DNA of 64,000 bases from Cenarchaeum sp. Lineage in GTDB: Archaea > Thermoproteota > Nitrososphaeria > Nitrososphaerales > Nitrosopumilaceae. The notes beneath the pieces are model-generated. The model had not been told where the DNA came from and ran no database searches. It saw only the letters and a list, made by a program, of their open reading frames with translations. Position numbers and translations under genes: made by a program. The stretch covers positions 1,856,001 through 1,920,000 of the forward strand of contig CBDESU010000001.1 in NCBI GenBank assembly GCA_965242695.1, written 5' to 3'. Every line of letters begins with the position of its first letter. The first letter of the stretch is position 1. Below, one piece after another: positions 1 to 64,000 of this stretch.

Positions 1-207
1 CGCATCCTTGACGCATGTAATGACGAGGCGGCACCGCCCGGCGACGTCGGCCGGCGACTCGGCGACGGCGGCTCCGGCCCTTTCCAGGGCGGCCGCCTTT
101 TCGGCCGTCCGGTTGTGCACGACGACCTTGCGGCCGCGCCCGATCAGGCGCGCCGCGACGGCGGCGCCGAGCATTCCGGTCCCCACCACTCCCACGGCCC
201 CCTGCAC
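1..207 (-). CDS. NAD(P)-dependent oxidoreductase, 3-hydroxyisobutyrate/6-phosphogluconate dehydrogenase family (5' part, runs off window)
   Basis: Manual translation MQGAVGVVGTGMLGAAVAARL...VHNRTAEKA...AESPADVA...VITCVKDA: Rossmann GxGxxG plus NRT motif. Confidence 0.85.
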   Translation of the reverse strand, partial: MQGAVGVVGTGMLGAAVAARLIGRGRKVVVHNRTAEKAAALERAGAAVAESPADVAGRCRLVITCVKDA

Positions 208-257
208 GTGCGGGCGGCGGGGCGGCGGTATTTCATCCTTGGCGGGGCGGCCCGGCG

Positions 258-641
258 CTACCTCCGCTCCTCGGACTTTACCCGCCACGTGCCGCCGAGC
301 AGCGGCGCCTCGAGCTCCAGGTGGCCTATCACCCTGTCCCCCCGCCGGACCATCGCGTAGTCGAAGCGGCGCATGCGCAGCACCCGCTCCCTCGGCTTGT
401 ACCCGCCCTCGATGACGCGCACGCCGAGCCTCTTGCTCGCCTTGACGACGAGCGAGCGGGCGTTCTTCACGTCGCCGACCCACGAGAACATCTCGAACGC
501 CCCAAAGTTCTCCGTCTCGATGTCGTGCCCGTACAGGCGCGCCTCCAGCCTGTACCGGTGGCGCGCCGCCTGCCCGTTTATCCAGTCGACGACCTCGCGG
601 CCGTGGCCCCTCTCGGCGCCGAAAGACTCCGAGTCCCTCAT
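258..641 (-). CDS. Conserved thaumarchaeal hypothetical protein
   Basis: Protein-like ORF from ATG 641 (MRDSESFG...FEMFSWVGDV...VIEGGYKP). Confidence 0.75.
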   Translation of the reverse strand: MRDSESFGAERGHGREVVDWINGQAARHRYRLEARLYGHDIETENFGAFEMFSWVGDVKNARSLVVKASKRLGVRVIEGGYKPRERVLRMRRFDYAMVRRGDRVIGHLELEAPLLGGTWRVKSEERR

Positions 642-728
642 ACGGGGCCGGCCCCCGCGCCTTGCATGATAACGCTTTCGCGCCAGCACCGCGCTTGGCT
701 AAAATACGGGGCCGCCGCCCCGCCCGCG

Positions 729-1106
729 ATGGGCGGCGTGATCACGGTCGACTGCAGGGACGTAGAGGCCATAAAGCACGAGCTGCTCGTGTACGTCTCG
801 GACAACGTCGGCGCCATTCCGGCCCTGAAGCTGCACGAGTTTGCGCTCTCGCCGATCGGCGACGAGCCGATCGACGTCTCCGAGGTCGTCACGACCATCA
901 GGGAGTACCTCGACTCGATAGGCGAGGCGCGCAACTTTGCCATACTGCCCGGCGGCGACACCGTCTCCATCAAGTCGGTCTCGGGCAGGCCCATGGAGCG
1001 GCCCGAGGCGGCCGCGCCGGCCGAGATGTTCTCGTGCCCCCACTGCGGGTTCGTCACGCAGTACGAGGTAGAGTACAACGCGCACAAGCGCATACACTAC
1101 CTGTGA
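729..1106 (+). CDS. C2H2-type zinc-finger protein
   Basis: C-terminal CPHC...HKRIH; ATG 729 downstream of TAAAATA. Confidence 0.8.
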   Translation: MGGVITVDCRDVEAIKHELLVYVSDNVGAIPALKLHEFALSPIGDEPIDVSEVVTTIREYLDSIGEARNFAILPGGDTVSIKSVSGRPMERPEAAAPAEMFSCPHCGFVTQYEVEYNAHKRIHYL

Positions 1107-1176
1107 GCGGCGGAGATCCGCTCGCAGGGCGTCCGGCCCAGGCGATGCTTATAAGGAAGGGCTCCGCGCAGGGGCC

Positions 1177-1392
1177 GTGCTAGGGCAGGGCGTCGGCAGG
1201 GGCCGGAGCGGCGGCGCAAAGGTGTACTGCGAGAGGTGCGATGCCGTGTTCCCGTCGAGGTCAGAGTACGAGAGGCACCTTGGCAGGCATGGCGGCGGAG
1301 GGGCAGGCGGCGGCGGATGCGAAGAGTGCCCCCTCGACACGGCCATATCAAAGCTCGTCGGCCTGTTCAGGGGCATGGGCGGCGGCCGCTAG
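1177..1392 (+). CDS. Small zinc-finger protein
   Basis: CERC...HLGRH plus CEECP; TTATAA upstream at ~1149. Confidence 0.7.
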   Translation: MLGQGVGRGRSGGAKVYCERCDAVFPSRSEYERHLGRHGGGGAGGGGCEECPLDTAISKLVGLFRGMGGGR

Positions 1393-1445
1393 GCGCGCCA
1401 CACTTGGCAAAAATTATTTTAGTGGCGCCGCGGGCCGGCCGCCGT

Positions 1446-2123
1446 ATGGCCGGCAGGGGAGCCAAGATCGGCATCGTGGCGGGCGCCGCGGCGGCCGCAG
1501 TCGTGGCCGCCGCCGCGGCGGCTGCCATGCAGCCGGCCCCCGACTACGAGGGGGTCGACATGGACGCAATGACGGGGACCGTCTCGACGGCCCTGGCATC
1601 CCCCGTGCTGGGCGACCCCGACGCGCCCATCGCGATCGTCGAGTTTGGCGACTACCAGTGCCACCAGTGCTACAACTGGTTCCACAACACAAAGCCGGGC
1701 ATCGAGGCAGAGTACATCGAGACCGGCAGGGCCAGCCTGGTGTTCGTAGACATGGCGTTCCTCGGCAGGGACTCGCCGCGGGCCGCCGAGGCGTCGCACT
1801 GCGCCGGCGACCAGGGCATGTACTGGGAGTACCACGACACGCTGTACAGGCAGCAGGGGCAGAGGATCGACGACGGGTGGGCCGCGGCAGACAGGCTCAG
1901 GCTGTTCGCAGGCAGCATCGGGCTCGACGCGGACCAGTTCGCCGAGTGCCTCGACTCGGGCAAGCACCGCGACAGGGTAAAGTACAACACCGACGAGGCC
2001 CTCAGGCACGGCGTGAGCGGCACGCCTACGTTCATCATCGTCGGCCCCGGCGGGGGCGAGCAGACGATAGTCGGGGCGCAGCCGTACGCCGCGTTCCGCG
2101 ACGCGATAGAGTCGGTGGCGTGA
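1446..2123 (+). CDS. DsbA-family thiol-disulfide oxidoreductase
   Basis: N-terminal anchor, EFGDYQCHQC CxxC, GVSGTPTF, GAQPY. Confidence 0.9.
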   Translation: MAGRGAKIGIVAGAAAAAVVAAAAAAAMQPAPDYEGVDMDAMTGTVSTALASPVLGDPDAPIAIVEFGDYQCHQCYNWFHNTKPGIEAEYIETGRASLVFVDMAFLGRDSPRAAEASHCAGDQGMYWEYHDTLYRQQGQRIDDGWAAADRLRLFAGSIGLDADQFAECLDSGKHRDRVKYNTDEALRHGVSGTPTFIIVGPGGGEQTIVGAQPYAAFRDAIESVA

Positions 2124-2663
2124 TTGCGCGCCGAGCGGCTCGTCTTTGCCGACCCCAGGTACGCGGCGATGGGCGCGGCCGTCTTTGCCGGCATGGCCGT
2201 TCCCCTGCTCGCATTGTCCGGCTTCGTCTTCTTCGAGCCGCGCCTCGCATGGGTGGTGCACCCCGGCGAGGAGGCAAGGCTGGCCCTCGTGGTCGCCCTG
2301 TCGGCCCTGTCGGCCCTTGTAGTCCCGATGAGCGCGTACAGGGCGCTGTCCCTGGGAGGGCCGGGGCGGCGCGGCGGGGGCTCTGGCGGCAGGGCGGCCG
2401 CGGCCGGCTCTGCCGTCGGGGCGGCGGCCGGCGCGTGCGGGTGCGGTCCCGTCGGCCTTGCCCTCTTCTCGGCGTTCGGCGGGGCCGGCGCATCGCTTGC
2501 CGCCGCCCTGACCAACTACGAGGTCCACATACGCCTCGCGTCGATAGCCGTGCTGTGCGTTGCGTACTGGGCCGCGTCGCGGTCGATCGGCGCCGAGTGC
2601 GGCATCGGGCGGCCGGGCGGCGGCCGGGCGGCGGCGGCCAGAGGCGGCAGTCTACAAAGTTAG
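2124..2663 (+). CDS. Membrane protein with CGC motif, adjacent to DsbA
   Basis: Four hydrophobic segments; abuts the DsbA stop codon. Confidence 0.7.
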   Translation: MRAERLVFADPRYAAMGAAVFAGMAVPLLALSGFVFFEPRLAWVVHPGEEARLALVVALSALSALVVPMSAYRALSLGGPGRRGGGSGGRAAAAGSAVGAAAGACGCGPVGLALFSAFGGAGASLAAALTNYEVHIRLASIAVLCVAYWAASRSIGAECGIGRPGGGRAAAARGGSLQS

Positions 2664-2808
2664 ACCGAGGTGTCATAATCCTTCAACACCCATCCTAATT
2701 AGCCGACGATCGGGCGGTTGGGCGTTGAAGATCTACATCCCGGTCCGACCGAGCCGAAGATCGTCCGATGCGGACGAGGAAGACGCAGAGCAGGACGGCA
2801 GGTAGCCC

Positions 2809-3786
2809 CTAGTGGCTGCGCGGTTGCGGCGCCCCGGGCGCGCCTAGCCGCGCGTACGAGCCGTCCGGAGCCGGCGGCAGGCCCGGGGCGCCCGGCCACA
2901 GCAGGGATGCGAGGATCTCTACGCCGGCGACCACCCGTATGCTAGGCTTGCTAAAGTAGCCGCCGGCGTCGACCGCGTACACGCGGCCGGACCGCGCGGC
3001 CAGCGTGCCGCGCCAGCGCGGGTCGGCGGCAAGTGGCGAGCCCGGTGCCGAGTACTCGGCGGCGGCCCGGTCCGCGCCAAAGCCGCACGGCATGACGACG
3101 GCCACGTCCGGCGCGCTTTCCGCAGCCTCCTTGACAGACATGGGGCGGGAGTGCTCGCCTGCCGAGCTGACCAGATTCACGCCGGCGGCGGCCTCTACCA
3201 TCTCGGGCACCCAGTGGCCTGCCGTGTACGGCGGGTCGATCCACTCTAGCGCCAGGGCGCGCGGCCTCTCCTTTCCGCTGGCGGCGGCCGCGGCGGCCGC
3301 GCGGGCCGCCCCCAGGCGCGACTCGAGCGATGCCCGCAGGCGCCGCCCCTCCCTGCCCCTGCCTAGCAGCGACGCGACCCCCGTTACGCTGTCGAGTATG
3401 CCGCGGATATCGTGCGGGTCGATCGACAGGAGCTCGGCCGAGCCGCCTGCCGCCTCCAAGGCCCTGTGCGCCTGCGCCGCATGCGGGGCGCACGCCTCGC
3501 ACGTGTCCTGGCATATGATCAGGTCCGGGTCGGCCCTGCGCACCGCATCCTCGTCGAGCTCGAACAGGTCGTGGCCGGCGCGGCGCGCGGCGCGCACGGC
3601 GGCATCGATCTCCGCGCCGTTCATGGCCGAAAAGTCTACCGCCGGGGAGATCACGCGCGGCACCGGCGGCAGGCCGGCCGGCAGCTCGCACTCGTGCGTG
3701 ATGCCGCGCAGCGACCCGGCGGCGCCGAGCTCGCAGATGAGATCCGTGGCGCTCGGCAGGAGCGAGACGACGCGCTTGAAGTGCAT
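2809..3786 (-). CDS. Cobalamin/Fe-siderophore ABC substrate-binding protein (BtuF-like)
   Basis: RVVSLLPSATD, ITHEC, QDTCEAC, EWIDPPYTAGHWVPEM, VVMPCGF. Confidence 0.85.
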   Translation of the reverse strand: MHFKRVVSLLPSATDLICELGAAGSLRGITHECELPAGLPPVPRVISPAVDFSAMNGAEIDAAVRAARRAGHDLFELDEDAVRRADPDLIICQDTCEACAPHAAQAHRALEAAGGSAELLSIDPHDIRGILDSVTGVASLLGRGREGRRLRASLESRLGAARAAAAAAASGKERPRALALEWIDPPYTAGHWVPEMVEAAAGVNLVSSAGEHSRPMSVKEAAESAPDVAVVMPCGFGADRAAAEYSAPGSPLAADPRWRGTLAARSGRVYAVDAGGYFSKPSIRVVAGVEILASLLWPGAPGLPPAPDGSYARLGAPGAPQPRSH

Positions 3787-3840
3787 GCCGCGGGGCCGGC
3801 GCGCGCAGAAATAAGCGTGCCGGGCCCCGCAGTCGGCGCG

Positions 3841-6800
3841 CTACCCGTCCCTGTTCTCGCCGGTGCGGTACGAGACGAGCGTCCCGAGCTGGTGCGCTAT
3901 CCTGGCCCGCTGCGGCACCGTAAATCCGAGGATGCCCAGCACCTCCCCATCCAGCCGCTCCCTGTCAAGGTCGCCGCAGTAGGCATTCCATGCGGCGCCG
4001 AGCCTGCCTACGTCGCGGGAGTCCATCCTGCCAAGGTCCGGCACCGGCGCCTCCGCCAGGTCGGCGATCAGCACCTGCAGGGCCCCGCCGCCTGCCACGT
4101 GCCCGCTCTTCTCCAAGTGCAGCGCAAACCAAGAGGATGCAAGGTACGCGAGGAGCGCGTCGGTGTGCTCGGGCCGGCTCGGCGTAAAGCCCGCAAAGTT
4201 GTCCCTCGCGTAGAAGCGGCCGTTGTTCCTGTACGCCTTGAGGCGCCTGTCGATGAAGCGGCCTAGGAAGACGGCCGGCGGGCCGTCCCGCAGGCCGAGC
4301 GAGTACCACAGGTCCCTCCCCCTGAGCGATGCAAGATCGGCAATGCCCCTCTCCTTGCGCGAGGATCCCTTCTTCGGCACGACGGCGGCCGCCTCGGCAT
4401 CCTCGATGTACCGCAGGACTCCGGCGCCGCCGACGGCCCTTGCGAGGCGGCCCTTTGGAAGATCGACGCTCAGTAGGTGCTCGCTCGCCCTCTGGCCCCC
4501 GAGGCAGCCGTCCGCAATGCCGTCGGACAGCACCGGCCGCCTGAACCGGGCCGGGATCGAGTACTCTCGAACAGCCTCGCGCGTGAGTACAAAGAACTTG
4601 TTGCGACCTGTCTTGATCCCGCTCTCTAGCTTACCGACCTTTCTCAACGGTACGGTCGGGACGCGTATATGCGAAGGGGGGGGGGGGCGCAAAGTGAGCA
4701 AACCAGTTGCCCGGCACGGTCGTCCTCTGGAGCTTCCTAGCCACCATATGCTGCGTCCAGTCGTCAAATGCGCGGATCCCTGGGATCGCCGCAAGGAGTA
4801 TCTGGTGGCCATCGCAGGACCTCGCTTTGGTGAGGAGCGTGACCACCGTCTTGATGTCGGCGTCGTCAAAGACGTTGAAGAGGGGACGCAACAGGGCGTC
4901 GATTCTACAGTTGTCAAGCATGGTGCGCTGCAGCTGCAACCCATAGTCATGATTGAGCCACCCGTCGCTTGCGATAAATCCCAGGCGGCCACCATTCGCT
5001 AGGCTTGCAAGCGAATGGTAGTAGAAGTAGCTGCTCAGGTCGCTTTTACGTGGTATCTCAAAGTCCGATGCAATCTCTAGCACCGAGCCACCTGGAAGCG
5101 CCAGCGAATTCTTGTCTGCAAGGCCTTCCTGCCGCACGTATGGTGGGTTTCCAATTATAATGTCGAATCCCTGTGCCGCCTGGAACGTGTACGGGAACAA
5201 TGAGGGCCATCCACCATCGGGGATGTCTTTGACGCTGTCCCGCACAACTATGTTCCGAGACAAGTCGGGCAGGCGCTCGAACAGTGACGCCGTCATCAGG
5301 CACAGCGACAGGCGCGTTATCTCAACCGACTGAGGGTTCACGTCTATTCCGTACAGGTTGTTGCGCACTATCTCGAGGGGGGAGGCGTCCGCAATGTCCG
5401 ATTCTAACGTGCCGCTTGCTAGCCCTCCGTGGGCGTTCCTGTGTGCTCGGATTTCTCTGTATATGTCAAGCAGGGTAGTAGCCGCTTCGATCAGAAATGC
5501 TCCCGATCCACACGCAGGATCAAGTATCCGGATGTTGCGCAGCCGCTCCTCAAGGCTTGCAATGTTATCTGCATACTCTGCCACAAGGGAGGCAGGATCC
5601 GCCGCGCTGCCCAACTTCGATAGCCATGGTATAATCGTGCTACGGCATATGTGACGCGTCACGTATGCAGGGGTGTAGAACACCCCCTCACGCTTACGCC
5701 GCGACGAGCCGATGCCAAGTAGGTGCTCGATTTCATGTATGGACTGTTCAAATATGTGGCCAAGTATAGTGACGCGTATCTGGCTCTTGAAGTCATATGA
5801 GGACATTGCGAGTAAGTTTTTGATGATTGGGTTGAGATCGTCGTGCCGCCGGACCGCTGCCTCTATCTTCACCTTGAACTCCCACGAACGACGCCGCTTT
5901 TCAGAGTTAAATTCGTCGAAGAATCCGGGAGGGCGCAGGTCCATTATCCGGGCTCCCCGGGGGAGTGGTTCTACAAATAGACCTCCATTGAACCCGAATA
6001 TTTGGGGCGAGCGTGATCCCTTGTCAAATCCTGGAAACAGTTCATCTGTCAGGTATGACCACACCCGTTTTGAACGGTCGCCTAGTCGCCCGTTCAGCAC
6101 GTCGATCACTCCGTCTGCAAACATATCCGAGTCGCGTACCAAGCCCGAATCTTGGGCGAAGAATATAAAGATAAGCCTGTTGAGCAGCGTCTGTGCTGCC
6201 GCGACGGCGGCACCTCGTTTCACTCCAGACGTTTCGAACTCCCGGATCAACATAAGGCGTGTCTTTCCATACAGATCGTAAAACTCGTCCGTGAGTGCCT
6301 TGTCTTCGTTTATCGACTTTGTGTGAGCACGCTCGACAAAGCCGGATCCAATGTTCGCCTTCCCGAACACGCCTATGAACTCTCGCAGTTTTTTAGGGTT
6401 GTTCCTTACACTCTCAAAGTCGAACTTATAATACTTTGAATAACCATGTTTTTTAGTTATTAAAATAAATTTGCGGTAGTTAGTACATATGCCGTATTCA
6501 AGGTCGATCTTTCCCATGTAGTCCCAAGCCTGCTTGATGGGGGTCGAATGTTCTCCTTCCTTGTGGTGTTGCCGGGCGAAAAGATCGCGCGTCTGTGTGC
6601 CTTTTACTTCAAAACATCCGAGCGGGCGGCGTTGTGAATCGTAAAATTGGAACTCGACGTTGTCCGATTCATATTTGATGTCATCCACCTTGTATCCGAG
6701 CAGTCTATCGAGTATGCACGACATGAAGATGGGGTAGTTGGACACCTCCTTTTGTAGACGGTCTTCTTTGAGCAACGTGAGCCACTCGGACGCCGCGTCG

Positions 6801-6874
6801 TGCTGGTCCCTTGTGATCTTCACGTCAGCGCACATGTTCTCGAGTGTCGCCGGTGAGAAGAGATCATCGGACAT
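3841..6874 (-). pseudogene. Type IIG-like restriction-modification enzyme (nuclease-N6 MTase-TRD), frameshifted at a poly-C tract
   Basis: ORF 6874-4631 has the FEVKG nuclease motif, GVFYTP, ILDPACGSGAFL and GNPPY; TRD (GIKTGRNKFF...GGGALQV) continues in +1 frame to 3841; paralogous to 27688-30774. Confidence 0.85.
4676..4687 (-). repeat. C12 homopolymer (G12 on + strand) at the frameshift site
   Basis: gcgaa-G12-cgc; C11 would restore the frame. Confidence 0.9.
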
Positions 6875-7097
6875 ACAAGTCACCACGCCGTGGTGCCATA
6901 GATGGCCAAGGAAAGCCGCTGCCACATCCACCGCGCAACCCTCCACGGTGCAGGGGCCTGCAAGGCAGGGCGCCTTATCCAGGCGCGGTGGCGTCGGTAG
7001 GTGTACATAGCGATCACGGCGCCGCTGACGAGTAGCCCCGTTAAATCCCTTTCAAGGCAACGCGGCGTTTCTTATACGCCCCGCCCGGGAGGGGGCC

Positions 7098-8270
7098 GTG
7101 GAAGAGTCCGTTCGCATCCGCAGGGACATCGAGGCGAGGTGGAACGAGCACCTGTCCAGGCACGGCGCCCTGTTCTCGTCGGATGCGGTGAGCGGTACGA
7201 CCCCGCCGACCGTCTTCGTCGGCTCGCACGGCTACCCCCGCCTGCGCGTGGGCCCCATGGTGCCGCCCGTCCACGGCGACACGTCCATGATGGACAGCCC
7301 GGAGCGGTGGTCCGGCCGCACCCTGGCCGAGATCGTCTCGGACAGGCTTCGGATGGTGCGCGGCGTGCGCACGGTGCGGGCCGACGCGCCGGCGGACCGC
7401 TACGTCGAGGACCTGCAGGGGCTGGCCATGTCCGGCGGGCCGGCAGACTCTGACCTGCGGCTCGACGCGCCGGCGGCCCCGGTGGCCCTTGCCGACGGGT
7501 ACTCGGCGCCGTTCGGCCCCGTCGGCAGCGTCAAGAGCGCGTCGTACTCGGGGCTGTCGGCCCCGCCGAGGGCCGTCGAGCGGGCGTACTACGACACCGA
7601 CAGGGGCGCCGCCGGCGCCGTCATGGACCTGTACGAGGCGGGCATCGAGGTGTCTAGGATACACCGGCTCCTGTCCATCGGCATGCTCGGCCGGAAGAAG
7701 AGGAGGAGGCTCGTGCCGACCCGCTGGAGCATTGCGGCGACCGACTCTGCCATATCCGAGGCGCTGTCGCGGCGCATACTGGACTATCCGCTGATCGACT
7801 CGCATATGGTGTTCCACCACGAGCACCTGGGCAACCTCTTCTCGGTCGTGCTGTTCCCGAGCCGGTGGATGTTCGAGATGATCGAGGCGTGGTACGCCGC
7901 CGACGGGACGCCGGGGTTCGGGGCGGACCGCGAGGGTGCGCGCGGCATGGGCCACAGGCAGCCGGCCATTGCGGGGGCGTACTTTGCCGGCAGGCTCGCC
8001 GTCGCCGAGCACCTAGAGCGCATCCAGGCGCAGGCCGGCGCGCTAGTCCTGCGCGAGATAAGGCCCGAGTACGCGGTGCCCGTGGGCGTGTGGCAGGTGA
8101 GGGAGGGCGTGCGGGCCGCGATGGCCGGAGGGGGCGCGGCTGCGCCCTCCCTCGGCGAGGCCGTCGGGGCGGCGTGCTCCCCGATGAGCATCTCGAAGGG
8201 CGAGTGGCTCGCGCACGGGCAGGTGATGCAGATGGCCCGTCAGCGGACGCTTGCCGACTTTTTCGGCTAG
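7098..8270 (+). CDS. nreA: Nre family DNA repair protein
   Basis: PPTVFVGSHGYP, RRLVPTRWSI, LREIRPEYAVPVGVWQVRE, C-terminal PIP box QRTLADFF. Confidence 0.9.
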   Translation: MEESVRIRRDIEARWNEHLSRHGALFSSDAVSGTTPPTVFVGSHGYPRLRVGPMVPPVHGDTSMMDSPERWSGRTLAEIVSDRLRMVRGVRTVRADAPADRYVEDLQGLAMSGGPADSDLRLDAPAAPVALADGYSAPFGPVGSVKSASYSGLSAPPRAVERAYYDTDRGAAGAVMDLYEAGIEVSRIHRLLSIGMLGRKKRRRLVPTRWSIAATDSAISEALSRRILDYPLIDSHMVFHHEHLGNLFSVVLFPSRWMFEMIEAWYAADGTPGFGADREGARGMGHRQPAIAGAYFAGRLAVAEHLERIQAQAGALVLREIRPEYAVPVGVWQVREGVRAAMAGGGAAAPSLGEAVGAACSPMSISKGEWLAHGQVMQMARQRTLADFFG

Positions 8271-8404
8271 GCGGCAGAGGCGCGGCGGCCGGGCGCCCCG
8301 CCGCCGCAACCGGCAGTCCCGCCGGCAGGGGAAGGCGGCGGCCGCCGGCAAGTCCAGCCCCGCGCATCCCCGTTTGCATCCCGCTGTCGCGGCGCTCTCC
8401 GCAT

Positions 8405-8974
8405 CTACAGAATGACAAAGTTGAGGGATGCAAAGTCTGGATCGCTGGCCAAGGCGCTAAACTGCCGGTCCCGGGTGCAAAAATTTTTCACTCTGTAGTC
8501 CCGAGCCGCAAGCGCGTGCATCATGTCGAGGATGCCAAGGCTCCTGTAGATGATCCCCATTTTGCCGTGCGGCTCGAAGCGGCCCCCGTGCCTGATCAGC
8601 ATGCGCAGGGCCAGGGTTGCGTACTGTCCTGCATTATTCGAAGGGTTGCGAATTCGAACTTTGCCCATGTCAGACAAGAGCGAGAGCCGACGTAGAAAGA
8701 GTGCCACAGCCTTCTCCGCCACTGCCCATGCCGCCTGTAGGTCCGGCGCATTGCTGCCGCACACCCTAGCCAGATCTCTCGCCGTTTCGCGCCTAGTCAC
8801 TTGGATTACTTCGCTGATGACAAAATCGGACACGTCGACCGTCCTTTTTCCGTCATGCAGGTCGTCGAACAGGGGGCGGCAGGCATCGTAGTGCGGATCC
8901 TTCCTCCCCAGCGAGAATGCGGTCCACACATTGGAGTCCCAGTAGTCGTCGCTACGACCCTCTTCCGCGCACAG
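8405..8974 (-). CDS. PIN-domain (VapC-like) ribonuclease toxin
   Basis: YWDSNVW, VISEV, LGILDMMHALAA, FCTRDRQF; probable CTG start at 8974 (first canonical start GTG 8929 would lose the first Asp). Confidence 0.75.
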   Translation of the reverse strand: MCAEEGRSDDYWDSNVWTAFSLGRKDPHYDACRPLFDDLHDGKRTVDVSDFVISEVIQVTRRETARDLARVCGSNAPDLQAAWAVAEKAVALFLRRLSLLSDMGKVRIRNPSNNAGQYATLALRMLIRHGGRFEPHGKMGIIYRSLGILDMMHALAARDYRVKNFCTRDRQFSALASDPDFASLNFVIL

Positions 8975-9281
8975 ACCGGATCATCTCCAACGAGTCGCAG
9001 TCGGAACCAAAGTACTTGCTGAGGCAGCCATCAAACTCTGCCGGCTCTTTGAGATCCTCGGGGCCCATGCCCACCAAGGCGAGAAGGTACTCGCGCATGG
9101 CCTTGTTCTCCATCTCCACGTACGGCCGCTCCCACTCGCGCTGCGCCGCCACCAACCTTCTCAGCTCGTCCTTCGGTATCTCCGCGGAGCGGTCAATGAC
9201 CTCTCGGTTGAAGCGGGCGACCGAGTCGTGGTACTCTTGGGGCAGGGGGTCGATGTACACGGGCTCATTGCGTACTCCCAT
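8952..9281 (-). CDS. Putative antitoxin, copy 1 (toxin-proximal)
   Basis: Overlaps PIN gene; C-terminal DSLEMIRSVRGR resembles VapB-type tails; TTAATA box ~23 nt before ATG. Confidence 0.65.
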   Translation of the reverse strand: MGVRNEPVYIDPLPQEYHDSVARFNREVIDRSAEIPKDELRRLVAAQREWERPYVEMENKAMREYLLALVGMGPEDLKEPAEFDGCLSKYFGSDCDSLEMIRSVRGRGS

Positions 9282-9394
9282 GAAAGGCCGGCGCATGGGC
9301 CTCATATTAAGATTCCACCGCTAGGCCGAAGTCTACAGGGGCGGCGGGGCATAGACAGTAGCGGAGGCGGCGCGCTGGCGTCCCCGGCGCACCG

Positions 9395-9724
9395 CTACGA
9401 CCCTCTTCCGCGCACAGCCCTGACCATCTCCACCGAGTCGCAATCGGAACCAAAGTACCTGCTGAGAAATCCTGGGCCATCGGGCGGCTTCTTGAACTCC
9501 TCGGGGTCTATGCCCACTAGGGCGGCAAGGTACTCGCGCATGGCCTTGTTCTCCATCTGCATGTACGGCCACCTCCGCTTGCGCTCCGCCTCCATCAGCC
9601 TTTCCAATTCGTCCTTTGGTATCTCCGCGGAGCGGTCAATGACCTCTCGGTTGAAGCGGGCGACCGAGTCGTGGTACTCTTGGGGCAGGGGGTCGATGTA
9701 CACGGGCTCATTGCGTACTCCCAT
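9395..9724 (-). CDS. Putative antitoxin, copy 2
   Basis: Paralogue of copy 1 with its own TATA box; period 443 bp. Confidence 0.65.
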   Translation of the reverse strand: MGVRNEPVYIDPLPQEYHDSVARFNREVIDRSAEIPKDELERLMEAERKRRWPYMQMENKAMREYLAALVGIDPEEFKKPPDGPGFLSRYFGSDCDSVEMVRAVRGRGS

Positions 9725-9847
9725 GAAAGGCCGGCGCATGGGCCTCATATTAAGATTCCACCGCTAGGCCGAAGTCTACAGGGGCGGCGGGGCATAGACA
9801 GTAGCGGAGGCGGCGCGCTGGCGCCGGCAAGTGCCCCCGGCGCACCG

Positions 9848-10180
9848 CTACGGCCCTCTTCCGCGCACAGACCTGATCATCTCCAACGAGTCGCAGTCGG
9901 AACCAAAGTACTTGGCAAGGAACCCCGGGCCCCCGAGTGGTTTTTTGAACTCCTCGGGATCTATGCCCGCCAAGGCGGCAAGGTACTCGCGCATGGCCTT
10001 GTTCTCCATCTCCACGTACGGCCGCTCCCACTCGCGCTGCGCCGCCACCAGCCTTCTCAGCTCGTCCTTTGGTATCTCCGCGGAGCGGTCAATGACCTCT
10101 CGGTTGAAGCGGGCGACCGAGTCGTGATACTCTTGGGGCAGGGGGTCGACGTACACTGCCTTATCATTGCGTACTCCCAT
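9848..10180 (-). CDS. Putative antitoxin, copy 3
   Basis: Paralogue; sequence is a mosaic of copies 1 and 2. Confidence 0.65.
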   Translation of the reverse strand: MGVRNDKAVYVDPLPQEYHDSVARFNREVIDRSAEIPKDELRRLVAAQREWERPYVEMENKAMREYLAALAGIDPEEFKKPLGGPGFLAKYFGSDCDSLEMIRSVRGRGP

Positions 10181-10311
10181 GAAAGGCCGGCGCAGGGGGC
10201 CCCATATCAAGATTCCGTCGCCGGGCAAAAGCGTGGCACGGGGCGGCGCAGGACGGCGCCGTGGGCGCGGCCGTCGAGGCGGTCGCCAGTGGCCCCGTCT
10301 GCAGGCCGATG

Positions 10312-10962
10312 CTATCCGGCGCCGGCCGACAGGGCGGCCCGCGCAAAGTGCACCCCGAACGGCTGGCAGTACACGACGGCCGTGTCGTACCCGTCAACCC
10401 CGAGGCCCGTAATGTCGTAGTTCTGATCGCCCCTGCTCCCCTTTAGCTTTGCGACGTGCACGCCGCCGTCGACGTCGCCGCCCCTTGTCAGGTACACGCG
10501 CAGGTCGGGCCCGTTAGTGACCTCGAAATCCTCAAACCGCAGGTATACGGCCCCGCCGGCCAAGACCACCTTGGCCGTCCCCTCCGCGCGGTGGCCGGCC
10601 ACCCCCTCGAACTGCCCCGTCCTTGTGACGCGCGCCTCTTCTTCCGGCCCCGCAGCGCCGGAGCCGGGCATCCCCTCGCCCGGGGCGTCCGTCGCCGCGC
10701 GCGCGGCGGCCTCCATCACCATGGATACGGTCCGCGCCGGCATGCGCCCTGCCAGCGGCGCCCTCTCGCCGTCGGGCATCGACGAGAACTCTTCGAGCGT
10801 CAGCCCGGCGCGCACCTCGCCGAGTGCCGCTTCCAGGCCCGCAGCGCCTGCGGGCGGCGGCTCGTCGACGACCGTATCGTAGAACAGGGGCGATGCAAGC
10901 GCGGCCGCGGCAACGGCCGCAGCAGCGGCCGCCCCCGCCGCAGCCCACAGTGCGCGCCGCAT
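10312..10962 (-). CDS. DM13 domain secreted protein
   Basis: Signal peptide; GHRAEGTAKV...LRFEDFEVTNGPDLRVYL...LKGSRGDQNY...YCQPFGVHF. Confidence 0.85.
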   Translation of the reverse strand: MRRALWAAAGAAAAAAVAAAALASPLFYDTVVDEPPPAGAAGLEAALGEVRAGLTLEEFSSMPDGERAPLAGRMPARTVSMVMEAAARAATDAPGEGMPGSGAAGPEEEARVTRTGQFEGVAGHRAEGTAKVVLAGGAVYLRFEDFEVTNGPDLRVYLTRGGDVDGGVHVAKLKGSRGDQNYDITGLGVDGYDTAVVYCQPFGVHFARAALSAGAG

Positions 10963-11007
10963 GCGGCGCGACGCCGCTGCCCCCGATATAGACCGTCCGG
11001 CGGGGAT

Positions 11008-13353
11008 CTATACGCCCGGCCCCGAGAGGTAGGTCGGCTTGTCCTCCCTGTACCCCATCTCGTGCGCCTTTTCCCGCAGCCTGCTCGCCTCGTCCGGGCG
11101 GCCCGTCTGTGCCAGGCAAGCGGCCTTGATCTCGTACGTGTCGGGAAACCACGGGACAAACCGGATCGCATCGTCGCAGGCCTTTATGGCGTCGGCCAGC
11201 CGGCCCATCCCGACGAGTATGCGGGCCCTCCCGACGTACATGAACCCCATGTCCGGCTCGATCCGGTTGGCCGCATCGCACGACTCGAGTGCATCTTCGT
11301 TGCGTCCCATGTCGTGCAGCACGAGCGCCCTCATGTAGTGCATGTGCGCGTTTGACGAGTTGAGCGCGATCGCCCTGTCAAGCGACTCGACGGCCTCGAC
11401 ATGGCGGCCGAGCGCCTGCAGGACGGATCCCCTCGCATAGTGCGCGTGGGCGTACGACGGCTCGGCCTCGACGGCCTCGTCCGCGGCCCGGAGCGCATCG
11501 TCGTAGCGGCCTGCCGTCGTGAGCGACATTGCCTTCGATGCGAGTATGTCGCCGTCCGGCCCGACGAGCCGCGCCTCCTCGTCGCATTCTTCGGCCGACT
11601 CCTCAAGCCGGCCCAGCCCGAGCAGGGCATGCCTCCTTGCCGTATGCCCGTCGACGTAGGACGGATCGATCTCGATCGCCCTGTCGGCCGACCGGAGCGC
11701 ATCGCCGTGACTCTTCTCCCCGACGGCCAGCGCGTAGCCGCGCGAGGCGTGCGCGACGGCCGACTCGGGGTCGAGCTCGATCGCCCTGTCCGCCGATGCG
11801 ACGGCCTCTTCGTGGCGGTCGAGCGAGGCGAGCGACCTGGACCGCCAGGCGTGCGCATCCGCAAGGCTCGGGTCAAGCCGGATGGCATCGTCGAGCGCCG
11901 CAATGGCCTCTTCGTGGCGGTTCGACAGGGACAGCGAGGCGCCCGCCTGGCAGCGCAGCGCGGGGCGGTCAGAGGCCGCGGCAGAGGCCGAGTCAAAGGT
12001 CTTGGACAGGTGCCCGGGTGAGGATGCGGGCGCGCCCCCGCGGCCGAGCTTGGCGAGCATCCCGTCCCTCATTGCAGCGGCGCTTGCAAACCCCGGCTCT
12101 ATCTCGAGGGCCCTCTCGAACGCGCCGAGCGCATCCTCGTGGCGGCCGAGCGAGTCGAGTATCAGGCCCTTGAGGTGCCACCCCGACGAGCGCTCCGGCT
12201 CGCACCCAATGGCGCCGCCCACTGGCGCAAGCGCATCCTCGTGGCGGCCGAGCATGTGCAGGGAGGCGGCCTTTCCAAAGTGGGCAAGGTAGTCGCCGGC
12301 GTTTGCCGCTATCGCCTCGTCGAACGATGCGATCGCATCCTCGTGGCGCCCCATCCCCATGAGCGCATCGCCCCTCTCTCGCAGCGCGTTCGGCTCGCGG
12401 CAGCCGAGGCGGATCGCCCGGTCGAGCGACTCGAACGCCTCCCTGCCGCCGCGGCCGGCGCCGAGCAGTGCGTTGCCGAGCCTGTACAGGTGGTACGCCT
12501 CGGTGATGGTTCCGGCCGCCTCGTCGGCCGCGGCGGCCATGACGTCGCCCCCGCCCCCCTCTTTCCTTCCTGCCCGAGGCGCGGCGCTCCGGCGCCGCCC
12601 CGCCTCCCTGATCTCCCCTATGGCCTCGTCGTGGCGCCCCAGGCGGGACAGCGACGAGGCGCGCGCGTAGCGCGCGTGCAGGTTGCCAGGATACCCGCGA
12701 ATCGCCTTGCCGAGCGCCTCGGCCGCCTCGGCGTGCCGTCCCAGTTCGGCAAGGGCAGAGCCCATCCCCTGGTGGGCCAGGTGCGTGCCCGGGTCGAGCC
12801 GTATGGCTCGGCCGAACGACTTTATGGCGTCCCAGTGGCGCCCTAGGGCGAACAGCGCGTTGCCCCTCCCGCAGTAGACGTCGGCGCTTTTGCGGCCGAG
12901 CCGTATCGCGCGGGCAAACGCCCTCTGCGATGCGTCGTGCCGGCCCATTCCGTACAGCACAAACCCCCTTCCAAAGTGCGCCTCGTGCATGCCGGGGTCG
13001 ATCTTGATCGCCCTGCGGTACTCGGCCAGGGCGCCCCTCTGGTCCCCGAGCCCGATCATGATGCGGGCTAGCGAGCACCGCGACGCGTAGCCGCCTGGAT
13101 CGGCCCCCGCGCCCCTGGCGATCTCCTCGCGGGCCTCCCGCACGCGGCCGAGCGCGATCAGGGCGGCGCACCTTCCGCTGCGCGCATCCTTGTATTCCGG
13201 ATCGAGGCGGATCGCCTCGTCGAACGCCTCTAGCGCCTCGGCGTTCCGCCCGCCCTTCAGGAGGGCCCCGGCCCTCTTGCAGTGATCAGCAGCCGCGCCG
13301 CCGCCCTTCTCCGGCCCGCCGCTGCCGCGCCCCGCCATGCCGGCGCCCTGCAC
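11008..13353 (-). CDS. Tetratricopeptide repeat protein
   Basis: Many LGRHEEA...AIRLDP 34-aa repeats. Confidence 0.9.
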   Translation of the reverse strand: MQGAGMAGRGSGGPEKGGGAAADHCKRAGALLKGGRNAEALEAFDEAIRLDPEYKDARSGRCAALIALGRVREAREEIARGAGADPGGYASRCSLARIMIGLGDQRGALAEYRRAIKIDPGMHEAHFGRGFVLYGMGRHDASQRAFARAIRLGRKSADVYCGRGNALFALGRHWDAIKSFGRAIRLDPGTHLAHQGMGSALAELGRHAEAAEALGKAIRGYPGNLHARYARASSLSRLGRHDEAIGEIREAGRRRSAAPRAGRKEGGGGDVMAAAADEAAGTITEAYHLYRLGNALLGAGRGGREAFESLDRAIRLGCREPNALRERGDALMGMGRHEDAIASFDEAIAANAGDYLAHFGKAASLHMLGRHEDALAPVGGAIGCEPERSSGWHLKGLILDSLGRHEDALGAFERALEIEPGFASAAAMRDGMLAKLGRGGAPASSPGHLSKTFDSASAAASDRPALRCQAGASLSLSNRHEEAIAALDDAIRLDPSLADAHAWRSRSLASLDRHEEAVASADRAIELDPESAVAHASRGYALAVGEKSHGDALRSADRAIEIDPSYVDGHTARRHALLGLGRLEESAEECDEEARLVGPDGDILASKAMSLTTAGRYDDALRAADEAVEAEPSYAHAHYARGSVLQALGRHVEAVESLDRAIALNSSNAHMHYMRALVLHDMGRNEDALESCDAANRIEPDMGFMYVGRARILVGMGRLADAIKACDDAIRFVPWFPDTYEIKAACLAQTGRPDEASRLREKAHEMGYREDKPTYLSGPGV

Positions 13354-13419
13354 GGACGCTTTTTATCCGTGCCGCGCGGCCGATCGCATCCCGCGTGCCG
13401 GGCCTCCGCGATCCTGCGC

Positions 13420-15003
13420 CTAGGGCCGATCCGCCTCGCCGCCGCGTTGCAGTGCGCGGAGGATGCCGGCCCGAATGCTGCGGCTCTTCCCGTCCTCCGG
13501 CCTGAGTCTCAGCGCCTCGTCGACCGACTCGAGGGCGTCCGCATGGCGGCCGAGGCTGCGCAGTATCTGGGCCCTCATGCGGTGCGCCGCATGCCTGGAC
13601 GGATCGAGGCGGATCGACTCGTCGGCCGACTCGAGGGCGTCGGCGACGCGGCCGGCGTCGAGTAGGATTGCGGCGCGGAGGCCGTACGACGGGGCGTCGC
13701 TTGGTTTGAGGCGGATCGCCCTGTCGACGGCCTTGGCCGCATCGGCGCAGCGGCCGAGCATCTGGAGCGAGTACGCCCGGGTGTAGCGCGAGGCGTAGTT
13801 GGCCGGATCGAGGCGGATCGCCCTGTTGACGGATGCAAGGGCCGCCTTGTGCCGGCCCTTGTCCCCGAGTATCACGGCCCGCAGGTGGTGAAACTCCCCG
13901 CTGTCCGGAACGCGGAGGATCGCCTCGTCGATCGCTGCGAGCGCCGCCCTGTGGCGTCCAAGGGCGCGGAGGGCGCGCGCCCTTGCGGCAACGTAGTCGT
14001 GCGCCGAGGGATCGAGTCGGATCGCCCTGTCGATGGCCTGCAGGGCCCCCTTGTGGCGGCCAAGGCGGCCTAGTATCTCGGCCCTCGTGCTGTGGTGGTA
14101 GGGCCGGTCGGGATCGGCCCGGATCGCCTTGTTGGCCGCCTGCAGGGCCTTTCCGTACCGGCCGTTGTTGCACATGACCATCGCCAAGAGGTGGTGATCC
14201 CGCGCGGGGCTCGAGTCGGATATCCCGGACTTGTTGGCCGCCTGCAGCGCCCCCCTGTAGCTGCCAAGGGCGTTGAGCAGGGCGGCCCTTGTGCGGTGGG
14301 CGTGCGGGTTTGACGGGTCCAGGCGGATCGACCGGTTGATCGCACCGAGCGCCTCCTTGCGGCGGCCGAGCGACTCTAGGATCACGGACCGCAGGTGGTG
14401 GGCAGTCGGATCGGACGAGTAGATGCGGATCGACCTGTTGATCTCCGAGAGCGCCTCGTCGTGGCGGTGGAGATGGTGCAGCGACCTTGCCAGCTCGTCG
14501 TGCGGCCCGGCCGCGTCGGGGTCGAGACGGGCCGCCTCGTCGGCCGCCTCTAGCGAGTCCTCGATACGGCCGAGGTCGCGCAGAATGCGCGCCCTCGTCG
14601 AGTGCAGCGGCGCGTCGTACGGGCTGGCGCGCACGGCCCCCTCTACGACGGCGAGCGCCTCGTCGAGGCGGCCGAGGGTGCGCATGATGTCCGCCCGCAG
14701 GCTGTGCATCTTTGGGTCGTACGGGACGCTGCGCCGCGCCGCCTCGTCGGCCGCCCCGAGCGCCTCTTCGTCGCGGTTCATGAACCAGAGCGCCCTTGCC
14801 CTCGTGGCGTGGACGCCCGGGTACGACGGCTCGAGGCGGATCGACTCGTCGGCGGCGGCAAGGGCCTCTTCGTGGCGGCCAAGATCGTGGAGGGCATCGG
14901 CCCTTGCGTGGTGGAGGTAGGGGTTGGAGGCGTCAAGGCGGATCGCGGCATCAATGGCGGCAAGATCCGCCTCGCGTGGGCTGCCGCTGCCCCCGCCCGT
15001 CAT
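13420..15003 (-). CDS. Tetratricopeptide repeat protein
   Basis: TPR repeats throughout; ATG 15003 chosen over the non-protein-like upstream extension. Confidence 0.85.
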   Translation of the reverse strand: MTGGGSGSPREADLAAIDAAIRLDASNPYLHHARADALHDLGRHEEALAAADESIRLEPSYPGVHATRARALWFMNRDEEALGAADEAARRSVPYDPKMHSLRADIMRTLGRLDEALAVVEGAVRASPYDAPLHSTRARILRDLGRIEDSLEAADEAARLDPDAAGPHDELARSLHHLHRHDEALSEINRSIRIYSSDPTAHHLRSVILESLGRRKEALGAINRSIRLDPSNPHAHRTRAALLNALGSYRGALQAANKSGISDSSPARDHHLLAMVMCNNGRYGKALQAANKAIRADPDRPYHHSTRAEILGRLGRHKGALQAIDRAIRLDPSAHDYVAARARALRALGRHRAALAAIDEAILRVPDSGEFHHLRAVILGDKGRHKAALASVNRAIRLDPANYASRYTRAYSLQMLGRCADAAKAVDRAIRLKPSDAPSYGLRAAILLDAGRVADALESADESIRLDPSRHAAHRMRAQILRSLGRHADALESVDEALRLRPEDGKSRSIRAGILRALQRGGEADRP

Positions 15004-15320
15004 GATCCCGCCTCCCCCTCCTCGGCGGCACGCGCGCTGTGCGGCGGACTGCGCCGCGATGCGAATCGTGACGCCGGCCGCCCGGCCGCGGCAGTCCTGC
15101 TCCGCCCCGCATTCACGCCGGCGCGTCCCGGACGGCCCCTTTATTCGTGCCGCGGCCGGCTGCGCGCATCTCCCGCGCGCCGCCGAACCGTTCGTGCGCC
15201 AAGGGCGAAGGCTCTGCCTGGTCGGCCCATGCGCAGGCGCGACGCTACGGCGGAGTGCATGCGATCGGGCAGGGACATAGATCGCCCTGGCGGTCGCCCC
15301 GCACGGCGGCCTCCTGCCGG

Positions 15321-15625
15321 CTAGGGCACGGCACACTGGGCGCTGTACGTGACGCTCTGGGTGATCGCATCTCCCTGCACCGCATCGTACGGAGTCAGGT
15401 TCAGCTTGAACCAGATATCCCTCAAGTCTCCGCCGCCGAGCCCCGCGGCCACAGCCGTCCCCCCGCCGACGGACGCGTAGGCGCCACCGGCGCTCTCCTC
15501 GCCCACCTCGGTCAGGCCGGCCGGCAGGGACGTGTCGATGCGCGCGACAAGGGCGCTTGATGCCGTGCCGTTGCCCGTTTCCGACACGCGGAAGGGCAGG
15601 GGCGAAGAAACACCCTGCTTCGAAT
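15321..15625 (-). pseudogene. Probable C-terminal remnant of a beta-rich surface protein
   Basis: LPFRVSETGNG...RDIWFKLNLTPYDAVQGDAITQSVTYSAQC reads protein-like but has no credible start. Confidence 0.4.
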
Positions 15626-15627
15626 CA

Positions 15628-16218
15628 TTAATCCGATCGAAACATCCCTCGCTTTTGGATCTCGCTGAACGCATCGTCTACGACTTCGTCGCGGCACCAC
15701 ATCTGCTCCTTTATCGCACCCCTCATCCAGTCCAAGTCCTTCCTGTAGTCTATGTTCATGTCGAGCAGGGACAGTGCCGCGCACATCCACTCGGCGCTCC
15801 TGCCTGACGCAAGGTCAAGGAACTCGCCGGTGCGGAACGAGGCAGGCATGCTGGGCTGCGCGGCCTCGTACACGGCGCGGTCCTCGCCCGAGAGCCTGTA
15901 TATCCCATCGGCCATCTCGTCGGAGACGGGCCCGTTGCTGAACGAGGCGAACTCGAACCCCATGTCAAGTCCATGGTACAGGGCCAAAAAGGCGCACTGT
16001 TCGATCCTGTCGACCACGACGAGGCCCCCTTCGCCGGCGGGTAGCGGCCGCTGCCCGAACTCGACGATCCCGTTTGCCGCCAGGAACTTTGTGAACCTAG
16101 CAAGGGGCGGCAGCATCTCGGGACGCGCCCTCATGCCGATCATGGCAAGGCGCTGCTCGCGCGTCAGGGTCGTGCGTTGCTGGACGCGGGCAGGAAACAC
16201 CATCGTTGCGAGCGCCAT
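15628..16218 (-). CDS. YwgA/Panacea (DUF4065)-like winged-helix protein, degenerate
   Basis: IEQCAFLALYHGLDMGFEFASFSNGPVSDEMAD resembles QKxxYL...F..y..GPYS. Confidence 0.55.
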   Translation of the reverse strand: MALATMVFPARVQQRTTLTREQRLAMIGMRARPEMLPPLARFTKFLAANGIVEFGQRPLPAGEGGLVVVDRIEQCAFLALYHGLDMGFEFASFSNGPVSDEMADGIYRLSGEDRAVYEAAQPSMPASFRTGEFLDLASGRSAEWMCAALSLLDMNIDYRKDLDWMRGAIKEQMWCRDEVVDDAFSEIQKRGMFRSD

Positions 16219-16606
16219 GGCCGGCCCACGCCAGTCTGCCCATTAAGGCTTTGCGCCCGTCAGGTTCCGCCCGCGGCGCGCATTCGGGCCCCTTCGCACA
16301 CGTCGACGCAGGGTACAGCGCCGCATGCCGAGGGAGGGACGGATCGGGCAGGGGTGACACTGCCAGCGTCGGCGCGTGGCCGCCTGCACCACAGCCGGCA
16401 GGTGGGAGGATATGCAGGGAGGAGACCAGGGGCCGCGTGCATGTTGCGGCCGGCCGCCTGGTCCGCAGTTCGCCGCAGGCCACGCTCCAGGCGCGCGACG
16501 ATTCGGCAGCGCCAGCGGTCCCGGGCCGGCCGGCATGCGGCGCCGCACCTGCCCGACCGCCGCCGCCGCCATGCTATTTACCCCCGCGCGCCGCCGCTGG
16601 CCCCGA

Positions 16607-17566
16607 ATGCACCAGGATCGCTCCGTCCTTGCGGCCATCGCCGTGGCCGCCTCGCCGATCATATTTGCGCTCGCCGCGTACCCCGACTCGCTCGCCATGG
16701 GGTGGAACCAGGGGAGGGGCGGATTCCTGTTCGGCCTCGCGTTCATCGCCGCCGAGCTCGTCGGGCTGCGCGTCTCGGTGCCCCGCTCCCGCATACTCGC
16801 CGCCATCCCCCTCGCGGCGGCCGCCATCGCGTACATTGCCGCCGTCGAAGGGGGCCTGCGCGGCGCCATAGAGGCGGCAGCCCCGGACTACGGCGTAGAG
16901 CTCGTATTCTCGTGGGTGTGGCTGTGGGACTATGCCGTCATTACCGCCTTTGTCGTGGCCGCAATGTCGCTGTTCTTTGGGAGGCGGTGGATAAGGATCG
17001 CCCCCGCCGGCCCCATATTCCTCGGCGGCAGCGCCATCATACTCGCCCTCGACGCCTTCTTTCCGTACGACTCGCTTGGCCCCCTCCAGTTCTTCGTGCC
17101 GTACCTGGTCGACCTCAACGTGTGGCTCGTCCAGCTCTTCGACCTGGGCGTCGCGACGGCCCGCGACAACCTCATGTTCCTCAGGGGCGACCACGGCCCG
17201 TTCGCGCTGCAGGTGTTCTGGCCGTCTGCCGGCGTGCACAGCGTCGTTATATACTCGCTCGTAATGATGGCGTTCCTGCTCAAGATGAACATACCCCGCG
17301 GCCGCAAGTCCGCCTGGTTTGCGATCGGCATCGCCGGCACGATAGGCGTCAACGTCGTGCGCATATTCGCCCTGTCGTGGTACGCCCTAAAGGTGACGAC
17401 GGACACCGCAAAGTGGGAGGAGTTCCACTCGGTCGCCGGCGAGATCATGTTCCTGCCGTGGCTGTTCGCGTTCCTCCTCGTCGTAATGCTCGTCGAGGGC
17501 AGGCGCCTGCGCAGGTCCGGCGCCAGGGAGGCAGAGGCCGCCGCGGGCCCGCAGCGGCCCCCCTAG
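16607..17566 (+). CDS. Thaumarchaeosortase (exosortase/archaeosortase family)
   Basis: Multi-TM; WNQGRGGF, FWPSAGVHS (Ser in place of catalytic Cys), NVVRI, FHSVAGE. Confidence 0.9.
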   Translation: MHQDRSVLAAIAVAASPIIFALAAYPDSLAMGWNQGRGGFLFGLAFIAAELVGLRVSVPRSRILAAIPLAAAAIAYIAAVEGGLRGAIEAAAPDYGVELVFSWVWLWDYAVITAFVVAAMSLFFGRRWIRIAPAGPIFLGGSAIILALDAFFPYDSLGPLQFFVPYLVDLNVWLVQLFDLGVATARDNLMFLRGDHGPFALQVFWPSAGVHSVVIYSLVMMAFLLKMNIPRGRKSAWFAIGIAGTIGVNVVRIFALSWYALKVTTDTAKWEEFHSVAGEIMFLPWLFAFLLVVMLVEGRRLRRSGAREAEAAAGPQRPP

Positions 17567-18721
17567 TCACGTGAACATGTCCATGCTGCTCTGGCCGCGC
17601 ATGTCGGAGAGCTCGGATATCCTCACGCCGAGGCGCCGGACGGGCGCCTCCTCCGCGGCCCCGCCGACGAGCGCATCGCGCAGCAGCAGCTCGGCCACTC
17701 GAATCATCTCGGACTTGTCGGCCGTCGGGGCCCGCAGCATGCGCGAGCGCGTCCTCTGCGACATGTCGGCCAGGACTAGCTGCACGCCGACGGACCGGAA
17801 CAGCTTGCGGTCGGCCGAGACCGATCCGTGCAGGTCGGAACAGAGCGCGGGCAGCGATCCGGCCAGGAAGTCGTACTCGGCCGAGTCGCGCTTGAGCGTC
17901 ACTATCCGGCTGTACTGCACCCTCGGCTCGCGCTCGGCGACGGGATCGCCGCTGCGGCCGAACGCGGCCGCGTGGATGTGCGCGCCGATCTTTCGCCCGA
18001 ACTCGCGCTGCAGTTCAAAGACGTCGGCGGCGCGCAGGTCGCCTATCTTTTGCATGCCCATCTCGGCCAGCCGCCTCTCGGTCTTGCCGCCTATGCCCGG
18101 TATGTCGCGTATGCCAACCTTGTCGAGGAAGGCCTCTACCATCTCGGGCTTTACGACGGTCAGGCCGTCGGGCTTGTTGTAGTCTGACGCAATCTTCGAG
18201 AGGAGTTTGTTCGGCGTGACTCCGACCGAGCACGTCAGGCGCGTCCTCTCGCGCACCGCGTTCTTGACCTTTTGCGCCGTATGCGATGCCTTTTCCAGGT
18301 CGCCGCCCGAGCTGCTCGTGACGTCGAGGTACGCCTCGTCCCTGCCGACGTACTCGAACGCGTCGGCAAACCCGCGCATCGCGTCCATGGCGGCCTGCGA
18401 GACGTCCGAGTAGTGGTCAAAGTCGGTCGGCAGGAACGCCGCCCTCGGCTCGGCCGAGAGCCGCCTCCTCGCGAACGCGATCGGCATGCCCGACTTTACG
18501 CCGTACTTGCGCGCCTCGTAGTTTGCGGTGGCGACGGCGCCGCTGTCGCCGCCCCTGCCCGAGAAGACGCAGACGACGACGGGGCCGGTGCGCAGCTCTG
18601 GGCGCCTCACCTCCTCGCACTGGGCGTAAAAGTAGTCAAAGTCGACGTGCAGTATGGCCCTCTTGTCGCCGGCCGCCGGGCCCCCGTCCCCGGCCGCCGC
18701 GTCGACGATTCCGATCGACAC
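17567..18721 (-). CDS. dinB: Y-family DNA polymerase IV
   Basis: HVDFDYFYAQCE, ATANYEARKYGV, GRDEAYLD, SKIASDYNKPDG. Confidence 0.95.
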   Translation of the reverse strand: MSIGIVDAAAGDGGPAAGDKRAILHVDFDYFYAQCEEVRRPELRTGPVVVCVFSGRGGDSGAVATANYEARKYGVKSGMPIAFARRRLSAEPRAAFLPTDFDHYSDVSQAAMDAMRGFADAFEYVGRDEAYLDVTSSSGGDLEKASHTAQKVKNAVRERTRLTCSVGVTPNKLLSKIASDYNKPDGLTVVKPEMVEAFLDKVGIRDIPGIGGKTERRLAEMGMQKIGDLRAADVFELQREFGRKIGAHIHAAAFGRSGDPVAEREPRVQYSRIVTLKRDSAEYDFLAGSLPALCSDLHGSVSADRKLFRSVGVQLVLADMSQRTRSRMLRAPTADKSEMIRVAELLLRDALVGGAAEEAPVRRLGVRISELSDMRGQSSMDMFT

Positions 18722-18817
18722 GCGCGCCGCAGGGCATGATCGATTATTACACTATCCGCCCGGGCGGGGCCCCGCCCGACGCACGCCGTATATAGGGAGC
18801 CGCGGAGGGCGCGGGCC

Positions 18818-20338
18818 GTGTCGTACCCGCTCACCGCCGATGCGGGCGGCATCAAGGTAAGGCCCGAGCGGATGGAGCGCGAGAGGCTGTACCACTGCGT
18901 GGCAGGCGACAAGGTGATGCTCGTGTACAGGGACAACCAGGACGTCCTGCACTGCTACGAGGTAGAGGAGAGCGAGCTCGTCAAGAGGGTCAGAAGCTGC
19001 CCCGACAGGGGCATGGTCGACGGGATACTTGCCCGGTATGCGGCCGAGATCGGCACGGGGGACGGGGCACACATAAATAAAAGCGCCGGCGATGCCGGCA
19101 ACGAGGAGCCGTTGAGCAGCGACAAGAAGCCTACCGACGCCGAGCAGATACTCTCCGAGTTCAGGGCCGGCGGCGGGCAGGGGCCGGAATTGGAGAGCGA
19201 AGAGGCGGCCGGCGGCAGGCCGGCGCGGGGCCAGGACGAACGGTCGGCGGCCGAGGGGCAAGCCGAGATTTCTGGCGCAGGCGACTTGGCGTTCATGCCG
19301 CCCAATGCGGAGCAGGGGCAGGCTAGTGCCGAGCCCGAGCGGCAGGCGGCCGGAGATGCGGCGGCCGAGCCCGAGCGGCAGGCGGCGGCGGCATCGGTCG
19401 AGGCCGAGCCAGAACCGGAGCGGCAGGCGGCGGCCGAGCCCGAGACCGAGAAGCAGGCGGCGGCTGCGGATGCCGCCGTAGATGCCGAGTACGAGAAGCA
19501 GGCGGCGGCTGCGGATGCCGCCGTAGATGCCGAGTACGAGAAGCAGGCGGCGGCTGCGGATGCCGCCGTAGATGCCGAGTACGAGAAGCAGGCGGCGGCT
19601 GCGGATGCCGCCGTAGATGCCGAGTACGAGAAGCAGGCGGCGGCTGCGGATGCCGCCGTAGATGCCGAGTACGAGAAGCAGGCGGCGGCTGCGGATGCCG
19701 CCGTAGATGCCGAGTACGAGAAGCAGGCGGCGGCTGCGGATGCCGCCGTAGATGCCGAGTACGAGAAGCAGGCGGCGGCTGCGGATGCCGCCGTAGATGC
19801 CGAGTACGAGAAGCAGGCGGCGGCCGAGACCGAGCCAGAACCGGCGGCATCAGCCGAGCCCGATCAGCCAGCTCCGGCGGAAGAGCCCCCGTTTGGAACC
19901 GCAACTGCCCCGCCCGAGGCAGGAGAGCCTCAGGCCGCGCAGGAAAAGCCCGCGGAAGGGGCCGAGGCGCAGCCAGCAGGAGGGCAGGAGGAGGGCGCCG
20001 GCGATGCAAAGCCCGAGCGCAACAACATCGTGTTCATCGGGCAAAAGTCGACGATGGACTACGTCCAGGCCACCCTCACGAGGCTCTCAAACTACCACTT
20101 TGTGACGATTACGGCAAGGGGCAAGAGGATAACGCTAGCCGTCGACGTCTCACAGATGATCGTAAAGAGGATGAACAAGGTAGGCTACGAGATCAGCGAG
20201 GTCAGGATAGGCTCTGACACGATGGAGTCCGAGGACGGCAAGATACGCAACGTCTCTACCATCGAGATCGACATCGTCGACGGGATGGATCCCGGGCAGG
20301 GCGGAGGAGGCGGCGACGCCGAGCAGCCGGCCGCCTAG
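18818..20338 (+). CDS. Read-through fusion of a small hypothetical protein, an acidic repeat linker and an Alba domain (internal TTG start at 19112 likely)
   Basis: C-terminal IVFIGQKSTMDYV...ARGKRITLAVDV...RNVSTIEI is Alba; internal ATAAATAAAA and GAGGAG before TTG 19112. Confidence 0.8.
   Translation: MSYPLTADAGGIKVRPERMERERLYHCVAGDKVMLVYRDNQDVLHCYEVEESELVKRVRSCPDRGMVDGILARYAAEIGTGDGAHINKSAGDAGNEEPLSSDKKPTDAEQILSEFRAGGGQGPELESEEAAGGRPARGQDERSAAEGQAEISGAGDLAFMPPNAEQGQASAEPERQAAGDAAAEPERQAAAASVEAEPEPERQAAAEPETEKQAAAADAAVDAEYEKQAAAADAAVDAEYEKQAAAADAAVDAEYEKQAAAADAAVDAEYEKQAAAADAAVDAEYEKQAAAADAAVDAEYEKQAAAADAAVDAEYEKQAAAADAAVDAEYEKQAAAETEPEPAASAEPDQPAPAEEPPFGTATAPPEAGEPQAAQEKPAEGAEAQPAGGQEEGAGDAKPERNNIVFIGQKSTMDYVQATLTRLSNYHFVTITARGKRITLAVDVSQMIVKRMNKVGYEISEVRIGSDTMESEDGKIRNVSTIEIDIVDGMDPGQGGGGGDAEQPAA
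19448..19807 (+). repeat. 8 perfect copies of a 45-bp in-frame repeat (EKQAAAADAAVDAEY)
   Basis: gagaagcaggcggcggctgcggatgccgccgtagatgccgagtac x8. Confidence 0.95.
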
Positions 20339-21291
20339 CCGCCGGCCCCCCTCTCGGACAGCCTCTTGAGTAGGGCAGCGTACAGGAACGGCAGTGCCGT
20401 CGTCGCCTCGGCATGCAGCGTAGCCTGCCTGGCCTGCCGCGTCACCTTGCCCCACGATATGGCCTCCCTGACGAGCGCGCCGCTCAGGCTGCCGTCAAAC
20501 TCCTGCGCCGTCGTCAGGTACAGCGCGTAGTCTAGGCCCCCCCTGTACTGGTTCCACCACAGCGTGTGGTGCTTTGATATGCCGCCGCCGACCATGAGGG
20601 CCCCCGACCGCTCGGCGTTGAAGACGAGGCCGGAGAGCAGGTTTGCGTCGCCGAGCGGGTCGAGCGAAAAGTCGGGGTGCTTTTGCGAGAACATCCACAG
20701 CTGGCTGCCGACGGCTCCGTCCATTATCCCCGGCACGACGACGGGTATCGAGTTCTCCGAGGCCCTGTGCAGGAACGAGTCGCCGCCGAGCCGCCTGCCG
20801 ATCATCGCCGTCACGTCGGCCGACGTCATCGTCCGCGCGCCGGCGGCGTACTCGGCCTCGAGGTACTCCTGCATCTTTTCCTCGATGACGGGGCCGTAGC
20901 TGGCCATCGGGACGAGGACGTTGCCGAGGCGGTGGATGTCGCGGTCGGCGAGCTCCGAGTCGTCCATGGTGAACGAGCCCTCTAGGTAGTCTGCGTGCGA
21001 CCTTGCAAGGTCGTGGTCGAGGGCGCCGCAGGTCGTGACGGCCACGTCGAACATGCGCGCTCCGAGCATGTCGCGGATGACGCCGCGCAGGCCAGTCGAG
21101 ACGACGGCCCCGACGAACGAGACGAAGCGGAGGCAGCGCTCGTCAGAGACCATCGAGTCGAGTATGTCGAGGCCGGCCGACATGCTAGTCGACTCGAACC
21201 CCCCCGATGCGGCCATCTCGGAGAGTATGGAGGCCGGATCGCTGCCGGCCGTAATGCTCATGTCGCGGACGGGGCGGCCCGGCTCGATCAT
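20335..21291 (-). CDS. dys: Deoxyhypusine synthase
   Basis: STGLRG, HRLGNVLVP, GGGISKHH, AQEFDGSLSGA..EAISWGK. Confidence 0.95.
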   Translation of the reverse strand: MIEPGRPVRDMSITAGSDPASILSEMAASGGFESTSMSAGLDILDSMVSDERCLRFVSFVGAVVSTGLRGVIRDMLGARMFDVAVTTCGALDHDLARSHADYLEGSFTMDDSELADRDIHRLGNVLVPMASYGPVIEEKMQEYLEAEYAAGARTMTSADVTAMIGRRLGGDSFLHRASENSIPVVVPGIMDGAVGSQLWMFSQKHPDFSLDPLGDANLLSGLVFNAERSGALMVGGGISKHHTLWWNQYRGGLDYALYLTTAQEFDGSLSGALVREAISWGKVTRQARQATLHAEATTALPFLYAALLKRLSERGAGG

Positions 21292-21708
21292 GCGCAGCGG
21301 CGGGGCGGGGCGGTATTAAACCGTGGCATGGAATCAGGGGGAAGGGGCGCATGCCGGGGCGCAGGGCCGCCCTGCCGGGGCCCGTCCCCGATGCGCGCCG
21401 CTCGCGGCCCTGTCTACATGCGAGGAGCTGGACGGGTACGATCCGTCCGGAAGGACCGCCTTCGGCATGCATCCCCCCGAGGCATGGGCGGGCTTGTGCG
21501 AAAGTGCCAAGTACAATGCAACAGTCCTCCAGGCAGTCCTCATAGGGGGCTTCACGATAGTCCCCGGCTACGCCATTGTGTCCATCCTGCGGTACTAGGC
21601 GCGCCACCTCGCCGGGCCTCGCAATCCTGCGTGGCCGGACGTATAGGCGATCGGGTACGATCATACTAGGCAGCAGGCAGATCTTGGTGCCGCCGTCGCC
21701 TAGCATCC

Positions 21709-22479
21709 TTATGGCATCCTAGTGGCCAGTGCCGGAATGCCGGCCTGCGCGGCCGCGGCCCCCATGCCGCCGCCTGCGCCCTGCAGGCAGTGTTCCGCCA
21801 TCCGGCCAATCCTGCCCCCGATCCTGCCATCCGCCGCGCATGGCACGGCCGCGGCGGCATCCTCGATCGCCGACAGCATCCAGGCCGCATCGGCGGCAAT
21901 CCCGCCCCCTATGCGCGCGGCCGCCTCCTCGCTCATTCCGCACCTCACCATGATGTCGACAGCCGGCACGGAGCTTGTCCAGCAGTGCAGGGCGGCGGCG
22001 ATGCCCAAGGCCCTGCCGGCCAGGCCTGCAGCGCCGGCGCCGGCGCCCTCGAGGATGCCGCGCAGCCTCTCCACCTCCGGCGGCACCCGCACAGCCCCCT
22101 CCGCGCAGAGGCCCATGCCCTGCGCCGCCATCGCGACTCCCGCGGTCGCCAGGATGGCCAGATCCAAGTCCTCCCCGGACAGGCAGGCAGCGGCCACGGC
22201 CTCTAGGCAGGCCCTGACCAGCACGGACGACCGCGGCGAGAGCGCGGATGCCCCGGCCCTTGCCCCGTATGGTGTTGCAACGTAATTGCCGTCCCGATCC
22301 CTGGCGACAAGGCCCATGTCCGCAAGGCCGCCCATCTCCCTGCGCACCAGCGCGTCAAGGCCGTCCGCCGCCTGCCCGCCGGCCGGCGGCGGCCCCGGCG
22401 GCCCCGGCGGCCTCGCCCACGACGACCATATGCGATCGACCAACGAGCCGGCCGCAACGGCGGCGCCCTTGCCCGCCAC
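21709..22479 (-). CDS. Stand-alone Hel308/Ski2-like C-terminal (winged-helix/ratchet) fragment
   Basis: LADMGLV...YVATPYGA...LSPRS and LHCWTS..DI..CGM...DAAWML; no Walker or DExH motifs. Confidence 0.5.
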   Translation of the reverse strand: MAGKGAAVAAGSLVDRIWSSWARPPGPPGPPPAGGQAADGLDALVRREMGGLADMGLVARDRDGNYVATPYGARAGASALSPRSSVLVRACLEAVAAACLSGEDLDLAILATAGVAMAAQGMGLCAEGAVRVPPEVERLRGILEGAGAGAAGLAGRALGIAAALHCWTSSVPAVDIMVRCGMSEEAAARIGGGIAADAAWMLSAIEDAAAAVPCAADGRIGGRIGRMAEHCLQGAGGGMGAAAAQAGIPALATRMP

Positions 22480-22583
22480 TACTCCAAGGAGCTGCGGCAG
22501 CGCGCTGCCGGCCGGACGACGCGCGCCGCGGCCGCGGCCGCGCCCCCCGCAACCAATTTAAGGCCGCACTTCGGCGCGCCGCC

Positions 22584-23348
22584 GTGAGGCTTCGCGACAA
22601 GGTGGCAGTCGTAACGGGCGCGTCAAGCGACATCGGCAGGAGCACCGTCGGGCGCTTCGTGCAGGAGGGCGCAAGGGTCGTCCTCGTCGGCCGCAACCTA
22701 GAGTCGCTGGAGGCGGCAAGGAAGGAGGCCGGCGGCGAACCCGACGCGACCGTATCCATGGTCTGCGACGTGACCGACGTCGGCCAGGTCGAGCAGGTCG
22801 CCAACCAGGTCGCCGGCAGGTACGGCCGCATAGACGTGCTCGTCAACGGGGCAGGCGCGCTCAACGATCCGGTCCACTTCCACGAGATGCGCACGGCCGA
22901 CATAAGGTCCATGATCCACTCTAACATGCTCGGAGTCCTCTTCCCGACGCGCGCCGTCCTCTCAAAGATGGTCGAGTCGGGGTCAGGCTCTATCGTCAAC
23001 GTGGCCTCGATAGCCGGCCAGAGGGCCATCCCGCGCGTGCACCTGGCCGCCTACTCGTCGACAAAGGCGGCCGTCATTATGTTCACCCGGTCGATCGCCG
23101 TAGAGTACGCGCGCAGGAACATTAGGTGCAACTGCATTAGCCCCGGCATCGTCAGGTCGGGCATGATAAAGCCGTTCCTCGACGACCCCGGCGCGAGGAA
23201 GACGCTCGAGAACAGCCTGCCGATCAACCGCATCGGCGAGCCGGCCGACGTGGCCAACGCCGTGCTCTTCATGGCGTCCGACGAGGCGTCGTGGATAACG
23301 GGGACCGTCCTAGAGGTCGACGGCGGCAAGTCCGCGTCAGAGTCCTAG
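22584..23348 (+). CDS. SDR family oxidoreductase
   Basis: VTGASSDIG, NGAG, YSSTK, VDGG. Confidence 0.9.
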   Translation: MRLRDKVAVVTGASSDIGRSTVGRFVQEGARVVLVGRNLESLEAARKEAGGEPDATVSMVCDVTDVGQVEQVANQVAGRYGRIDVLVNGAGALNDPVHFHEMRTADIRSMIHSNMLGVLFPTRAVLSKMVESGSGSIVNVASIAGQRAIPRVHLAAYSSTKAAVIMFTRSIAVEYARRNIRCNCISPGIVRSGMIKPFLDDPGARKTLENSLPINRIGEPADVANAVLFMASDEASWITGTVLEVDGGKSASES

Positions 23349-23950
23349 TACGGGCCGCGCGAATGCCGGCGGGCCGCCCGGGCAACAAGCCGCGCGATCC
23401 TGAACGGCTCTGGCACCGATCCCTGCACCGTCATCGAGTCGAGCAGGCGACCGGCCTGCTCCGGCCGGCAGCCCGCGCACCGGACGAACAGGTCGTGCGA
23501 GGTGCGCAGGCGGATGCGCGTTCGCGGGCCCTGCCTCGAGAATGCGGCGGCCCTTGCCTCTGGGCCCGCGCCCGATCCAATGGCTGCAAGCCTCCTGGCC
23601 AGGGCCGCGCCGCCGTCGGCCGGCTCTGCGTAGCTGACGGCGACGGCAGGAACGCCGGCGCGCTCGCGTATCATCTCCAGGTCGACGACGTTGTACGACG
23701 AGACGACGGCGCCCGAGACGGCGACGAGCCCGACGTCGTCGCGGCCGAGCCTGGCGTGCATCGAGGCGATCTGCTCGGCCGCGTCCATCCCGCCGATCGT
23801 CGCGGATCCGAGGACGAACCCGTCGATGGCCAGGTCGCGCCGCATGACGACGCCGGCGAGAGTCGACGTGCGGTCGGCGCCGGCCGCAAAGCTCTCGGCC
23901 ACGAACAGGCCCCTCGCGCCGGGCTTGTCCAGGTTTGGGCGCGGCGCCAA
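23345..23950 (-). CDS. DUF99/UPF0215 endonuclease V-like protein
   Basis: AESF, IDGF...TIGGMDA, YNVVD, VPEPFRIARL. Confidence 0.85.
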   Translation of the reverse strand: MAPRPNLDKPGARGLFVAESFAAGADRTSTLAGVVMRRDLAIDGFVLGSATIGGMDAAEQIASMHARLGRDDVGLVAVSGAVVSSYNVVDLEMIRERAGVPAVAVSYAEPADGGAALARRLAAIGSGAGPEARAAAFSRQGPRTRIRLRTSHDLFVRCAGCRPEQAGRLLDSMTVQGSVPEPFRIARLVARAARRHSRGPY

Positions 23951-23957
23951 GCCGGCC

Positions 23958-24137
23958 CTACCCCGCGCCGCTGCCGGCGGAGCCGCCCCCGCCGGCGCCT
24001 TCCAGGCCCGCCTCCTCCCTCGGATGCCGCCTCCGCCGCGCGCCGCAGTACGCGCGGTACGACAGCGCAGTGGCCATCATGAGGGCCGCCGCGGCCAGCG
24101 ACCAGCCCGCAAAAGCGCCGGCGTCGAACGCGGGCAT
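23958..24137 (-). CDS. Small membrane protein
   Basis: One hydrophobic helix; TATTTA box upstream. Confidence 0.45.
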   Translation of the reverse strand: MPAFDAGAFAGWSLAAAALMMATALSYRAYCGARRRRHPREEAGLEGAGGGGSAGSGAG

Positions 24138-24187
24138 GCCGGATCGGGCGCCCAAGCGCATAAATACGCTTGCGGGGCGGTGCGGCC

Positions 24188-24391
24188 GTGCCCGAGCTCT
24201 TGTGCGAGGCGTGCGGCAAGCGCATGTTCCACGAAAACGAGACGACCCTTGCGGTAGAGGCCAAGATACACAAAAAGTTCTGCCGCGAGGGCGGCGGCTA
24301 CCACAGCTACATGCACCGCGACGCGGCGCACCCGGCGCCGTTCGATGCAGAGCGCGCGGCCGACACGGACGGCGCCCCCGTCCTCAAGTAG
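24188..24391 (+). CDS. Small Zn-binding protein
   Basis: CEAC...HKKFC; TAAATA box ~25 nt upstream. Confidence 0.65.
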   Translation: MPELLCEACGKRMFHENETTLAVEAKIHKKFCREGGGYHSYMHRDAAHPAPFDAERAADTDGAPVLK

Positions 24392-24442
24392 CGCGCGGGC
24401 GCGGCAAGGTAGATTTACGCACGGGTGCGCCGACGGCCGTCC

Positions 24443-25732
24443 ATGGCAGCGGCCGGCTTTCCAGGGTCAGAGTACTACGATGTGGTCGTCGCCGGAGCCG
24501 GCCCCGCCGGCTCGTCGGCCGCGCGCGCGGCGGCAGAGGCCGGCGCGAGCGTGTGCCTGCTAGAAAAGGAGGGGGCGGTATCCGAGACGGTCCGCACGAG
24601 CGGCGTCACGTGGGAGTCCGACGCCGAGCGGCTCGGCATACCCCCCTACTGCTACAATACGGTCGGCAAATTCTCGTTCCGCTCGCCCGGCCGGACCGTG
24701 ACTGTCGGCGGGGGCGCAGGAGGCGGGCCGCGCGCGGCCGTCCTCAACGTGCGGCGCACGTACAGGTGGCTTGCAAGGCGGGCCGTCGAGGCCGGCGCCG
24801 AGCTGTACACGGGAACGGCCGCGGCAGGGGCGCTGACGGGGGAGGGCGGCAGGGTCACCGGCGTGAGGGTGCGCGGGCCCCGAGTAGGCGAGGCGGACAT
24901 ACGCGCCGGCGTCGTGGTCGACGCGACCGGCTTCCAGTCCGCGGTCGCCAGGTCGGCTGGGCTTGTCGGGCCGTGGCCGAGGTACGGCGTAGGGGCAGAG
25001 TACGAGGCGCGCGCCGAGCATGCGGACCAGGACGAGTGGTGGATAATGGTCGGCAGCATGTACTCGCCGGCGGGGTACGCGTGGATATTCCCGGCCGGCG
25101 GCGACCTCGTCAGGGTCGGCGTCGGGATTGGCAAGCCCGAGTCGGCAGAGGACCCCGCGCGCCTCCTCGACCGGCTCGTGCGGGACGGGACGGGGCCGAT
25201 AGCTGGGCTCGGGCGCCTGTCCGTGACGGAGTCGCACTTTGGCCTCATACCCAACGGCGGGCAGTCCAGGCCGACCGCATTCGACGGCCTGCTGCTCGCC
25301 GGCGACACTGCCGGGCAGGCCAACCCGCTCGTGCTAGAGGGCATACGGTACGCCGTCCGGTTCGGCGCCGAGGCCGGCGCGGTCGCCGCCGGGGCCGTCG
25401 CCGCCGGAGACGTGTCGGCCGCCTACCTGTCCAGGTACGAGAGGGGGTGGCGGGGCGCCGTCGGCTCGCGCCTCAGGGCGGCCGGCCGCGTGCAGGACAG
25501 GTGGATCGGAATGGACGATGCCGGGTGGGACGCCGAGATCGGCGTCATCGGCGAGCTCGGCACGGGCGACTTTGTCGACTTTATCCGCGCCGAGTTCGGC
25601 TCGGCCCGCATGGCCCGCATGGCCGTGCGGCACCCGAGGATGGCCGCGCGCCAGCTGCTCGGCATCGTCAGGGGGGCGGCCGGGCGGCGGCGGAGGGGAG
25701 GGGGGCCCGGGGAGGCCGGCGGCCCGCCCTAG
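24443..25732 (+). CDS. Geranylgeranyl reductase family FAD oxidoreductase
   Basis: GAGPAGS, VDATG, GYAWIFP, AGDTAGQANPLVLEGIRYA. Confidence 0.9.
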   Translation: MAAAGFPGSEYYDVVVAGAGPAGSSAARAAAEAGASVCLLEKEGAVSETVRTSGVTWESDAERLGIPPYCYNTVGKFSFRSPGRTVTVGGGAGGGPRAAVLNVRRTYRWLARRAVEAGAELYTGTAAAGALTGEGGRVTGVRVRGPRVGEADIRAGVVVDATGFQSAVARSAGLVGPWPRYGVGAEYEARAEHADQDEWWIMVGSMYSPAGYAWIFPAGGDLVRVGVGIGKPESAEDPARLLDRLVRDGTGPIAGLGRLSVTESHFGLIPNGGQSRPTAFDGLLLAGDTAGQANPLVLEGIRYAVRFGAEAGAVAAGAVAAGDVSAAYLSRYERGWRGAVGSRLRAAGRVQDRWIGMDDAGWDAEIGVIGELGTGDFVDFIRAEFGSARMARMAVRHPRMAARQLLGIVRGAAGRRRRGGGPGEAGGPP

Positions 25733-25763
25733 GATTTTATAATTGCGGGGCCGGGTGCGCTCC

Positions 25764-26876
25764 GTGCACTCGATACGGACGGAGTCGCTCGTCAAGGAGT
25801 ACGGCGGCGGGGTGCGCGCCGTCGACGGGATAACGTTCGACGTCGACGAGGGCGAGATATTCGGGTTCCTCGGCCCCAACGGCGCCGGCAAGAGCACTAC
25901 GATGATGATACTCACGACCCTGCTCAAGCCGACGTCGGGCAGGGCCCTCGTGTCTGGGATGGACGTGGCCGCCGACCCGGGCGGCGTGCGGAGGTGCATC
26001 GGCTACGTCCAGCAGGAGACGGCGTCCGACGAGTTCCTGACCGGCAGGGAGAACCTCCTGCTGCAGGCGCGCATGAACCGCATGCCGCGCGGCAGGGCAG
26101 CCTCGCGCATAGACGAGGTCGTCGGCATAATAGAGCTCGAGGACATGCAGGACGAGGCGGTCCTGACCTACTCGGGCGGCATGCGCAAGAGGCTCGACAT
26201 AGCCGGCGGCTTGCTCCACATGCCGCGCATACTGTTCCTCGACGAGCCGACCGTGGGGCTCGACATACAGACGCGCCGCAAGATATGGGAGTACATACGA
26301 AGGCTGCACGACGAGTACGGCATGTCGATATTCGTCTCGACGCACTACATGGAGGAGGCCGACCGCCTGTGCGACGAGGTCGCCATAATCGACCACGGGA
26401 AGATACAGGCCATCGACACGCCGTCGAACATGAAGGCGTCGCTCGGCGACGAGGCGGCCACGCTGACGATCGCGGGGTGGTGCGCAGGCGGCGGCGGGGG
26501 CGCCGCGGAGGGCGAGGTCGGCGGGGGCGCCGCGGCCGCCAGGGCGCGCCTGGCAGGGGCGGTCGAGTCGCTATCCGGCGTCAAGGGCGTCTCGCTACAC
26601 GGCGAGGGCGAAGGCGAGGTCGAGGAGAGCCGCATGACCGTGTTTGCATCCGATGCGGCGCGCACGCTCGCGCGCGTGTTCGAGGCGGCCGCCGCCGCAG
26701 GCGTGTCCATCGGGTCGGTCTCGCTGGCCAGGCCCACCCTAGACGACGTCTTCATATCGTACACGGGCCGCGACCTGCGCGACGGGACGCCGGGCGGCGG
26801 CGGGAAGAACCGCGACGGGCGGGGCACGTTCGGCGCGGGCACGCCGCCGCCGCGGCCGCGCGGCAGGGGATCGTAG
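25764..26876 (+). CDS. ABC transporter ATP-binding protein (DrrA-like)
   Basis: GPNGAGKST, YSGGM, LFLDEPT, STHY. Confidence 0.95.
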   Translation: MHSIRTESLVKEYGGGVRAVDGITFDVDEGEIFGFLGPNGAGKSTTMMILTTLLKPTSGRALVSGMDVAADPGGVRRCIGYVQQETASDEFLTGRENLLLQARMNRMPRGRAASRIDEVVGIIELEDMQDEAVLTYSGGMRKRLDIAGGLLHMPRILFLDEPTVGLDIQTRRKIWEYIRRLHDEYGMSIFVSTHYMEEADRLCDEVAIIDHGKIQAIDTPSNMKASLGDEAATLTIAGWCAGGGGGAAEGEVGGGAAAARARLAGAVESLSGVKGVSLHGEGEGEVEESRMTVFASDAARTLARVFEAAAAAGVSIGSVSLARPTLDDVFISYTGRDLRDGTPGGGGKNRDGRGTFGAGTPPPRPRGRGS

Positions 26877-26878
26877 CG

Positions 26879-27658
26879 ATGCACTTTGCAGCGGACGCGT
26901 ACGCCGTGTTCTGGCGCGAGATGAAGAGGTACCGCAAGTCGCGCAGCGGCGTGCTCATCCGCCTCATACAGCCGGTGGTGTGGATGGTCGTCGTCGGCAA
27001 CATATTTGCCGGCACGCAGCCGCTCATAGAGTCGGTTGGGTTCGACGGCGAGTATATCGAGTTCATGACGCCGGGCGTCATCATACTCACGGCCATATTC
27101 ACGAGCATTTTCGGCGGCGTCAACACGCTGTGGGACCGGCGGTACGGGTTCATGAACAGGGTCCTGGCCTCGCCCATGTCCAGGCCGGCGATCGCCGCCG
27201 GCAAGATGGGCGCCATCTCGCTCATATCGGCCCTGCAGGCGTCGCTGATCATCGGCATTGCGATGGCCATCGGCGTGAGGTTCGCCGACCCGCTGGCCAT
27301 AGCCCCGATACTCGCCACCGTCGTCCTGTTCTCGCTCGGGTTTTCCGGCATATCGGTGACGGTCGCGGCGACCGCAAAGTCGCAGGAGACGTTCTGGGGC
27401 GCGATCAACTTTCTCGGGATGCCGCTGTTCATGCTCAGCCCCGCCCTGTTCCCGCTCGAGCTTCTGCCCGAGTGGCTGTCGGTAGTCGCCCAGCTCAACC
27501 CCGTCACGTACACCGTGCTCCTCGTGAGGGACCTCATGGGAGGGACGGCGTCGTGGTCGCTTGCGGCCATCAACCTGGCCGTGATCGGCGCATTCGTCGC
27601 CGCCACGGCGGCCGTCGCCAGCTACGTGTTTACGCGCGAGGTCAACAAGCCGTTTTAG
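26879..27658 (+). CDS. ABC-2 type permease
   Basis: Six TM segments; DRRYGF, NPVTY. Confidence 0.9.
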   Translation: MHFAADAYAVFWREMKRYRKSRSGVLIRLIQPVVWMVVVGNIFAGTQPLIESVGFDGEYIEFMTPGVIILTAIFTSIFGGVNTLWDRRYGFMNRVLASPMSRPAIAAGKMGAISLISALQASLIIGIAMAIGVRFADPLAIAPILATVVLFSLGFSGISVTVAATAKSQETFWGAINFLGMPLFMLSPALFPLELLPEWLSVVAQLNPVTYTVLLVRDLMGGTASWSLAAINLAVIGAFVAATAAVASYVFTREVNKPF

Positions 27659-27687
27659 CGCGCCGCATGCTGTCTGCAGACACGGTG

Positions 27688-30600
27688 TTAGGTGCCGCCG
27701 CCCGCACCCTGTTTTGACGCGCGCATGCGCCTCTCTGTGAGGCGGCCGAGTTCGGCCCTGACAGCTCCCATCTGCCGCGCCATGCCTAGCGCCGCAAAGA
27801 CGGCTCTGTCGAGCCTTTTTCGATCCAACGTATCGCAGTATTCCGACCACGCGCCCTCCATCTTTTGCATCGCCTTCTGTGGAAGCTTGTCAAAGTCGGG
27901 CACCCGAGTCTTTGCCAGCACGTGGTTGTCTATGCGCAGGGCACCCCCGCCGAGGGGCGCAGCATTTTTTTCCATGTCTAGGGCAAAGAGTGAGGATGTA
28001 AAGTAGGCAAGGAATCCGTTCGTATGCGTTTTGACATCAGGAGTAAAATGGAGGTAAGTGTCAAGGGCTAGGTACGATCCACGCCCTTGTCCGCCCGCTC
28101 CATTCTCATACACCCTGATCGTTCGGTCGTTGATTCTGCTTATGAAGATCGGGGGCGGGGGAGGGGCCGGCAGAGAGTACCACGGATTTCTGTTTGCAAT
28201 AGTCGGCAGTTTGGGCAACAGGACACGGGTAGAACGTCCCCTCTTTTTTGGCAGAACTGTCATCCCTTCTCCGCGCTCAATATACTTTTTTACAAGGCGT
28301 CCGTGCGTAGTTTTTGCTAGCACACCTTTGCTATCCTGGACGACAAGGATGTATCGTACGGCATGCCTCACCTCAAGGCGTGGCAGCTCGCCGCCCGTCA
28401 CTACCGGTCGCAAATAGTCCGAATGTATCTTGTGATCTCTAGCGGCGTCTCGCGTCATGACAAAAAAGTCGTTACAGCCAGTCCCTATTCCACGCTTCAA
28501 GTGCCCTGTTGCATCAAGGCGTGTTGTGGGAAAAGGGGGGGGGGCGGTGGTCGGCCCATCAAAATATAGAGACCAGTCCTTCCCTACAAGGTTTGTCCCG
28601 GAGACGCGGGCGGCAATATCCAAGGATGGCGCCGCAAAATCCAAGTCGGATCCAACGTTGGCAAACAGGATGTCCCTATTTTCATCAGGAGATGTTCTCA
28701 TGAGTAATACTATTACGGTGGTTATGAGGGCATCGGAGAACACCTTGAATCTCGGAGATACCAATTCTTCTATTTGAGAATTGGAAAGAAGCATCTGCCT
28801 CAATGGTTCGCCGTATTTGGCGCGGAGCCAATTGTCGCTGGAGATAAACCCGAGCAGCCCTCCCTTGCACAAACGTCCCAGCGAGTGGTAGTAGAAATAT
28901 GTGCTCAGGTCGGCTGTTTTTGGAATGGCAAAGTCGCCCGGAAGTGTAAGCGGCATCATGTCCGGCAGTGTGGCCATCGCACGTTTAGTCGGGCCAGTTA
29001 GCAACTCCTGGCGCACGAACGGCGGATTGCCAATGATGACTGAAAACCCCGGGTTTTCACCTGCGAATACTGTAGGAAATGTCCGCTCCCAGTCTAGCCC
29101 ACCTTGATCAGTGTCCACCACAACGCTGTTGCCAACCACAATGTTGTTTGACAAGTCAGGAAGTTTTTCGCCATCGGCCGCTGTCAAGAGAAACAGGGAG
29201 AGGCGCGCAATGTCGACTGACTGAGGGTTTATGTCTATTCCGTATATACAGTTGCGAACAATCTCAGAAATACGCCCTGCATCTATAGACTGATCGAGGC
29301 CGTTGTCTTTTTCGTCGCCATTGTATTTATGGCGTACAATTTCTTCGTGGATCTTGATCAGTGTCCTAGCCGCACGTATCAGAAATGCACCCGACCCGCA
29401 TGCAGGATCAAGTATTCTTATGCGGTTCATGCGGTCATGAAGTCCATCAAGGTCACCGTTATACTCTTTTACAAGTCCAGCAGGATCCAGTGCATTCCCG
29501 CTCGGTGAAAGATATCTTATGATCGTGCGACTGCAAATGTACTCGGTCACATACTCTGGTGTGTAGAATATGCCCTCCCGCTTACGCGTCACGGCACTTC
29601 CATCTAGCAAAATATCCAGATCTGTTACTGAATTTTCGAATATATGGCCCAGTATATCGACACGTATTTGACTTTGAAAGTCGTACGAGGATATCTTTAG
29701 GAGATTGCCAATCACAGGGTTCAGGTTATTCACGCTACGCACCGCCTCTGCGATACGTGGTTTATACTCCCAAGAGTCGGCACCGTGACGGCTAGGATCT
29801 GGGCCCAGTTCGTCAAAAAATTCTTTTTTTCTTTTGTCGGGGAAGAATGCGAGCTTTTGTAATGACTTATCAAAGAGGCCACCGTTGAACGCAGTTATGT
29901 AAGGATCTGCTTGCCCAGTCTCGAATGCGGTGAACAGCTCTTCGACAATGTAGTTCCACACGCGTCGCGTGTTGGTCTTGACGTTGCCTTTTAGTATGCC
30001 CACAACGTCGTCGTCAAACATTCCGTCTTTCACCAAATTTGCATCTTCTGCGAAGAATACAAACATAAGGCGGTTAAGAAAAGTCTGCGCTGTAGAAACT
30101 GCATCGTTGTTTACAAGTCCCTTGTCCTTGAATTCATGTATAAGCATTAAGCGCGTCCTACTGTACAACTTGTAAAACTCGTCGGTGAGGCCCCGATCAG
30201 CGTCGGCGGACCTAGACTGTGCGACATATGGAAAGCCAGCTGCTAGTGATTGTATAGAGAATATCCCCAAAAATTCACGCAGTGCCTCAGAATTGTGCCG
30301 GATGGATTGGAAGTCAAAAATGTGATATTTTGTTAGTGCAAATTTTTTGGTAATCAGTACAAAATCCCTGTAGTTGGTGCATATGCCATATTCGGCGTTT
30401 GTACTCCCCATGTAATTCCATGTCTGCTTGACGGGAGTCTCATGTTCTTTTTTTTCTTTGTGCTGCGGCGTAAAGAGGTTTTTTGTAGACGTGCCTTTTA
30501 CCTCGATGCAGGCCACCGTCTTGCCCTTTTCAGCATAGGTAAAATCAACAAAATTCTCTTCGTGCTTTATCTGATCCTCATTATAACCAAGCAAGTCTAC

Positions 30601-30774
30601 GAGTATGATCTTAAAAAAGTTTATGTAGTTTTTCTTTTCGTTTTCTAATAGACCCTCGTCAAGCATTTTTAGCCATTTTTCGGCAGCGGAACGCTGCCGA
30701 GAGTTGACCACTGTGTTAGCACACATTTCCTTGACGGTGTGCGGATCCAACAGTCTCTCAATCACTTTAGTCAC
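27688..30774 (-). CDS. Type IIG-like restriction-modification enzyme, intact
   Basis: VDF...IEVKG nuclease motif, GIFYTP, ILDPACGSGAFL, GNPPF, TRD with GGGALRI; GGAGGTG at start; lower GC than backbone. Confidence 0.9.
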   Translation of the reverse strand: MTKVIERLLDPHTVKEMCANTVVNSRQRSAAEKWLKMLDEGLLENEKKNYINFFKIILVDLLGYNEDQIKHEENFVDFTYAEKGKTVACIEVKGTSTKNLFTPQHKEKKEHETPVKQTWNYMGSTNAEYGICTNYRDFVLITKKFALTKYHIFDFQSIRHNSEALREFLGIFSIQSLAAGFPYVAQSRSADADRGLTDEFYKLYSRTRLMLIHEFKDKGLVNNDAVSTAQTFLNRLMFVFFAEDANLVKDGMFDDDVVGILKGNVKTNTRRVWNYIVEELFTAFETGQADPYITAFNGGLFDKSLQKLAFFPDKRKKEFFDELGPDPSRHGADSWEYKPRIAEAVRSVNNLNPVIGNLLKISSYDFQSQIRVDILGHIFENSVTDLDILLDGSAVTRKREGIFYTPEYVTEYICSRTIIRYLSPSGNALDPAGLVKEYNGDLDGLHDRMNRIRILDPACGSGAFLIRAARTLIKIHEEIVRHKYNGDEKDNGLDQSIDAGRISEIVRNCIYGIDINPQSVDIARLSLFLLTAADGEKLPDLSNNIVVGNSVVVDTDQGGLDWERTFPTVFAGENPGFSVIIGNPPFVRQELLTGPTKRAMATLPDMMPLTLPGDFAIPKTADLSTYFYYHSLGRLCKGGLLGFISSDNWLRAKYGEPLRQMLLSNSQIEELVSPRFKVFSDALITTVIVLLMRTSPDENRDILFANVGSDLDFAAPSLDIAARVSGTNLVGKDWSLYFDGPTTAPPPFPTTRLDATGHLKRGIGTGCNDFFVMTRDAARDHKIHSDYLRPVVTGGELPRLEVRHAVRYILVVQDSKGVLAKTTHGRLVKKYIERGEGMTVLPKKRGRSTRVLLPKLPTIANRNPWYSLPAPPPPPIFISRINDRTIRVYENGAGGQGRGSYLALDTYLHFTPDVKTHTNGFLAYFTSSLFALDMEKNAAPLGGGALRIDNHVLAKTRVPDFDKLPQKAMQKMEGAWSEYCDTLDRKRLDRAVFAALGMARQMGAVRAELGRLTERRMRASKQGAGGGT
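28535..28544 (-). repeat. C10 homopolymer (G10 on + strand), in frame at the MTase/TRD junction
   Basis: aaaa-G10-cgg encoding APPPF. Confidence 0.9.
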
Positions 30775-30937
30775 CTCCTTTCATGAATAGATCGCCTTCC
30801 AAATGCCCACGATCCCGTACCGCGTGTGCCGTGCGCTACTAACCCGCGCCCAACGGGATCCTGGGCCGCGCCTGCCTGAAACGACGTGCTGTGCACGCTG
30901 TCTAGGCATGTCACTGGCGCCGCTACCAACATTGGCA

Positions 30938-33900
30938 TCATCGCTCCCCACCAACGATGAAAAAGTCCGTCGTCGTCAGGTCGTGGTAGTGCAGCTCGAC
31001 GACGTATATCCCGGGCGGCAGCGCTACCGCGGCGGCCTCGCTAAAGTGTCCCGACGCAGAGTCGCGCAGCGCGATCTCGTGGACGCGCGCGCCCGACTGG
31101 CCGTACACGTCGACGAACAGGTCCTCGCTCACGTCGAGCGTCTTTAGGACGGCTCCGGACACGACGAGCTGCCCCATCGAGTACTGCGCGTCGATTACGG
31201 CGGCGCGCGAGCGCTCGGGCAGGTACCGGTCTATGGCGGCGCGCAGCTCGCCGAGCTTGCCGGCGGCCCGCCCCGCCCCGCCCGACTCGAGCGCGGCCCG
31301 TATGTCCGACATTATCGGGTCTACGCGGGACATCGAGGCGGCGCTGCCGAACCGGTCGGCGAACGCCTCTAGCTCGGCAAACTCGCGCGCCACGTCGGAC
31401 GCGTCGGCGTCCGCCGCCGAGTACTCGAAGGACGGCTCGTCGGCCACGTACAGCAGGCGCGATGCGCTCGATCCCGACCACTCGAGCATCACGACGTACA
31501 GGCCCGGCTCGGCCGGCGCGTGCCACTGCGTGTAGAACGCCCCCTCGCGCGTGTCCGTGAACCGCAGGCCGCTGTGGACCGTAGAGTCGCCCCTGTACAC
31601 CGTGACGGTGATCTTTTCGCGCAGCGGCGAGGACTTGTCGAGGTGCCCCGACAGCACCCAGGTGTCGTGCCCCCCGTCGTAGTCTATGTCGTATATGATG
31701 CGCGGGTCGGTCGTGGCCAGGCGAGCCTCTAGGAACGCGCCGAGCTCGGCGAGCTTTTCCTCGGCGTCGACAAAGTTGCCATAGTCGGCCGCTTCGTACG
31801 CCTCGTCGCGCAGGCGCTCGTACTCGGCCGCATGCGGCGCAAAGTCGGCGCTGTAAAAGTTTGATGCGGCCGAGGCGAGCGCCTCGAGCCGCTTGCGCAC
31901 GTCGGCCTTCTTGAGCGACTCGATGCTGTGCCCCTCGCCGCCCGTGCCGCCTGCATCGGGGTCGGCCGCGTACGCCCCCGATACGGTCTGCCACTCGTCG
32001 AACAGCTCGCGCACCGCAGCGTCGGCCCCGTCGAGCTCGCCCGCAATGACCATGTTGCGCGCGTCCTCTAGGCGCGTCTCGATCGACGATGCAAAGTCGG
32101 CAAAGCCCGGGGCGAACCGGTTGCCGCGCATGCTCAGGTCGAGCAGGTTCTCGATCGACTTTGCGCGGCGCAGTATGTCGCCGGCGCGCAGGTCGTACGC
32201 GTCGTCCGAGTAGGCGTCGAGCTCGGCCCGTATCGTCGGCGCCGACTCGCTCGCCCACGCGAGCAGCACCTCGATGCGGTCTATGCGGGACGCCGAGGGG
32301 GTGCCCCTGTCCAGGCCGGCGGCCGAGTCTAGCACGCGCAGGGCGGTGCGTATCTTGGCGGCGTTGTCGTGGTCCGCCTGCAGCTCGGCCCTTGCGAGCA
32401 TCGACTCGTAGTCGAACCGCAGCGACTCGAGCGGGCTGCGCCTCTCGCGCAGCTCGGCCAGCGAGGCGTCGAACTCGGATACGATCGGCAGCATGTCCTC
32501 GACGGAGCCTGCCGCGCGCGCCCGCTTGAGGAGCGCCTCCCAGTCGTCGACCATGTCCGAGCCGGCGCCGTTCTCGCGCGCGATCTCGACGACCTTTGTT
32601 ATGCGCCCCGATATCTCGATTATACTCTTCATCTCGGCGGCGCGCCGCTCGGATGCGAGTATGTCGCCGACCGTGCGGGCCGACGACATCTCCTTGGCGA
32701 GCTGGTCCCACGCGGGCCGCACGATCTCGACTAGCGCGCCGCGGTCGATGCCGGGCAGAGCGGTCCCGGGGGGCCCTGAGGGCTGAGCCACGCCGTGCGT
32801 CCCCATGAACCTGCCGACTCCGTGGAGGTCGCGCAGTATGAGGGCGGCCCTGTGCAGGGCGTCGACGTCTCCGTGCGAGGCGAGTAGGGACTCGATGTCG
32901 GGCTGCATGGCAAGCGACTCGCCGAGCGGCGCCCACCTGTCCTGCACTATGGAGTAGAGCGTGCTGTTCCGGCGCGACGTGATGTCCAGGTAGCGCATCT
33001 TTGTGAGCATGTCGAGCATCTCGTCGAGCTCGTCGGCGTGGAGGGGGGCCGTGCCGCGGGCGAATATCAGCGCCAGCGCTTCCTTTACCTCGCCGCTCAG
33101 GGTGCTGCTCGTCTTTGTCATGAGGTTTTGTACGGACTGCTCGAGCTCGGCGTACGTGCGCGGCTTTGCCGCCTCTATCTTTACGGGGTCGACGTTCTGC
33201 ACGGACACGAGCGCATCGGAAAGCATCGAGACGGCCGTTGTGGCGTCGCCGAGCGCATAGTAGAAGGCAGCCTCGTGCGCGCCGGCGTCGATCTCGGCGG
33301 CCACCGTCGCCGACAGGTCGCCGTCGGCCACGAGGCGCGACGTCGCCGACAGGGTCGACTCTACGGCCGGCCGGAACGACGGATCTATCCCGTAGATCGC
33401 ATCGCCGTCCACATCCAGCGCCGCCCACAGGTCGGCGTATATGCCGGCCGCGTCCTGCACGGTCAGGCCACGGTCGGCCAGTCGGTCTGCGTACGAAGAG
33501 GTCGCCGCCGAGCCGCGGGACCCGTCCGAGAGCGAGTCGATGCGCTCCTGGACGATCGACCTTGCCGCCTGCAGCTGCGAGGCGGCCGTCGGAGCCTCCC
33601 GCAGTACGGGCGAGAGCGAGAACGACACGGCGGTGCGGTCGTCGCCGTAGAACAGGCGCACGTCGTACTCGCCCGGCACCCCGCAGGCGCGCCCCGTCAG
33701 GGGGACGGGCTCGCTCAGGAACTGCCCGCCGCTGAGCGGCGTGAGCTGCTGGATGCGGCAGATGCTCCCCTGCGGGTTGAACGCCTGCATGATCAGGTAG
33801 GAGCTGTCGTCGACCTGCGCGAGGCGCCCGAATACGAAGAACGAGTCGCCGCGCTCGTACTCGCCCGGCCCCGCAAGCAGCGCTATCCGGTCGGCCCCCT

Positions 33901-34054
33901 GGGCGGCGGCCTCGCCCGCCAGGGACGGAAGGGCGAGCAGGGCCGTGGCAGTTGCGGCCGCCGCAAGCACGGCCAGGGCGGCCTGGGCGGGGCGCGAGGG
34001 GCGGCCCCTGCGCGGGCGCGGCAGTCTCATGCGCGGCAGTGTGCGCATGGGCAT
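30938..34054 (-). CDS. Large secreted/surface thaumarchaeal protein
   Basis: Signal peptide, Ig-like beta ends, helical middle; 1038 aa with host codon bias. Confidence 0.8.
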   Translation of the reverse strand: MPMRTLPRMRLPRPRRGRPSRPAQAALAVLAAAATATALLALPSLAGEAAAQGADRIALLAGPGEYERGDSFFVFGRLAQVDDSSYLIMQAFNPQGSICRIQQLTPLSGGQFLSEPVPLTGRACGVPGEYDVRLFYGDDRTAVSFSLSPVLREAPTAASQLQAARSIVQERIDSLSDGSRGSAATSSYADRLADRGLTVQDAAGIYADLWAALDVDGDAIYGIDPSFRPAVESTLSATSRLVADGDLSATVAAEIDAGAHEAAFYYALGDATTAVSMLSDALVSVQNVDPVKIEAAKPRTYAELEQSVQNLMTKTSSTLSGEVKEALALIFARGTAPLHADELDEMLDMLTKMRYLDITSRRNSTLYSIVQDRWAPLGESLAMQPDIESLLASHGDVDALHRAALILRDLHGVGRFMGTHGVAQPSGPPGTALPGIDRGALVEIVRPAWDQLAKEMSSARTVGDILASERRAAEMKSIIEISGRITKVVEIARENGAGSDMVDDWEALLKRARAAGSVEDMLPIVSEFDASLAELRERRSPLESLRFDYESMLARAELQADHDNAAKIRTALRVLDSAAGLDRGTPSASRIDRIEVLLAWASESAPTIRAELDAYSDDAYDLRAGDILRRAKSIENLLDLSMRGNRFAPGFADFASSIETRLEDARNMVIAGELDGADAAVRELFDEWQTVSGAYAADPDAGGTGGEGHSIESLKKADVRKRLEALASAASNFYSADFAPHAAEYERLRDEAYEAADYGNFVDAEEKLAELGAFLEARLATTDPRIIYDIDYDGGHDTWVLSGHLDKSSPLREKITVTVYRGDSTVHSGLRFTDTREGAFYTQWHAPAEPGLYVVMLEWSGSSASRLLYVADEPSFEYSAADADASDVAREFAELEAFADRFGSAASMSRVDPIMSDIRAALESGGAGRAAGKLGELRAAIDRYLPERSRAAVIDAQYSMGQLVVSGAVLKTLDVSEDLFVDVYGQSGARVHEIALRDSASGHFSEAAAVALPPGIYVVELHYHDLTTTDFFIVGGER

Positions 34055-34238
34055 TTATGTTGATTGCGGGGCGCTAAGCGAGATCTCAACACTGGCCCCT
34101 TGTGACACTCTAGAGTGACAGCCTGCACCATGCGTGTGGTACGAAGTGTTGACGGACGATCACGTGATCATTCAGTTAGAACTTTTAAAGAGCCTAAGTA
34201 GTGAGCGGCCGTGAACATGACGCAGAAGGGCACGAGCC

Positions 34239-34344
34239 CACCATTAGGCCGTATGTCTAGCGACAGCGTAGCCGGTGCGAGCGCATGCAGACGCATGTGG
34301 CCGGCGACCTCACCACTAGGCCGTATGTCTAGCCACAGCGTAGC
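34239..34344. repeat. Two 34-bp direct repeats (2 mismatches) separated by 38 bp
   Basis: caccattaggccgtatgtctagcgacagcgtagc / caccactaggccgtatgtctagccacagcgtagc. Confidence 0.85.
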
Positions 34345-34380
34345 GGTTCAAAGACCACAGGCCCACCTTTGCCCCGCCGC

Positions 34381-34590
<210 letters not shown>

Positions 34591-34604
34591 GCGGCAGCAG
34601 GCAG

Positions 34605-34788
<184 letters not shown>

Positions 34789-35133
34789 CCACGCCGCATC
34801 TAGTCGTGGTCACCAACGACATGTAGGTGTGACACTCATCGGTGTCATACCAAGAAAAGAAGCTATTCGACCCGTGTGGGACAGTACAAACTGCCGGGTT
34901 GGCCAAAACCAACCAGCTACGACAAATCATCATATCCAACGCTCCACCATCATTCATTACAAAATAAATAATATAAGAAATTTGGAGTTTGTAGGACCCG
35001 AGCTAGGTGTTCAAATAGACAAAATTCTGTTAACTTCAATAGTGTCACAACGTAAAAATCATAATACAGTGTTGGTTATAGCACAATGTATACTTTACCG
35101 TGTTATAAACTCCAAGAAAAAAGGTGGCATGCT

Positions 35134-37908
35134 TTGACTGTAAGTGAATACGAAGGCAATTTGAACGGTAAGCTCTGTAGTTTATTAAAAAATTCAAATT
35201 TAAAAGCGGGAAAGGAAGTCAAGCGAGGAAGTGGACGTGTTGATATACTAGTTCTTTTTGAGGGGTACGATGTTGCGATAGAGTGCGAAAAAGATGGACC
35301 TAATAAAAAAACAAGTGCAATCAAAGATGCAATGTCGAGACTAGAACCAGGTCATGTTAATATCGCGTTTGCGGTAGTTTATCCGCCCGATTGCACAGAA
35401 GAGACGCTCGATCTAGACACGGTGCTAAAAGTCGTAGTGCTTGATCGAGATCATGTGGGTACCCTGCGGGGTCAAAAGTCTCTTAACGAGTACATAGGTC
35501 CAACTAAAGAAAAGCCAATAATTTGGATGGAGCGTTCGGTTAAAGATGTCATAGAGATGATACGATCTACGCATCGTGACCTTGGGAATCCAGACAGGAT
35601 TGTCAAAGATCTAAATTATACCTTAGACACTGCAACAAGCTATTTAACAGAAAACGAGTGTAGGCTATTGGGCGAATCGTTGAATCTTACAATGAAAAAG
35701 AAAGGGGGGTGGACACCTGCTGCAAAGCGAGCATTATTAGTAATAGCATCTGCGGCAATGTTTCATGCAAGACTAGATCCACATCTAGATACAATGAAAC
35801 CAATCGTAGATGCGAGAACGGGGACAAAGTTCAAAGGGAATTGGCCCCCTGCCTCCATACAAGAGTGCTATGAAGATGACAATACGCCGGCGCGTTTGTT
35901 AGACTCCTGGCAGTTGATTTTGGCTGTAGACTACAAACCGATATTCGAGGCGGGTCGTCATGTGTTAAAGTCGAATAACAGTACAAAATTTACACAAGCA
36001 GTGAAAATAACTATCAATTGGGCAAGATATGCAGTGGGACAACTCGGTGGACTCCGCCACGATATACTAGGACGCATATTTCACGCAATGTTAGAAGATG
36101 CAAAGTACGACGGATCGTTTTATACATCAGTCCCGTCAGCTATAGTTCTTGCAGGATTGGCATTACGTAATAAACAAGACATTCCGATGAAACTATCATC
36201 AATGAAAATAATAGATCCAGCCTGCGGAACCGGAACGTTACTTATGGCAGCGGCAGAAAGAATACGCGATATTTTAGGTGACAAATACAGTTCTAAAACA
36301 ATGATCGAAAAGGTGTTAACAGGAATTGATATTAATGTAACAGCTCTCCACATGGCGGCCACAACGCTAGGATTGATGTCACCAACGACACAGTTCAAAA
36401 ACATGAATGTGCGTATGGCGCCATTTGGACAACTAAGCGACACAGCAGTCGCCACGGGATCACTAGAGATGTATTCTCCAGAAGGGTTGTTGCCAAGTCA
36501 TGGTTTTTTAGTTCAGGATATTATGGATAGAGATCAATCGCTCCATATAGAAACGGGTCAAAAAGATGATTTTCAAATATACCATAACAGTGCAAATCTC
36601 GTAATAATGAATCCACCATTTACAAGAAGCGACATACGACACGACCAACTCGGCAAGGTTGTTGAAAAATTAGTAAAAAGTAGAGAAAAGTTAATATATA
36701 GAGGCGCACCGTTTAATCCGAGTCAAACATCTAGCGGACAAATGTTTTTGATGCTGGCAGAGAGGCTTGCTAATAAAAACAACAGTGTGGTAGCGTTAGT
36801 ACTTCCACTGACAGCATCGATGAATCCTACCACTCAAGAATTAAGGGCATTTCTTGCACAAAAATTTCACATTGAGACCATTGTGGTTTCTGATGATCCC
36901 GATCGATTTTGGTTTTCAGAGAACACAGATATCGCAGAAATGCTCATCGTGATGAGACGGAGTAGAAAGCCAAAACGGCACACAAATGTCATACATCTGG
37001 CAATAAATCCCAATACAGCAACAGATGCGGCAACATTAGTTAGCGACATATTGTCGAAAAAACCACGAAAGAATATACAAATTATCAAACAGTCGAAGAA
37101 GGCTACGGAGGCGGGAGATTGGTATGGCGTTCAATTTTTCTCACCATACTTGACAGAGTCATTTCTGCGCATCAGAGAAAGTGAACTCTTCAAGGCCACA
37201 CATCTCAAAAACATTGCGAGTGTCTCACCTAGCGGACGCCATCTTAGCATGTATGCCGAATGTAGTGATGTGTCCGGCAAATACGGATGGCGTTCATTAT
37301 ATAATAACAAGACATCCATATTAAAATCTATAGAAGCAAGCCCATATACATACGTTGTTCCAAAAAAAGGAAAACTTAAAAAAGCTGAGGAGTATTGGGC
37401 AAGTAGATCAATCCTCTTAGTACCGATATTTGTACAGCCAAATTTGGCACGTCCAACTGCTGTAATTTCAACAGTTCCTACGATTGGTGTATCGTGGACA
37501 TCTGTCAGACCTTACGAATCATCACGTAAGAAAGAATGGTCGTTAGCAATGGCCATGTATTTTAATTCTACAATTGGCATCGTATCACTTTTGGGGGTAC
37601 GCATTCCAAAAAAACCGCTCTTTCCTAGATTTTCAGTCGAGAACCATGCTAAAATACCAATCCCAATATTGTCACCAAAACAGATTGATGATCTAGCAGA
37701 TGCGTATAAAAATTTTGCGACGAAAAAAATAGGCTTGTGGCGTGAAAGTGACGACCCTGTTCGATCAGGCATTGATGCAGTCGTGAGCTCATCTTTAAAA
37801 ATTAATATTGAATACGTAAACAATATGAGATTTGAGCTGTCACGTGAACCGATGTGTACTGGTGAACGCTACCAGCCAATATTGAATTATAAAGTAATTC
37901 AAAAATGA
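35134..37908 (+). CDS. Type IIG/IIL-like fused restriction endonuclease-N6 adenine methyltransferase
   Basis: GRVDIL...AIECEK PD-(D/E)xK, GSFYTS, IIDPACGTGTLL, MNPPF, C-terminal TRD; strongly AT-rich; TTG 35134 after AGGTGG (ATG 35086 alternative). Confidence 0.85.
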   Translation: MTVSEYEGNLNGKLCSLLKNSNLKAGKEVKRGSGRVDILVLFEGYDVAIECEKDGPNKKTSAIKDAMSRLEPGHVNIAFAVVYPPDCTEETLDLDTVLKVVVLDRDHVGTLRGQKSLNEYIGPTKEKPIIWMERSVKDVIEMIRSTHRDLGNPDRIVKDLNYTLDTATSYLTENECRLLGESLNLTMKKKGGWTPAAKRALLVIASAAMFHARLDPHLDTMKPIVDARTGTKFKGNWPPASIQECYEDDNTPARLLDSWQLILAVDYKPIFEAGRHVLKSNNSTKFTQAVKITINWARYAVGQLGGLRHDILGRIFHAMLEDAKYDGSFYTSVPSAIVLAGLALRNKQDIPMKLSSMKIIDPACGTGTLLMAAAERIRDILGDKYSSKTMIEKVLTGIDINVTALHMAATTLGLMSPTTQFKNMNVRMAPFGQLSDTAVATGSLEMYSPEGLLPSHGFLVQDIMDRDQSLHIETGQKDDFQIYHNSANLVIMNPPFTRSDIRHDQLGKVVEKLVKSREKLIYRGAPFNPSQTSSGQMFLMLAERLANKNNSVVALVLPLTASMNPTTQELRAFLAQKFHIETIVVSDDPDRFWFSENTDIAEMLIVMRRSRKPKRHTNVIHLAINPNTATDAATLVSDILSKKPRKNIQIIKQSKKATEAGDWYGVQFFSPYLTESFLRIRESELFKATHLKNIASVSPSGRHLSMYAECSDVSGKYGWRSLYNNKTSILKSIEASPYTYVVPKKGKLKKAEEYWASRSILLVPIFVQPNLARPTAVISTVPTIGVSWTSVRPYESSRKKEWSLAMAMYFNSTIGIVSLLGVRIPKKPLFPRFSVENHAKIPIPILSPKQIDDLADAYKNFATKKIGLWRESDDPVRSGIDAVVSSSLKINIEYVNNMRFELSREPMCTGERYQPILNYKVIQK

Positions 37909-38177
37909 CAATTAAGTAGTCACATATTTTGAAATTACAAAATACATGCCTGTCATAATTTTAACTTGGTTTTAAATAAAAAATTGTTTACAAGAGATTT
38001 TTAGGCACGCCTGACAGTTGTCAAAACATTTTAAGAGTCATCATCAGTTAAACAAAATTATGGATATTTTTAGCCACAGGTTTCTGTGACGTCCGATTAT
38101 TCCGAGCTGAATACTAGAAGATCAGATTACTAACGACGTTATGTAACCCGCACTTTTGCTGACGGTCAAAGTGATAC

Positions 38178-39662
38178 CTACGCGCCGGCGAGCAGCTCGC
38201 GGTAGAGCCTCACGGCCTCGTCGCCGTCCCTCGTCCCGACGACGACGGCCGAGCCGTGCTTCATTATATTCACCGAAAAGTCGTCCGAGCGGACGGACAG
38301 GCCCATGTCGCCGAGCGGCTCGACGATCAGGCCGCGCCGCCGCGCGACATCGGCCGCCGCCTCAAGGTCGGCTACGTGGCCGGCCCCGTTGCCGTTACCG
38401 CCGGCAGGGGCGCCGGCCGCCCCCGCCGCCGTCGGCGTAAGCGAGAACGTCCGGCGCCCGCCGTTGCGCCCGCACAGCTCCTCGACGACGAACGAGCCGC
38501 CGCCTGCGGCGACCGCAACGGCCGCCTGCGGCTGCGCCTGCGGCTCGGCGGCGGCCGCTTCCGCGGCCCCGCTCCCGCACACGGGGCACTCTTCGGCCCG
38601 AAACGTGCGCGTGTACGAAAAGTCGAGGTGCTCTAGGTCTACGTGCAGTATGCGCCCCGACAGGGACGGCTCCTGCCCGACCATGATCTTGGCGGCCTCG
38701 GACGCCTCTATCCCGCCGATTATGGACAGTATGGGAGGGTGCACCCCCTCTATAGAGCACGTCGGCATCGACTCCTCGTCGAGCTGCGGGAACATGCAGT
38801 GGTAGCACGCCGACCTGCCCGGCATCACGGTAAACGCCTGGCCCGAGACCCCGACGGCGGCGCCCGTCACAAACGGCACGCCGGCGGCAACGCATGCCCT
38901 GTTCAGGGCGTACCGCGCGGCGACGCTGTCGAGGGCGTCGACTACGACGTCGCACCCGGCGATCACGTCGGCCGCGTTGTGGTCGCCGACCGACACGGGC
39001 AGCGGCTCGACGCGCACGCCCGAGTTCATCGCCCGCAGGCGCTCGGCGGCCGCCTCTACCTTTACGCGCCCCACGTCCGACTCGCCAAACAGCGTCTGCC
39101 TGTGCAGGTTCGACAGCTCTACGACGTCGCGGTCGACTATGCGCAGCGTGCCGACCCCCATGCCGGCCATTCGGGAGGCTATCGGGCTGCCGAGGCCGCC
39201 CGAGCCGACGATGCAGACGCTCGCGGCCGCCAGCCTCTGCTGCCCGCCGTACCCGATCTGCTCGAGCATGACCTGCCGCGAGTACCTGTCCAGGTCGCGC
39301 GCCGACAGGTCGGCCGGCTTCGCCCCCTCCGGGCCCGCATCCTGGCCGCCTGCCACCGCCGGCAGCACGTACACCTCGTCGCCGGCCGAGACCCCTACGT
39401 CCATGCCGCCCGAGAACTGGGCGTTCTTGCCGTTGACGTACACGTTGATCATTGCGCGCGGCGTAGCGCCGTCCGGCTCTAGCACGCGCCGCCCAAAGTC
39501 CTCGCCCATCATCGAGCAGAGCCGCAAAAACGCCTCGCCGAGCGTCCCCTTTTCGCCGACGGCCACGTCTACGATCTTTTCGCCGCCGCCTGCGTTGAGG
39601 ACGGACGGGATGGTGAACTTTACGACCGGGGCGCCGCCTCCGCCGCCCTCCGCTTCCGGCAT
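38178..39662 (-). CDS. ThiS/MoaD (SAMP)-ThiF/MoeB adenylyltransferase fusion
   Basis: Ubiquitin-like domain ending LPAVAGG, then RYSRQ, GSGGLG, SNLHRQ, CYHC, CPVC. Confidence 0.9.
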   Translation of the reverse strand: MPEAEGGGGGAPVVKFTIPSVLNAGGGEKIVDVAVGEKGTLGEAFLRLCSMMGEDFGRRVLEPDGATPRAMINVYVNGKNAQFSGGMDVGVSAGDEVYVLPAVAGGQDAGPEGAKPADLSARDLDRYSRQVMLEQIGYGGQQRLAAASVCIVGSGGLGSPIASRMAGMGVGTLRIVDRDVVELSNLHRQTLFGESDVGRVKVEAAAERLRAMNSGVRVEPLPVSVGDHNAADVIAGCDVVVDALDSVAARYALNRACVAAGVPFVTGAAVGVSGQAFTVMPGRSACYHCMFPQLDEESMPTCSIEGVHPPILSIIGGIEASEAAKIMVGQEPSLSGRILHVDLEHLDFSYTRTFRAEECPVCGSGAAEAAAAEPQAQPQAAVAVAAGGGSFVVEELCGRNGGRRTFSLTPTAAGAAGAPAGGNGNGAGHVADLEAAADVARRRGLIVEPLGDMGLSVRSDDFSVNIMKHGSAVVVGTRDGDEAVRLYRELLAGA

Positions 39663-40895
39663 CTAGTGCACCTCCGCCATGATCTTGTCGGCGTCGGCCT
39701 TTACGACCTCTGGGCGCGGCAGTATCCCCATGAGCGGGTCGACGGCTTTTAGCCCGTTGCCGGTCACGTAGCAGACGACGGTGTCCGACCTGTCGACCAT
39801 CCCCTCGTCGACCATCTGCCGCAGGACGGCGACGGCCACGCCGCCGGCCGGCTCTGTGAATATGCCCTCGGTCCGGGCCAGCAGGAGTATCGCGTCGAGT
39901 ATCTCGCTGTCGGACGCATCGGACGCATGCCCCGAGTACTGCTTCATCCGGCCGAGGACGTACCTGCCGTCGCCGGGGTCGCCGATGGCCAGGCTCTTTG
40001 CGACCGTCTCGGGCCTCTCGACGGGGGCGACGGTCCTTGACCCCGACCGGAAGGCGTCCACGACGGGCGCGCAGCCGCGCGGCTGCGCTGCGGCCACGCG
40101 CATCGACTCTACGCCGGATGCGTCAAGGAGCGAGGCGCCGGCGAGCTCTTCGAACCCCTTGCACATGGCGTTGAGCATCGCCCCGCTGCCGACGGGCACT
40201 ATGATCTGGTCGGGCGCCTGCCAGCCGAGCTGCTCGGCCGCCTCGTATGCGAGCGTCTTTGATCCCTCCACGTAGTAGGAGCGCATGTTGATGTTTACGA
40301 TGCCGATGCCGCGCGCATCGCCGACGCGCGCCGCTATGCGGTTCGCATCGTCGTACGTGCCGTCGATGGCCACAAAGTTGGCCCCGTACGAGAGCGCCTG
40401 CGCAATCTTTGGCGTCTCGATGTCGCCGGGCGCGAACACGTGGCACGGCAGGCCGCCTCGCGCCGCGTGAGCGGCCGTGGCCGACGCGAGGTTGCCCGTA
40501 GAGGCGCACCCTACCGACGACAGGCCGAGCTCGCGCGACTTTGAGACGGCCACGCCGGCGGGCCTGTCCTTGAACGAGAACGTGGGGTTTACAGAGTCGT
40601 TCTTGACGTAGAGGCTAGACAGGCCGAGCTCTTCGCCGAGCCTCTCGGCGCGGATCAGCGGCGTCATGCCCGCCCCGATGTCGACGATGTTTGAGCGGTC
40701 CATGATCGGGAGCATCTCAAAGTACCGCCAGTACGTGTGCGGCCGCCCCTCGAACGAGGCAGGCGAGAGGCGCGGGACGCCCTCGTACGCGACGTCGAGC
40801 GGCCCAAAGCACTCTGGGCAGACGTAGCGGAACTCGGGGGCCGCCGTCCGCCCGCACTCCCTGCACTTTAGCACGATGCTGCGCTCCATGCCCAT
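39663..40895 (-). CDS. thrC: Threonine synthase
   Basis: Zn ribbon, NPTFSFKDR, CASTGN, PVGSG, EPAGG, TGNGLK. Confidence 0.9.
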   Translation of the reverse strand: MGMERSIVLKCRECGRTAAPEFRYVCPECFGPLDVAYEGVPRLSPASFEGRPHTYWRYFEMLPIMDRSNIVDIGAGMTPLIRAERLGEELGLSSLYVKNDSVNPTFSFKDRPAGVAVSKSRELGLSSVGCASTGNLASATAAHAARGGLPCHVFAPGDIETPKIAQALSYGANFVAIDGTYDDANRIAARVGDARGIGIVNINMRSYYVEGSKTLAYEAAEQLGWQAPDQIIVPVGSGAMLNAMCKGFEELAGASLLDASGVESMRVAAAQPRGCAPVVDAFRSGSRTVAPVERPETVAKSLAIGDPGDGRYVLGRMKQYSGHASDASDSEILDAILLLARTEGIFTEPAGGVAVAVLRQMVDEGMVDRSDTVVCYVTGNGLKAVDPLMGILPRPEVVKADADKIMAEVH

Positions 40896-40934
40896 CCCCA
40901 ACCTGTATGGGGTTGATAAAGCGTCCTAATATCA

Positions 40935-40953
40935 AGTTAAGCGTGGCTTAACT
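40935..40953. promoter_or_regulatory. Perfect inverted repeat AGTTAAGC-gtg-GCTTAACT upstream of the thrC promoter
   Basis: 8-bp arms, AT-rich, ~15 nt from the TTTATC box. Confidence 0.5.
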
Positions 40954-40955
40954 GT

Positions 40956-41603
40956 GGCGGGCGGGGGATCGAGGCGGGCGTGGAGGGCGCAGGGGAGGGC
41001 CCGCAGGGGGGAGGCTTGCGGCCCGTCGGGCCGTCGGGCGTGCAGTGGCCGACAGGCAGGCCAGGCCGAGGCCCGTCAGGCGCGGCGGCGCCAGGTGGGC
41101 CGCATGTCCCGTCCCTCTCCCTTCTTGCGCGGCCACGGCACTCGACAACCCATGCAGGCGCCCACGAGATCGCCGAAGCATCAGCGGCGGCATGGCCAGT
41201 CGCTGCGCCGCCGCTGCACGGACAGCCCACATAGGCGCCCAGCGACTCTCGGCATGGGCCTCCTAGGCGCGCGGACACAGTGGCGGGCGAAGGGAACGGC
41301 CGGGTGCCGATGTACCTCGGCATGGGACTGGACACATGCCGAGCTCGCAATCCCCGCGGCCAAGTGCGCACCAGGCGCAACATTGCCGCGGTACCCACCC
41401 CGCGAGGCATCGATCCTCGAGGATGCCGGTGCGATCGCCTCGCGCCCACCCCCTGCAACTCGCCCTCTTCCGGCGACGCTGCGAGTGCAGGGGCGGCGGC
41501 GCAGGGGCGCCCCGGCGCATCCCTGCCCTGCTAGGCCCGTCCATCCCGCTCTGAAATCCACCGCAGGCCTGCCGGCCAAGAGCCGGTTCGGCCTTTCGAG
41601 GCC
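40956..41603 (+). ncRNA. Candidate large structured ncRNA (or MITE-like element)
   Basis: At least 6 consecutive hairpins, a long-range closing helix and a UUCG-capped stem; no credible ORF. Confidence 0.35.
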
Positions 41604-41708
41604 GCCCTGATGCAGGCGGATATGACGCCGTCAGGCGGGCGCATGCAGGAGGCCGCTCCGGAAGGGGCCGCAATTCTCAGGCCCGCCGCCGATCAGCTCC
41701 CCGTAGCG

Positions 41709-42380
41709 CTACGTTGTGATGATCCCCTTGTCGACGAGAGAGTCCGCCAAGCGCCTCCTAGCTTCTGGATCCCGGTACCTGTCGTCCATTCCAGTGAGCT
41801 CGGCGGTCCCGGAATATGCGTCGGAGACGAGAAACAGAAACTCGTCGGCATCGACTCCGTCGTAGACGTGCCTTACGAAGCTGGCCGCGCCGGCAAGGCC
41901 CTTCATTCTGACGGTCCCGGAGACCATCGCCTCGTAGGCGTGGCGACCCTCCGTGGTAAGGCACACCCCTCCGTGCCGGCCGACCTCGTATGCGCCCTCG
42001 TGTCGGAGCGGCTCAAGGGATGCCCTCTGCAGGCCAGGCGAGTGCGGGCCGCCAGGGTGCGGCTCGAACCGGAAGAGCGCCTCTAGCCCCGGGTCGACCT
42101 TTGTCAGCATGTACATCTCCCTTTGCAGGTGCCCGGAAGACGGGACGGGGCCGCTGCCCGATCCAAGTAGCAGTATGATCATTCGCTCTAGATCTTCCAG
42201 GTCGGCCTCGTCCTCGGGCAGCGTATCTAGCAGGCCCTGGGAGGAGCCGATGCGGGCGGCCGAGGCAGAGGCCGAGACGGGAAGATCCTCGCCGCCGCGT
42301 AACAGGCCGGACGGAGGCCGGAGAGATGAGGCGGCGTTGAAATCGGCCCGATGTGCAAGCCCGCCAAGGTGCCGCGACAT
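41709..42380 (-). CDS. YwgA/Panacea-like winged-helix protein
   Basis: IILLLG...HLQREMYML...FRFEPHPGGPHS...LTTEGR. Confidence 0.6.
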   Translation of the reverse strand: MSRHLGGLAHRADFNAASSLRPPSGLLRGGEDLPVSASASAARIGSSQGLLDTLPEDEADLEDLERMIILLLGSGSGPVPSSGHLQREMYMLTKVDPGLEALFRFEPHPGGPHSPGLQRASLEPLRHEGAYEVGRHGGVCLTTEGRHAYEAMVSGTVRMKGLAGAASFVRHVYDGVDADEFLFLVSDAYSGTAELTGMDDRYRDPEARRRLADSLVDKGIITT

Positions 42381-42524
42381 GCCCTGCGGCGCACCGCCGC
42401 CTTAATGTCCCTTGTCCGACGAGTGTGCCGGACGCCAAAAACCGCGCATTCGAGGATGCCGCCGCTCCTGCCGGCGGGCCTGCAGGGTGTGGACGGGGAC
42501 GGCGAAGCGGAGGAATAGTTCGAG

Positions 42525-42598
42525 CGGGTCTAGAGGGATTCGAACCCTCGACAGCCGGATTAAGAGTCCGGTGCTCTACCTGGCTAAGCCATAGACCC
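42525..42598 (-). tRNA. tRNA-Lys(CTT)
   Basis: GGGTCTA/TAGACCC acceptor, CCGGA-CTCTTAA-TCCGG anticodon arm, GGTTCGAATCC; TTTATAA promoter. Confidence 0.95.
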
Positions 42599-43022
42599 GG
42601 AGTGCGGTGCGGAGCCGGCCATTATAAACGGTGGGAGCCGGCCGCATCGCCGGCCCCTTGGCTGAGGATCCCACTGGGGCCGGTGCGCGCCCCGCCCGCA
42701 TCGGGGCGGACATGGATCCGGCCCCTGCGCGCCGCGGGGCGCCGCCTGGCCGCGGGGAAGTAGGCGCAGATGCATGCGCGTCCTCCGGCGGCAGGAGCGC
42801 GCCGCGGGGTCGGCGCGGAAAGGCCGCCACCATCCGCGGCCCGAGCATCCCAAGGCGGCCGTGAAGGAAGGGGCAGCCTGCCGGTCTGGCATCGGCATGC
42901 CCCCTCAGGGATCGGCTGGCGGGTGGAGGGGGCGCACCATCAGCATGCTGGAGCGTTCCGTCGCGATCCCGGCGGATGATGGTGGAGAAGGCGCGGTGAT
43001 TCAAGGCGCCGCCATGCGCCGG

Positions 43023-43880
43023 CTAGCCCGCCTGCGCGGACGCGCGCCCTGCCTGCGCGGCGGCAGCCCCGCCTGCGGACTGCCGAAGCCGCTCCGCATC
43101 TGCGGCCAAGGCGTCAAAGTAGGCCTTGTCCTTCTTGGACTGCTCGATAAACCATGCCGCCTCGCGCCACACTCTCCTCATGTGCCTGCGGTGCTCTTTG
43201 AGCCCCTTTGCCGTGACGCGGTAGATGTCAAACTGGCGGCGCCCATCCTCGCTCTTGTGGAGCAGCTCGATCTCACCTGCCTCGACTGCCTCGCGCACGC
43301 ACTCTTCAGTGTCGTAGCCGGACCGCCGCGCGACGTAGTCGATCTGCCCGACATCGACATCGTCGCACCCCCCGCAGGCCACGACCGCGGCGTGCACGTA
43401 CGGCTCCTCGTCGACAACCAAGGCTGACGGTTCGCTTGACGAGTCCCGCGCGGACGCGCGCCCTGCCTGCGCGGCGGCAGCCCCGCCTGCGGACTGCCGA
43501 AGCCGCTCCTCCTCTGCATCCATGGCGGCAAACTCAGCATCGACCGCTCTGAACCACGGGGCCAGCTCTTCCGCCTCGCGCCAGACCCGCCTCATATGCC
43601 TGCGGTGCTCGCCGAGCCCCTTTGGCGTGACGCGGTAGATGTCAAACTGACGGCGCCCGTCCCCGCTCTTGTGGAACGGCTCGATCTCGTCTGCCTTGAC
43701 GGCTACGTGCACGCACTCTTCAGTGTCGTAGCCGGACCGCCGCGCGACGTAGTCGATCTGCCCGACATCGACAAGATCGTTACCCCCGCAGGCCACGATC
43801 GCGGCGTGCACGTACGGCTCCTCGTCGACAACCAAGGCCGGCGGCTCACTCGACGAGTCCCGCGCGACTGTACCGCTCAT
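43023..43880 (-). CDS. Hypothetical protein made of two ~138-aa winged-helix-like units
   Basis: 414-bp internal duplication; YRVTPKG / YRVTAKG wing motifs. Confidence 0.7.
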   Translation of the reverse strand: MSGTVARDSSSEPPALVVDEEPYVHAAIVACGGNDLVDVGQIDYVARRSGYDTEECVHVAVKADEIEPFHKSGDGRRQFDIYRVTPKGLGEHRRHMRRVWREAEELAPWFRAVDAEFAAMDAEEERLRQSAGGAAAAQAGRASARDSSSEPSALVVDEEPYVHAAVVACGGCDDVDVGQIDYVARRSGYDTEECVREAVEAGEIELLHKSEDGRRQFDIYRVTAKGLKEHRRHMRRVWREAAWFIEQSKKDKAYFDALAADAERLRQSAGGAAAAQAGRASAQAG

Positions 43881-44724
43881 GCATGTCCAACCTCCAACGC
43901 CTGCGCTTGTCAAACAGGGCTATTTTAATGTGATCGGGCGCCGGAATCGGGCAGCCGGCGTGGACGTGGACCTCGCCCTCGCCTGCGTATGACCCGTCCT
44001 TTTCGGCGCCAAACTGCTCTAGCAGGCTGTTCGTGTTGCGCGGGTACGACGAGTAGCGGACGGGCTGCATCCAGCCGCGAAGTGCCACCGTCTTGTATGC
44101 AACCTTGGCAGCCACCCTCCTGCCCAGGAATGGGTTGGATTTCCCGACCGTCATGGGCACCCTGTCCTGTGGGTCGCCCGCCCTCCGCCACCGCCCAACC
44201 AGGTAGTTGTCGATCTCGCCAAGGCTGCCTATGTCGCGGCGGAGCACCGTAATGCCCAGGGCCGCCCTGTAGAGCGCGACGTTGAACCCCTCCAGCTGCT
44301 CTGCGCACGGCTTCCATCGACCATAGACAGGGGCGCCTGCCAGATCGACTATGGTGCCGTTCTTCATGCACGAGCTGACAATGGCGTCGGACGTGCGGTA
44401 GTCAAGGGACTCCAGTGCCGCGTTGAACTTTAGGGCAAACGGTGCGAATGCAGGCTGCGAGTCGGCCAGACTGCGAAGGTTCCTGCCAAGCGGCGCACCC
44501 TCAAAGTCCAGCGCGGGCGCCTTGTTGAAGTTGACCCCGTCCCTGATGGCGTAGTGGTCGGCCCACCCCAGGATGGCCTGCGTGTCAAGCGAGTGCTCGG
44601 CCATGACCGCATGCGCCTCCGGCGAGAACCCGTCGGCGTCGTGCGGCCGCATCTCCGGGCGCCCTCGCAGCGCGGCGCCCGCACCGCCGCCCCGTCCCGA
44701 GCCGTCCACGTTGTCAGTGTCCAT
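43846..44724 (-). CDS. Hypothetical protein, possible ADP-ribosyltransferase-like toxin
   Basis: VLRRDI, PMTVG and YAGEGEVHV in the order expected for R-S-E ARTs. Confidence 0.45.
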   Translation of the reverse strand: MDTDNVDGSGRGGGAGAALRGRPEMRPHDADGFSPEAHAVMAEHSLDTQAILGWADHYAIRDGVNFNKAPALDFEGAPLGRNLRSLADSQPAFAPFALKFNAALESLDYRTSDAIVSSCMKNGTIVDLAGAPVYGRWKPCAEQLEGFNVALYRAALGITVLRRDIGSLGEIDNYLVGRWRRAGDPQDRVPMTVGKSNPFLGRRVAAKVAYKTVALRGWMQPVRYSSYPRNTNSLLEQFGAEKDGSYAGEGEVHVHAGCPIPAPDHIKIALFDKRRRWRLDMHERYSRAGLVE

Positions 44725-44746
44725 GTCGCAAGATTCCCGCAAGGCC

Positions 44747-45352
44747 CTAGCGGGCGCTCGGAGCGACGCGCACCTCGTCGTACTTGTCCAGGATCGAGTT
44801 GAGCACGACCGAGACCGGCACGTTGTTCATGCGCTTCTTCTCGGCGAGCAGCTTTTGGTAGGCATCGAGTGTAATGTACACGGGTATCGAGCCGCTGCCC
44901 TCCAAGAGGCCGCGCACCTTGTAGAGGGCCGTCTCCATGCCGCGCTCGGCAGACTTTGCAAACTTTGCCTTGTCCATTATGGCGCCTAGCGGGCCAAACG
45001 GCATCTCGTAGTCGACCGTCATCGTAACGCGCGTGAGGCCCTCGCCGAGCGCCTCGAACTCGTTGGCGATGCGCCAGTGCTTGAAGGGGCCGTCGATCTG
45101 CTCGGCCGCGATGCGCTCCTCGCGCTCAAACTCGGTCGTGCGGCAGTCCCACTCCAGCCGCTTCCCGCCAAAGTCGCCAATGATCCTAAACGTGGTGCCG
45201 ACGCCCATGCCCTCCTTTATATCCATGGGAATGACCGTCATGCCGACGCCCTTGTCGCTCATCTGGTCCGAGACGTGCTCGGGGCGGGCAAAGTAGGTGA
45301 ATACGGTCGAGATCGGGGCCTTGATCTCTATCGACTTTGTGGCCGTTGCCAA
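44747..45352 (-). CDS. SRPBCC/polyketide cyclase family protein with C-terminal RHH-like tail
   Basis: SIEIKAPISTVFTY, QIDGPFKHW, VDYEMPFGPLG. Confidence 0.85.
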   Translation of the reverse strand: MATATKSIEIKAPISTVFTYFARPEHVSDQMSDKGVGMTVIPMDIKEGMGVGTTFRIIGDFGGKRLEWDCRTTEFEREERIAAEQIDGPFKHWRIANEFEALGEGLTRVTMTVDYEMPFGPLGAIMDKAKFAKSAERGMETALYKVRGLLEGSGSIPVYITLDAYQKLLAEKKRMNNVPVSVVLNSILDKYDEVRVAPSAR

Positions 45353-45780
45353 CGGGCGGCGCCGCCCCGTGTGCGGATTTAAGGGTTTGGAAGGGCGCCC
45401 GCCCGCGCAGGGGCCGCCTGTGCGGGCGGCTGGGCTGGCTGGCAGGCAGGCATCCCGGCACGGGGCGCGCACGGGGCATGCCGCCCGTGCAGGGCGGCGC
45501 GGAGCGATCGCCGTGCGGCGCACGCGGGGGCGGCGCATGGGACGGATGGCAGGCAGGCGCCCGGCAGCCTGTTCAACAGTGCCGGCCGCATACCGCGGCG
45601 ATCTCTTCCCCCCCCTCCCCGCGCAGTCCCCTTGCCCGCCGCACCCAGGACCGCTTCCGGCATCGGCGGCCCGCCCTCCGCCCCCCCCCCCTCCCCCCGC
45701 CCCTCCCCACTAGCGGCCGGCGGGCCGCCTGCCGCCGCCGAGGGCGCAACCTAAAAGGCGGGCGCGTGCGGGGGCGGCGC

Positions 45781-46410
45781 ATGAGGCTGCTCAAGAAGGG
45801 CGCCGAGGGCGACGTGTACGAGACCGCATGGGACGGGCGCAGGGCAGTCCTCAAGGTGCGCAGGCCCAAGCCGTACCGGAACCGCCGCCTGGACGAGTCG
45901 ATCCGCAAGAGGAGGACTGTCCGCGAGGCCGAGATGCTCGTCCTTGCAAAGGCCGCCGGCGTGTCAGCCCCGCTCGTGTACTTTGTCGACCCGCCGGCCG
46001 CCTCGATCACAATGCAGTACGTTGCGGGCCGGCCGGCGCACGGCTTTGCCGGCAGGAGGCTCGCCGCGCTGTGCAGGCACATGGGCAGGGCCGCCGGCAG
46101 GCTGCACAGGGCGGGGATCATGCACGGCGACCTTACGACGTCGAACTTTATCGCGCTCGGCGGCAGGGGCGGCGGCGTTGCAGTCGTCGACTTTGGGCTG
46201 TCCTCGCGCACCGCACGGGACGAGGATCACGCCGTCGACCTGCGGCTGTTCAAGGAGATACTCGGGAGCGCCCACGTCGACGACATGGACGCCGCGTGGC
46301 GCGCGTTCCTTGCGGGGTACGGGCCGGCCGTCGGGGCTGCAAGGAGGGAGAGGATCGAGCGGATCGTGGCAGACATAGAGGCGAGGGGAAGGTATGCCGC
46401 GGTCGTATGA
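45781..46410 (+). CDS. bud32: KEOPS complex kinase Bud32
   Basis: KGAEG, KPYR..LD..IR..RT.RE, HGDLTTSN, DFGL, AVDL, RGRY. Confidence 0.95.
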   Translation: MRLLKKGAEGDVYETAWDGRRAVLKVRRPKPYRNRRLDESIRKRRTVREAEMLVLAKAAGVSAPLVYFVDPPAASITMQYVAGRPAHGFAGRRLAALCRHMGRAAGRLHRAGIMHGDLTTSNFIALGGRGGGVAVVDFGLSSRTARDEDHAVDLRLFKEILGSAHVDDMDAAWRAFLAGYGPAVGAARRERIERIVADIEARGRYAAVV

Positions 46411-47140
46411 GCGGCCGCGGCCGTCGGCCATACTATGGGACTCCGCCGGCGCCCGCTTTCGCGAGTGGACGGCGGCCGATGCCCGCACGGTCCTGTTCGC
46501 CACGTCGAACGAGGACAAGTTCGCCGAGGCGTCGGCGATACTCGCGGGGCTCGGCATCAAATGCGAGATGTTCAGGTGCGAGCTGGAAGAGGTCCAGTCC
46601 ATCGCCCTCCCAGAGATAGCGGCCCGCAAGGCAGGGTTGGCCGCTGCCGCGTGCGGCAGGAAATGGCACGTCATTGCAGAGGACGACGGCCTGTTCGTCG
46701 ATGCGCTGCGCGGCTTTCCCGGGCCCTACGCGGCGTACGTGCACGAGACGATCGGCGCGCCGGCCCTGCGCCGCCTCCTGCCGCGCGGCGCGCCAGCGGC
46801 GGCCTCGTTCACCTCGGCCGTGTCGTACGAGGGGCCGATCCGCAGGGCGATCGCTGGCGGCAGGAGGCGCGAGCGCGAGGAGGGGCGCAGGCTTGGCACG
46901 GGGAGCCGCGGCCGCATCGTGTTCATGGGAGAGGCGAAGGGGACGATTGCGGCGCGGCCGCGCGGATCGGGGTGGGGGTACGACCCCGTGTTCGTCCCGT
47001 CCGGCGGCAAAAGGACGTTTGCCGAGATGGGCGAGGCCGAAAAGAACGAAGTGTCGCACCGGCGCGCTGCGCTGTCCGACTTTGCCGCGTGGTTTGCCGC
47101 CAACGCCGCCCCCTCGCAAAAGGGCCGCGCGGGGCGGTGA
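46394..47140 (+). CDS. rdgB: Non-canonical purine NTP pyrophosphatase (RdgB/HAM1)
   Basis: FATSNEDK, EDDGL...GFPGPY, GWGYDPVF, EKNEVSHR. Confidence 0.9.
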   Translation: MPRSYERPRPSAILWDSAGARFREWTAADARTVLFATSNEDKFAEASAILAGLGIKCEMFRCELEEVQSIALPEIAARKAGLAAAACGRKWHVIAEDDGLFVDALRGFPGPYAAYVHETIGAPALRRLLPRGAPAAASFTSAVSYEGPIRRAIAGGRRREREEGRRLGTGSRGRIVFMGEAKGTIAARPRGSGWGYDPVFVPSGGKRTFAEMGEAEKNEVSHRRAALSDFAAWFAANAAPSQKGRAGR

Positions 47141-47159
47141 GGGCCCCGCGGCGCAGCCG

Positions 47160-48227
47160 TCAAGCCGCCGCCGCCGCCGCCGGCGCGGACAGCTCGGCCC
47201 GCGGCCCGCGGATCTCGCGCTCTATGGGCCGCACTGCGTTGGCAAGCAGGACTATCCTAGACGGCACGCTCTCGTCGGCGACCTCTAGGCTGCCGCCGGA
47301 CGCGGCTGACATGCCAGCGGCGAATCGGCGCACCTCCTCGTGCGGCATCATGTGGTCGCGCTCGAGGCGGTTTATCGACCTGCCCACGTGCATGTACGAC
47401 TTTGCCTCCACAAAGTGCGGCGAGGCATCCGCGAGCATCCCGGCGAACGCGGCGTCCATGCCCGGCCCCGTGTTGTACCCGCGGATGAGCGTTATCCGGA
47501 TTACAGTCCTGGTGCGCAGATCCCTCAGCAGGCCGAGCGACTCGTTCCACCGCTCCCAAGAGTCGGCGTACCTCGGCCGGTTTATGCGCTCGAACGACCC
47601 GCGGTCGGCCGCGTTCGTCGACAGGTACAGCTGCGTCGGCAGGGCGTCCTCGTCGGCCAGGCGGCGCAGCATGGCAGGCTCCTGCCCGTTCGTCACGAGG
47701 AATATCGAGCGCGTCGCCGGCAGGCCCCGCAGGTGCCGGATCAGCTCGGGCAGGCGCGGGTACATGGTCGGCTCGCCGGACAGGGATATGGCGTAGTGCG
47801 ACGGCGCGAGCGACTCGTCGAGCCTCGAGCGGTCGGCGCGCGCATCGCCGTAGTGGCCCATTATGAGGCGGCGGCGCTCGTCCATGAGCCGCTCGACGAC
47901 CTCCTTGGGGCCGAGCGCATCGGCGGGATCCATCGCCGACGACTCGTAGAATTCCATGGGCCGCCAGCAGTACACGCACCTGTTCTGGCACAGCATGCCG
48001 GCCGGCGAGAACTCCATGCACCGGTGCGTCGCTATCCCGTAGAACCTGTGCTTGTAGCAGTCGCCGTCGTGCCGGAACGACTTTTTCGTCCAGTGGCACA
48101 GGTCGACGGTCGCGTGGCCGGCCACGCCGTACTTTGCCCTCTTCAGCTCGGCGAGTATGCCCGGCCTTATGCTGATCAGGTCGCCGTCCCGGCCCTCCCC
48201 GTCCACGACCTCGCCCGAGCAGCTCAT
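47160..48227 (-). CDS. taw1: 4-demethylwyosine synthase (radical SAM)
   Basis: LCHWTK, CYKHRFYGI, CQNRCVYCWRP, ISLSGEPT, KSYMHVG. Confidence 0.95.
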   Translation of the reverse strand: MSCSGEVVDGEGRDGDLISIRPGILAELKRAKYGVAGHATVDLCHWTKKSFRHDGDCYKHRFYGIATHRCMEFSPAGMLCQNRCVYCWRPMEFYESSAMDPADALGPKEVVERLMDERRRLIMGHYGDARADRSRLDESLAPSHYAISLSGEPTMYPRLPELIRHLRGLPATRSIFLVTNGQEPAMLRRLADEDALPTQLYLSTNAADRGSFERINRPRYADSWERWNESLGLLRDLRTRTVIRITLIRGYNTGPGMDAAFAGMLADASPHFVEAKSYMHVGRSINRLERDHMMPHEEVRRFAAGMSAASGGSLEVADESVPSRIVLLANAVRPIEREIRGPRAELSAPAAAAAA

Positions 48228-49534
48228 GTCCGCGCGGCGGCCCCCGCCGTATTAAACGTGTCCGCCGGCGCCGCCGCGCCCCTGCGCGCGGCGCACGCCC
48301 TCAGGTAGTCGCGAAGGACGCGGTCCCGCACCGCAAAGCCGCTCTTGTCGTCAAGAAGGTCCGCATCTACGAGGGGGCGGACGTACCGCGGAAGGCGCTC
48401 GATCCTGTACGAGAGCGCCTTTGCCATGGCGGAATACGTCGGGATTCCTCCGCCGTCGCCGGCCGTCGCCACCGCCTCCAGTATGGCCCTCGACAGGGGG
48501 CTCTTCACGGCCGAGCCGAGGTCTTCAGACAACATGTACTCGCAGTACAGGTGGAGCTGGCCGAGCGGCGGCTCGAGCGAGCGCCGGTACGTGCTTTCCA
48601 TGTCCGCTTTGCCGTCCCAGGCCTCGGCCAGCGCCAGCAGGTAGTACGGATGCCCGCCGACCAGCCCGTGCGCGGCTGCGGCGGCGCGCGCAACGGCGGC
48701 GGCTGACGGGCCGCCGCGGGCGCCGGTTCCTTCCGCCAGGCCCCGGGACCGCACGTACCTTTTGAAGAGTAGGACGGAGCTGGCCTTGTCCATGTCCCCG
48801 ACCCTCTGCATGTAAAAGTGCGCAAAGAGGGGCGAGCGCCCTCCGCCCAGGATCGCTTCGGAGAGGTGCACGTGCGAGCCGCTGACGACGAATGATACGT
48901 TCGGGCCCCTGTCCTGGATTGCGCTGCGAAATAGCGCAAAAACGTCCTTCAGGCCAGGATACTTGGAGAGGGCGGCAAGATCCTGAAACTCGTCGATCAT
49001 CACTATGAACTTCAGGTGATCCTTCTCGGCCAGCGCGCTAGCCGACCCCAGTACGGATGCAAACAAGCGTCCGTAGTCGGGGCGCTTTTCGTCGACTACG
49101 AGACGCGCTGTCACCGTCCCCTCTCCGCTGACTCCAAGCTCGACGGATTTGATCCGCTTGTTAAGCAGTGCGGCCGTTGCCCTGTTGGCCAAGCGAAGGA
49201 TGCGATCGCGGCCCGCGGCTGCGGAGCCCGACCGGGTCCTCTTGGCAGACATGTAGGCACCAAGTATGGCCTTTTCGAGCGAGTCGAAGAGGCGGCGTGG
49301 CTCCGTCAAGTTCTCGCGGACGTCAAAGTATGCCACCGCCACGTTGTTGCGGCCCGCCAGCTCGTGCATGGCCCTGCGGAGGATTGTGGTCTTGCCAATC
49401 CGCCGGTGTCCTACGACTGCAACGTTGTAGTTGATCTTGCGGGACAGCATTTTTGACACAAGGTCGGATGTCTCGGCCTCGCGATCTACCACGGCGGCAG
49501 GATCGGCTGGCGAGCCGATGCGAAACTCCGACAC
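48224..49534 (-). CDS. Archaeal ATPase (ATPase_2/STAND-like) with C-terminal wHTH
   Basis: VDREAE, GHRRIGKT, MIDEFQ, SGS, GGHPYYL. Confidence 0.85.
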   Translation of the reverse strand: MSEFRIGSPADPAAVVDREAETSDLVSKMLSRKINYNVAVVGHRRIGKTTILRRAMHELAGRNNVAVAYFDVRENLTEPRRLFDSLEKAILGAYMSAKRTRSGSAAAGRDRILRLANRATAALLNKRIKSVELGVSGEGTVTARLVVDEKRPDYGRLFASVLGSASALAEKDHLKFIVMIDEFQDLAALSKYPGLKDVFALFRSAIQDRGPNVSFVVSGSHVHLSEAILGGGRSPLFAHFYMQRVGDMDKASSVLLFKRYVRSRGLAEGTGARGGPSAAAVARAAAAAHGLVGGHPYYLLALAEAWDGKADMESTYRRSLEPPLGQLHLYCEYMLSEDLGSAVKSPLSRAILEAVATAGDGGGIPTYSAMAKALSYRIERLPRYVRPLVDADLLDDKSGFAVRDRVLRDYLRACAARRGAAAPADTFNTAGAAART

Positions 49535-49598
49535 GGCGCGGCGCGGCGCGCCCGTCCATATATTTTGTTTGGAAGGCGTATGCGCGTTTGGGTGCTCT

Positions 49599-49662
49599 TA
49601 TACCAGTTGGTATATATACCAGTTGGTATATATACCAGTTGGTATATATACCAGTTGGTATA
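49599..49662. repeat. 4 perfect tandem copies of the palindromic 16-mer TATACCAGTTGGTATA
   Basis: Period 16; arms TATACCA/TGGTATA. Confidence 0.95.
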
Positions 49663-49862
49663 CAACAACAGGCAACAGCGGTGAAAACGGCTTGGCCAGT
49701 AGCCCCTGCACGCCCCAAATGAAGGCCAGAGGTCGAGCCGCCATCGCCGCCGCTACCCCCCCCCCCCAACGAATAAAGCGCGGCGCCGGCTGCCCGGGCC
49801 ATGGGCAGCAGCAGCGCCGCGCCGGGCGCGCCGCGGTGCGGACGCCGGCGGGGGGCCGGGAA

Positions 49863-50870
49863 ATGACGGGATCGGCCAGGGGCCGCCTCCCGCAGTTCAG
49901 CGGCAGGGCCTTTTTGGCGCCCATGGCAGGCGTGAGCGATCCGGCGCTGCGCCTCCTGTGCCGGCGGCGCGGCGCCGGCCTCGTGGTCACCGAGTTTACG
50001 AGCGTGCATGCCATAGTGGCAAAGGAGCGCGAGCTGCGCGGCAGGTCCCGCCCGATAACGGACTTTGTAGAGTACTCGGACGAGGAGCGCCCACTGTCGG
50101 TGCAGCTGTTCGGCTCGGACACGGAGGCGCTCGGGAAGGCCGCGTCCATCGTCGCCCCATACTTTGACATCATCGACTACAACATGGGCTGCCCGGCCCC
50201 CCACATTACGAGGCAGATGGCCGGCGGCGCGCTGCTCCAGCACGAGGGCCTGACGCGGCGCATACTGCGCACGCTAGTCGAGTCGGCCGGCGGCAGGCCG
50301 GTCACGCTAAAGGTGCGCGCAGGGGTCACGCCCGACGGCGACAGGGCGTTCCTCGGCATCGCCAGGATCGCCGAGGAAGAGGGGGTCGCGATGGTCACGC
50401 TGCACCCCCGCACCGTGAGCCAGGGGTACTCGGGCAGGTCGGACTGGTCGCTGATCGGCGAGCTCAAACGCACGGTCGGCATCCCCGTCGTCGGCAACGG
50501 GGACATTGCGGCGCCCGAGGACGCGCGCGACATGATCGAGCAGACGGGGTGCGACTACGTCATGATAGGGAGGGGCGCGATGGGCAACCCGTTCATATTC
50601 GAGCAGGTCAACGACCTGCTCTCGCGCGGGTCGTACCGCTCGTACGGGGCCGCCGACAGGATCGCCGCGTTCTTCGAGTACATGGAGGCGGCGGCGGGGT
50701 TCGGCATCAGGCTGTCGAGCATGCGCATGCAGGCGATGAGGTTCGTAAAGGGCATCCCCGGCGCGGCCAGGCTGAGGCCGCTCCTGGCCGCCGCGCGCGG
50801 CGCCGGCGAGATCGAGGAGATCGTGCGCGGGGCGGCCGGCAGCCCCGGCGGGAGGTCCCCCTCCCCCTAG
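49863..50870 (+). CDS. dus: tRNA-dihydrouridine synthase
   Basis: LAPMAGVS, QLFGS, NMGCP, GGALL, LHPRT, GNGDI, MIGRG. Confidence 0.95.
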   Translation: MTGSARGRLPQFSGRAFLAPMAGVSDPALRLLCRRRGAGLVVTEFTSVHAIVAKERELRGRSRPITDFVEYSDEERPLSVQLFGSDTEALGKAASIVAPYFDIIDYNMGCPAPHITRQMAGGALLQHEGLTRRILRTLVESAGGRPVTLKVRAGVTPDGDRAFLGIARIAEEEGVAMVTLHPRTVSQGYSGRSDWSLIGELKRTVGIPVVGNGDIAAPEDARDMIEQTGCDYVMIGRGAMGNPFIFEQVNDLLSRGSYRSYGAADRIAAFFEYMEAAAGFGIRLSSMRMQAMRFVKGIPGAARLRPLLAAARGAGEIEEIVRGAAGSPGGRSPSP

Positions 50871-51877
50871 CCGCCCATCCAGCCGGCGCGCCTAAAGTAC
50901 GCGTACATTGCCGCGGCGGGCACCGTCGATGCGAGTATGATCGAGTAGAACACGAGGTGCGACTCGCCGCCCTGCCCGGCCGCCCCGGGCAGGGCCACGT
51001 TCATCCCGTAGAACGTCCCGATCACGGTGGCCGGGATTGCCAGCGTGAATATTATGGTGAGGACGGCCAGCACCCTGTTGGTCTTTTCGGTGCTCAGCAT
51101 AAAGTCGGTGTCCTTGTAAATCTCCATGGTCTCCCGGGACTCTTCGAGCGCGTCCATGACCTTGTCGAGGTGGTCTATGACGTCGTCAAAGTACAGCTTT
51201 AGGTCGCCGCTGCCCGACATGCGGTCGACCTGGCCGCTAGCCTCCGTCACGATGCGCTTGAGGGGGTTGACGATGCGCCGGAGCACCATGATCTCGCGGC
51301 GCAGCACGGATATCTTGCGCGCCGCCGACCTCTTGTCGTCGAAGACCTCTTCCTCGATGTCCTCGAGGTTGGCCATGACGCGCCTCAGCGTGTGCAGGAG
51401 GTCGTCGACGAGCGAGTCGACGATCTCGTGGAGGAGCGATCCGGTGGAGCGGCCGAGCAGCCGAGCGCGGCGCTCGTCGCCCGGATCCCCCTCCCCGCTG
51501 CATGCGTCGACGAGCTCCACGAGCGGGGCGAGCTCGCCCTGGTGGACCGTAATCAGGAAGCCGCGCCCGACGAACATGGACAGCTGGCTGTGGCGCGGCA
51601 TGAACTCCTTTGACGCAAGGGGCGGGAAGTGGAGCAGCAGGAACATGTGGTCGTCGTACACGTCGATCTTTGGCAGCTCGAACTTTGTCAGGCAGTCCTC
51701 TACGTTGAGGGCGTTGAGGCCGTACTCGCGGGCCAGGTCCCCGACGCGCTGCCGGTCGGGATTCTCGAGGTCGATCCAGGTGAACCCGGTGCCCTCGAGC
51801 ACGGTCTGCTTTGCGCCGCCCCCGCCGGCCCCCCCGTCGCGGCCGCGCAGCCTGAGGGGTATGATCTGGCGCTTCAC
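50867..51877 (-). CDS. corA: CorA family Mg2+/Co2+ transporter
   Basis: WIDL, two C-terminal TM helices with YGMN. Confidence 0.95.
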   Translation of the reverse strand: MKRQIIPLRLRGRDGGAGGGGAKQTVLEGTGFTWIDLENPDRQRVGDLAREYGLNALNVEDCLTKFELPKIDVYDDHMFLLLHFPPLASKEFMPRHSQLSMFVGRGFLITVHQGELAPLVELVDACSGEGDPGDERRARLLGRSTGSLLHEIVDSLVDDLLHTLRRVMANLEDIEEEVFDDKRSAARKISVLRREIMVLRRIVNPLKRIVTEASGQVDRMSGSGDLKLYFDDVIDHLDKVMDALEESRETMEIYKDTDFMLSTEKTNRVLAVLTIIFTLAIPATVIGTFYGMNVALPGAAGQGGESHLVFYSIILASTVPAAAMYAYFRRAGWMGG

Positions 51878-51972
51878 GCGCGCGCCGGGCGCGGCGGCGA
51901 TTTAAAGATGATCAGGCGGCAGTGCGCGCGGGCCGCCGCGCCCGGCGCGCCGGTAGCGGCGGGGCCCCACGC

Positions 51973-52059
51973 CTACTTGAACGGCAGGAACGAGTACGTC
52001 CCGTAATAGACGACGGCCGCGGCCACGGCCATGCCGATCCACCAGCCCTTGCTGGACAT
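51973..52059 (-). CDS. 28-aa single-helix membrane microprotein MSSKGWWIGMAVAAAVVYYGTYSFLPFK
   Basis: TTTATTAT box ~23 nt before ATG; host codon usage; not in the ORF track. Confidence 0.6.
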   Translation of the reverse strand: MSSKGWWIGMAVAAAVVYYGTYSFLPFK

Positions 52060-52204
52060 GGGCGGCAGGGGCGCGGCTCCGATAATAAACGTAGGCGGCG
52101 CGCCGCGGAGGCGCGCCCGATCGGTGGCGCCTGCGGTGGGCGCAGAGGCCGGGGCGCGGGCGCGCGGGCAACGGTTATTACCGGCGGCATGCTTGGCCCT
52201 GCGT

Positions 52205-52279
52205 GGCCTCTGTAGTATAGTGGTAGTATATAGGACTGTGGATCCTAGGGCGGGGGTTCGATTCTCCCCGGAGGCCCCA
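52205..52279 (+). tRNA. tRNA-His(GTG) with encoded G-1 and CCA
   Basis: GCCTCTG/CGGAGGC acceptor, TAGGA-CTGTGGA-TCCTA anticodon arm, GGTTCGATT. Confidence 0.95.
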
Positions 52280-52325
52280 CTACGTTATTCCCGGGCAGGG
52301 CGCCGGCCGCTCGCGGCGGGCCCGG

Positions 52326-52703
52326 TCAGAACACGCCGTACTTGCTAGACTCCATCTCTTCCTTGATGGCCAGCTTGAACCGCGGCGAGTCTGGCCCCGC
52401 CGCCATCTGCTCTAGCCACGTGAGGAACTTTTTGTCGAGCCCCTTGCCCCTTAGCCGGTCAAAGTCCGGCCCCATCTGGTCGGCGAGCCTCTGGACAATG
52501 TCGCGGCTGACGCTGACGACGAAGAAGTGCCACCCGAATGCAAACTCCGAGTCCGTCATGACTGCGACCTCGTCGGCGTAGCTCCAGCCGGGATCTGAGC
52601 CGCCGGCGTGGACCATGGCCTCTAGCCTGCCGAGGGCCCCGCGCAGGTCGCGGCTCGTCGCGTCGTAGTCTACGGCCGAGACGTTGATGTTGATGCGATC
52701 CAC
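52326..52703 (-). CDS. Conserved thaumarchaeal hypothetical protein
   Basis: VDRININVSAVDYD...TDSEFAFGWHFF...KEEMESSKYGVF; TATTTAT promoter. Confidence 0.8.
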   Translation of the reverse strand: MDRININVSAVDYDATSRDLRGALGRLEAMVHAGGSDPGWSYADEVAVMTDSEFAFGWHFFVVSVSRDIVQRLADQMGPDFDRLRGKGLDKKFLTWLEQMAAGPDSPRFKLAIKEEMESSKYGVF

Positions 52704-52756
52704 GCCACCGGTGCGGCCCGGGCCGATAAATAGCCTGCGCGCGGGGCCCCCGCCTG

Positions 52757-53521
52757 CTACTCCGACATGAACAGCTTTCGTTGGCGGCTCAAAGAGGCGC
52801 CGAGCGCCTTTGTAGTGCGCATCGCATCGATGCTGGGCCCGCGTAGCCTCTGCTCGTGCGCGTCGTCGAGCATGTCGCGGGAGGCGGCGAGTATCTTTTT
52901 GTCGGCGCCGTCCAGGTCCATGCCGGCCGTAAGGCGGGCCGCGTCGATACCGGCGCCGTACCGTTCGGACGCGGCCTCTACGTACGCCCTGCTCAGCAGC
53001 ACCACGCCGCGCAGTGCGGGTCCCCTGCTGCGCTTCAGGTGGACATACTTTGCATGCTCGTACCTTGCAAACTCGGCCGCATGCTCGTGCTGGCTCATCG
53101 CCGACGTGTAGTGGATGAGCGAGACGGCGTGCGTGGTGAGCATCCGCGGGGCCATGTCTGGCATTCCGACCCACCCGTCGGCCGACTCTCCAAGCGACCT
53201 GATCGGGGCGTAGTCGAGATGCAGGTTGTCGTGCAGCAGGGCGTACTCCTGCGCTGCCACCCCCATCGCATTCTTGAGGATCGCCCGAACGACCGGCTTT
53301 TCGGAGAGGTTGATCATCGTCGTCGGCCTGCCGCCCACAATGCCGGTCTTCACGAGGTACTCGTCGGCGCTTCCGACCGTCACCAGCCTGTGCGAGTCTC
53401 CAAACGCGGCCTGAAACGCGGCCGAGAGCGCCCGCATCTGATCCTCGGGGAGGGCGCCCGAGAGCAGCTTGTCGATTAGGCCACGTGGAGGCAGCACGAG
53501 GGGCGCACGAGGGGCTGCCAT
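52757..53521 (-). CDS. Hypothetical protein
   Basis: Protein-like ORF with host-like codon use. Confidence 0.6.
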   Translation of the reverse strand: MAAPRAPLVLPPRGLIDKLLSGALPEDQMRALSAAFQAAFGDSHRLVTVGSADEYLVKTGIVGGRPTTMINLSEKPVVRAILKNAMGVAAQEYALLHDNLHLDYAPIRSLGESADGWVGMPDMAPRMLTTHAVSLIHYTSAMSQHEHAAEFARYEHAKYVHLKRSRGPALRGVVLLSRAYVEAASERYGAGIDAARLTAGMDLDGADKKILAASRDMLDDAHEQRLRGPSIDAMRTTKALGASLSRQRKLFMSE

Positions 53522-53612
53522 AAAAGTCAGCCGCGGGGGCGAGCCGCGCAGGGCGGCAGGGGCGCGGGAATGGGCGGCGCGCCTTTTTAGCACCGCCAGG
53601 GGCGGGCCGCGC

Positions 53613-54470
53613 ATGCGCGCACGGATCGCCCTCGGCGCCGCCGCTGCGCTCGGCGCCCTGGCGGCGTACACTATCCTCGTCGAGCCGGCCGCGCTCGAGG
53701 TGACGCACACCGTGATCGAGTCGGACCGGGTCGGCGAGCCGGTGCGGATCGCGTTCGTCGCAGACATGCAGAGGCGCGATGCGGACCCGTCATTCGTGGC
53801 GCGCGCCGTGGCCGAGATCAACGCGGCCGAGCCGGACATCGTGGCCATGGGCGGCGACTATATCGAGGCGTCGACGCCCGAGCTGCCGTCGATCGCCGCG
53901 CTAAGGGACGTCCGGGCGCCGGGCGGCGCGTTTGCCGTCCTCGGCAACCACGACTACGGCGTGTTCGGCCCCGAAAAGGAGTCCATGCGGGCCAACGAGC
54001 GGCTTGCGGCAGAGGTGGCTGGGTACCTGTCCGAGGGCGGCGCCGTCAGGGTGCTGCGCAACGAGGTCGCCGATGCGGCGGGCGGCCGCGTTCGGATCGC
54101 CGGCCTCGACTCGTACTGGGCAGGCATGCGAGACGAGTCGGCCCTCGATGCGCTGCGCGGCGAGGAGGCGTACCGCGTCGTGCTTGTCCACAACCAGGAC
54201 GGGATGGCGCTGGGATCAGAGTCTGCCCGGCCGGCCGACCTGTACCTGTTCGGCCACACGCACTGCGGGCAGGTGCGGCTGCCGCTGCTCGGCTCGGTCC
54301 CAAAGGCCCTCGGGTTCGAGGGCGAGTACGACTACCGCCACTACGAGGTGGCCGGCGGCTCGGCCCACGTGTACACCACATGCGGGCTGTCGCCGTGGCC
54401 GCGCCTCCTCAACCCGCCCGAGGTGTCCGTCATCGACGTCGTCCCCGCCGGTGCTGGGGCCGGCGGCTAG
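53613..54470 (+). CDS. Metallophosphoesterase (YkuE-like)
   Basis: ADMQ, GGDY, LGNHD, GHTHCGQ. Confidence 0.9.
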   Translation: MRARIALGAAAALGALAAYTILVEPAALEVTHTVIESDRVGEPVRIAFVADMQRRDADPSFVARAVAEINAAEPDIVAMGGDYIEASTPELPSIAALRDVRAPGGAFAVLGNHDYGVFGPEKESMRANERLAAEVAGYLSEGGAVRVLRNEVADAAGGRVRIAGLDSYWAGMRDESALDALRGEEAYRVVLVHNQDGMALGSESARPADLYLFGHTHCGQVRLPLLGSVPKALGFEGEYDYRHYEVAGGSAHVYTTCGLSPWPRLLNPPEVSVIDVVPAGAGAGG

Positions 54471-55273
54471 GGCGGGCCGGCGGCCTCGGCGGCGGCGGCG
54501 CCTCCCCCCTCCGCCCGCTCCAGCAGGTGATCGGTCTCTATCCCGTAAAAGTTGCGCAGTATTCCCATGTACGTGCGGATCGACTCTGGCACCGCATCGC
54601 CGCAGGCCACGCCGAGGTTCCACGCGTTTATCCACATGACGAGCGTCTGCAGGATGGTCACGAACCGGTTGTTCTGCGCATCCGGCGGCTCGACGGCCCG
54701 GGTGTACAGCTCTGCGTGCTCCCACGCCGTCGCAAAGTCGACGCACCTTACGCCGAGGACCGCGAGGACCTGCTCGGCGACGCTGCCGGCGCGGCGCAGC
54801 GGAGTGCGGGTCAGCACGTACGGGAAGCGGACCGAGTCGGGCAGGCAGCCGTGCGGGGGCCCCCATACCGTGACTATCCGGCAGCCGTCGGGGAGATCGG
54901 CGAACCTGCGGGCAAGGCCGGCCGCCGCGTCCCCGTCGGCGAACCACGAGAGCACGACCGTCGCGCCGCCGAGCCCCGCCTCGAGGGCGTCGCCGCACAC
55001 GACGCTCGCGCCGCCGAGCCCCGCCGTCGCCGCGCGGGCCGCCTCGGCCATGGCGGGATCCGAGTCGATCCCGACGGCGCGCGACGCGCCGAACTCGGAG
55101 ATCGCCATGGCAAGGCCGCGGCCGTCGCCGCACCCGAGGTGGTACACTGTGTCGCCCTCGCCGGCCCCCGCAAGGCCGAGCATCTCGCGCAACGACCGCT
55201 CCGGGGGCTGCACCCGCTCGCCGGAGACGATGCCGCCGGGCAGCGACGCTATGTACTCTTCTAGCCTCATCAT
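54467..55273 (-). CDS. SAM-dependent methyltransferase
   Basis: YHLGCGDG, AVGID. Confidence 0.8.
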   Translation of the reverse strand: MMRLEEYIASLPGGIVSGERVQPPERSLREMLGLAGAGEGDTVYHLGCGDGRGLAMAISEFGASRAVGIDSDPAMAEAARAATAGLGGASVVCGDALEAGLGGATVVLSWFADGDAAAGLARRFADLPDGCRIVTVWGPPHGCLPDSVRFPYVLTRTPLRRAGSVAEQVLAVLGVRCVDFATAWEHAELYTRAVEPPDAQNNRFVTILQTLVMWINAWNLGVACGDAVPESIRTYMGILRNFYGIETDHLLERAEGGGAAAAEAAGPP

Positions 55274-55301
55274 GCCGCCTGGCCTGCCCCGCGGGGCCGA
55301 T

Positions 55302-55571
55302 TTATTCCCTTATGCTCTCGAGCTTTGAGACGGCCTGCCACAGCGTGACGCGCACGAACGACGGCATGTTTGGGTCCTGCGTAATGTCGTCAAGCGTGCT
55401 GATCGCGTTGGCGGCGCGCACCGACATAGAGTACTCGCCGCTCTCAAGCCCCGCCACAATGTCGACGATCGTCTTCTTTATCGTCTTGGGGGTCGTCGGG
55501 CTGTTGGCCACGCCCGTGAGCGTCTTGACCGACTCTTCCATCGACGCCTTGTTGCGCTGCTCGTCGGCCAT
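55302..55571 (-). CDS. UPF0147 family protein
   Basis: VRAANAIS.LDDI.QDPNMP.FVR..LWQAVSKLE. Confidence 0.9.
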   Translation of the reverse strand: MADEQRNKASMEESVKTLTGVANSPTTPKTIKKTIVDIVAGLESGEYSMSVRAANAISTLDDITQDPNMPSFVRVTLWQAVSKLESIRE

Positions 55572-55577
55572 GCCACC

Positions 55578-55889
55578 TCACACCTCCACGCACACGCGGC
55601 CGGACTCGACCGTGGTGGGGTACGACCCGAGCGGCCTGATCTTTGCCGGAAACTGCTCCAGCGCCCCCGTGCCGCAGTCGAACCTGGCTCCGTGCCACCC
55701 GCATACGACCGAGCACGACTCGATGCGGCCCTCGGACAGGCTCGCGCCGGCGTGCGTGCACGTGTCGTCAAACGCGGCAAACCTGCCGCCGCCCAGGTTG
55801 GCCACGGCAATGTCGCGGCCGCCGACGGTGAACTTTGCCATCGAGCCCTCGGCGATCTCGTCCGCTCCGCATACGGGAGTACTGGCCAT
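55578..55889 (-). CDS. Rieske [2Fe-2S] ferredoxin
   Basis: CTH and CGWH ligand motifs. Confidence 0.9.
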   Translation of the reverse strand: MASTPVCGADEIAEGSMAKFTVGGRDIAVANLGGGRFAAFDDTCTHAGASLSEGRIESCSVVCGWHGARFDCGTGALEQFPAKIRPLGSYPTTVESGRVCVEV

Positions 55890-56233
55890 GGGCGCGCGCC
55901 CCCGGCTTGCCTTAATAGTTTTTGGGCGGGCCGGCGGGCGCAGGCGCCGCGGCCAGGGCCGCGGCCTCCCCCCTACCCCGCCCCGCCCCGCCAGGGGACG
56001 CCGCGGCCCCCCGAGCCGGCCAGGCCGCCTGCAGGTCCCGCCGCGGACCGGCTGTGTCTGCCGCCCCGGCGCAGGGCAGCCCGCCAGGCGCATGCCCGTC
56101 ATTCTCCCTCGCCCTTCCTCCCCCCCCCCGCTCAGCCGGCCTGCAGGTCCGCTGCAGGGCGGGGGCCGCCGGCGGCGGCGAGGGGGGCATGCGGCAGGAA
56201 GGCGCAGCGCGCCCTGCGGGCGGAGGGAGGCCG

Positions 56234-57160
56234 TCACGGCCGCCGCGCATCGCCGACTATGCGCACCGTGTTGCGGATGCTGCCGAGGCCCGTGATCGAC
56301 ATCTCGACGACGTCGCCGTCCTTTAGGTACTCTAGGCCGGGGTTGTTCATGACGACCCCCGACGGGGTGCCCGTCGAGATGACGTCGCCCTTTTCAAGCG
56401 TCATCGACCGGCTCAGCTTTGAGACGATGTCGAACGGCTTTATGTGCATGCCGCCGGCAAGCGCATCCTGCCGCACCTCGCCGTTGACGCGCGTCGTGAG
56501 GCGCAGCCCCTCGGGGTCGCCCGCCTCGTCGGCCGTCGTCACCCAGGGCCCGCACGGCGCGAACGTGTCGAACCCCTTGGCCCGGGTGAACTGCCCGTCC
56601 ATCGCCTGTATGTCGCGCGCCGAGACGTCGTTGAGTACCATGTACCCGAACACGGCCCCGCGCGCCTCGGCCGGCGAGACGTCCTTGCAGTCGCGCCCCA
56701 TGACCATTGCAAGCTCGATCTCGTAGTCGAGCTGGCCGACGAACCCGGGAGCGACGATCTCGGCGCCGCTCCCGCACAGGGCCGTTCGCGGCTTTATGAC
56801 CACGACGGGGTCGGACGTCGGGGCGCGGTCCTGCTCTTTTGCATGGTCGGCGTAGTTGAAGGCCAGGCACAGTATCTTTGGCGGCCTTGCGATCGGGGCG
56901 AGCAGGTCGAACGAGGACAGTTCCGCGCCGTGGGGCAGGGAGCCGAGGCGCCCGCGCACCTCGTCGAACCACCCGTCGAACATGAACTCGCGCGCGCCGG
57001 CCGGCAGCGGCACGCCGGTCTCGTACGTGATCTCCTCGCGCGTCGCCACGCGCCCCTCCCGGACGATCCCGTACGTCTCCCGGGCGGCGCCGTGCGCGGC
57101 CTCTGCTCCGCCGCCGGCCGCGCGCGGCCTGAGCCTTGCTATGCGGGCCATGCACGTCAC
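56234..57160 (-). CDS. Fumarylacetoacetate hydrolase family protein
   Basis: NYADH, DYEIEL, NDVSARD, KGFDTF, GDVISTGTPSG. Confidence 0.9.
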   Translation of the reverse strand: MTCMARIARLRPRAAGGGAEAAHGAARETYGIVREGRVATREEITYETGVPLPAGAREFMFDGWFDEVRGRLGSLPHGAELSSFDLLAPIARPPKILCLAFNYADHAKEQDRAPTSDPVVVIKPRTALCGSGAEIVAPGFVGQLDYEIELAMVMGRDCKDVSPAEARGAVFGYMVLNDVSARDIQAMDGQFTRAKGFDTFAPCGPWVTTADEAGDPEGLRLTTRVNGEVRQDALAGGMHIKPFDIVSKLSRSMTLEKGDVISTGTPSGVVMNNPGLEYLKDGDVVEMSITGLGSIRNTVRIVGDARRP

Positions 57161-58929
57161 CTGTGTGCGAATACGGCCGCCGTGCGCGACTCCTTGCGGC
57201 AGTATCCGAACCGGACGAACTGGACGAGCGCGCCGTCCTCGACGCTCGCATAGTGCGGCTCTGCCAGGGCGCGCACCTCTTCAAGGCTGTTCTCGTCGAA
57301 CCTCTCGCCGTCGGGGAACGGCTCGCGCGGCACAAGGATGCGGATCTCGATCGAGCCGTCGCGCGGCACCCACTGTACGCGCGGCGCCCCGTCGCGCATG
57401 TCGTCGCCGTCGTACGAGCCGGACAGTCGGGCGCCGGCGCCGCCTGCGCCTATGCGCACGTTGCCCAGCCCCAAGAGCCGCACTGTAGAGCCGGGCGAGA
57501 GCTTGTCGGCATCGTCCTCCTCGATGCACACGGCGCCGCCGCCCGTGGGCACCTCCCTCGTGCCCATCGACTCGTCGGACGGGTGGTTGCGCAGCGCAAC
57601 CGCTGGGCCGCCCTCCCAGCCGGACACGTCGAGCTCGACGGGGCGCCTCACCATGAACAGGCGGATGCTCGAGGCGTCCACGGCCTTGCGGTTGAGCGCC
57701 TCCAGCGTGGCAAACGGCGCCGTCGTGTCGGCCTTTGTGAGGCCGAGCGACAGGACGAACCGCCGCACCGCATCAGGCGAGATGCCGCGCCTCTTGAGCG
57801 CCTCGAGCGTGGGCAGGCGCGGGTCGTCGTACCACGAGACCTTGCCGCTCTCGATGAGCGGGCGTATGATCCGCTTCGAGACAGGCATGCCCTTTAGCTC
57901 GAGCCGCGAGAATTCGATGACGCGCGGCGCGCGCATGCCGAGGCGGCCGAGCAGGTCGGCGTACAGCTCGTTGCGCAGCTCGTACTCCTTGGTGCGGAAC
58001 GCGTGCGTGACGCCGTCTGCGCTGTCCTCGACGGCGACGGCCATGTCGTAGCTGGGCCAGACGCGGTGCTTGGTCCCGAGCAGCGGGTGCCGCGCGCCGA
58101 TTATGCGGAACAGTACGGGGTCGCGCATTACGGTGTTCGGCGAGGACATGTCGCCGCGGAGGCGGGCGGCGGCCTCGCCAGGCTTGAACTTTGCAAACAT
58201 CTTTTCCCACCGCTCCGCATGATCATCCCTCGAGCGGCACTTGCACTCGGACATCTCGCGGCGGTTCTTGGAGACGCGGTCGCGCTTGCACGTGCACACG
58301 TACGCGTCGCCCGAGTCGACGAGCTGCTGCCCCCTTTCGGCGATCATCTCGATGTCGTCGGACGTGTTCTTAATCGAGTCGTACCCTACGCCGAGCCACT
58401 CGAGCCCGACCTTGATGGCCGCATAGTACTCTAGGCGCTCGCTCTCGGGGTTCGTGTCGTCCATGCGCAGCAGCATACGGCCGTCGTACATGCGCGCGTA
58501 CTCTTCGTTGATGATGGCAGCCTTTGCGTGGCCGATGTGCGGGTAGCCGTTCGGCTCGGGCGGGAACCTCGTGACGACCCTGCCGCGCTCGGCGCCCTCG
58601 AGCTCGGGCAGTCCCGTGCCGCGCGACGGGTCGGGGGCCTTGCCGGCCTGCTCGGCGGCGGGGGCCTCGGCGGCGCCGAGCGCGCCCGGCCACGCCTCCT
58701 CCAGCGCGGCGCGCTGGCGCTCGGGGTCCATTGCGTTGACCTCTTCGACTATCGGAGGGACGATGGACGAGGCAAGCTCGGCCGCGCGCGGCCGCAGGTC
58801 GGCGCGCGACCCGAGCAGCCTTGCGAGGACGACCTTTGGCATGGTCTTGCCGCCGTGCTGTACGGCGTTGAGCAGCGCCTGGCGGCGAGCCTCATCTGCC
58901 GCGCCGGTGCCGCTGTCGTCCCCCGACAT
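57157..58929 (-). CDS. gltX: Glutamyl-tRNA synthetase
   Basis: RFPPEPNGYPHIGH, RMDDTNP, VSKR, QFVRFGY. Confidence 0.95.
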   Translation of the reverse strand: MSGDDSGTGAADEARRQALLNAVQHGGKTMPKVVLARLLGSRADLRPRAAELASSIVPPIVEEVNAMDPERQRAALEEAWPGALGAAEAPAAEQAGKAPDPSRGTGLPELEGAERGRVVTRFPPEPNGYPHIGHAKAAIINEEYARMYDGRMLLRMDDTNPESERLEYYAAIKVGLEWLGVGYDSIKNTSDDIEMIAERGQQLVDSGDAYVCTCKRDRVSKNRREMSECKCRSRDDHAERWEKMFAKFKPGEAAARLRGDMSSPNTVMRDPVLFRIIGARHPLLGTKHRVWPSYDMAVAVEDSADGVTHAFRTKEYELRNELYADLLGRLGMRAPRVIEFSRLELKGMPVSKRIIRPLIESGKVSWYDDPRLPTLEALKRRGISPDAVRRFVLSLGLTKADTTAPFATLEALNRKAVDASSIRLFMVRRPVELDVSGWEGGPAVALRNHPSDESMGTREVPTGGGAVCIEEDDADKLSPGSTVRLLGLGNVRIGAGGAGARLSGSYDGDDMRDGAPRVQWVPRDGSIEIRILVPREPFPDGERFDENSLEEVRALAEPHYASVEDGALVQFVRFGYCRKESRTAAVFAHR

Positions 58930-59397
58930 GCGCGACGGGGCGGCAGGCGGCGCTTTAAACCGTAGTCGGGGCCGGCGGCGCATCGCGGGCAAACGTCCAG
59001 TCCGTATTACACGCCAGCGGACCGAGGCGCTGCGCCCCGATGCGGCGCAAAGCAGTAGGCGGCGGGTGGCCTGAGCATACACTCCCGATCGGCAGGCATG
59101 CCACGATCAGCTCGGGTCACAGGCAGGGGCGCGGCGGAGACCGGCCAGCCGCGCGTGCAGGCGGCGGCAGGGCTTTGCTAGCGCCCATGGTCTGCCGTCG
59201 CACCTCCGGGAGGGTGCGCCTCCAGCCGCAGATGCAGCCCAGTGCCGAGCCAGTGCGAGCCGCAGACCGCGTCCTAGCGGACGGCAAGAATGTCCGCGGC
59301 ACTGCCGTCCCGCTGCCATGCCTGTCCCGTCGACTTGGATCCCGCGCACCATAGCAAGAGTGGTTTATATAATAAACCAGGAACCGGGTTTGTGAGC

Positions 59398-60126
59398 ATG
59401 CTCCAAAAGACCGCATACAGGGCAGGCCCCGCATCGGAGACCTCGGCCGCCCCGACCGTGGCAATGCCGAGGGAGGGCGAGATGTTCAGCGACGAAGAGC
59501 TTCATGCCAGGTTCGGCGTGCCGATGCAAGGCGGCATTCGCGTTAGCAGGGAGAACAGGTGCATAGTGCTTGTAGGCCGACCAAGTGGAGGAGTGGGCCA
59601 GATGGGCGCGGACCGCGGCGCCCGCATCCTGTACACGGGACAAGATTCCGATCGCACGGGCGCCCATGACCAAGAGATGTCCGGTGGGAATCTCGCCCTG
59701 AGCCGCTCGAAAAAGGAGGGATATACAGTCCTCTACTTCACAAAAGAGGGCGGCGGGATGGTGTTCAACTCTCGCGTAGAGTGCGACTCGCATGAATTTG
59801 AGTTCGGGGCAAGCTGGGGCGAGCAGCCCCGTACGGTGATCAGGTTCAACCTGCGGGCCGTAGGGAGAGATGATCAGGCCCTGCGGAAGCATGCCAGTGG
59901 TATAGAGCCAGCGAAAGAACACATAAAATCGGCTGCGCTGAGTGCCGCAGGCGGGCGGGCAAGGATCGAGGCAATAGACTCACCACCCTTGACGCCCGAG
60001 GAGATTTCCGCCATTAAGAAGTTCTTTGCCGGACCGGAACCCACCACTATATCCAAAGAAGAGTTTCTCAGCATCGTCACAGATGACAAAAAGCTTAAGG
60101 ATCGTATCCAACACTGGAATTCTTGA
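59398..60126 (+). CDS. SRA-like (modified-base reader) domain protein without nuclease
   Basis: FGVPMQGGIRVS...IVLV...ILYTGQ...DQEMSGGNLAL...VLYF; TTTATATA promoter. Confidence 0.65.
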   Translation: MLQKTAYRAGPASETSAAPTVAMPREGEMFSDEELHARFGVPMQGGIRVSRENRCIVLVGRPSGGVGQMGADRGARILYTGQDSDRTGAHDQEMSGGNLALSRSKKEGYTVLYFTKEGGGMVFNSRVECDSHEFEFGASWGEQPRTVIRFNLRAVGRDDQALRKHASGIEPAKEHIKSAALSAAGGRARIEAIDSPPLTPEEISAIKKFFAGPEPTTISKEEFLSIVTDDKKLKDRIQHWNS

Positions 60127-60351
60127 CAGCACAAAAGTGTCGCATGCCTTTTAATTGTCATTGGTGATAATGATAGGTCTTACGAAGATTGATTGTTCAA
60201 ATTGCAAAATATATAACACTAGAGAGAAGCTTGACACAGTATCTTACACACTCCCGCACACATCACTGCCGTGCTAGGCTGTCCCACTGGTTCTCGCGTC
60301 CTACTAGCACAAAAACTCTAAATAGCCCCCTCCCCCCGTCTGCCCGTAAAA

Positions 60352-61335
60352 TTGAAAATGAGTGATTGTAAAGCGGCGGATGCGGTCTGGGCAGCTACAG
60401 CTAAACTGCATCGGGACAACCCAAACACCAAAGCGTTTTCTAGCGGAGAAATATACAACATGGTTCGAGAGTTAGGATTCACTAATATGGCAAAAAACAC
60501 GATCAAAAGTAATATTAATGCATATTGCGTGGCTAAACACCCTGTTCTTCCGAGTTACAAATATAGCCGAATGTACAGACACCGTAAGCTAGTCAAAGAA
60601 AATAAAAAGTACAGATTGTATTGCGATGGCGAGCCCTATGAGCCTATGAGGAAGGACGGTGCGATAGTGCCGGAAGAAGACCCACCAGGATGTCAAGGAT
60701 TTATCAAGTGGTACCGTGATGAATACTGCGGGGGCAAAACACCGTCGTCACCTAATGCATCGAATGATCCCGATCCCACCAATCCACAAACAGAGCGTGC
60801 AGTCACAAATCCCCAGTCCAATCACGATCAGGTATCCATCGTTGCTGGCAGCAAGTCGCAGAACCAGGCAGGTTTAAACAGGGGTGTAAAAGACGAACCG
60901 GTCGGCATAGTGATGCTCGCAAAAAAGGAGAGTGTTCCACCACCCAAGACGATCGAGGTAGTGACACGGTTTGTAAGGAACACAAAAGAAGTAAAACGAA
61001 TCAAAAATCTATATGATGACAGATGCCAAGTATGCGGATATACGATCGACATCCCGACAGGCAGATACAGTGAGGTTCACCACCTCCATCCACTCGGGGA
61101 AAAGGGCTGCGATGACAGTTCCAACATGATAGTCTTGTGTCCCACACATCATGTCGAATTTGACTACGCGGTGGCAGGCATCACCGATGACGGCATCAGT
61201 GTAGTCGACAGGTATGGCAAAACCGTGCGTAAGATGAGCATGCCATTAAAGCATCCACTTGACCAAAAAAACATAAAGCATCACCGAGAGAGAATGCGGC
61301 GTGCGGGTGCATCTAGGATGAGCCGGCGGGACTAG
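60352..61335 (+). CDS. HNH endonuclease with N-terminal winged-helix-like domain
   Basis: LYDDRCQVCG, EVHHLHPL, NMIVLCPTHHVEFD; AT-rich. Confidence 0.85.
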   Translation: MKMSDCKAADAVWAATAKLHRDNPNTKAFSSGEIYNMVRELGFTNMAKNTIKSNINAYCVAKHPVLPSYKYSRMYRHRKLVKENKKYRLYCDGEPYEPMRKDGAIVPEEDPPGCQGFIKWYRDEYCGGKTPSSPNASNDPDPTNPQTERAVTNPQSNHDQVSIVAGSKSQNQAGLNRGVKDEPVGIVMLAKKESVPPPKTIEVVTRFVRNTKEVKRIKNLYDDRCQVCGYTIDIPTGRYSEVHHLHPLGEKGCDDSSNMIVLCPTHHVEFDYAVAGITDDGISVVDRYGKTVRKMSMPLKHPLDQKNIKHHRERMRRAGASRMSRRD

Positions 61336-62318
61336 CGGCTCCTCTCCACCACAAAGTCGAGCAGTGAAGACAACTCGGCCGCGGCCGGCCCCGTCCTGCC
61401 CGCAAGCGACCGGCGCGCCTTGCCCGCGTACAGGGAGGCCCTGCGGCGGACCTCCCCGTCTATCCCCATGCCGCGTATGGCCGCCACGGCGGCGGCCAGA
61501 TCGGACTTGGAGGCGCGCCTGTTGCCGAGGCACTTTTCAATCAGCTTCTTGTCTGGGCCGGCGGCCGACTCGGTCGCCATCAGTATGGGCAGCGACTTTT
61601 TGCCCTCGCGCAGGTCGTTGCCGACGGGCTTTTTCGTCACCGCGGGGTCGCCCATGACGCCGATCAGGTCGTCGGTAATCTGGAATGCGATGCCCAGGTT
61701 GCGGCCGAACGAGGCGAGCCGCGAGACGTCGCGGCGCGGCGCGCCGGCGCAGATGGCGCCCATCGCGCACGCCGCGTCGAACAGGGCGGCGGTCTTCTTG
61801 GAGACCATCTCGAGGTATTCGCCCTCGGACGGCGTATGGGCGCTGCCGGCCATCTCCATGTCGAGCATCTGCCCCTCGCAGACCATCGTGCACGCAGCGG
61901 CAAGCCGCGCCGCCAAAAGGGCCGACCGCTCGGCGCCGACCCGCGGGCCCAAGACTGCCTCGAACGCCTTTGAGAACAGCACATCGCCGGCCAGTATGGC
62001 CACGGGCGTTCCGAACCTGCGGTGGACGGTCGGCACGCCGTGGCGCACCTCGTCGTTGTCCATGATGTCGTCGTGGACCAGGGTAAAGTTGTGGACCATC
62101 TCGACGGCGGAGGCGGCAGGCATGGCCGCGGCCGCCGTCCCGCCTAGCGCCTCGCAGCTCTTGATTGCCATGTGGGGGCGCAGGCGCTTGCCGCCGCTTG
62201 CGACAAGGTGCGTCGCCGCCTCGTACAGCCCCCGCGGGCGGCCGCGCCCCATGCGCGCGGCAATGTCGGCGCTCACGCGAGCCGCGCTGCGCTCGAGCGC
62301 GGTCCCTTTTCCGCTCAC
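61332..62318 (-). CDS. Geranylgeranyl diphosphate synthase
   Basis: GGKRLRP, HDDIMDND..RHG, GQ.LD, KTA, FQITDD. Confidence 0.95.
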   Translation of the reverse strand: MSGKGTALERSAARVSADIAARMGRGRPRGLYEAATHLVASGGKRLRPHMAIKSCEALGGTAAAAMPAASAVEMVHNFTLVHDDIMDNDEVRHGVPTVHRRFGTPVAILAGDVLFSKAFEAVLGPRVGAERSALLAARLAAACTMVCEGQMLDMEMAGSAHTPSEGEYLEMVSKKTAALFDAACAMGAICAGAPRRDVSRLASFGRNLGIAFQITDDLIGVMGDPAVTKKPVGNDLREGKKSLPILMATESAAGPDKKLIEKCLGNRRASKSDLAAAVAAIRGMGIDGEVRRRASLYAGKARRSLAGRTGPAAAELSSLLDFVVERSR

Positions 62319-62980
62319 CGCCCGGCCAGCCTCCATTGGTCGTCGGGCAGGTGCGCGCGTATGGCCCCGCGCAGCGCGCCGCGAAAGGGCGCCGCCGTCC
62401 ATGGGTCCAGGGACCGCCCGTGCCGCGCGAGCGCGCCCGCATCCGACTCGGGCAGCAGGTACAGCGCGATGAGCATCCACGGGCAGTACCGCGACGGGTC
62501 GGCCGCTATCGAACCGGACGGGTCGCCGGCGTCCAGCCATGCCGTCTCGCTGATCTCCCCGTCGACTGGCCTCGGCGCGGCGCCGTCCCCGACGAGTCCG
62601 GCGAGCGTGCCGCATATCTCGTTCTCCGATCCTATGTCGCGGTACGGCGCGTGGTACTCGAACTTGAACAGGTAGTCTAGGCCGCACTCGAGGCCGAGCT
62701 CCTCAGGGAGGCGCCTCTGCGCCGAGGTCACGTACGTCTCGGAGCGGCGCGGGTGGCTCGCGACCGTCCCGTCCCAGTCGCCGGGCCAGAGCATCTTTGA
62801 TGCGCTGCGCCGGGTGATCAGCAGCCGGCCGGCGCCGTCGAACAGGAGCGCCGTGAACGCGCGGTGCAGCCTGCCGCCGGGCAGGTGGCAGCTCGTCTTT
62901 TCGGCCGTGCCGATGTCCTTGTCGTCCTCGTCGACGAGTATGACATAGTCCTCGCCGGCGGCGGCAGTCCCGGCGGCCAC
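62315..62980 (-). CDS. idi: Isopentenyl-diphosphate delta-isomerase, type 1
   Basis: LHRAFT, RR...K..WPG, SHP, RRL.EELG, ENEIC. Confidence 0.9.
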   Translation of the reverse strand: MAAGTAAAGEDYVILVDEDDKDIGTAEKTSCHLPGGRLHRAFTALLFDGAGRLLITRRSASKMLWPGDWDGTVASHPRRSETYVTSAQRRLPEELGLECGLDYLFKFEYHAPYRDIGSENEICGTLAGLVGDGAAPRPVDGEISETAWLDAGDPSGSIAADPSRYCPWMLIALYLLPESDAGALARHGRSLDPWTAAPFRGALRGAIRAHLPDDQWRLAGR

Positions 62981-63822
62981 TAGCGCCCCGCCCCCGCGAA
63001 CAGCGTGCCCTTGAACCGCCCGGGCCGACGCCCCTTTCCGCGGCCGGCCGCGGCGGCCGCCTCGAGTATGCGGCCCGGCTCGCCTCCGTTGACGAACGCC
63101 ACGTCGATTCCGGCGCCGGCCAGTCGGGCGGCCTCTAGCACCTTGCGCCGGATGCCGCCCGTGACGTCCAGGACAGACGCCTTTTTCCCCCGCCCCGTCC
63201 CGCCGCCGCCGCCGGAGGCGGAGCCGTCGAGCGACCCCGCAATCCTGCCGGCCTCGGCGGCCCCGACGCGCGGGATCAGCTTGAGCGAGTCCATGTCCTC
63301 GTACAGGCCGTCCACGTCGGTCGCAAATATCGCAAGGCGCGGGCGCAGCGCAAGCGAGAGCATCCGCACCAGGCGGTCTCCCGACATGATGTAGGCCATG
63401 CCGCCGCGGCGCCACAGCGCATCGCCGTACGTGACGGGCACGAGTCCAGACCCCGCGATGCGGCCGGCCTCGCGCACGGCCGGGCCGCTTGCCGCATCCC
63501 TCCCGGGCGCGACCAGCGCATGCGGAGGGATCGCGTACGTGCCCACGCCCCCCTTGGCCAACTCTCGGAGGACGATCGCATCAAGGTCGACCATCGAGTT
63601 CTTGACGGCCGCCACGGCAGCAGGCGGGTGCCTGGCCGGCTCCGTGTGCATGTCGTGCCGGACCGACCAGTAGTGGCCGAACGAGCCGCCCCCGTGGACT
63701 ACGATCAGCGGCTCTTCGAGCCCCGCCAGGTCGCCGGCCATCGACGCGACGGCCTTTGGGCGCGCCGTCAGCGGCCGCCCCTTGTTCGTAATGACCGACC
63801 CGCCGAGCTTTACGATGATCAT
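62980..63822 (-). CDS. ipk: Isopentenyl phosphate kinase
   Basis: KLGGSVITNK, VHGGGSFGH, SGD, DVTGGI. Confidence 0.9.
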   Translation of the reverse strand: MIIVKLGGSVITNKGRPLTARPKAVASMAGDLAGLEEPLIVVHGGGSFGHYWSVRHDMHTEPARHPPAAVAAVKNSMVDLDAIVLRELAKGGVGTYAIPPHALVAPGRDAASGPAVREAGRIAGSGLVPVTYGDALWRRGGMAYIMSGDRLVRMLSLALRPRLAIFATDVDGLYEDMDSLKLIPRVGAAEAGRIAGSLDGSASGGGGGTGRGKKASVLDVTGGIRRKVLEAARLAGAGIDVAFVNGGEPGRILEAAAAAGRGKGRRPGRFKGTLFAGAGR

Positions 63823-63921
63823 GCCGCCGCGGGGGCCGCGGCGGGTGGCCGTTAAAAACCATCGCGGGCAGGGCCCCCATTCGGGATGCGCCGGATGGCA
63901 GCCCCGGCCGGACGGGGCCGC

Positions 63922-64000
63922 CTAGCCCCCGACTCCGTGCTTTCTCATCAGGGCGTGGATGCCCGGCTCGCCGACGGCGCCCATCATGCGGTCCACGGGC
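63922..64000 (-). CDS. 3' end of a probable thioredoxin (runs off window)
   Basis: PVDRMMGAVGEPGIHALMRKHGVGG-stop. Confidence 0.55.
   Translation of the reverse strand, partial: PVDRMMGAVGEPGIHALMRKHGVGG

Follow-up and report, generated by a model that had tools for sequence, protein, structure and literature searches.

Does the frameshift that interrupts the type IIG restriction-modification (RM) gene described here mark a gene that is being lost, or is it the OFF state of a reversible switch? Host-adapted bacteria are textbook cases of repeat-driven phase variation in RM genes, and IS-mediated switching occurs in haloarchaea. As far as the accessible text of the literature searched goes, it holds no archaeal case of repeat-mediated switching of an RM gene, and the available sections of a 2025 review state that genomes with phase variation at multiple loci seem to be confined to pathogens, with archaeal phylogenies still to cover (PMC11868660). 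We analysed the gene within a stretch of 64,000 nucleotides from Cenarchaeum sp. (the window), together with the rest of the genome, related genomes, and public samples.

The coding strand of the gene carries a run of 12 C residues (G12 on the forward strand), which splits the reading frame as the initial annotation had claimed. The frame that starts at the ATG at 6874 reads ...NWFAHFA-PPPP-FAYTRPDRTVEKGR and is terminated by a TAA at 4631-4633, and a second frame reads SHIRVPTVPLRKVGKLESGIKTGRNKFF... onward to the stop at 3841-3843. The gene start, MSDDLFSPATL, agrees with the starts of homologues. Two further claims of that annotation held. Deletion of one C gives a stop-to-stop frame of 3207 nt across the run and a full enzyme of 1010 aa from the same ATG, and neither half contains a further stop or frameshift in an alignment with the intact sister-species orthologue. 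The run falls precisely at the boundary that separates the Eco57I-type methyltransferase from a domain with the fold of a target recognition domain (TRD). As in contingency genes, a simple repeat is located inside the reading frame, a change in its length shifts the frame, and the remainder of the gene is intact. The pattern for runs of G9 or longer matched 15 times in the window, versus 1.52 ± 1.65 times in 100 shuffles, none of which reached 15. The GC content is 44–57% in the N part and 66–70% in the TRD. A chimeric junction at the run, considered from this contrast, was rejected because the intact orthologue has the same gradient, which is therefore not tied to the run. The features of the two type IIG genes and the runs of the other defence genes are listed in Table 1.

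Table 1. Features of the two type IIG genes of the window and defence genes of the genome with internal G/C runs.
Feature	Position	Strand	Run and reading frame	Basis
Whole type IIG restriction-modification gene	3841..6874	-	C12 allele, frameshifted (OFF)	PADLOC REase_MTase_IIG 6.1e-42 on N part
Homopolymer, length-polymorphic site	4676..4687	-	C12 (four CCC codons, PPPP); G12 on + strand	Sequence and contigs
N-terminal frame, 747 aa + TAA: putative nuclease, helical spacer, gamma-class N6-adenine methyltransferase	4631..6874	-		
Target recognition domain (TRD), 277 aa + stop	3841..4674	-	Out of frame in C12 allele	
Methyltransferase motif I, DPACGSGAFL (SAM binding)	5492..5521	-		Read from sequence
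Methyltransferase motif IV, NPPY (N6-adenine)	5138..5149	-		Read from sequence
Candidate PD-(D/E)XK nuclease motif, E69...E74...E89-V-K91	6602..6670	-		Motif assigned by eye
Intact paralogous type IIG gene, 1028 aa	27688..30774	-		
Run of the paralogue, same linker column	28535..28544	-	C10, in frame (APPPF); G10 on + strand	
Type ISP gene			G13, frameshifted	
Second type ISP gene			11-run, in frame	
Type III Mod gene			22-nt G/C run, in frame	
Type II MTase gene			G14, in frame	
N6_N4 MTase gene			G10, frameshifted	
PDC-M23B/HamB-like helicase gene			C9, frameshifted	

The N part matched the Pfam families Eco57I (1.5e-27; 97.2 bits against a cut-off of 25.3), N6_Mtase (2.2e-16), and MmeI_Mtase (1.3e-14; 54.4 bits), and it scored 22.7 bits with MmeI_hel, under the cut-off of 27 for that family. 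The predicted gamma-class N6-adenine methyltransferase domain has motifs I and IV, as in type IIG enzymes. Within the candidate nuclease motif, E69 and E89 are invariant and K91 is nearly so (alignment A3), and residue 74 is D in the paralogue. The AF2 model of the nuclease domain (pLDDT 89.9) gave weak Foldseek matches only (E 0.06–0.18), which were to the nuclease domains of DrdV, BpuSI, NucC, Cas4, and HsdR; the paralogue matched HSDR_N_2 with an E value of 0.0083, below the cut-off. The AF2 model of the TRD (pLDDT 87.9) matched the DNA-recognition parts of CamA (6.7e-8), BpuSI (7.1e-7, TMq 0.69), and MmeI (2.1e-5), as well as the recognition domains of M.BseCI, PglX, and M.TaqI. No Pfam family, TaqI_C included, matched the TRD, which is recognised by fold only. 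Judged from the model, the C-terminal TRD is of the kind found in type IIG enzymes, and it would be fused to the methyltransferase only in the C11 allele. These features are best explained by a predicted type IIG enzyme that unites a putative N-terminal nuclease, a gamma-class N6-adenine methyltransferase, and, at the C-terminus, a TRD in one chain.

The dN/dS values against the intact orthologue in the sister species G004 were 0.089 over 729 codons for the N part and 0.26 over 275 codons for the TRD. By these ratios, both halves are under purifying selection and are kept as coding sequence. This selection and the lack of any other lesion in the halves argue against a non-adaptive origin of the C12 allele, which we consider unlikely. 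According to this explanation, the lineage is prone to runs and lacks MutS and MutL, the proline linker has drifted to a pure run, and C12 is a segregating null allele that is becoming a pseudogene, without selected or functionally relevant reversible switching. The homologues speak for it in part. A G/C run of at least 8 was found at the junction in 0 of 80 homologous loci of other species (9 of the 80 hold some run, A/T ≥9 or G/C ≥8, anywhere in the locus), and the G004 orthologues of the two type IIG genes have no run at the linker, where they read GPAPR and MIKAQ. The check proposed in the initial annotation, whether the family keeps pure CCC codons at this linker, thus came out negative. 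The orthologous linker in G004 is already C-rich (GGCCCCGCCCCGCGCC), and from a C-rich ancestral linker two runs could have arisen at one position without selection. Several database relatives of 731–769 aa also end near the same junction and look decayed; P0049 ends in ...FQPPPLNRPRP at this junction, P0074, P0075, P0092, and P0118 have 731–763 aa, and these short proteins hint at the same break elsewhere, although they were not counted as evidence for it.

The positions of the runs point the other way. The paralogue in the window is 48% identical in the N part and 36% identical between the TRD and the C-terminus of the paralogue. Its C10 run had been placed at the position equivalent to C12, and it does occupy the same alignment column, where the sequence reads ACC GCC CCC CCC CCT TTT. 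Recent gene conversion between the two paralogues was considered and rejected, the flanks of the two runs being unlike. In addition, G002, a different species of the same genus, has a type ISP homologue whose split coincides exactly with a C10 run, and in protein coordinates this run lies where a type ISP gene of G000 has its in-frame run. One run column common to two paralogues and another position common to a type ISP pair in two species both count against a non-adaptive origin.

The genome holds 223 G/C runs of at least 10, with bimodal lengths and mostly outside genes, which favours the non-adaptive explanation; a codon-usage classifier gave 174 of the 223 as non-coding, a rough figure, as the classifier is weak for low-GC foreign genes and miscalled the paralogue as non-coding. 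Counted from a G/C length of 9 up, at least eight defence genes contain an internal run, which is in frame in four of them and causes a frameshift in four (Table 1). An ORF-spanning screen flagged 25 of 252 runs. The family search covered 14 of the 25 and, in part, C1:1375793 and C1:1905756, the runs left out being C1:435023, 849241, 1182041, 1184086, and 1409076 and C2:12797, 73572, 1408915, and 1612534. A run was present in, or at most 150 nt from, the frame of 13 of the 45 methyltransferase-domain matches, versus 6.06 ± 2.2 for random intervals of the same size. Among the native-looking long frames, 56 of 1034 hold a run, nearly all at a relative position of 0.00–0.09 (the 5' end). Internal runs are concentrated in defence genes, whereas in native-looking genes the runs are nearly confined to the 5' end, and this distribution again argues against a non-adaptive origin. 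On the other side, the number of methyltransferase-domain matches (45) and the stop codons in some of them suggest that such genes turn over rapidly, and runs in dispensable genes could be tolerated mutational debris and not selected switches.

MutS_V and MutL_C were not found in the genome, which is 96% complete. One weak NucS_C match (23.3 bits) adjoins a methyltransferase gene; it is probably a restriction nuclease and was not counted as a repair gene. Since MutS and MutL were undetected, changes in run length would go uncorrected. The absence of both from the search and the internal runs of the defence genes together indicate that the genome context fits contingency loci.

We determined the length of the run in the assembled contigs, not the reads, of four public runs (X1, X2, X4, and X5). 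The contigs of X1 (depth 93.4) and X4 (depth 17.5) have 12 C residues with no gap over the run, whereas those of X2 (depth 476.7) and X5 (depth 7.45) have 11, with one base left out at 4676, and hence an intact frame. The contigs of X1, X2, and X5 have no other difference over positions 2500-8500. At the contig level, the length thus varies amid otherwise identical sequence, as it does in contingency genes, and no other site in 6 kb changes as fast as the run. ON and OFF alleles both exist, in different public samples. The predominance of the intact allele in X2 is a further point against a null allele that is becoming a pseudogene. X1 is possibly the sample behind the assembly of the window. 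As X5 is shallow and X1 may be this source, the firm contrast is mainly that of X1 and X4 versus X2.

Long-read data miscount long homopolymers, and the C12 allele could accordingly be a miscall of a run that is uniformly C11, with the gene intact everywhere. A two-contig genome of an uncultured organism does suggest long-read data, the library types of the runs are not on record, and the possible origin of the window from X1 also favours such an artefact; platform bias could account for part of the length difference between X1 and X2 if the two had been sequenced on different platforms. However, the test that the initial annotation had proposed, uniform C11 in the samples, came out against an assembly error: two of the four runs have 12 and two have 11. 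The value of 12 is given by both X1 and X4, while X2 gives 11 at its high depth although it belongs to the same study as X1, and a systematic miscall should affect the runs of one study alike. Furthermore, four of the eight run-bearing defence genes are in frame, so there is no general miscounting into frameshifts. Since the contigs differ between samples, a uniform assembly error is improbable; assembly error as the sole explanation was rejected as the main reading, and we give a miscall little credence.

Equally little credence is given to continued expression of the C12 allele, by which RNA polymerase slippage or ribosomal frameshifting would restore the frame in some products and the enzyme would be lowered but not abolished: transcriptional slippage on long homopolymers does rescue frames in bacterial endosymbionts, the four frameshifted defence genes are otherwise intact, and the idea is compatible with a switch, but the C11 allele at the DNA level makes such a rescue unnecessary.

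Other sources of sequence were also searched. An exact-pattern scan with two flanks gave no matches in a metagenome contig collection, and the 42 pattern matches from a protein-guided scan of that collection included no relative. At 90% identity or more, the protein database contains only the window's own 766-aa form, so the intact allele is absent from it; the nearest full-length relative is 80% identical. Five runs labelled as sponge metagenome contained just 0.11–0.17 of the sampled words and give no evidence of habitat.

We therefore favour the reading that this locus is probably a slipped-strand ON/OFF switch like cj0031 of Campylobacter, caught in the OFF state. This reading is based on the anatomy of the gene, the 11/12 alleles, the selection on both halves, the C10 run of the paralogue, the runs of other defence genes, the run counts, the split type ISP gene of G002, the absence of MutS and MutL from the search, and the cj0031 precedent. 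The proposal of a phase-variable RM switch in the initial annotation stands as to the two alleles and the contingency-like genome context; the homologues, which it had proposed to align, do not keep CCC codons at this linker.

The switch would work as follows. The reading frame would be set by the C run, a hypermutable tract in the proline-rich linker that precedes the TRD. With 11 C residues (or 8, or 14), the whole enzyme would be made, whereas with 12, translation would end 16 codons past the run and yield a product without the TRD. Because the C12 product would lack the TRD, the loss of restriction should go along with that of methylation, and OFF would then be a safe state. Strand slippage during replication may alter the run length, presumably in a reversible manner, and the population would then hold both ON and OFF cells. 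Possible benefits would be bet-hedging against viruses and a variable methylome.

A wider proposal is more tentative, and we put its chances somewhat below even. This ammonia-oxidising archaeon and its large-genome congeners may possess a multi-locus contingency system, a type hitherto linked to pathogenic and commensal bacteria, in which hundreds of G/C runs of 10–13 nt persist without MutS and MutL, internal runs switch at least eight RM and defence genes independently, and runs at the 5' end perhaps switch dozens of genes for giant surface-repeat proteins. One population would then contain combinatorial states of defence, methylome, and surface, and the system would be the first of its type in Archaea.

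If the locus does switch, Archaea too have arrived at this solution, here in an ammonia oxidiser whose methyltransferase repertoire is very large (the 45 domain matches). Methylomes and virus resistance would be heterogeneous at the population level in such archaea, and homopolymer frameshifts of this type should be neither annotated as pseudogenes nor "corrected". Public samples already differ at the run, which makes the claim open to a direct test.

Among known systems, the predicted enzyme resembles MmeI, BpuSI, and DrdV in its predicted domain order of nuclease, helical spacer, gamma-class methyltransferase, and TRD. The TRD model matches those of BpuSI and MmeI, and MmeI is also matched through Pfam MmeI_Mtase (1.3e-14). 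The enzyme differs from all three in that no significant sequence match was found (phmmer matched BrxX/PglX only, via the SAM motif) and in that the fold match of the nuclease domain is weak. We know of no switch tract in MmeI, BpuSI, or DrdV.

With regard to phasevarions, the available text describes phase-variable type III mod and type I hsd genes in Haemophilus, Neisseria, Helicobacter, and Streptococcus (Atack et al. 2018, PMC5909438; PMC12707154). As in the systems described there, slippage in a repeat tract would toggle a DNA methyltransferase, and the genome analysed here includes a type III Mod gene with an internal run of 22 nt. In contrast, phasevarions are defined by a regulon under the control of methylation, whereas the likeness here consists of a repeat run in a methyltransferase gene, of type IIG and not type III.

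The closest parallel is Cj0031 (cj0031/cj0032) of C. jejuni NCTC11168, a phase-variable type IIG enzyme according to the accessible text of Anjum et al. (2016, PMC4889913), to which the following comparison is limited. There, the stretch that separates the Eco57I from the TaqI_C domain contains a G9/G10 run at position 2573 of 3732 bp, which most homologues lack. Measurements in Campylobacter extended to switching, the methylated motif, and effects on expression, whereas here there are two alleles in different samples. Furthermore, the host here is an archaeon, the run is a sense-strand poly-C that codes for prolines, and the TRD has no Pfam TaqI_C match and is recognised by fold. In other respects the two genes are alike. 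Both encode a type IIG enzyme that consists of a single chain and has an Eco57I-type methyltransferase (predicted here), and a change of one base splits each of them into two frames. The G/C homopolymer is located about 70% into the gene in both cases (2573/3732 bp there and ~2187/3033 bp here), between the methyltransferase and the specificity domain, and it is absent from most homologues and alleles. Both genomes contain many other G/C runs, and canonical mismatch repair was not found in the one examined here.

The type IIG restriction-modification gene at 3841-6874 is split at its C12 run. When the run was shortened by one base, a stop-to-stop frame of 3207 nt extended across it and encoded 1010 residues from the ATG at 6874, which confirmed the initial annotation of a single enzyme broken by one surplus base. 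The window contains 15 matches to a pattern of G9 or longer, compared with 1.52 ± 1.65 in shuffled sequences. The features are summarized in the table.

The N part gave Pfam matches to Eco57I (1.5e-27), N6_Mtase, and MmeI_Mtase and matched the PADLOC type IIG model (6.1e-42); its score for the MmeI helical spacer was below the Pfam cut-off. Residues 1-225 were modeled as a confident fold (pLDDT 89.9) and contain a conserved (D/E)...E-x-K pattern. Foldseek matched this N-terminal domain weakly to the DrdV and BpuSI nuclease domains (E 0.06-0.18), which leaves it a likely nuclease. The C part gave no match in a Pfam search, and its model (pLDDT 87.9) matched the DNA-recognition domains of CamA, M.BseCI, BpuSI (TMq 0.69), MmeI, and M.TaqI in Foldseek. 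The assignment of an Eco57I-type N part and a target recognition domain (TRD) fold in the C part places the run between the methyltransferase and the TRD, which bears out the linker position proposed initially. The gene has ordinary neighbors, one encoding a periplasmic binding protein and the other archaeal Nre, and its GC content is below that of its surroundings. A GC gradient was observed within the gene (N part, 44-57%; TRD, 66-70%), and the intact orthologue of the sister species G004 (locus L025) exhibits the same gradient in weaker form (56-63% vs 67-70%).

Features of the type IIG gene, the compared samples, and the runs in other genes (bare coordinates are window positions; C1 and C2 are the contigs of the genome containing the window)
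Feature	Position	Strand, run, or run length	State
Homopolymer run	4676-4687	G12 on + strand, C12 on coding (-) strand	read from sequence
N-terminal frame	ATG 6874 to TAA 4631-4633	-	747 residues, ends ...NWFAHFAPPPPFAYTRPDRTVEKGR
Second frame (TRD)	4674 to stop 3841-3843	-	begins SHIRVPTVPLRKVGKLESGIKTGRNKFF...
Methyltransferase motif I, DPACGSGAFL	5492-5521	-	intact
Methyltransferase motif IV, NPPY	5138-5149	-	intact
Sample X1, contig depth 93.4	span 2500-4877	run length 12	no gap
Sample X4, contig depth 17.5	span 4618-5404	run length 12	no gap
Sample X2, contig depth 476.7	span 4647-4877	run length 11	one base left out at run
Sample X5, contig depth 7.45	span 3333-5098	run length 11	one base left out at run
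Type ISP, L003 (C2:1108001-1118000)	C2:1112884, L003 4884-4896	G13	frameshifted, split into 320 and 1273 aa
Type ISP, L005 (C1:627001-637000)	C1:632221, L005 5221-5231	11-run, coding LSGGGAV	in frame
Type III Mod, L002 (C1:1948001-1956500)	C1:1952275, L002 4275-4296	22-run	in frame
Type II MTase, L004 (C2:760001-768500)	C2:764251, L004 4251-4264	G14	in frame
N6_N4 MTase, C1:292749-293442	292849-292858	G10	frameshifted directly after SPPY motif
PDC-M23B/HamB-like helicase, L007 (C1:387001-396500)	C1:391906, L007 4906-4914	C9	split into 928 and 242 aa
Intergenic window runs	45681-45691, 49756-49767, 56120-56129	C11, C12, C10	match local polarity

Five public sequencing runs contained at least half of the sampled words of the locus, and four of these (four samples from two studies) were compared over 2500-8500. 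They are contigs, in which minority variants are hidden, and their library types are not on record. Both the run length that the initial annotation had called an OFF state and the length one base shorter were present at this contig level, the intact C11 allele in two of the four samples and the C12 allele of the window in the other two, with X1 possibly the sample behind the window's own assembly and the coverage of X5 shallow. X1, X2, and X5 were identical to the window apart from the run, which was the sole site variable among them in 6 kb. A second X2 contig (depth 397.3) reaches no further than the run's first base and is uninformative on the run length. In regards to X4, the contig depth was 5-68 over the restriction gene (4100-7100), compared with 258-400 in the flanking sequence that extends to position 3977, and this flank exhibited 25 differences from the window. 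The gene in X4 apparently comes from a minority strain that is identical to the window, the main strain having either no such gene or a diverged copy.

The G004 orthologue (76% DNA identity) reads HFAGPAPRLAVPTVPL at the junction. Compared with it, the N part had a dN/dS of 0.089 across 729 codons, and the TRD had a dN/dS of 0.26 across 275 codons. The value for the out-of-frame TRD argues that it has been kept as coding sequence, and both halves, judged by sequence comparison, appear intact. A paralogue at 27688-30774 (N part, 48% identity; TRD, 36% identity) has a C10 in frame, and the alignment placed it in the same column as the C12, as had been noted initially. No run was found at the junction of the G004 orthologue of this paralogue (76% protein identity, 72% over the DNA alignment), or in four further paralogues in the same genome, the G004 copies, and one copy in genome G015. 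Moreover, none of 80 homologous loci of other archaea and bacteria had a G/C run of at least 8 there. From its absence in the G004 orthologues, the other paralogues, and these 80 loci, the run is young and lineage-specific in both type IIG genes and not a family trait; the expectation that CCC codons or the run would be kept at the linker across the family did not hold. Relatives without the run, together with an ancestral linker that was already C-rich, favor the main rival explanation, in which a mutational habit of the whole lineage would generate the runs as by-products, dispensable genes would tolerate them, and C12 would be a mere segregating null allele. An argument against it is that the intact allele is dominant in X2.

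The window contains a third N6_Mtase/MmeI_Mtase-like gene without a run (35065-37905 on the plus strand, 947 aa). Five database relatives of 731-763 aa (P0049, P0074, P0075, P0092, and P0118) end at or near the same junction and may be frameshifted alleles of other organisms; P0049 has the C-terminus ...FQPPPLNRPRP, and P0075 has an additional G8 peptide run.

The genome has a very large repertoire of methyltransferase-domain matches (22 N6_Mtase and 23 N6_N4_Mtase), and for 13 of the 45 a run is inside or adjacent to the frame, compared with 6.06 ± 2.2 for random intervals. At least eight defence genes, the two type IIG genes included, have internal runs; of these eight, four are in frame and four frameshifted. 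Runs inside genes cluster in this class, and the gene-class pattern also weighs against runs as tolerated by-products. The runs of the two type ISP genes are at different positions. In the congener G002 (L122/L128, C1), the break in a type ISP homologue coincides exactly with a C10 run (genome position 198029-198038), whose position in the protein is that of the in-frame L005 run. The helicase break is at profile position about 860, and the PADLOC profile runs on past it. Two further frames, large and low-GC or unannotated, are split at a G13 (L001, C1:864001-872500; 594+440 aa, run at L001 4157-4169) and a C11 (L006, C1:1198001-1209000; 1630+767 aa, run at L006 5385-5395), and neither had a Pfam or PADLOC match.

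The genome (two contigs, 3.89 Mb, 68% GC) contains an archaeal 16S rRNA gene, an archaeal AmoA, and 223 G/C runs of at least 10. The run-length histogram is bimodal, with few 8-/9-mers and then, in contig 1, 10 to 19 each of the 10- to 13-mers per base. The numbers of pattern matches are similar in two congeners whose genomes measure 3.2 and 3.7 Mb, and few were found in two of about 2 Mb. By a rough classifier, the majority of the runs are outside genes. Among native-looking frames, 56 of 1034 have a run, nearly all at the 5' end (relative position 0.00-0.09). In the long ones, these runs are almost always in the first few percent of the ORF, at the start or slightly upstream (for example, C1:65590-73680, C1:887995-903618, C1:1147359-1171601, and C1:1379959-1401501; loci L008, L010, and L012); the ORFs are often very long, several have NHL or Big_5 repeats, and the runs may act as switches in the promoters or leaders of surface protein genes. 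Run polarity tracks the chromosome halves, with G64:C5 at 0-1.0 Mb and G10:C70 at 1.0-2.2 Mb of C1, and G1:C16 at 0-0.4 Mb and G42:C6 at 0.8-1.68 Mb of C2; both type IIG runs are opposite to the local polarity. Replication-linked slippage or selection may be the cause. Searches of this genome (96% complete) detected neither MutS_V nor MutL_C. The sole NucS_C-like match is weak and adjoins a methyltransferase gene (C2:763219-763437).

The anatomy of the locus, the natural occurrence of two alleles, the intactness of both halves, the concentration of internal runs in defence genes, and the failure to find MutS and MutL are together compatible with slipped-strand phase variation of the kind described for cj0031, a type IIG gene of Campylobacter jejuni, with the activity loss of the C12 allele a prediction. 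The slippage switch proposed initially is partly supported, by the anatomy, the 11/12 alleles, and the intact halves, and not by conservation of the run among relatives. Haloarchaea exhibit IS-mediated phenotype switching, a mechanism different from repeat slippage. The portions of the literature searched, including those of PMC12707154, PMC11868660, PMC3315296, PMC13076061, and PMC4889913, gave no case of repeat-mediated switching of an archaeal restriction-modification gene. PMC11868660 points to archaeal phylogenies as an area for future work, and PMC3315296 includes archaea but surveys repeat variability in general rather than switches. The type IIG run resembles cj0031 in being missing from most homologues, as the relevant part of PMC4889913 states for the cj0031 tract. 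The kind of switch is already known; what is notable here is the archaeal host domain and the surrounding genome-wide pattern of runs.
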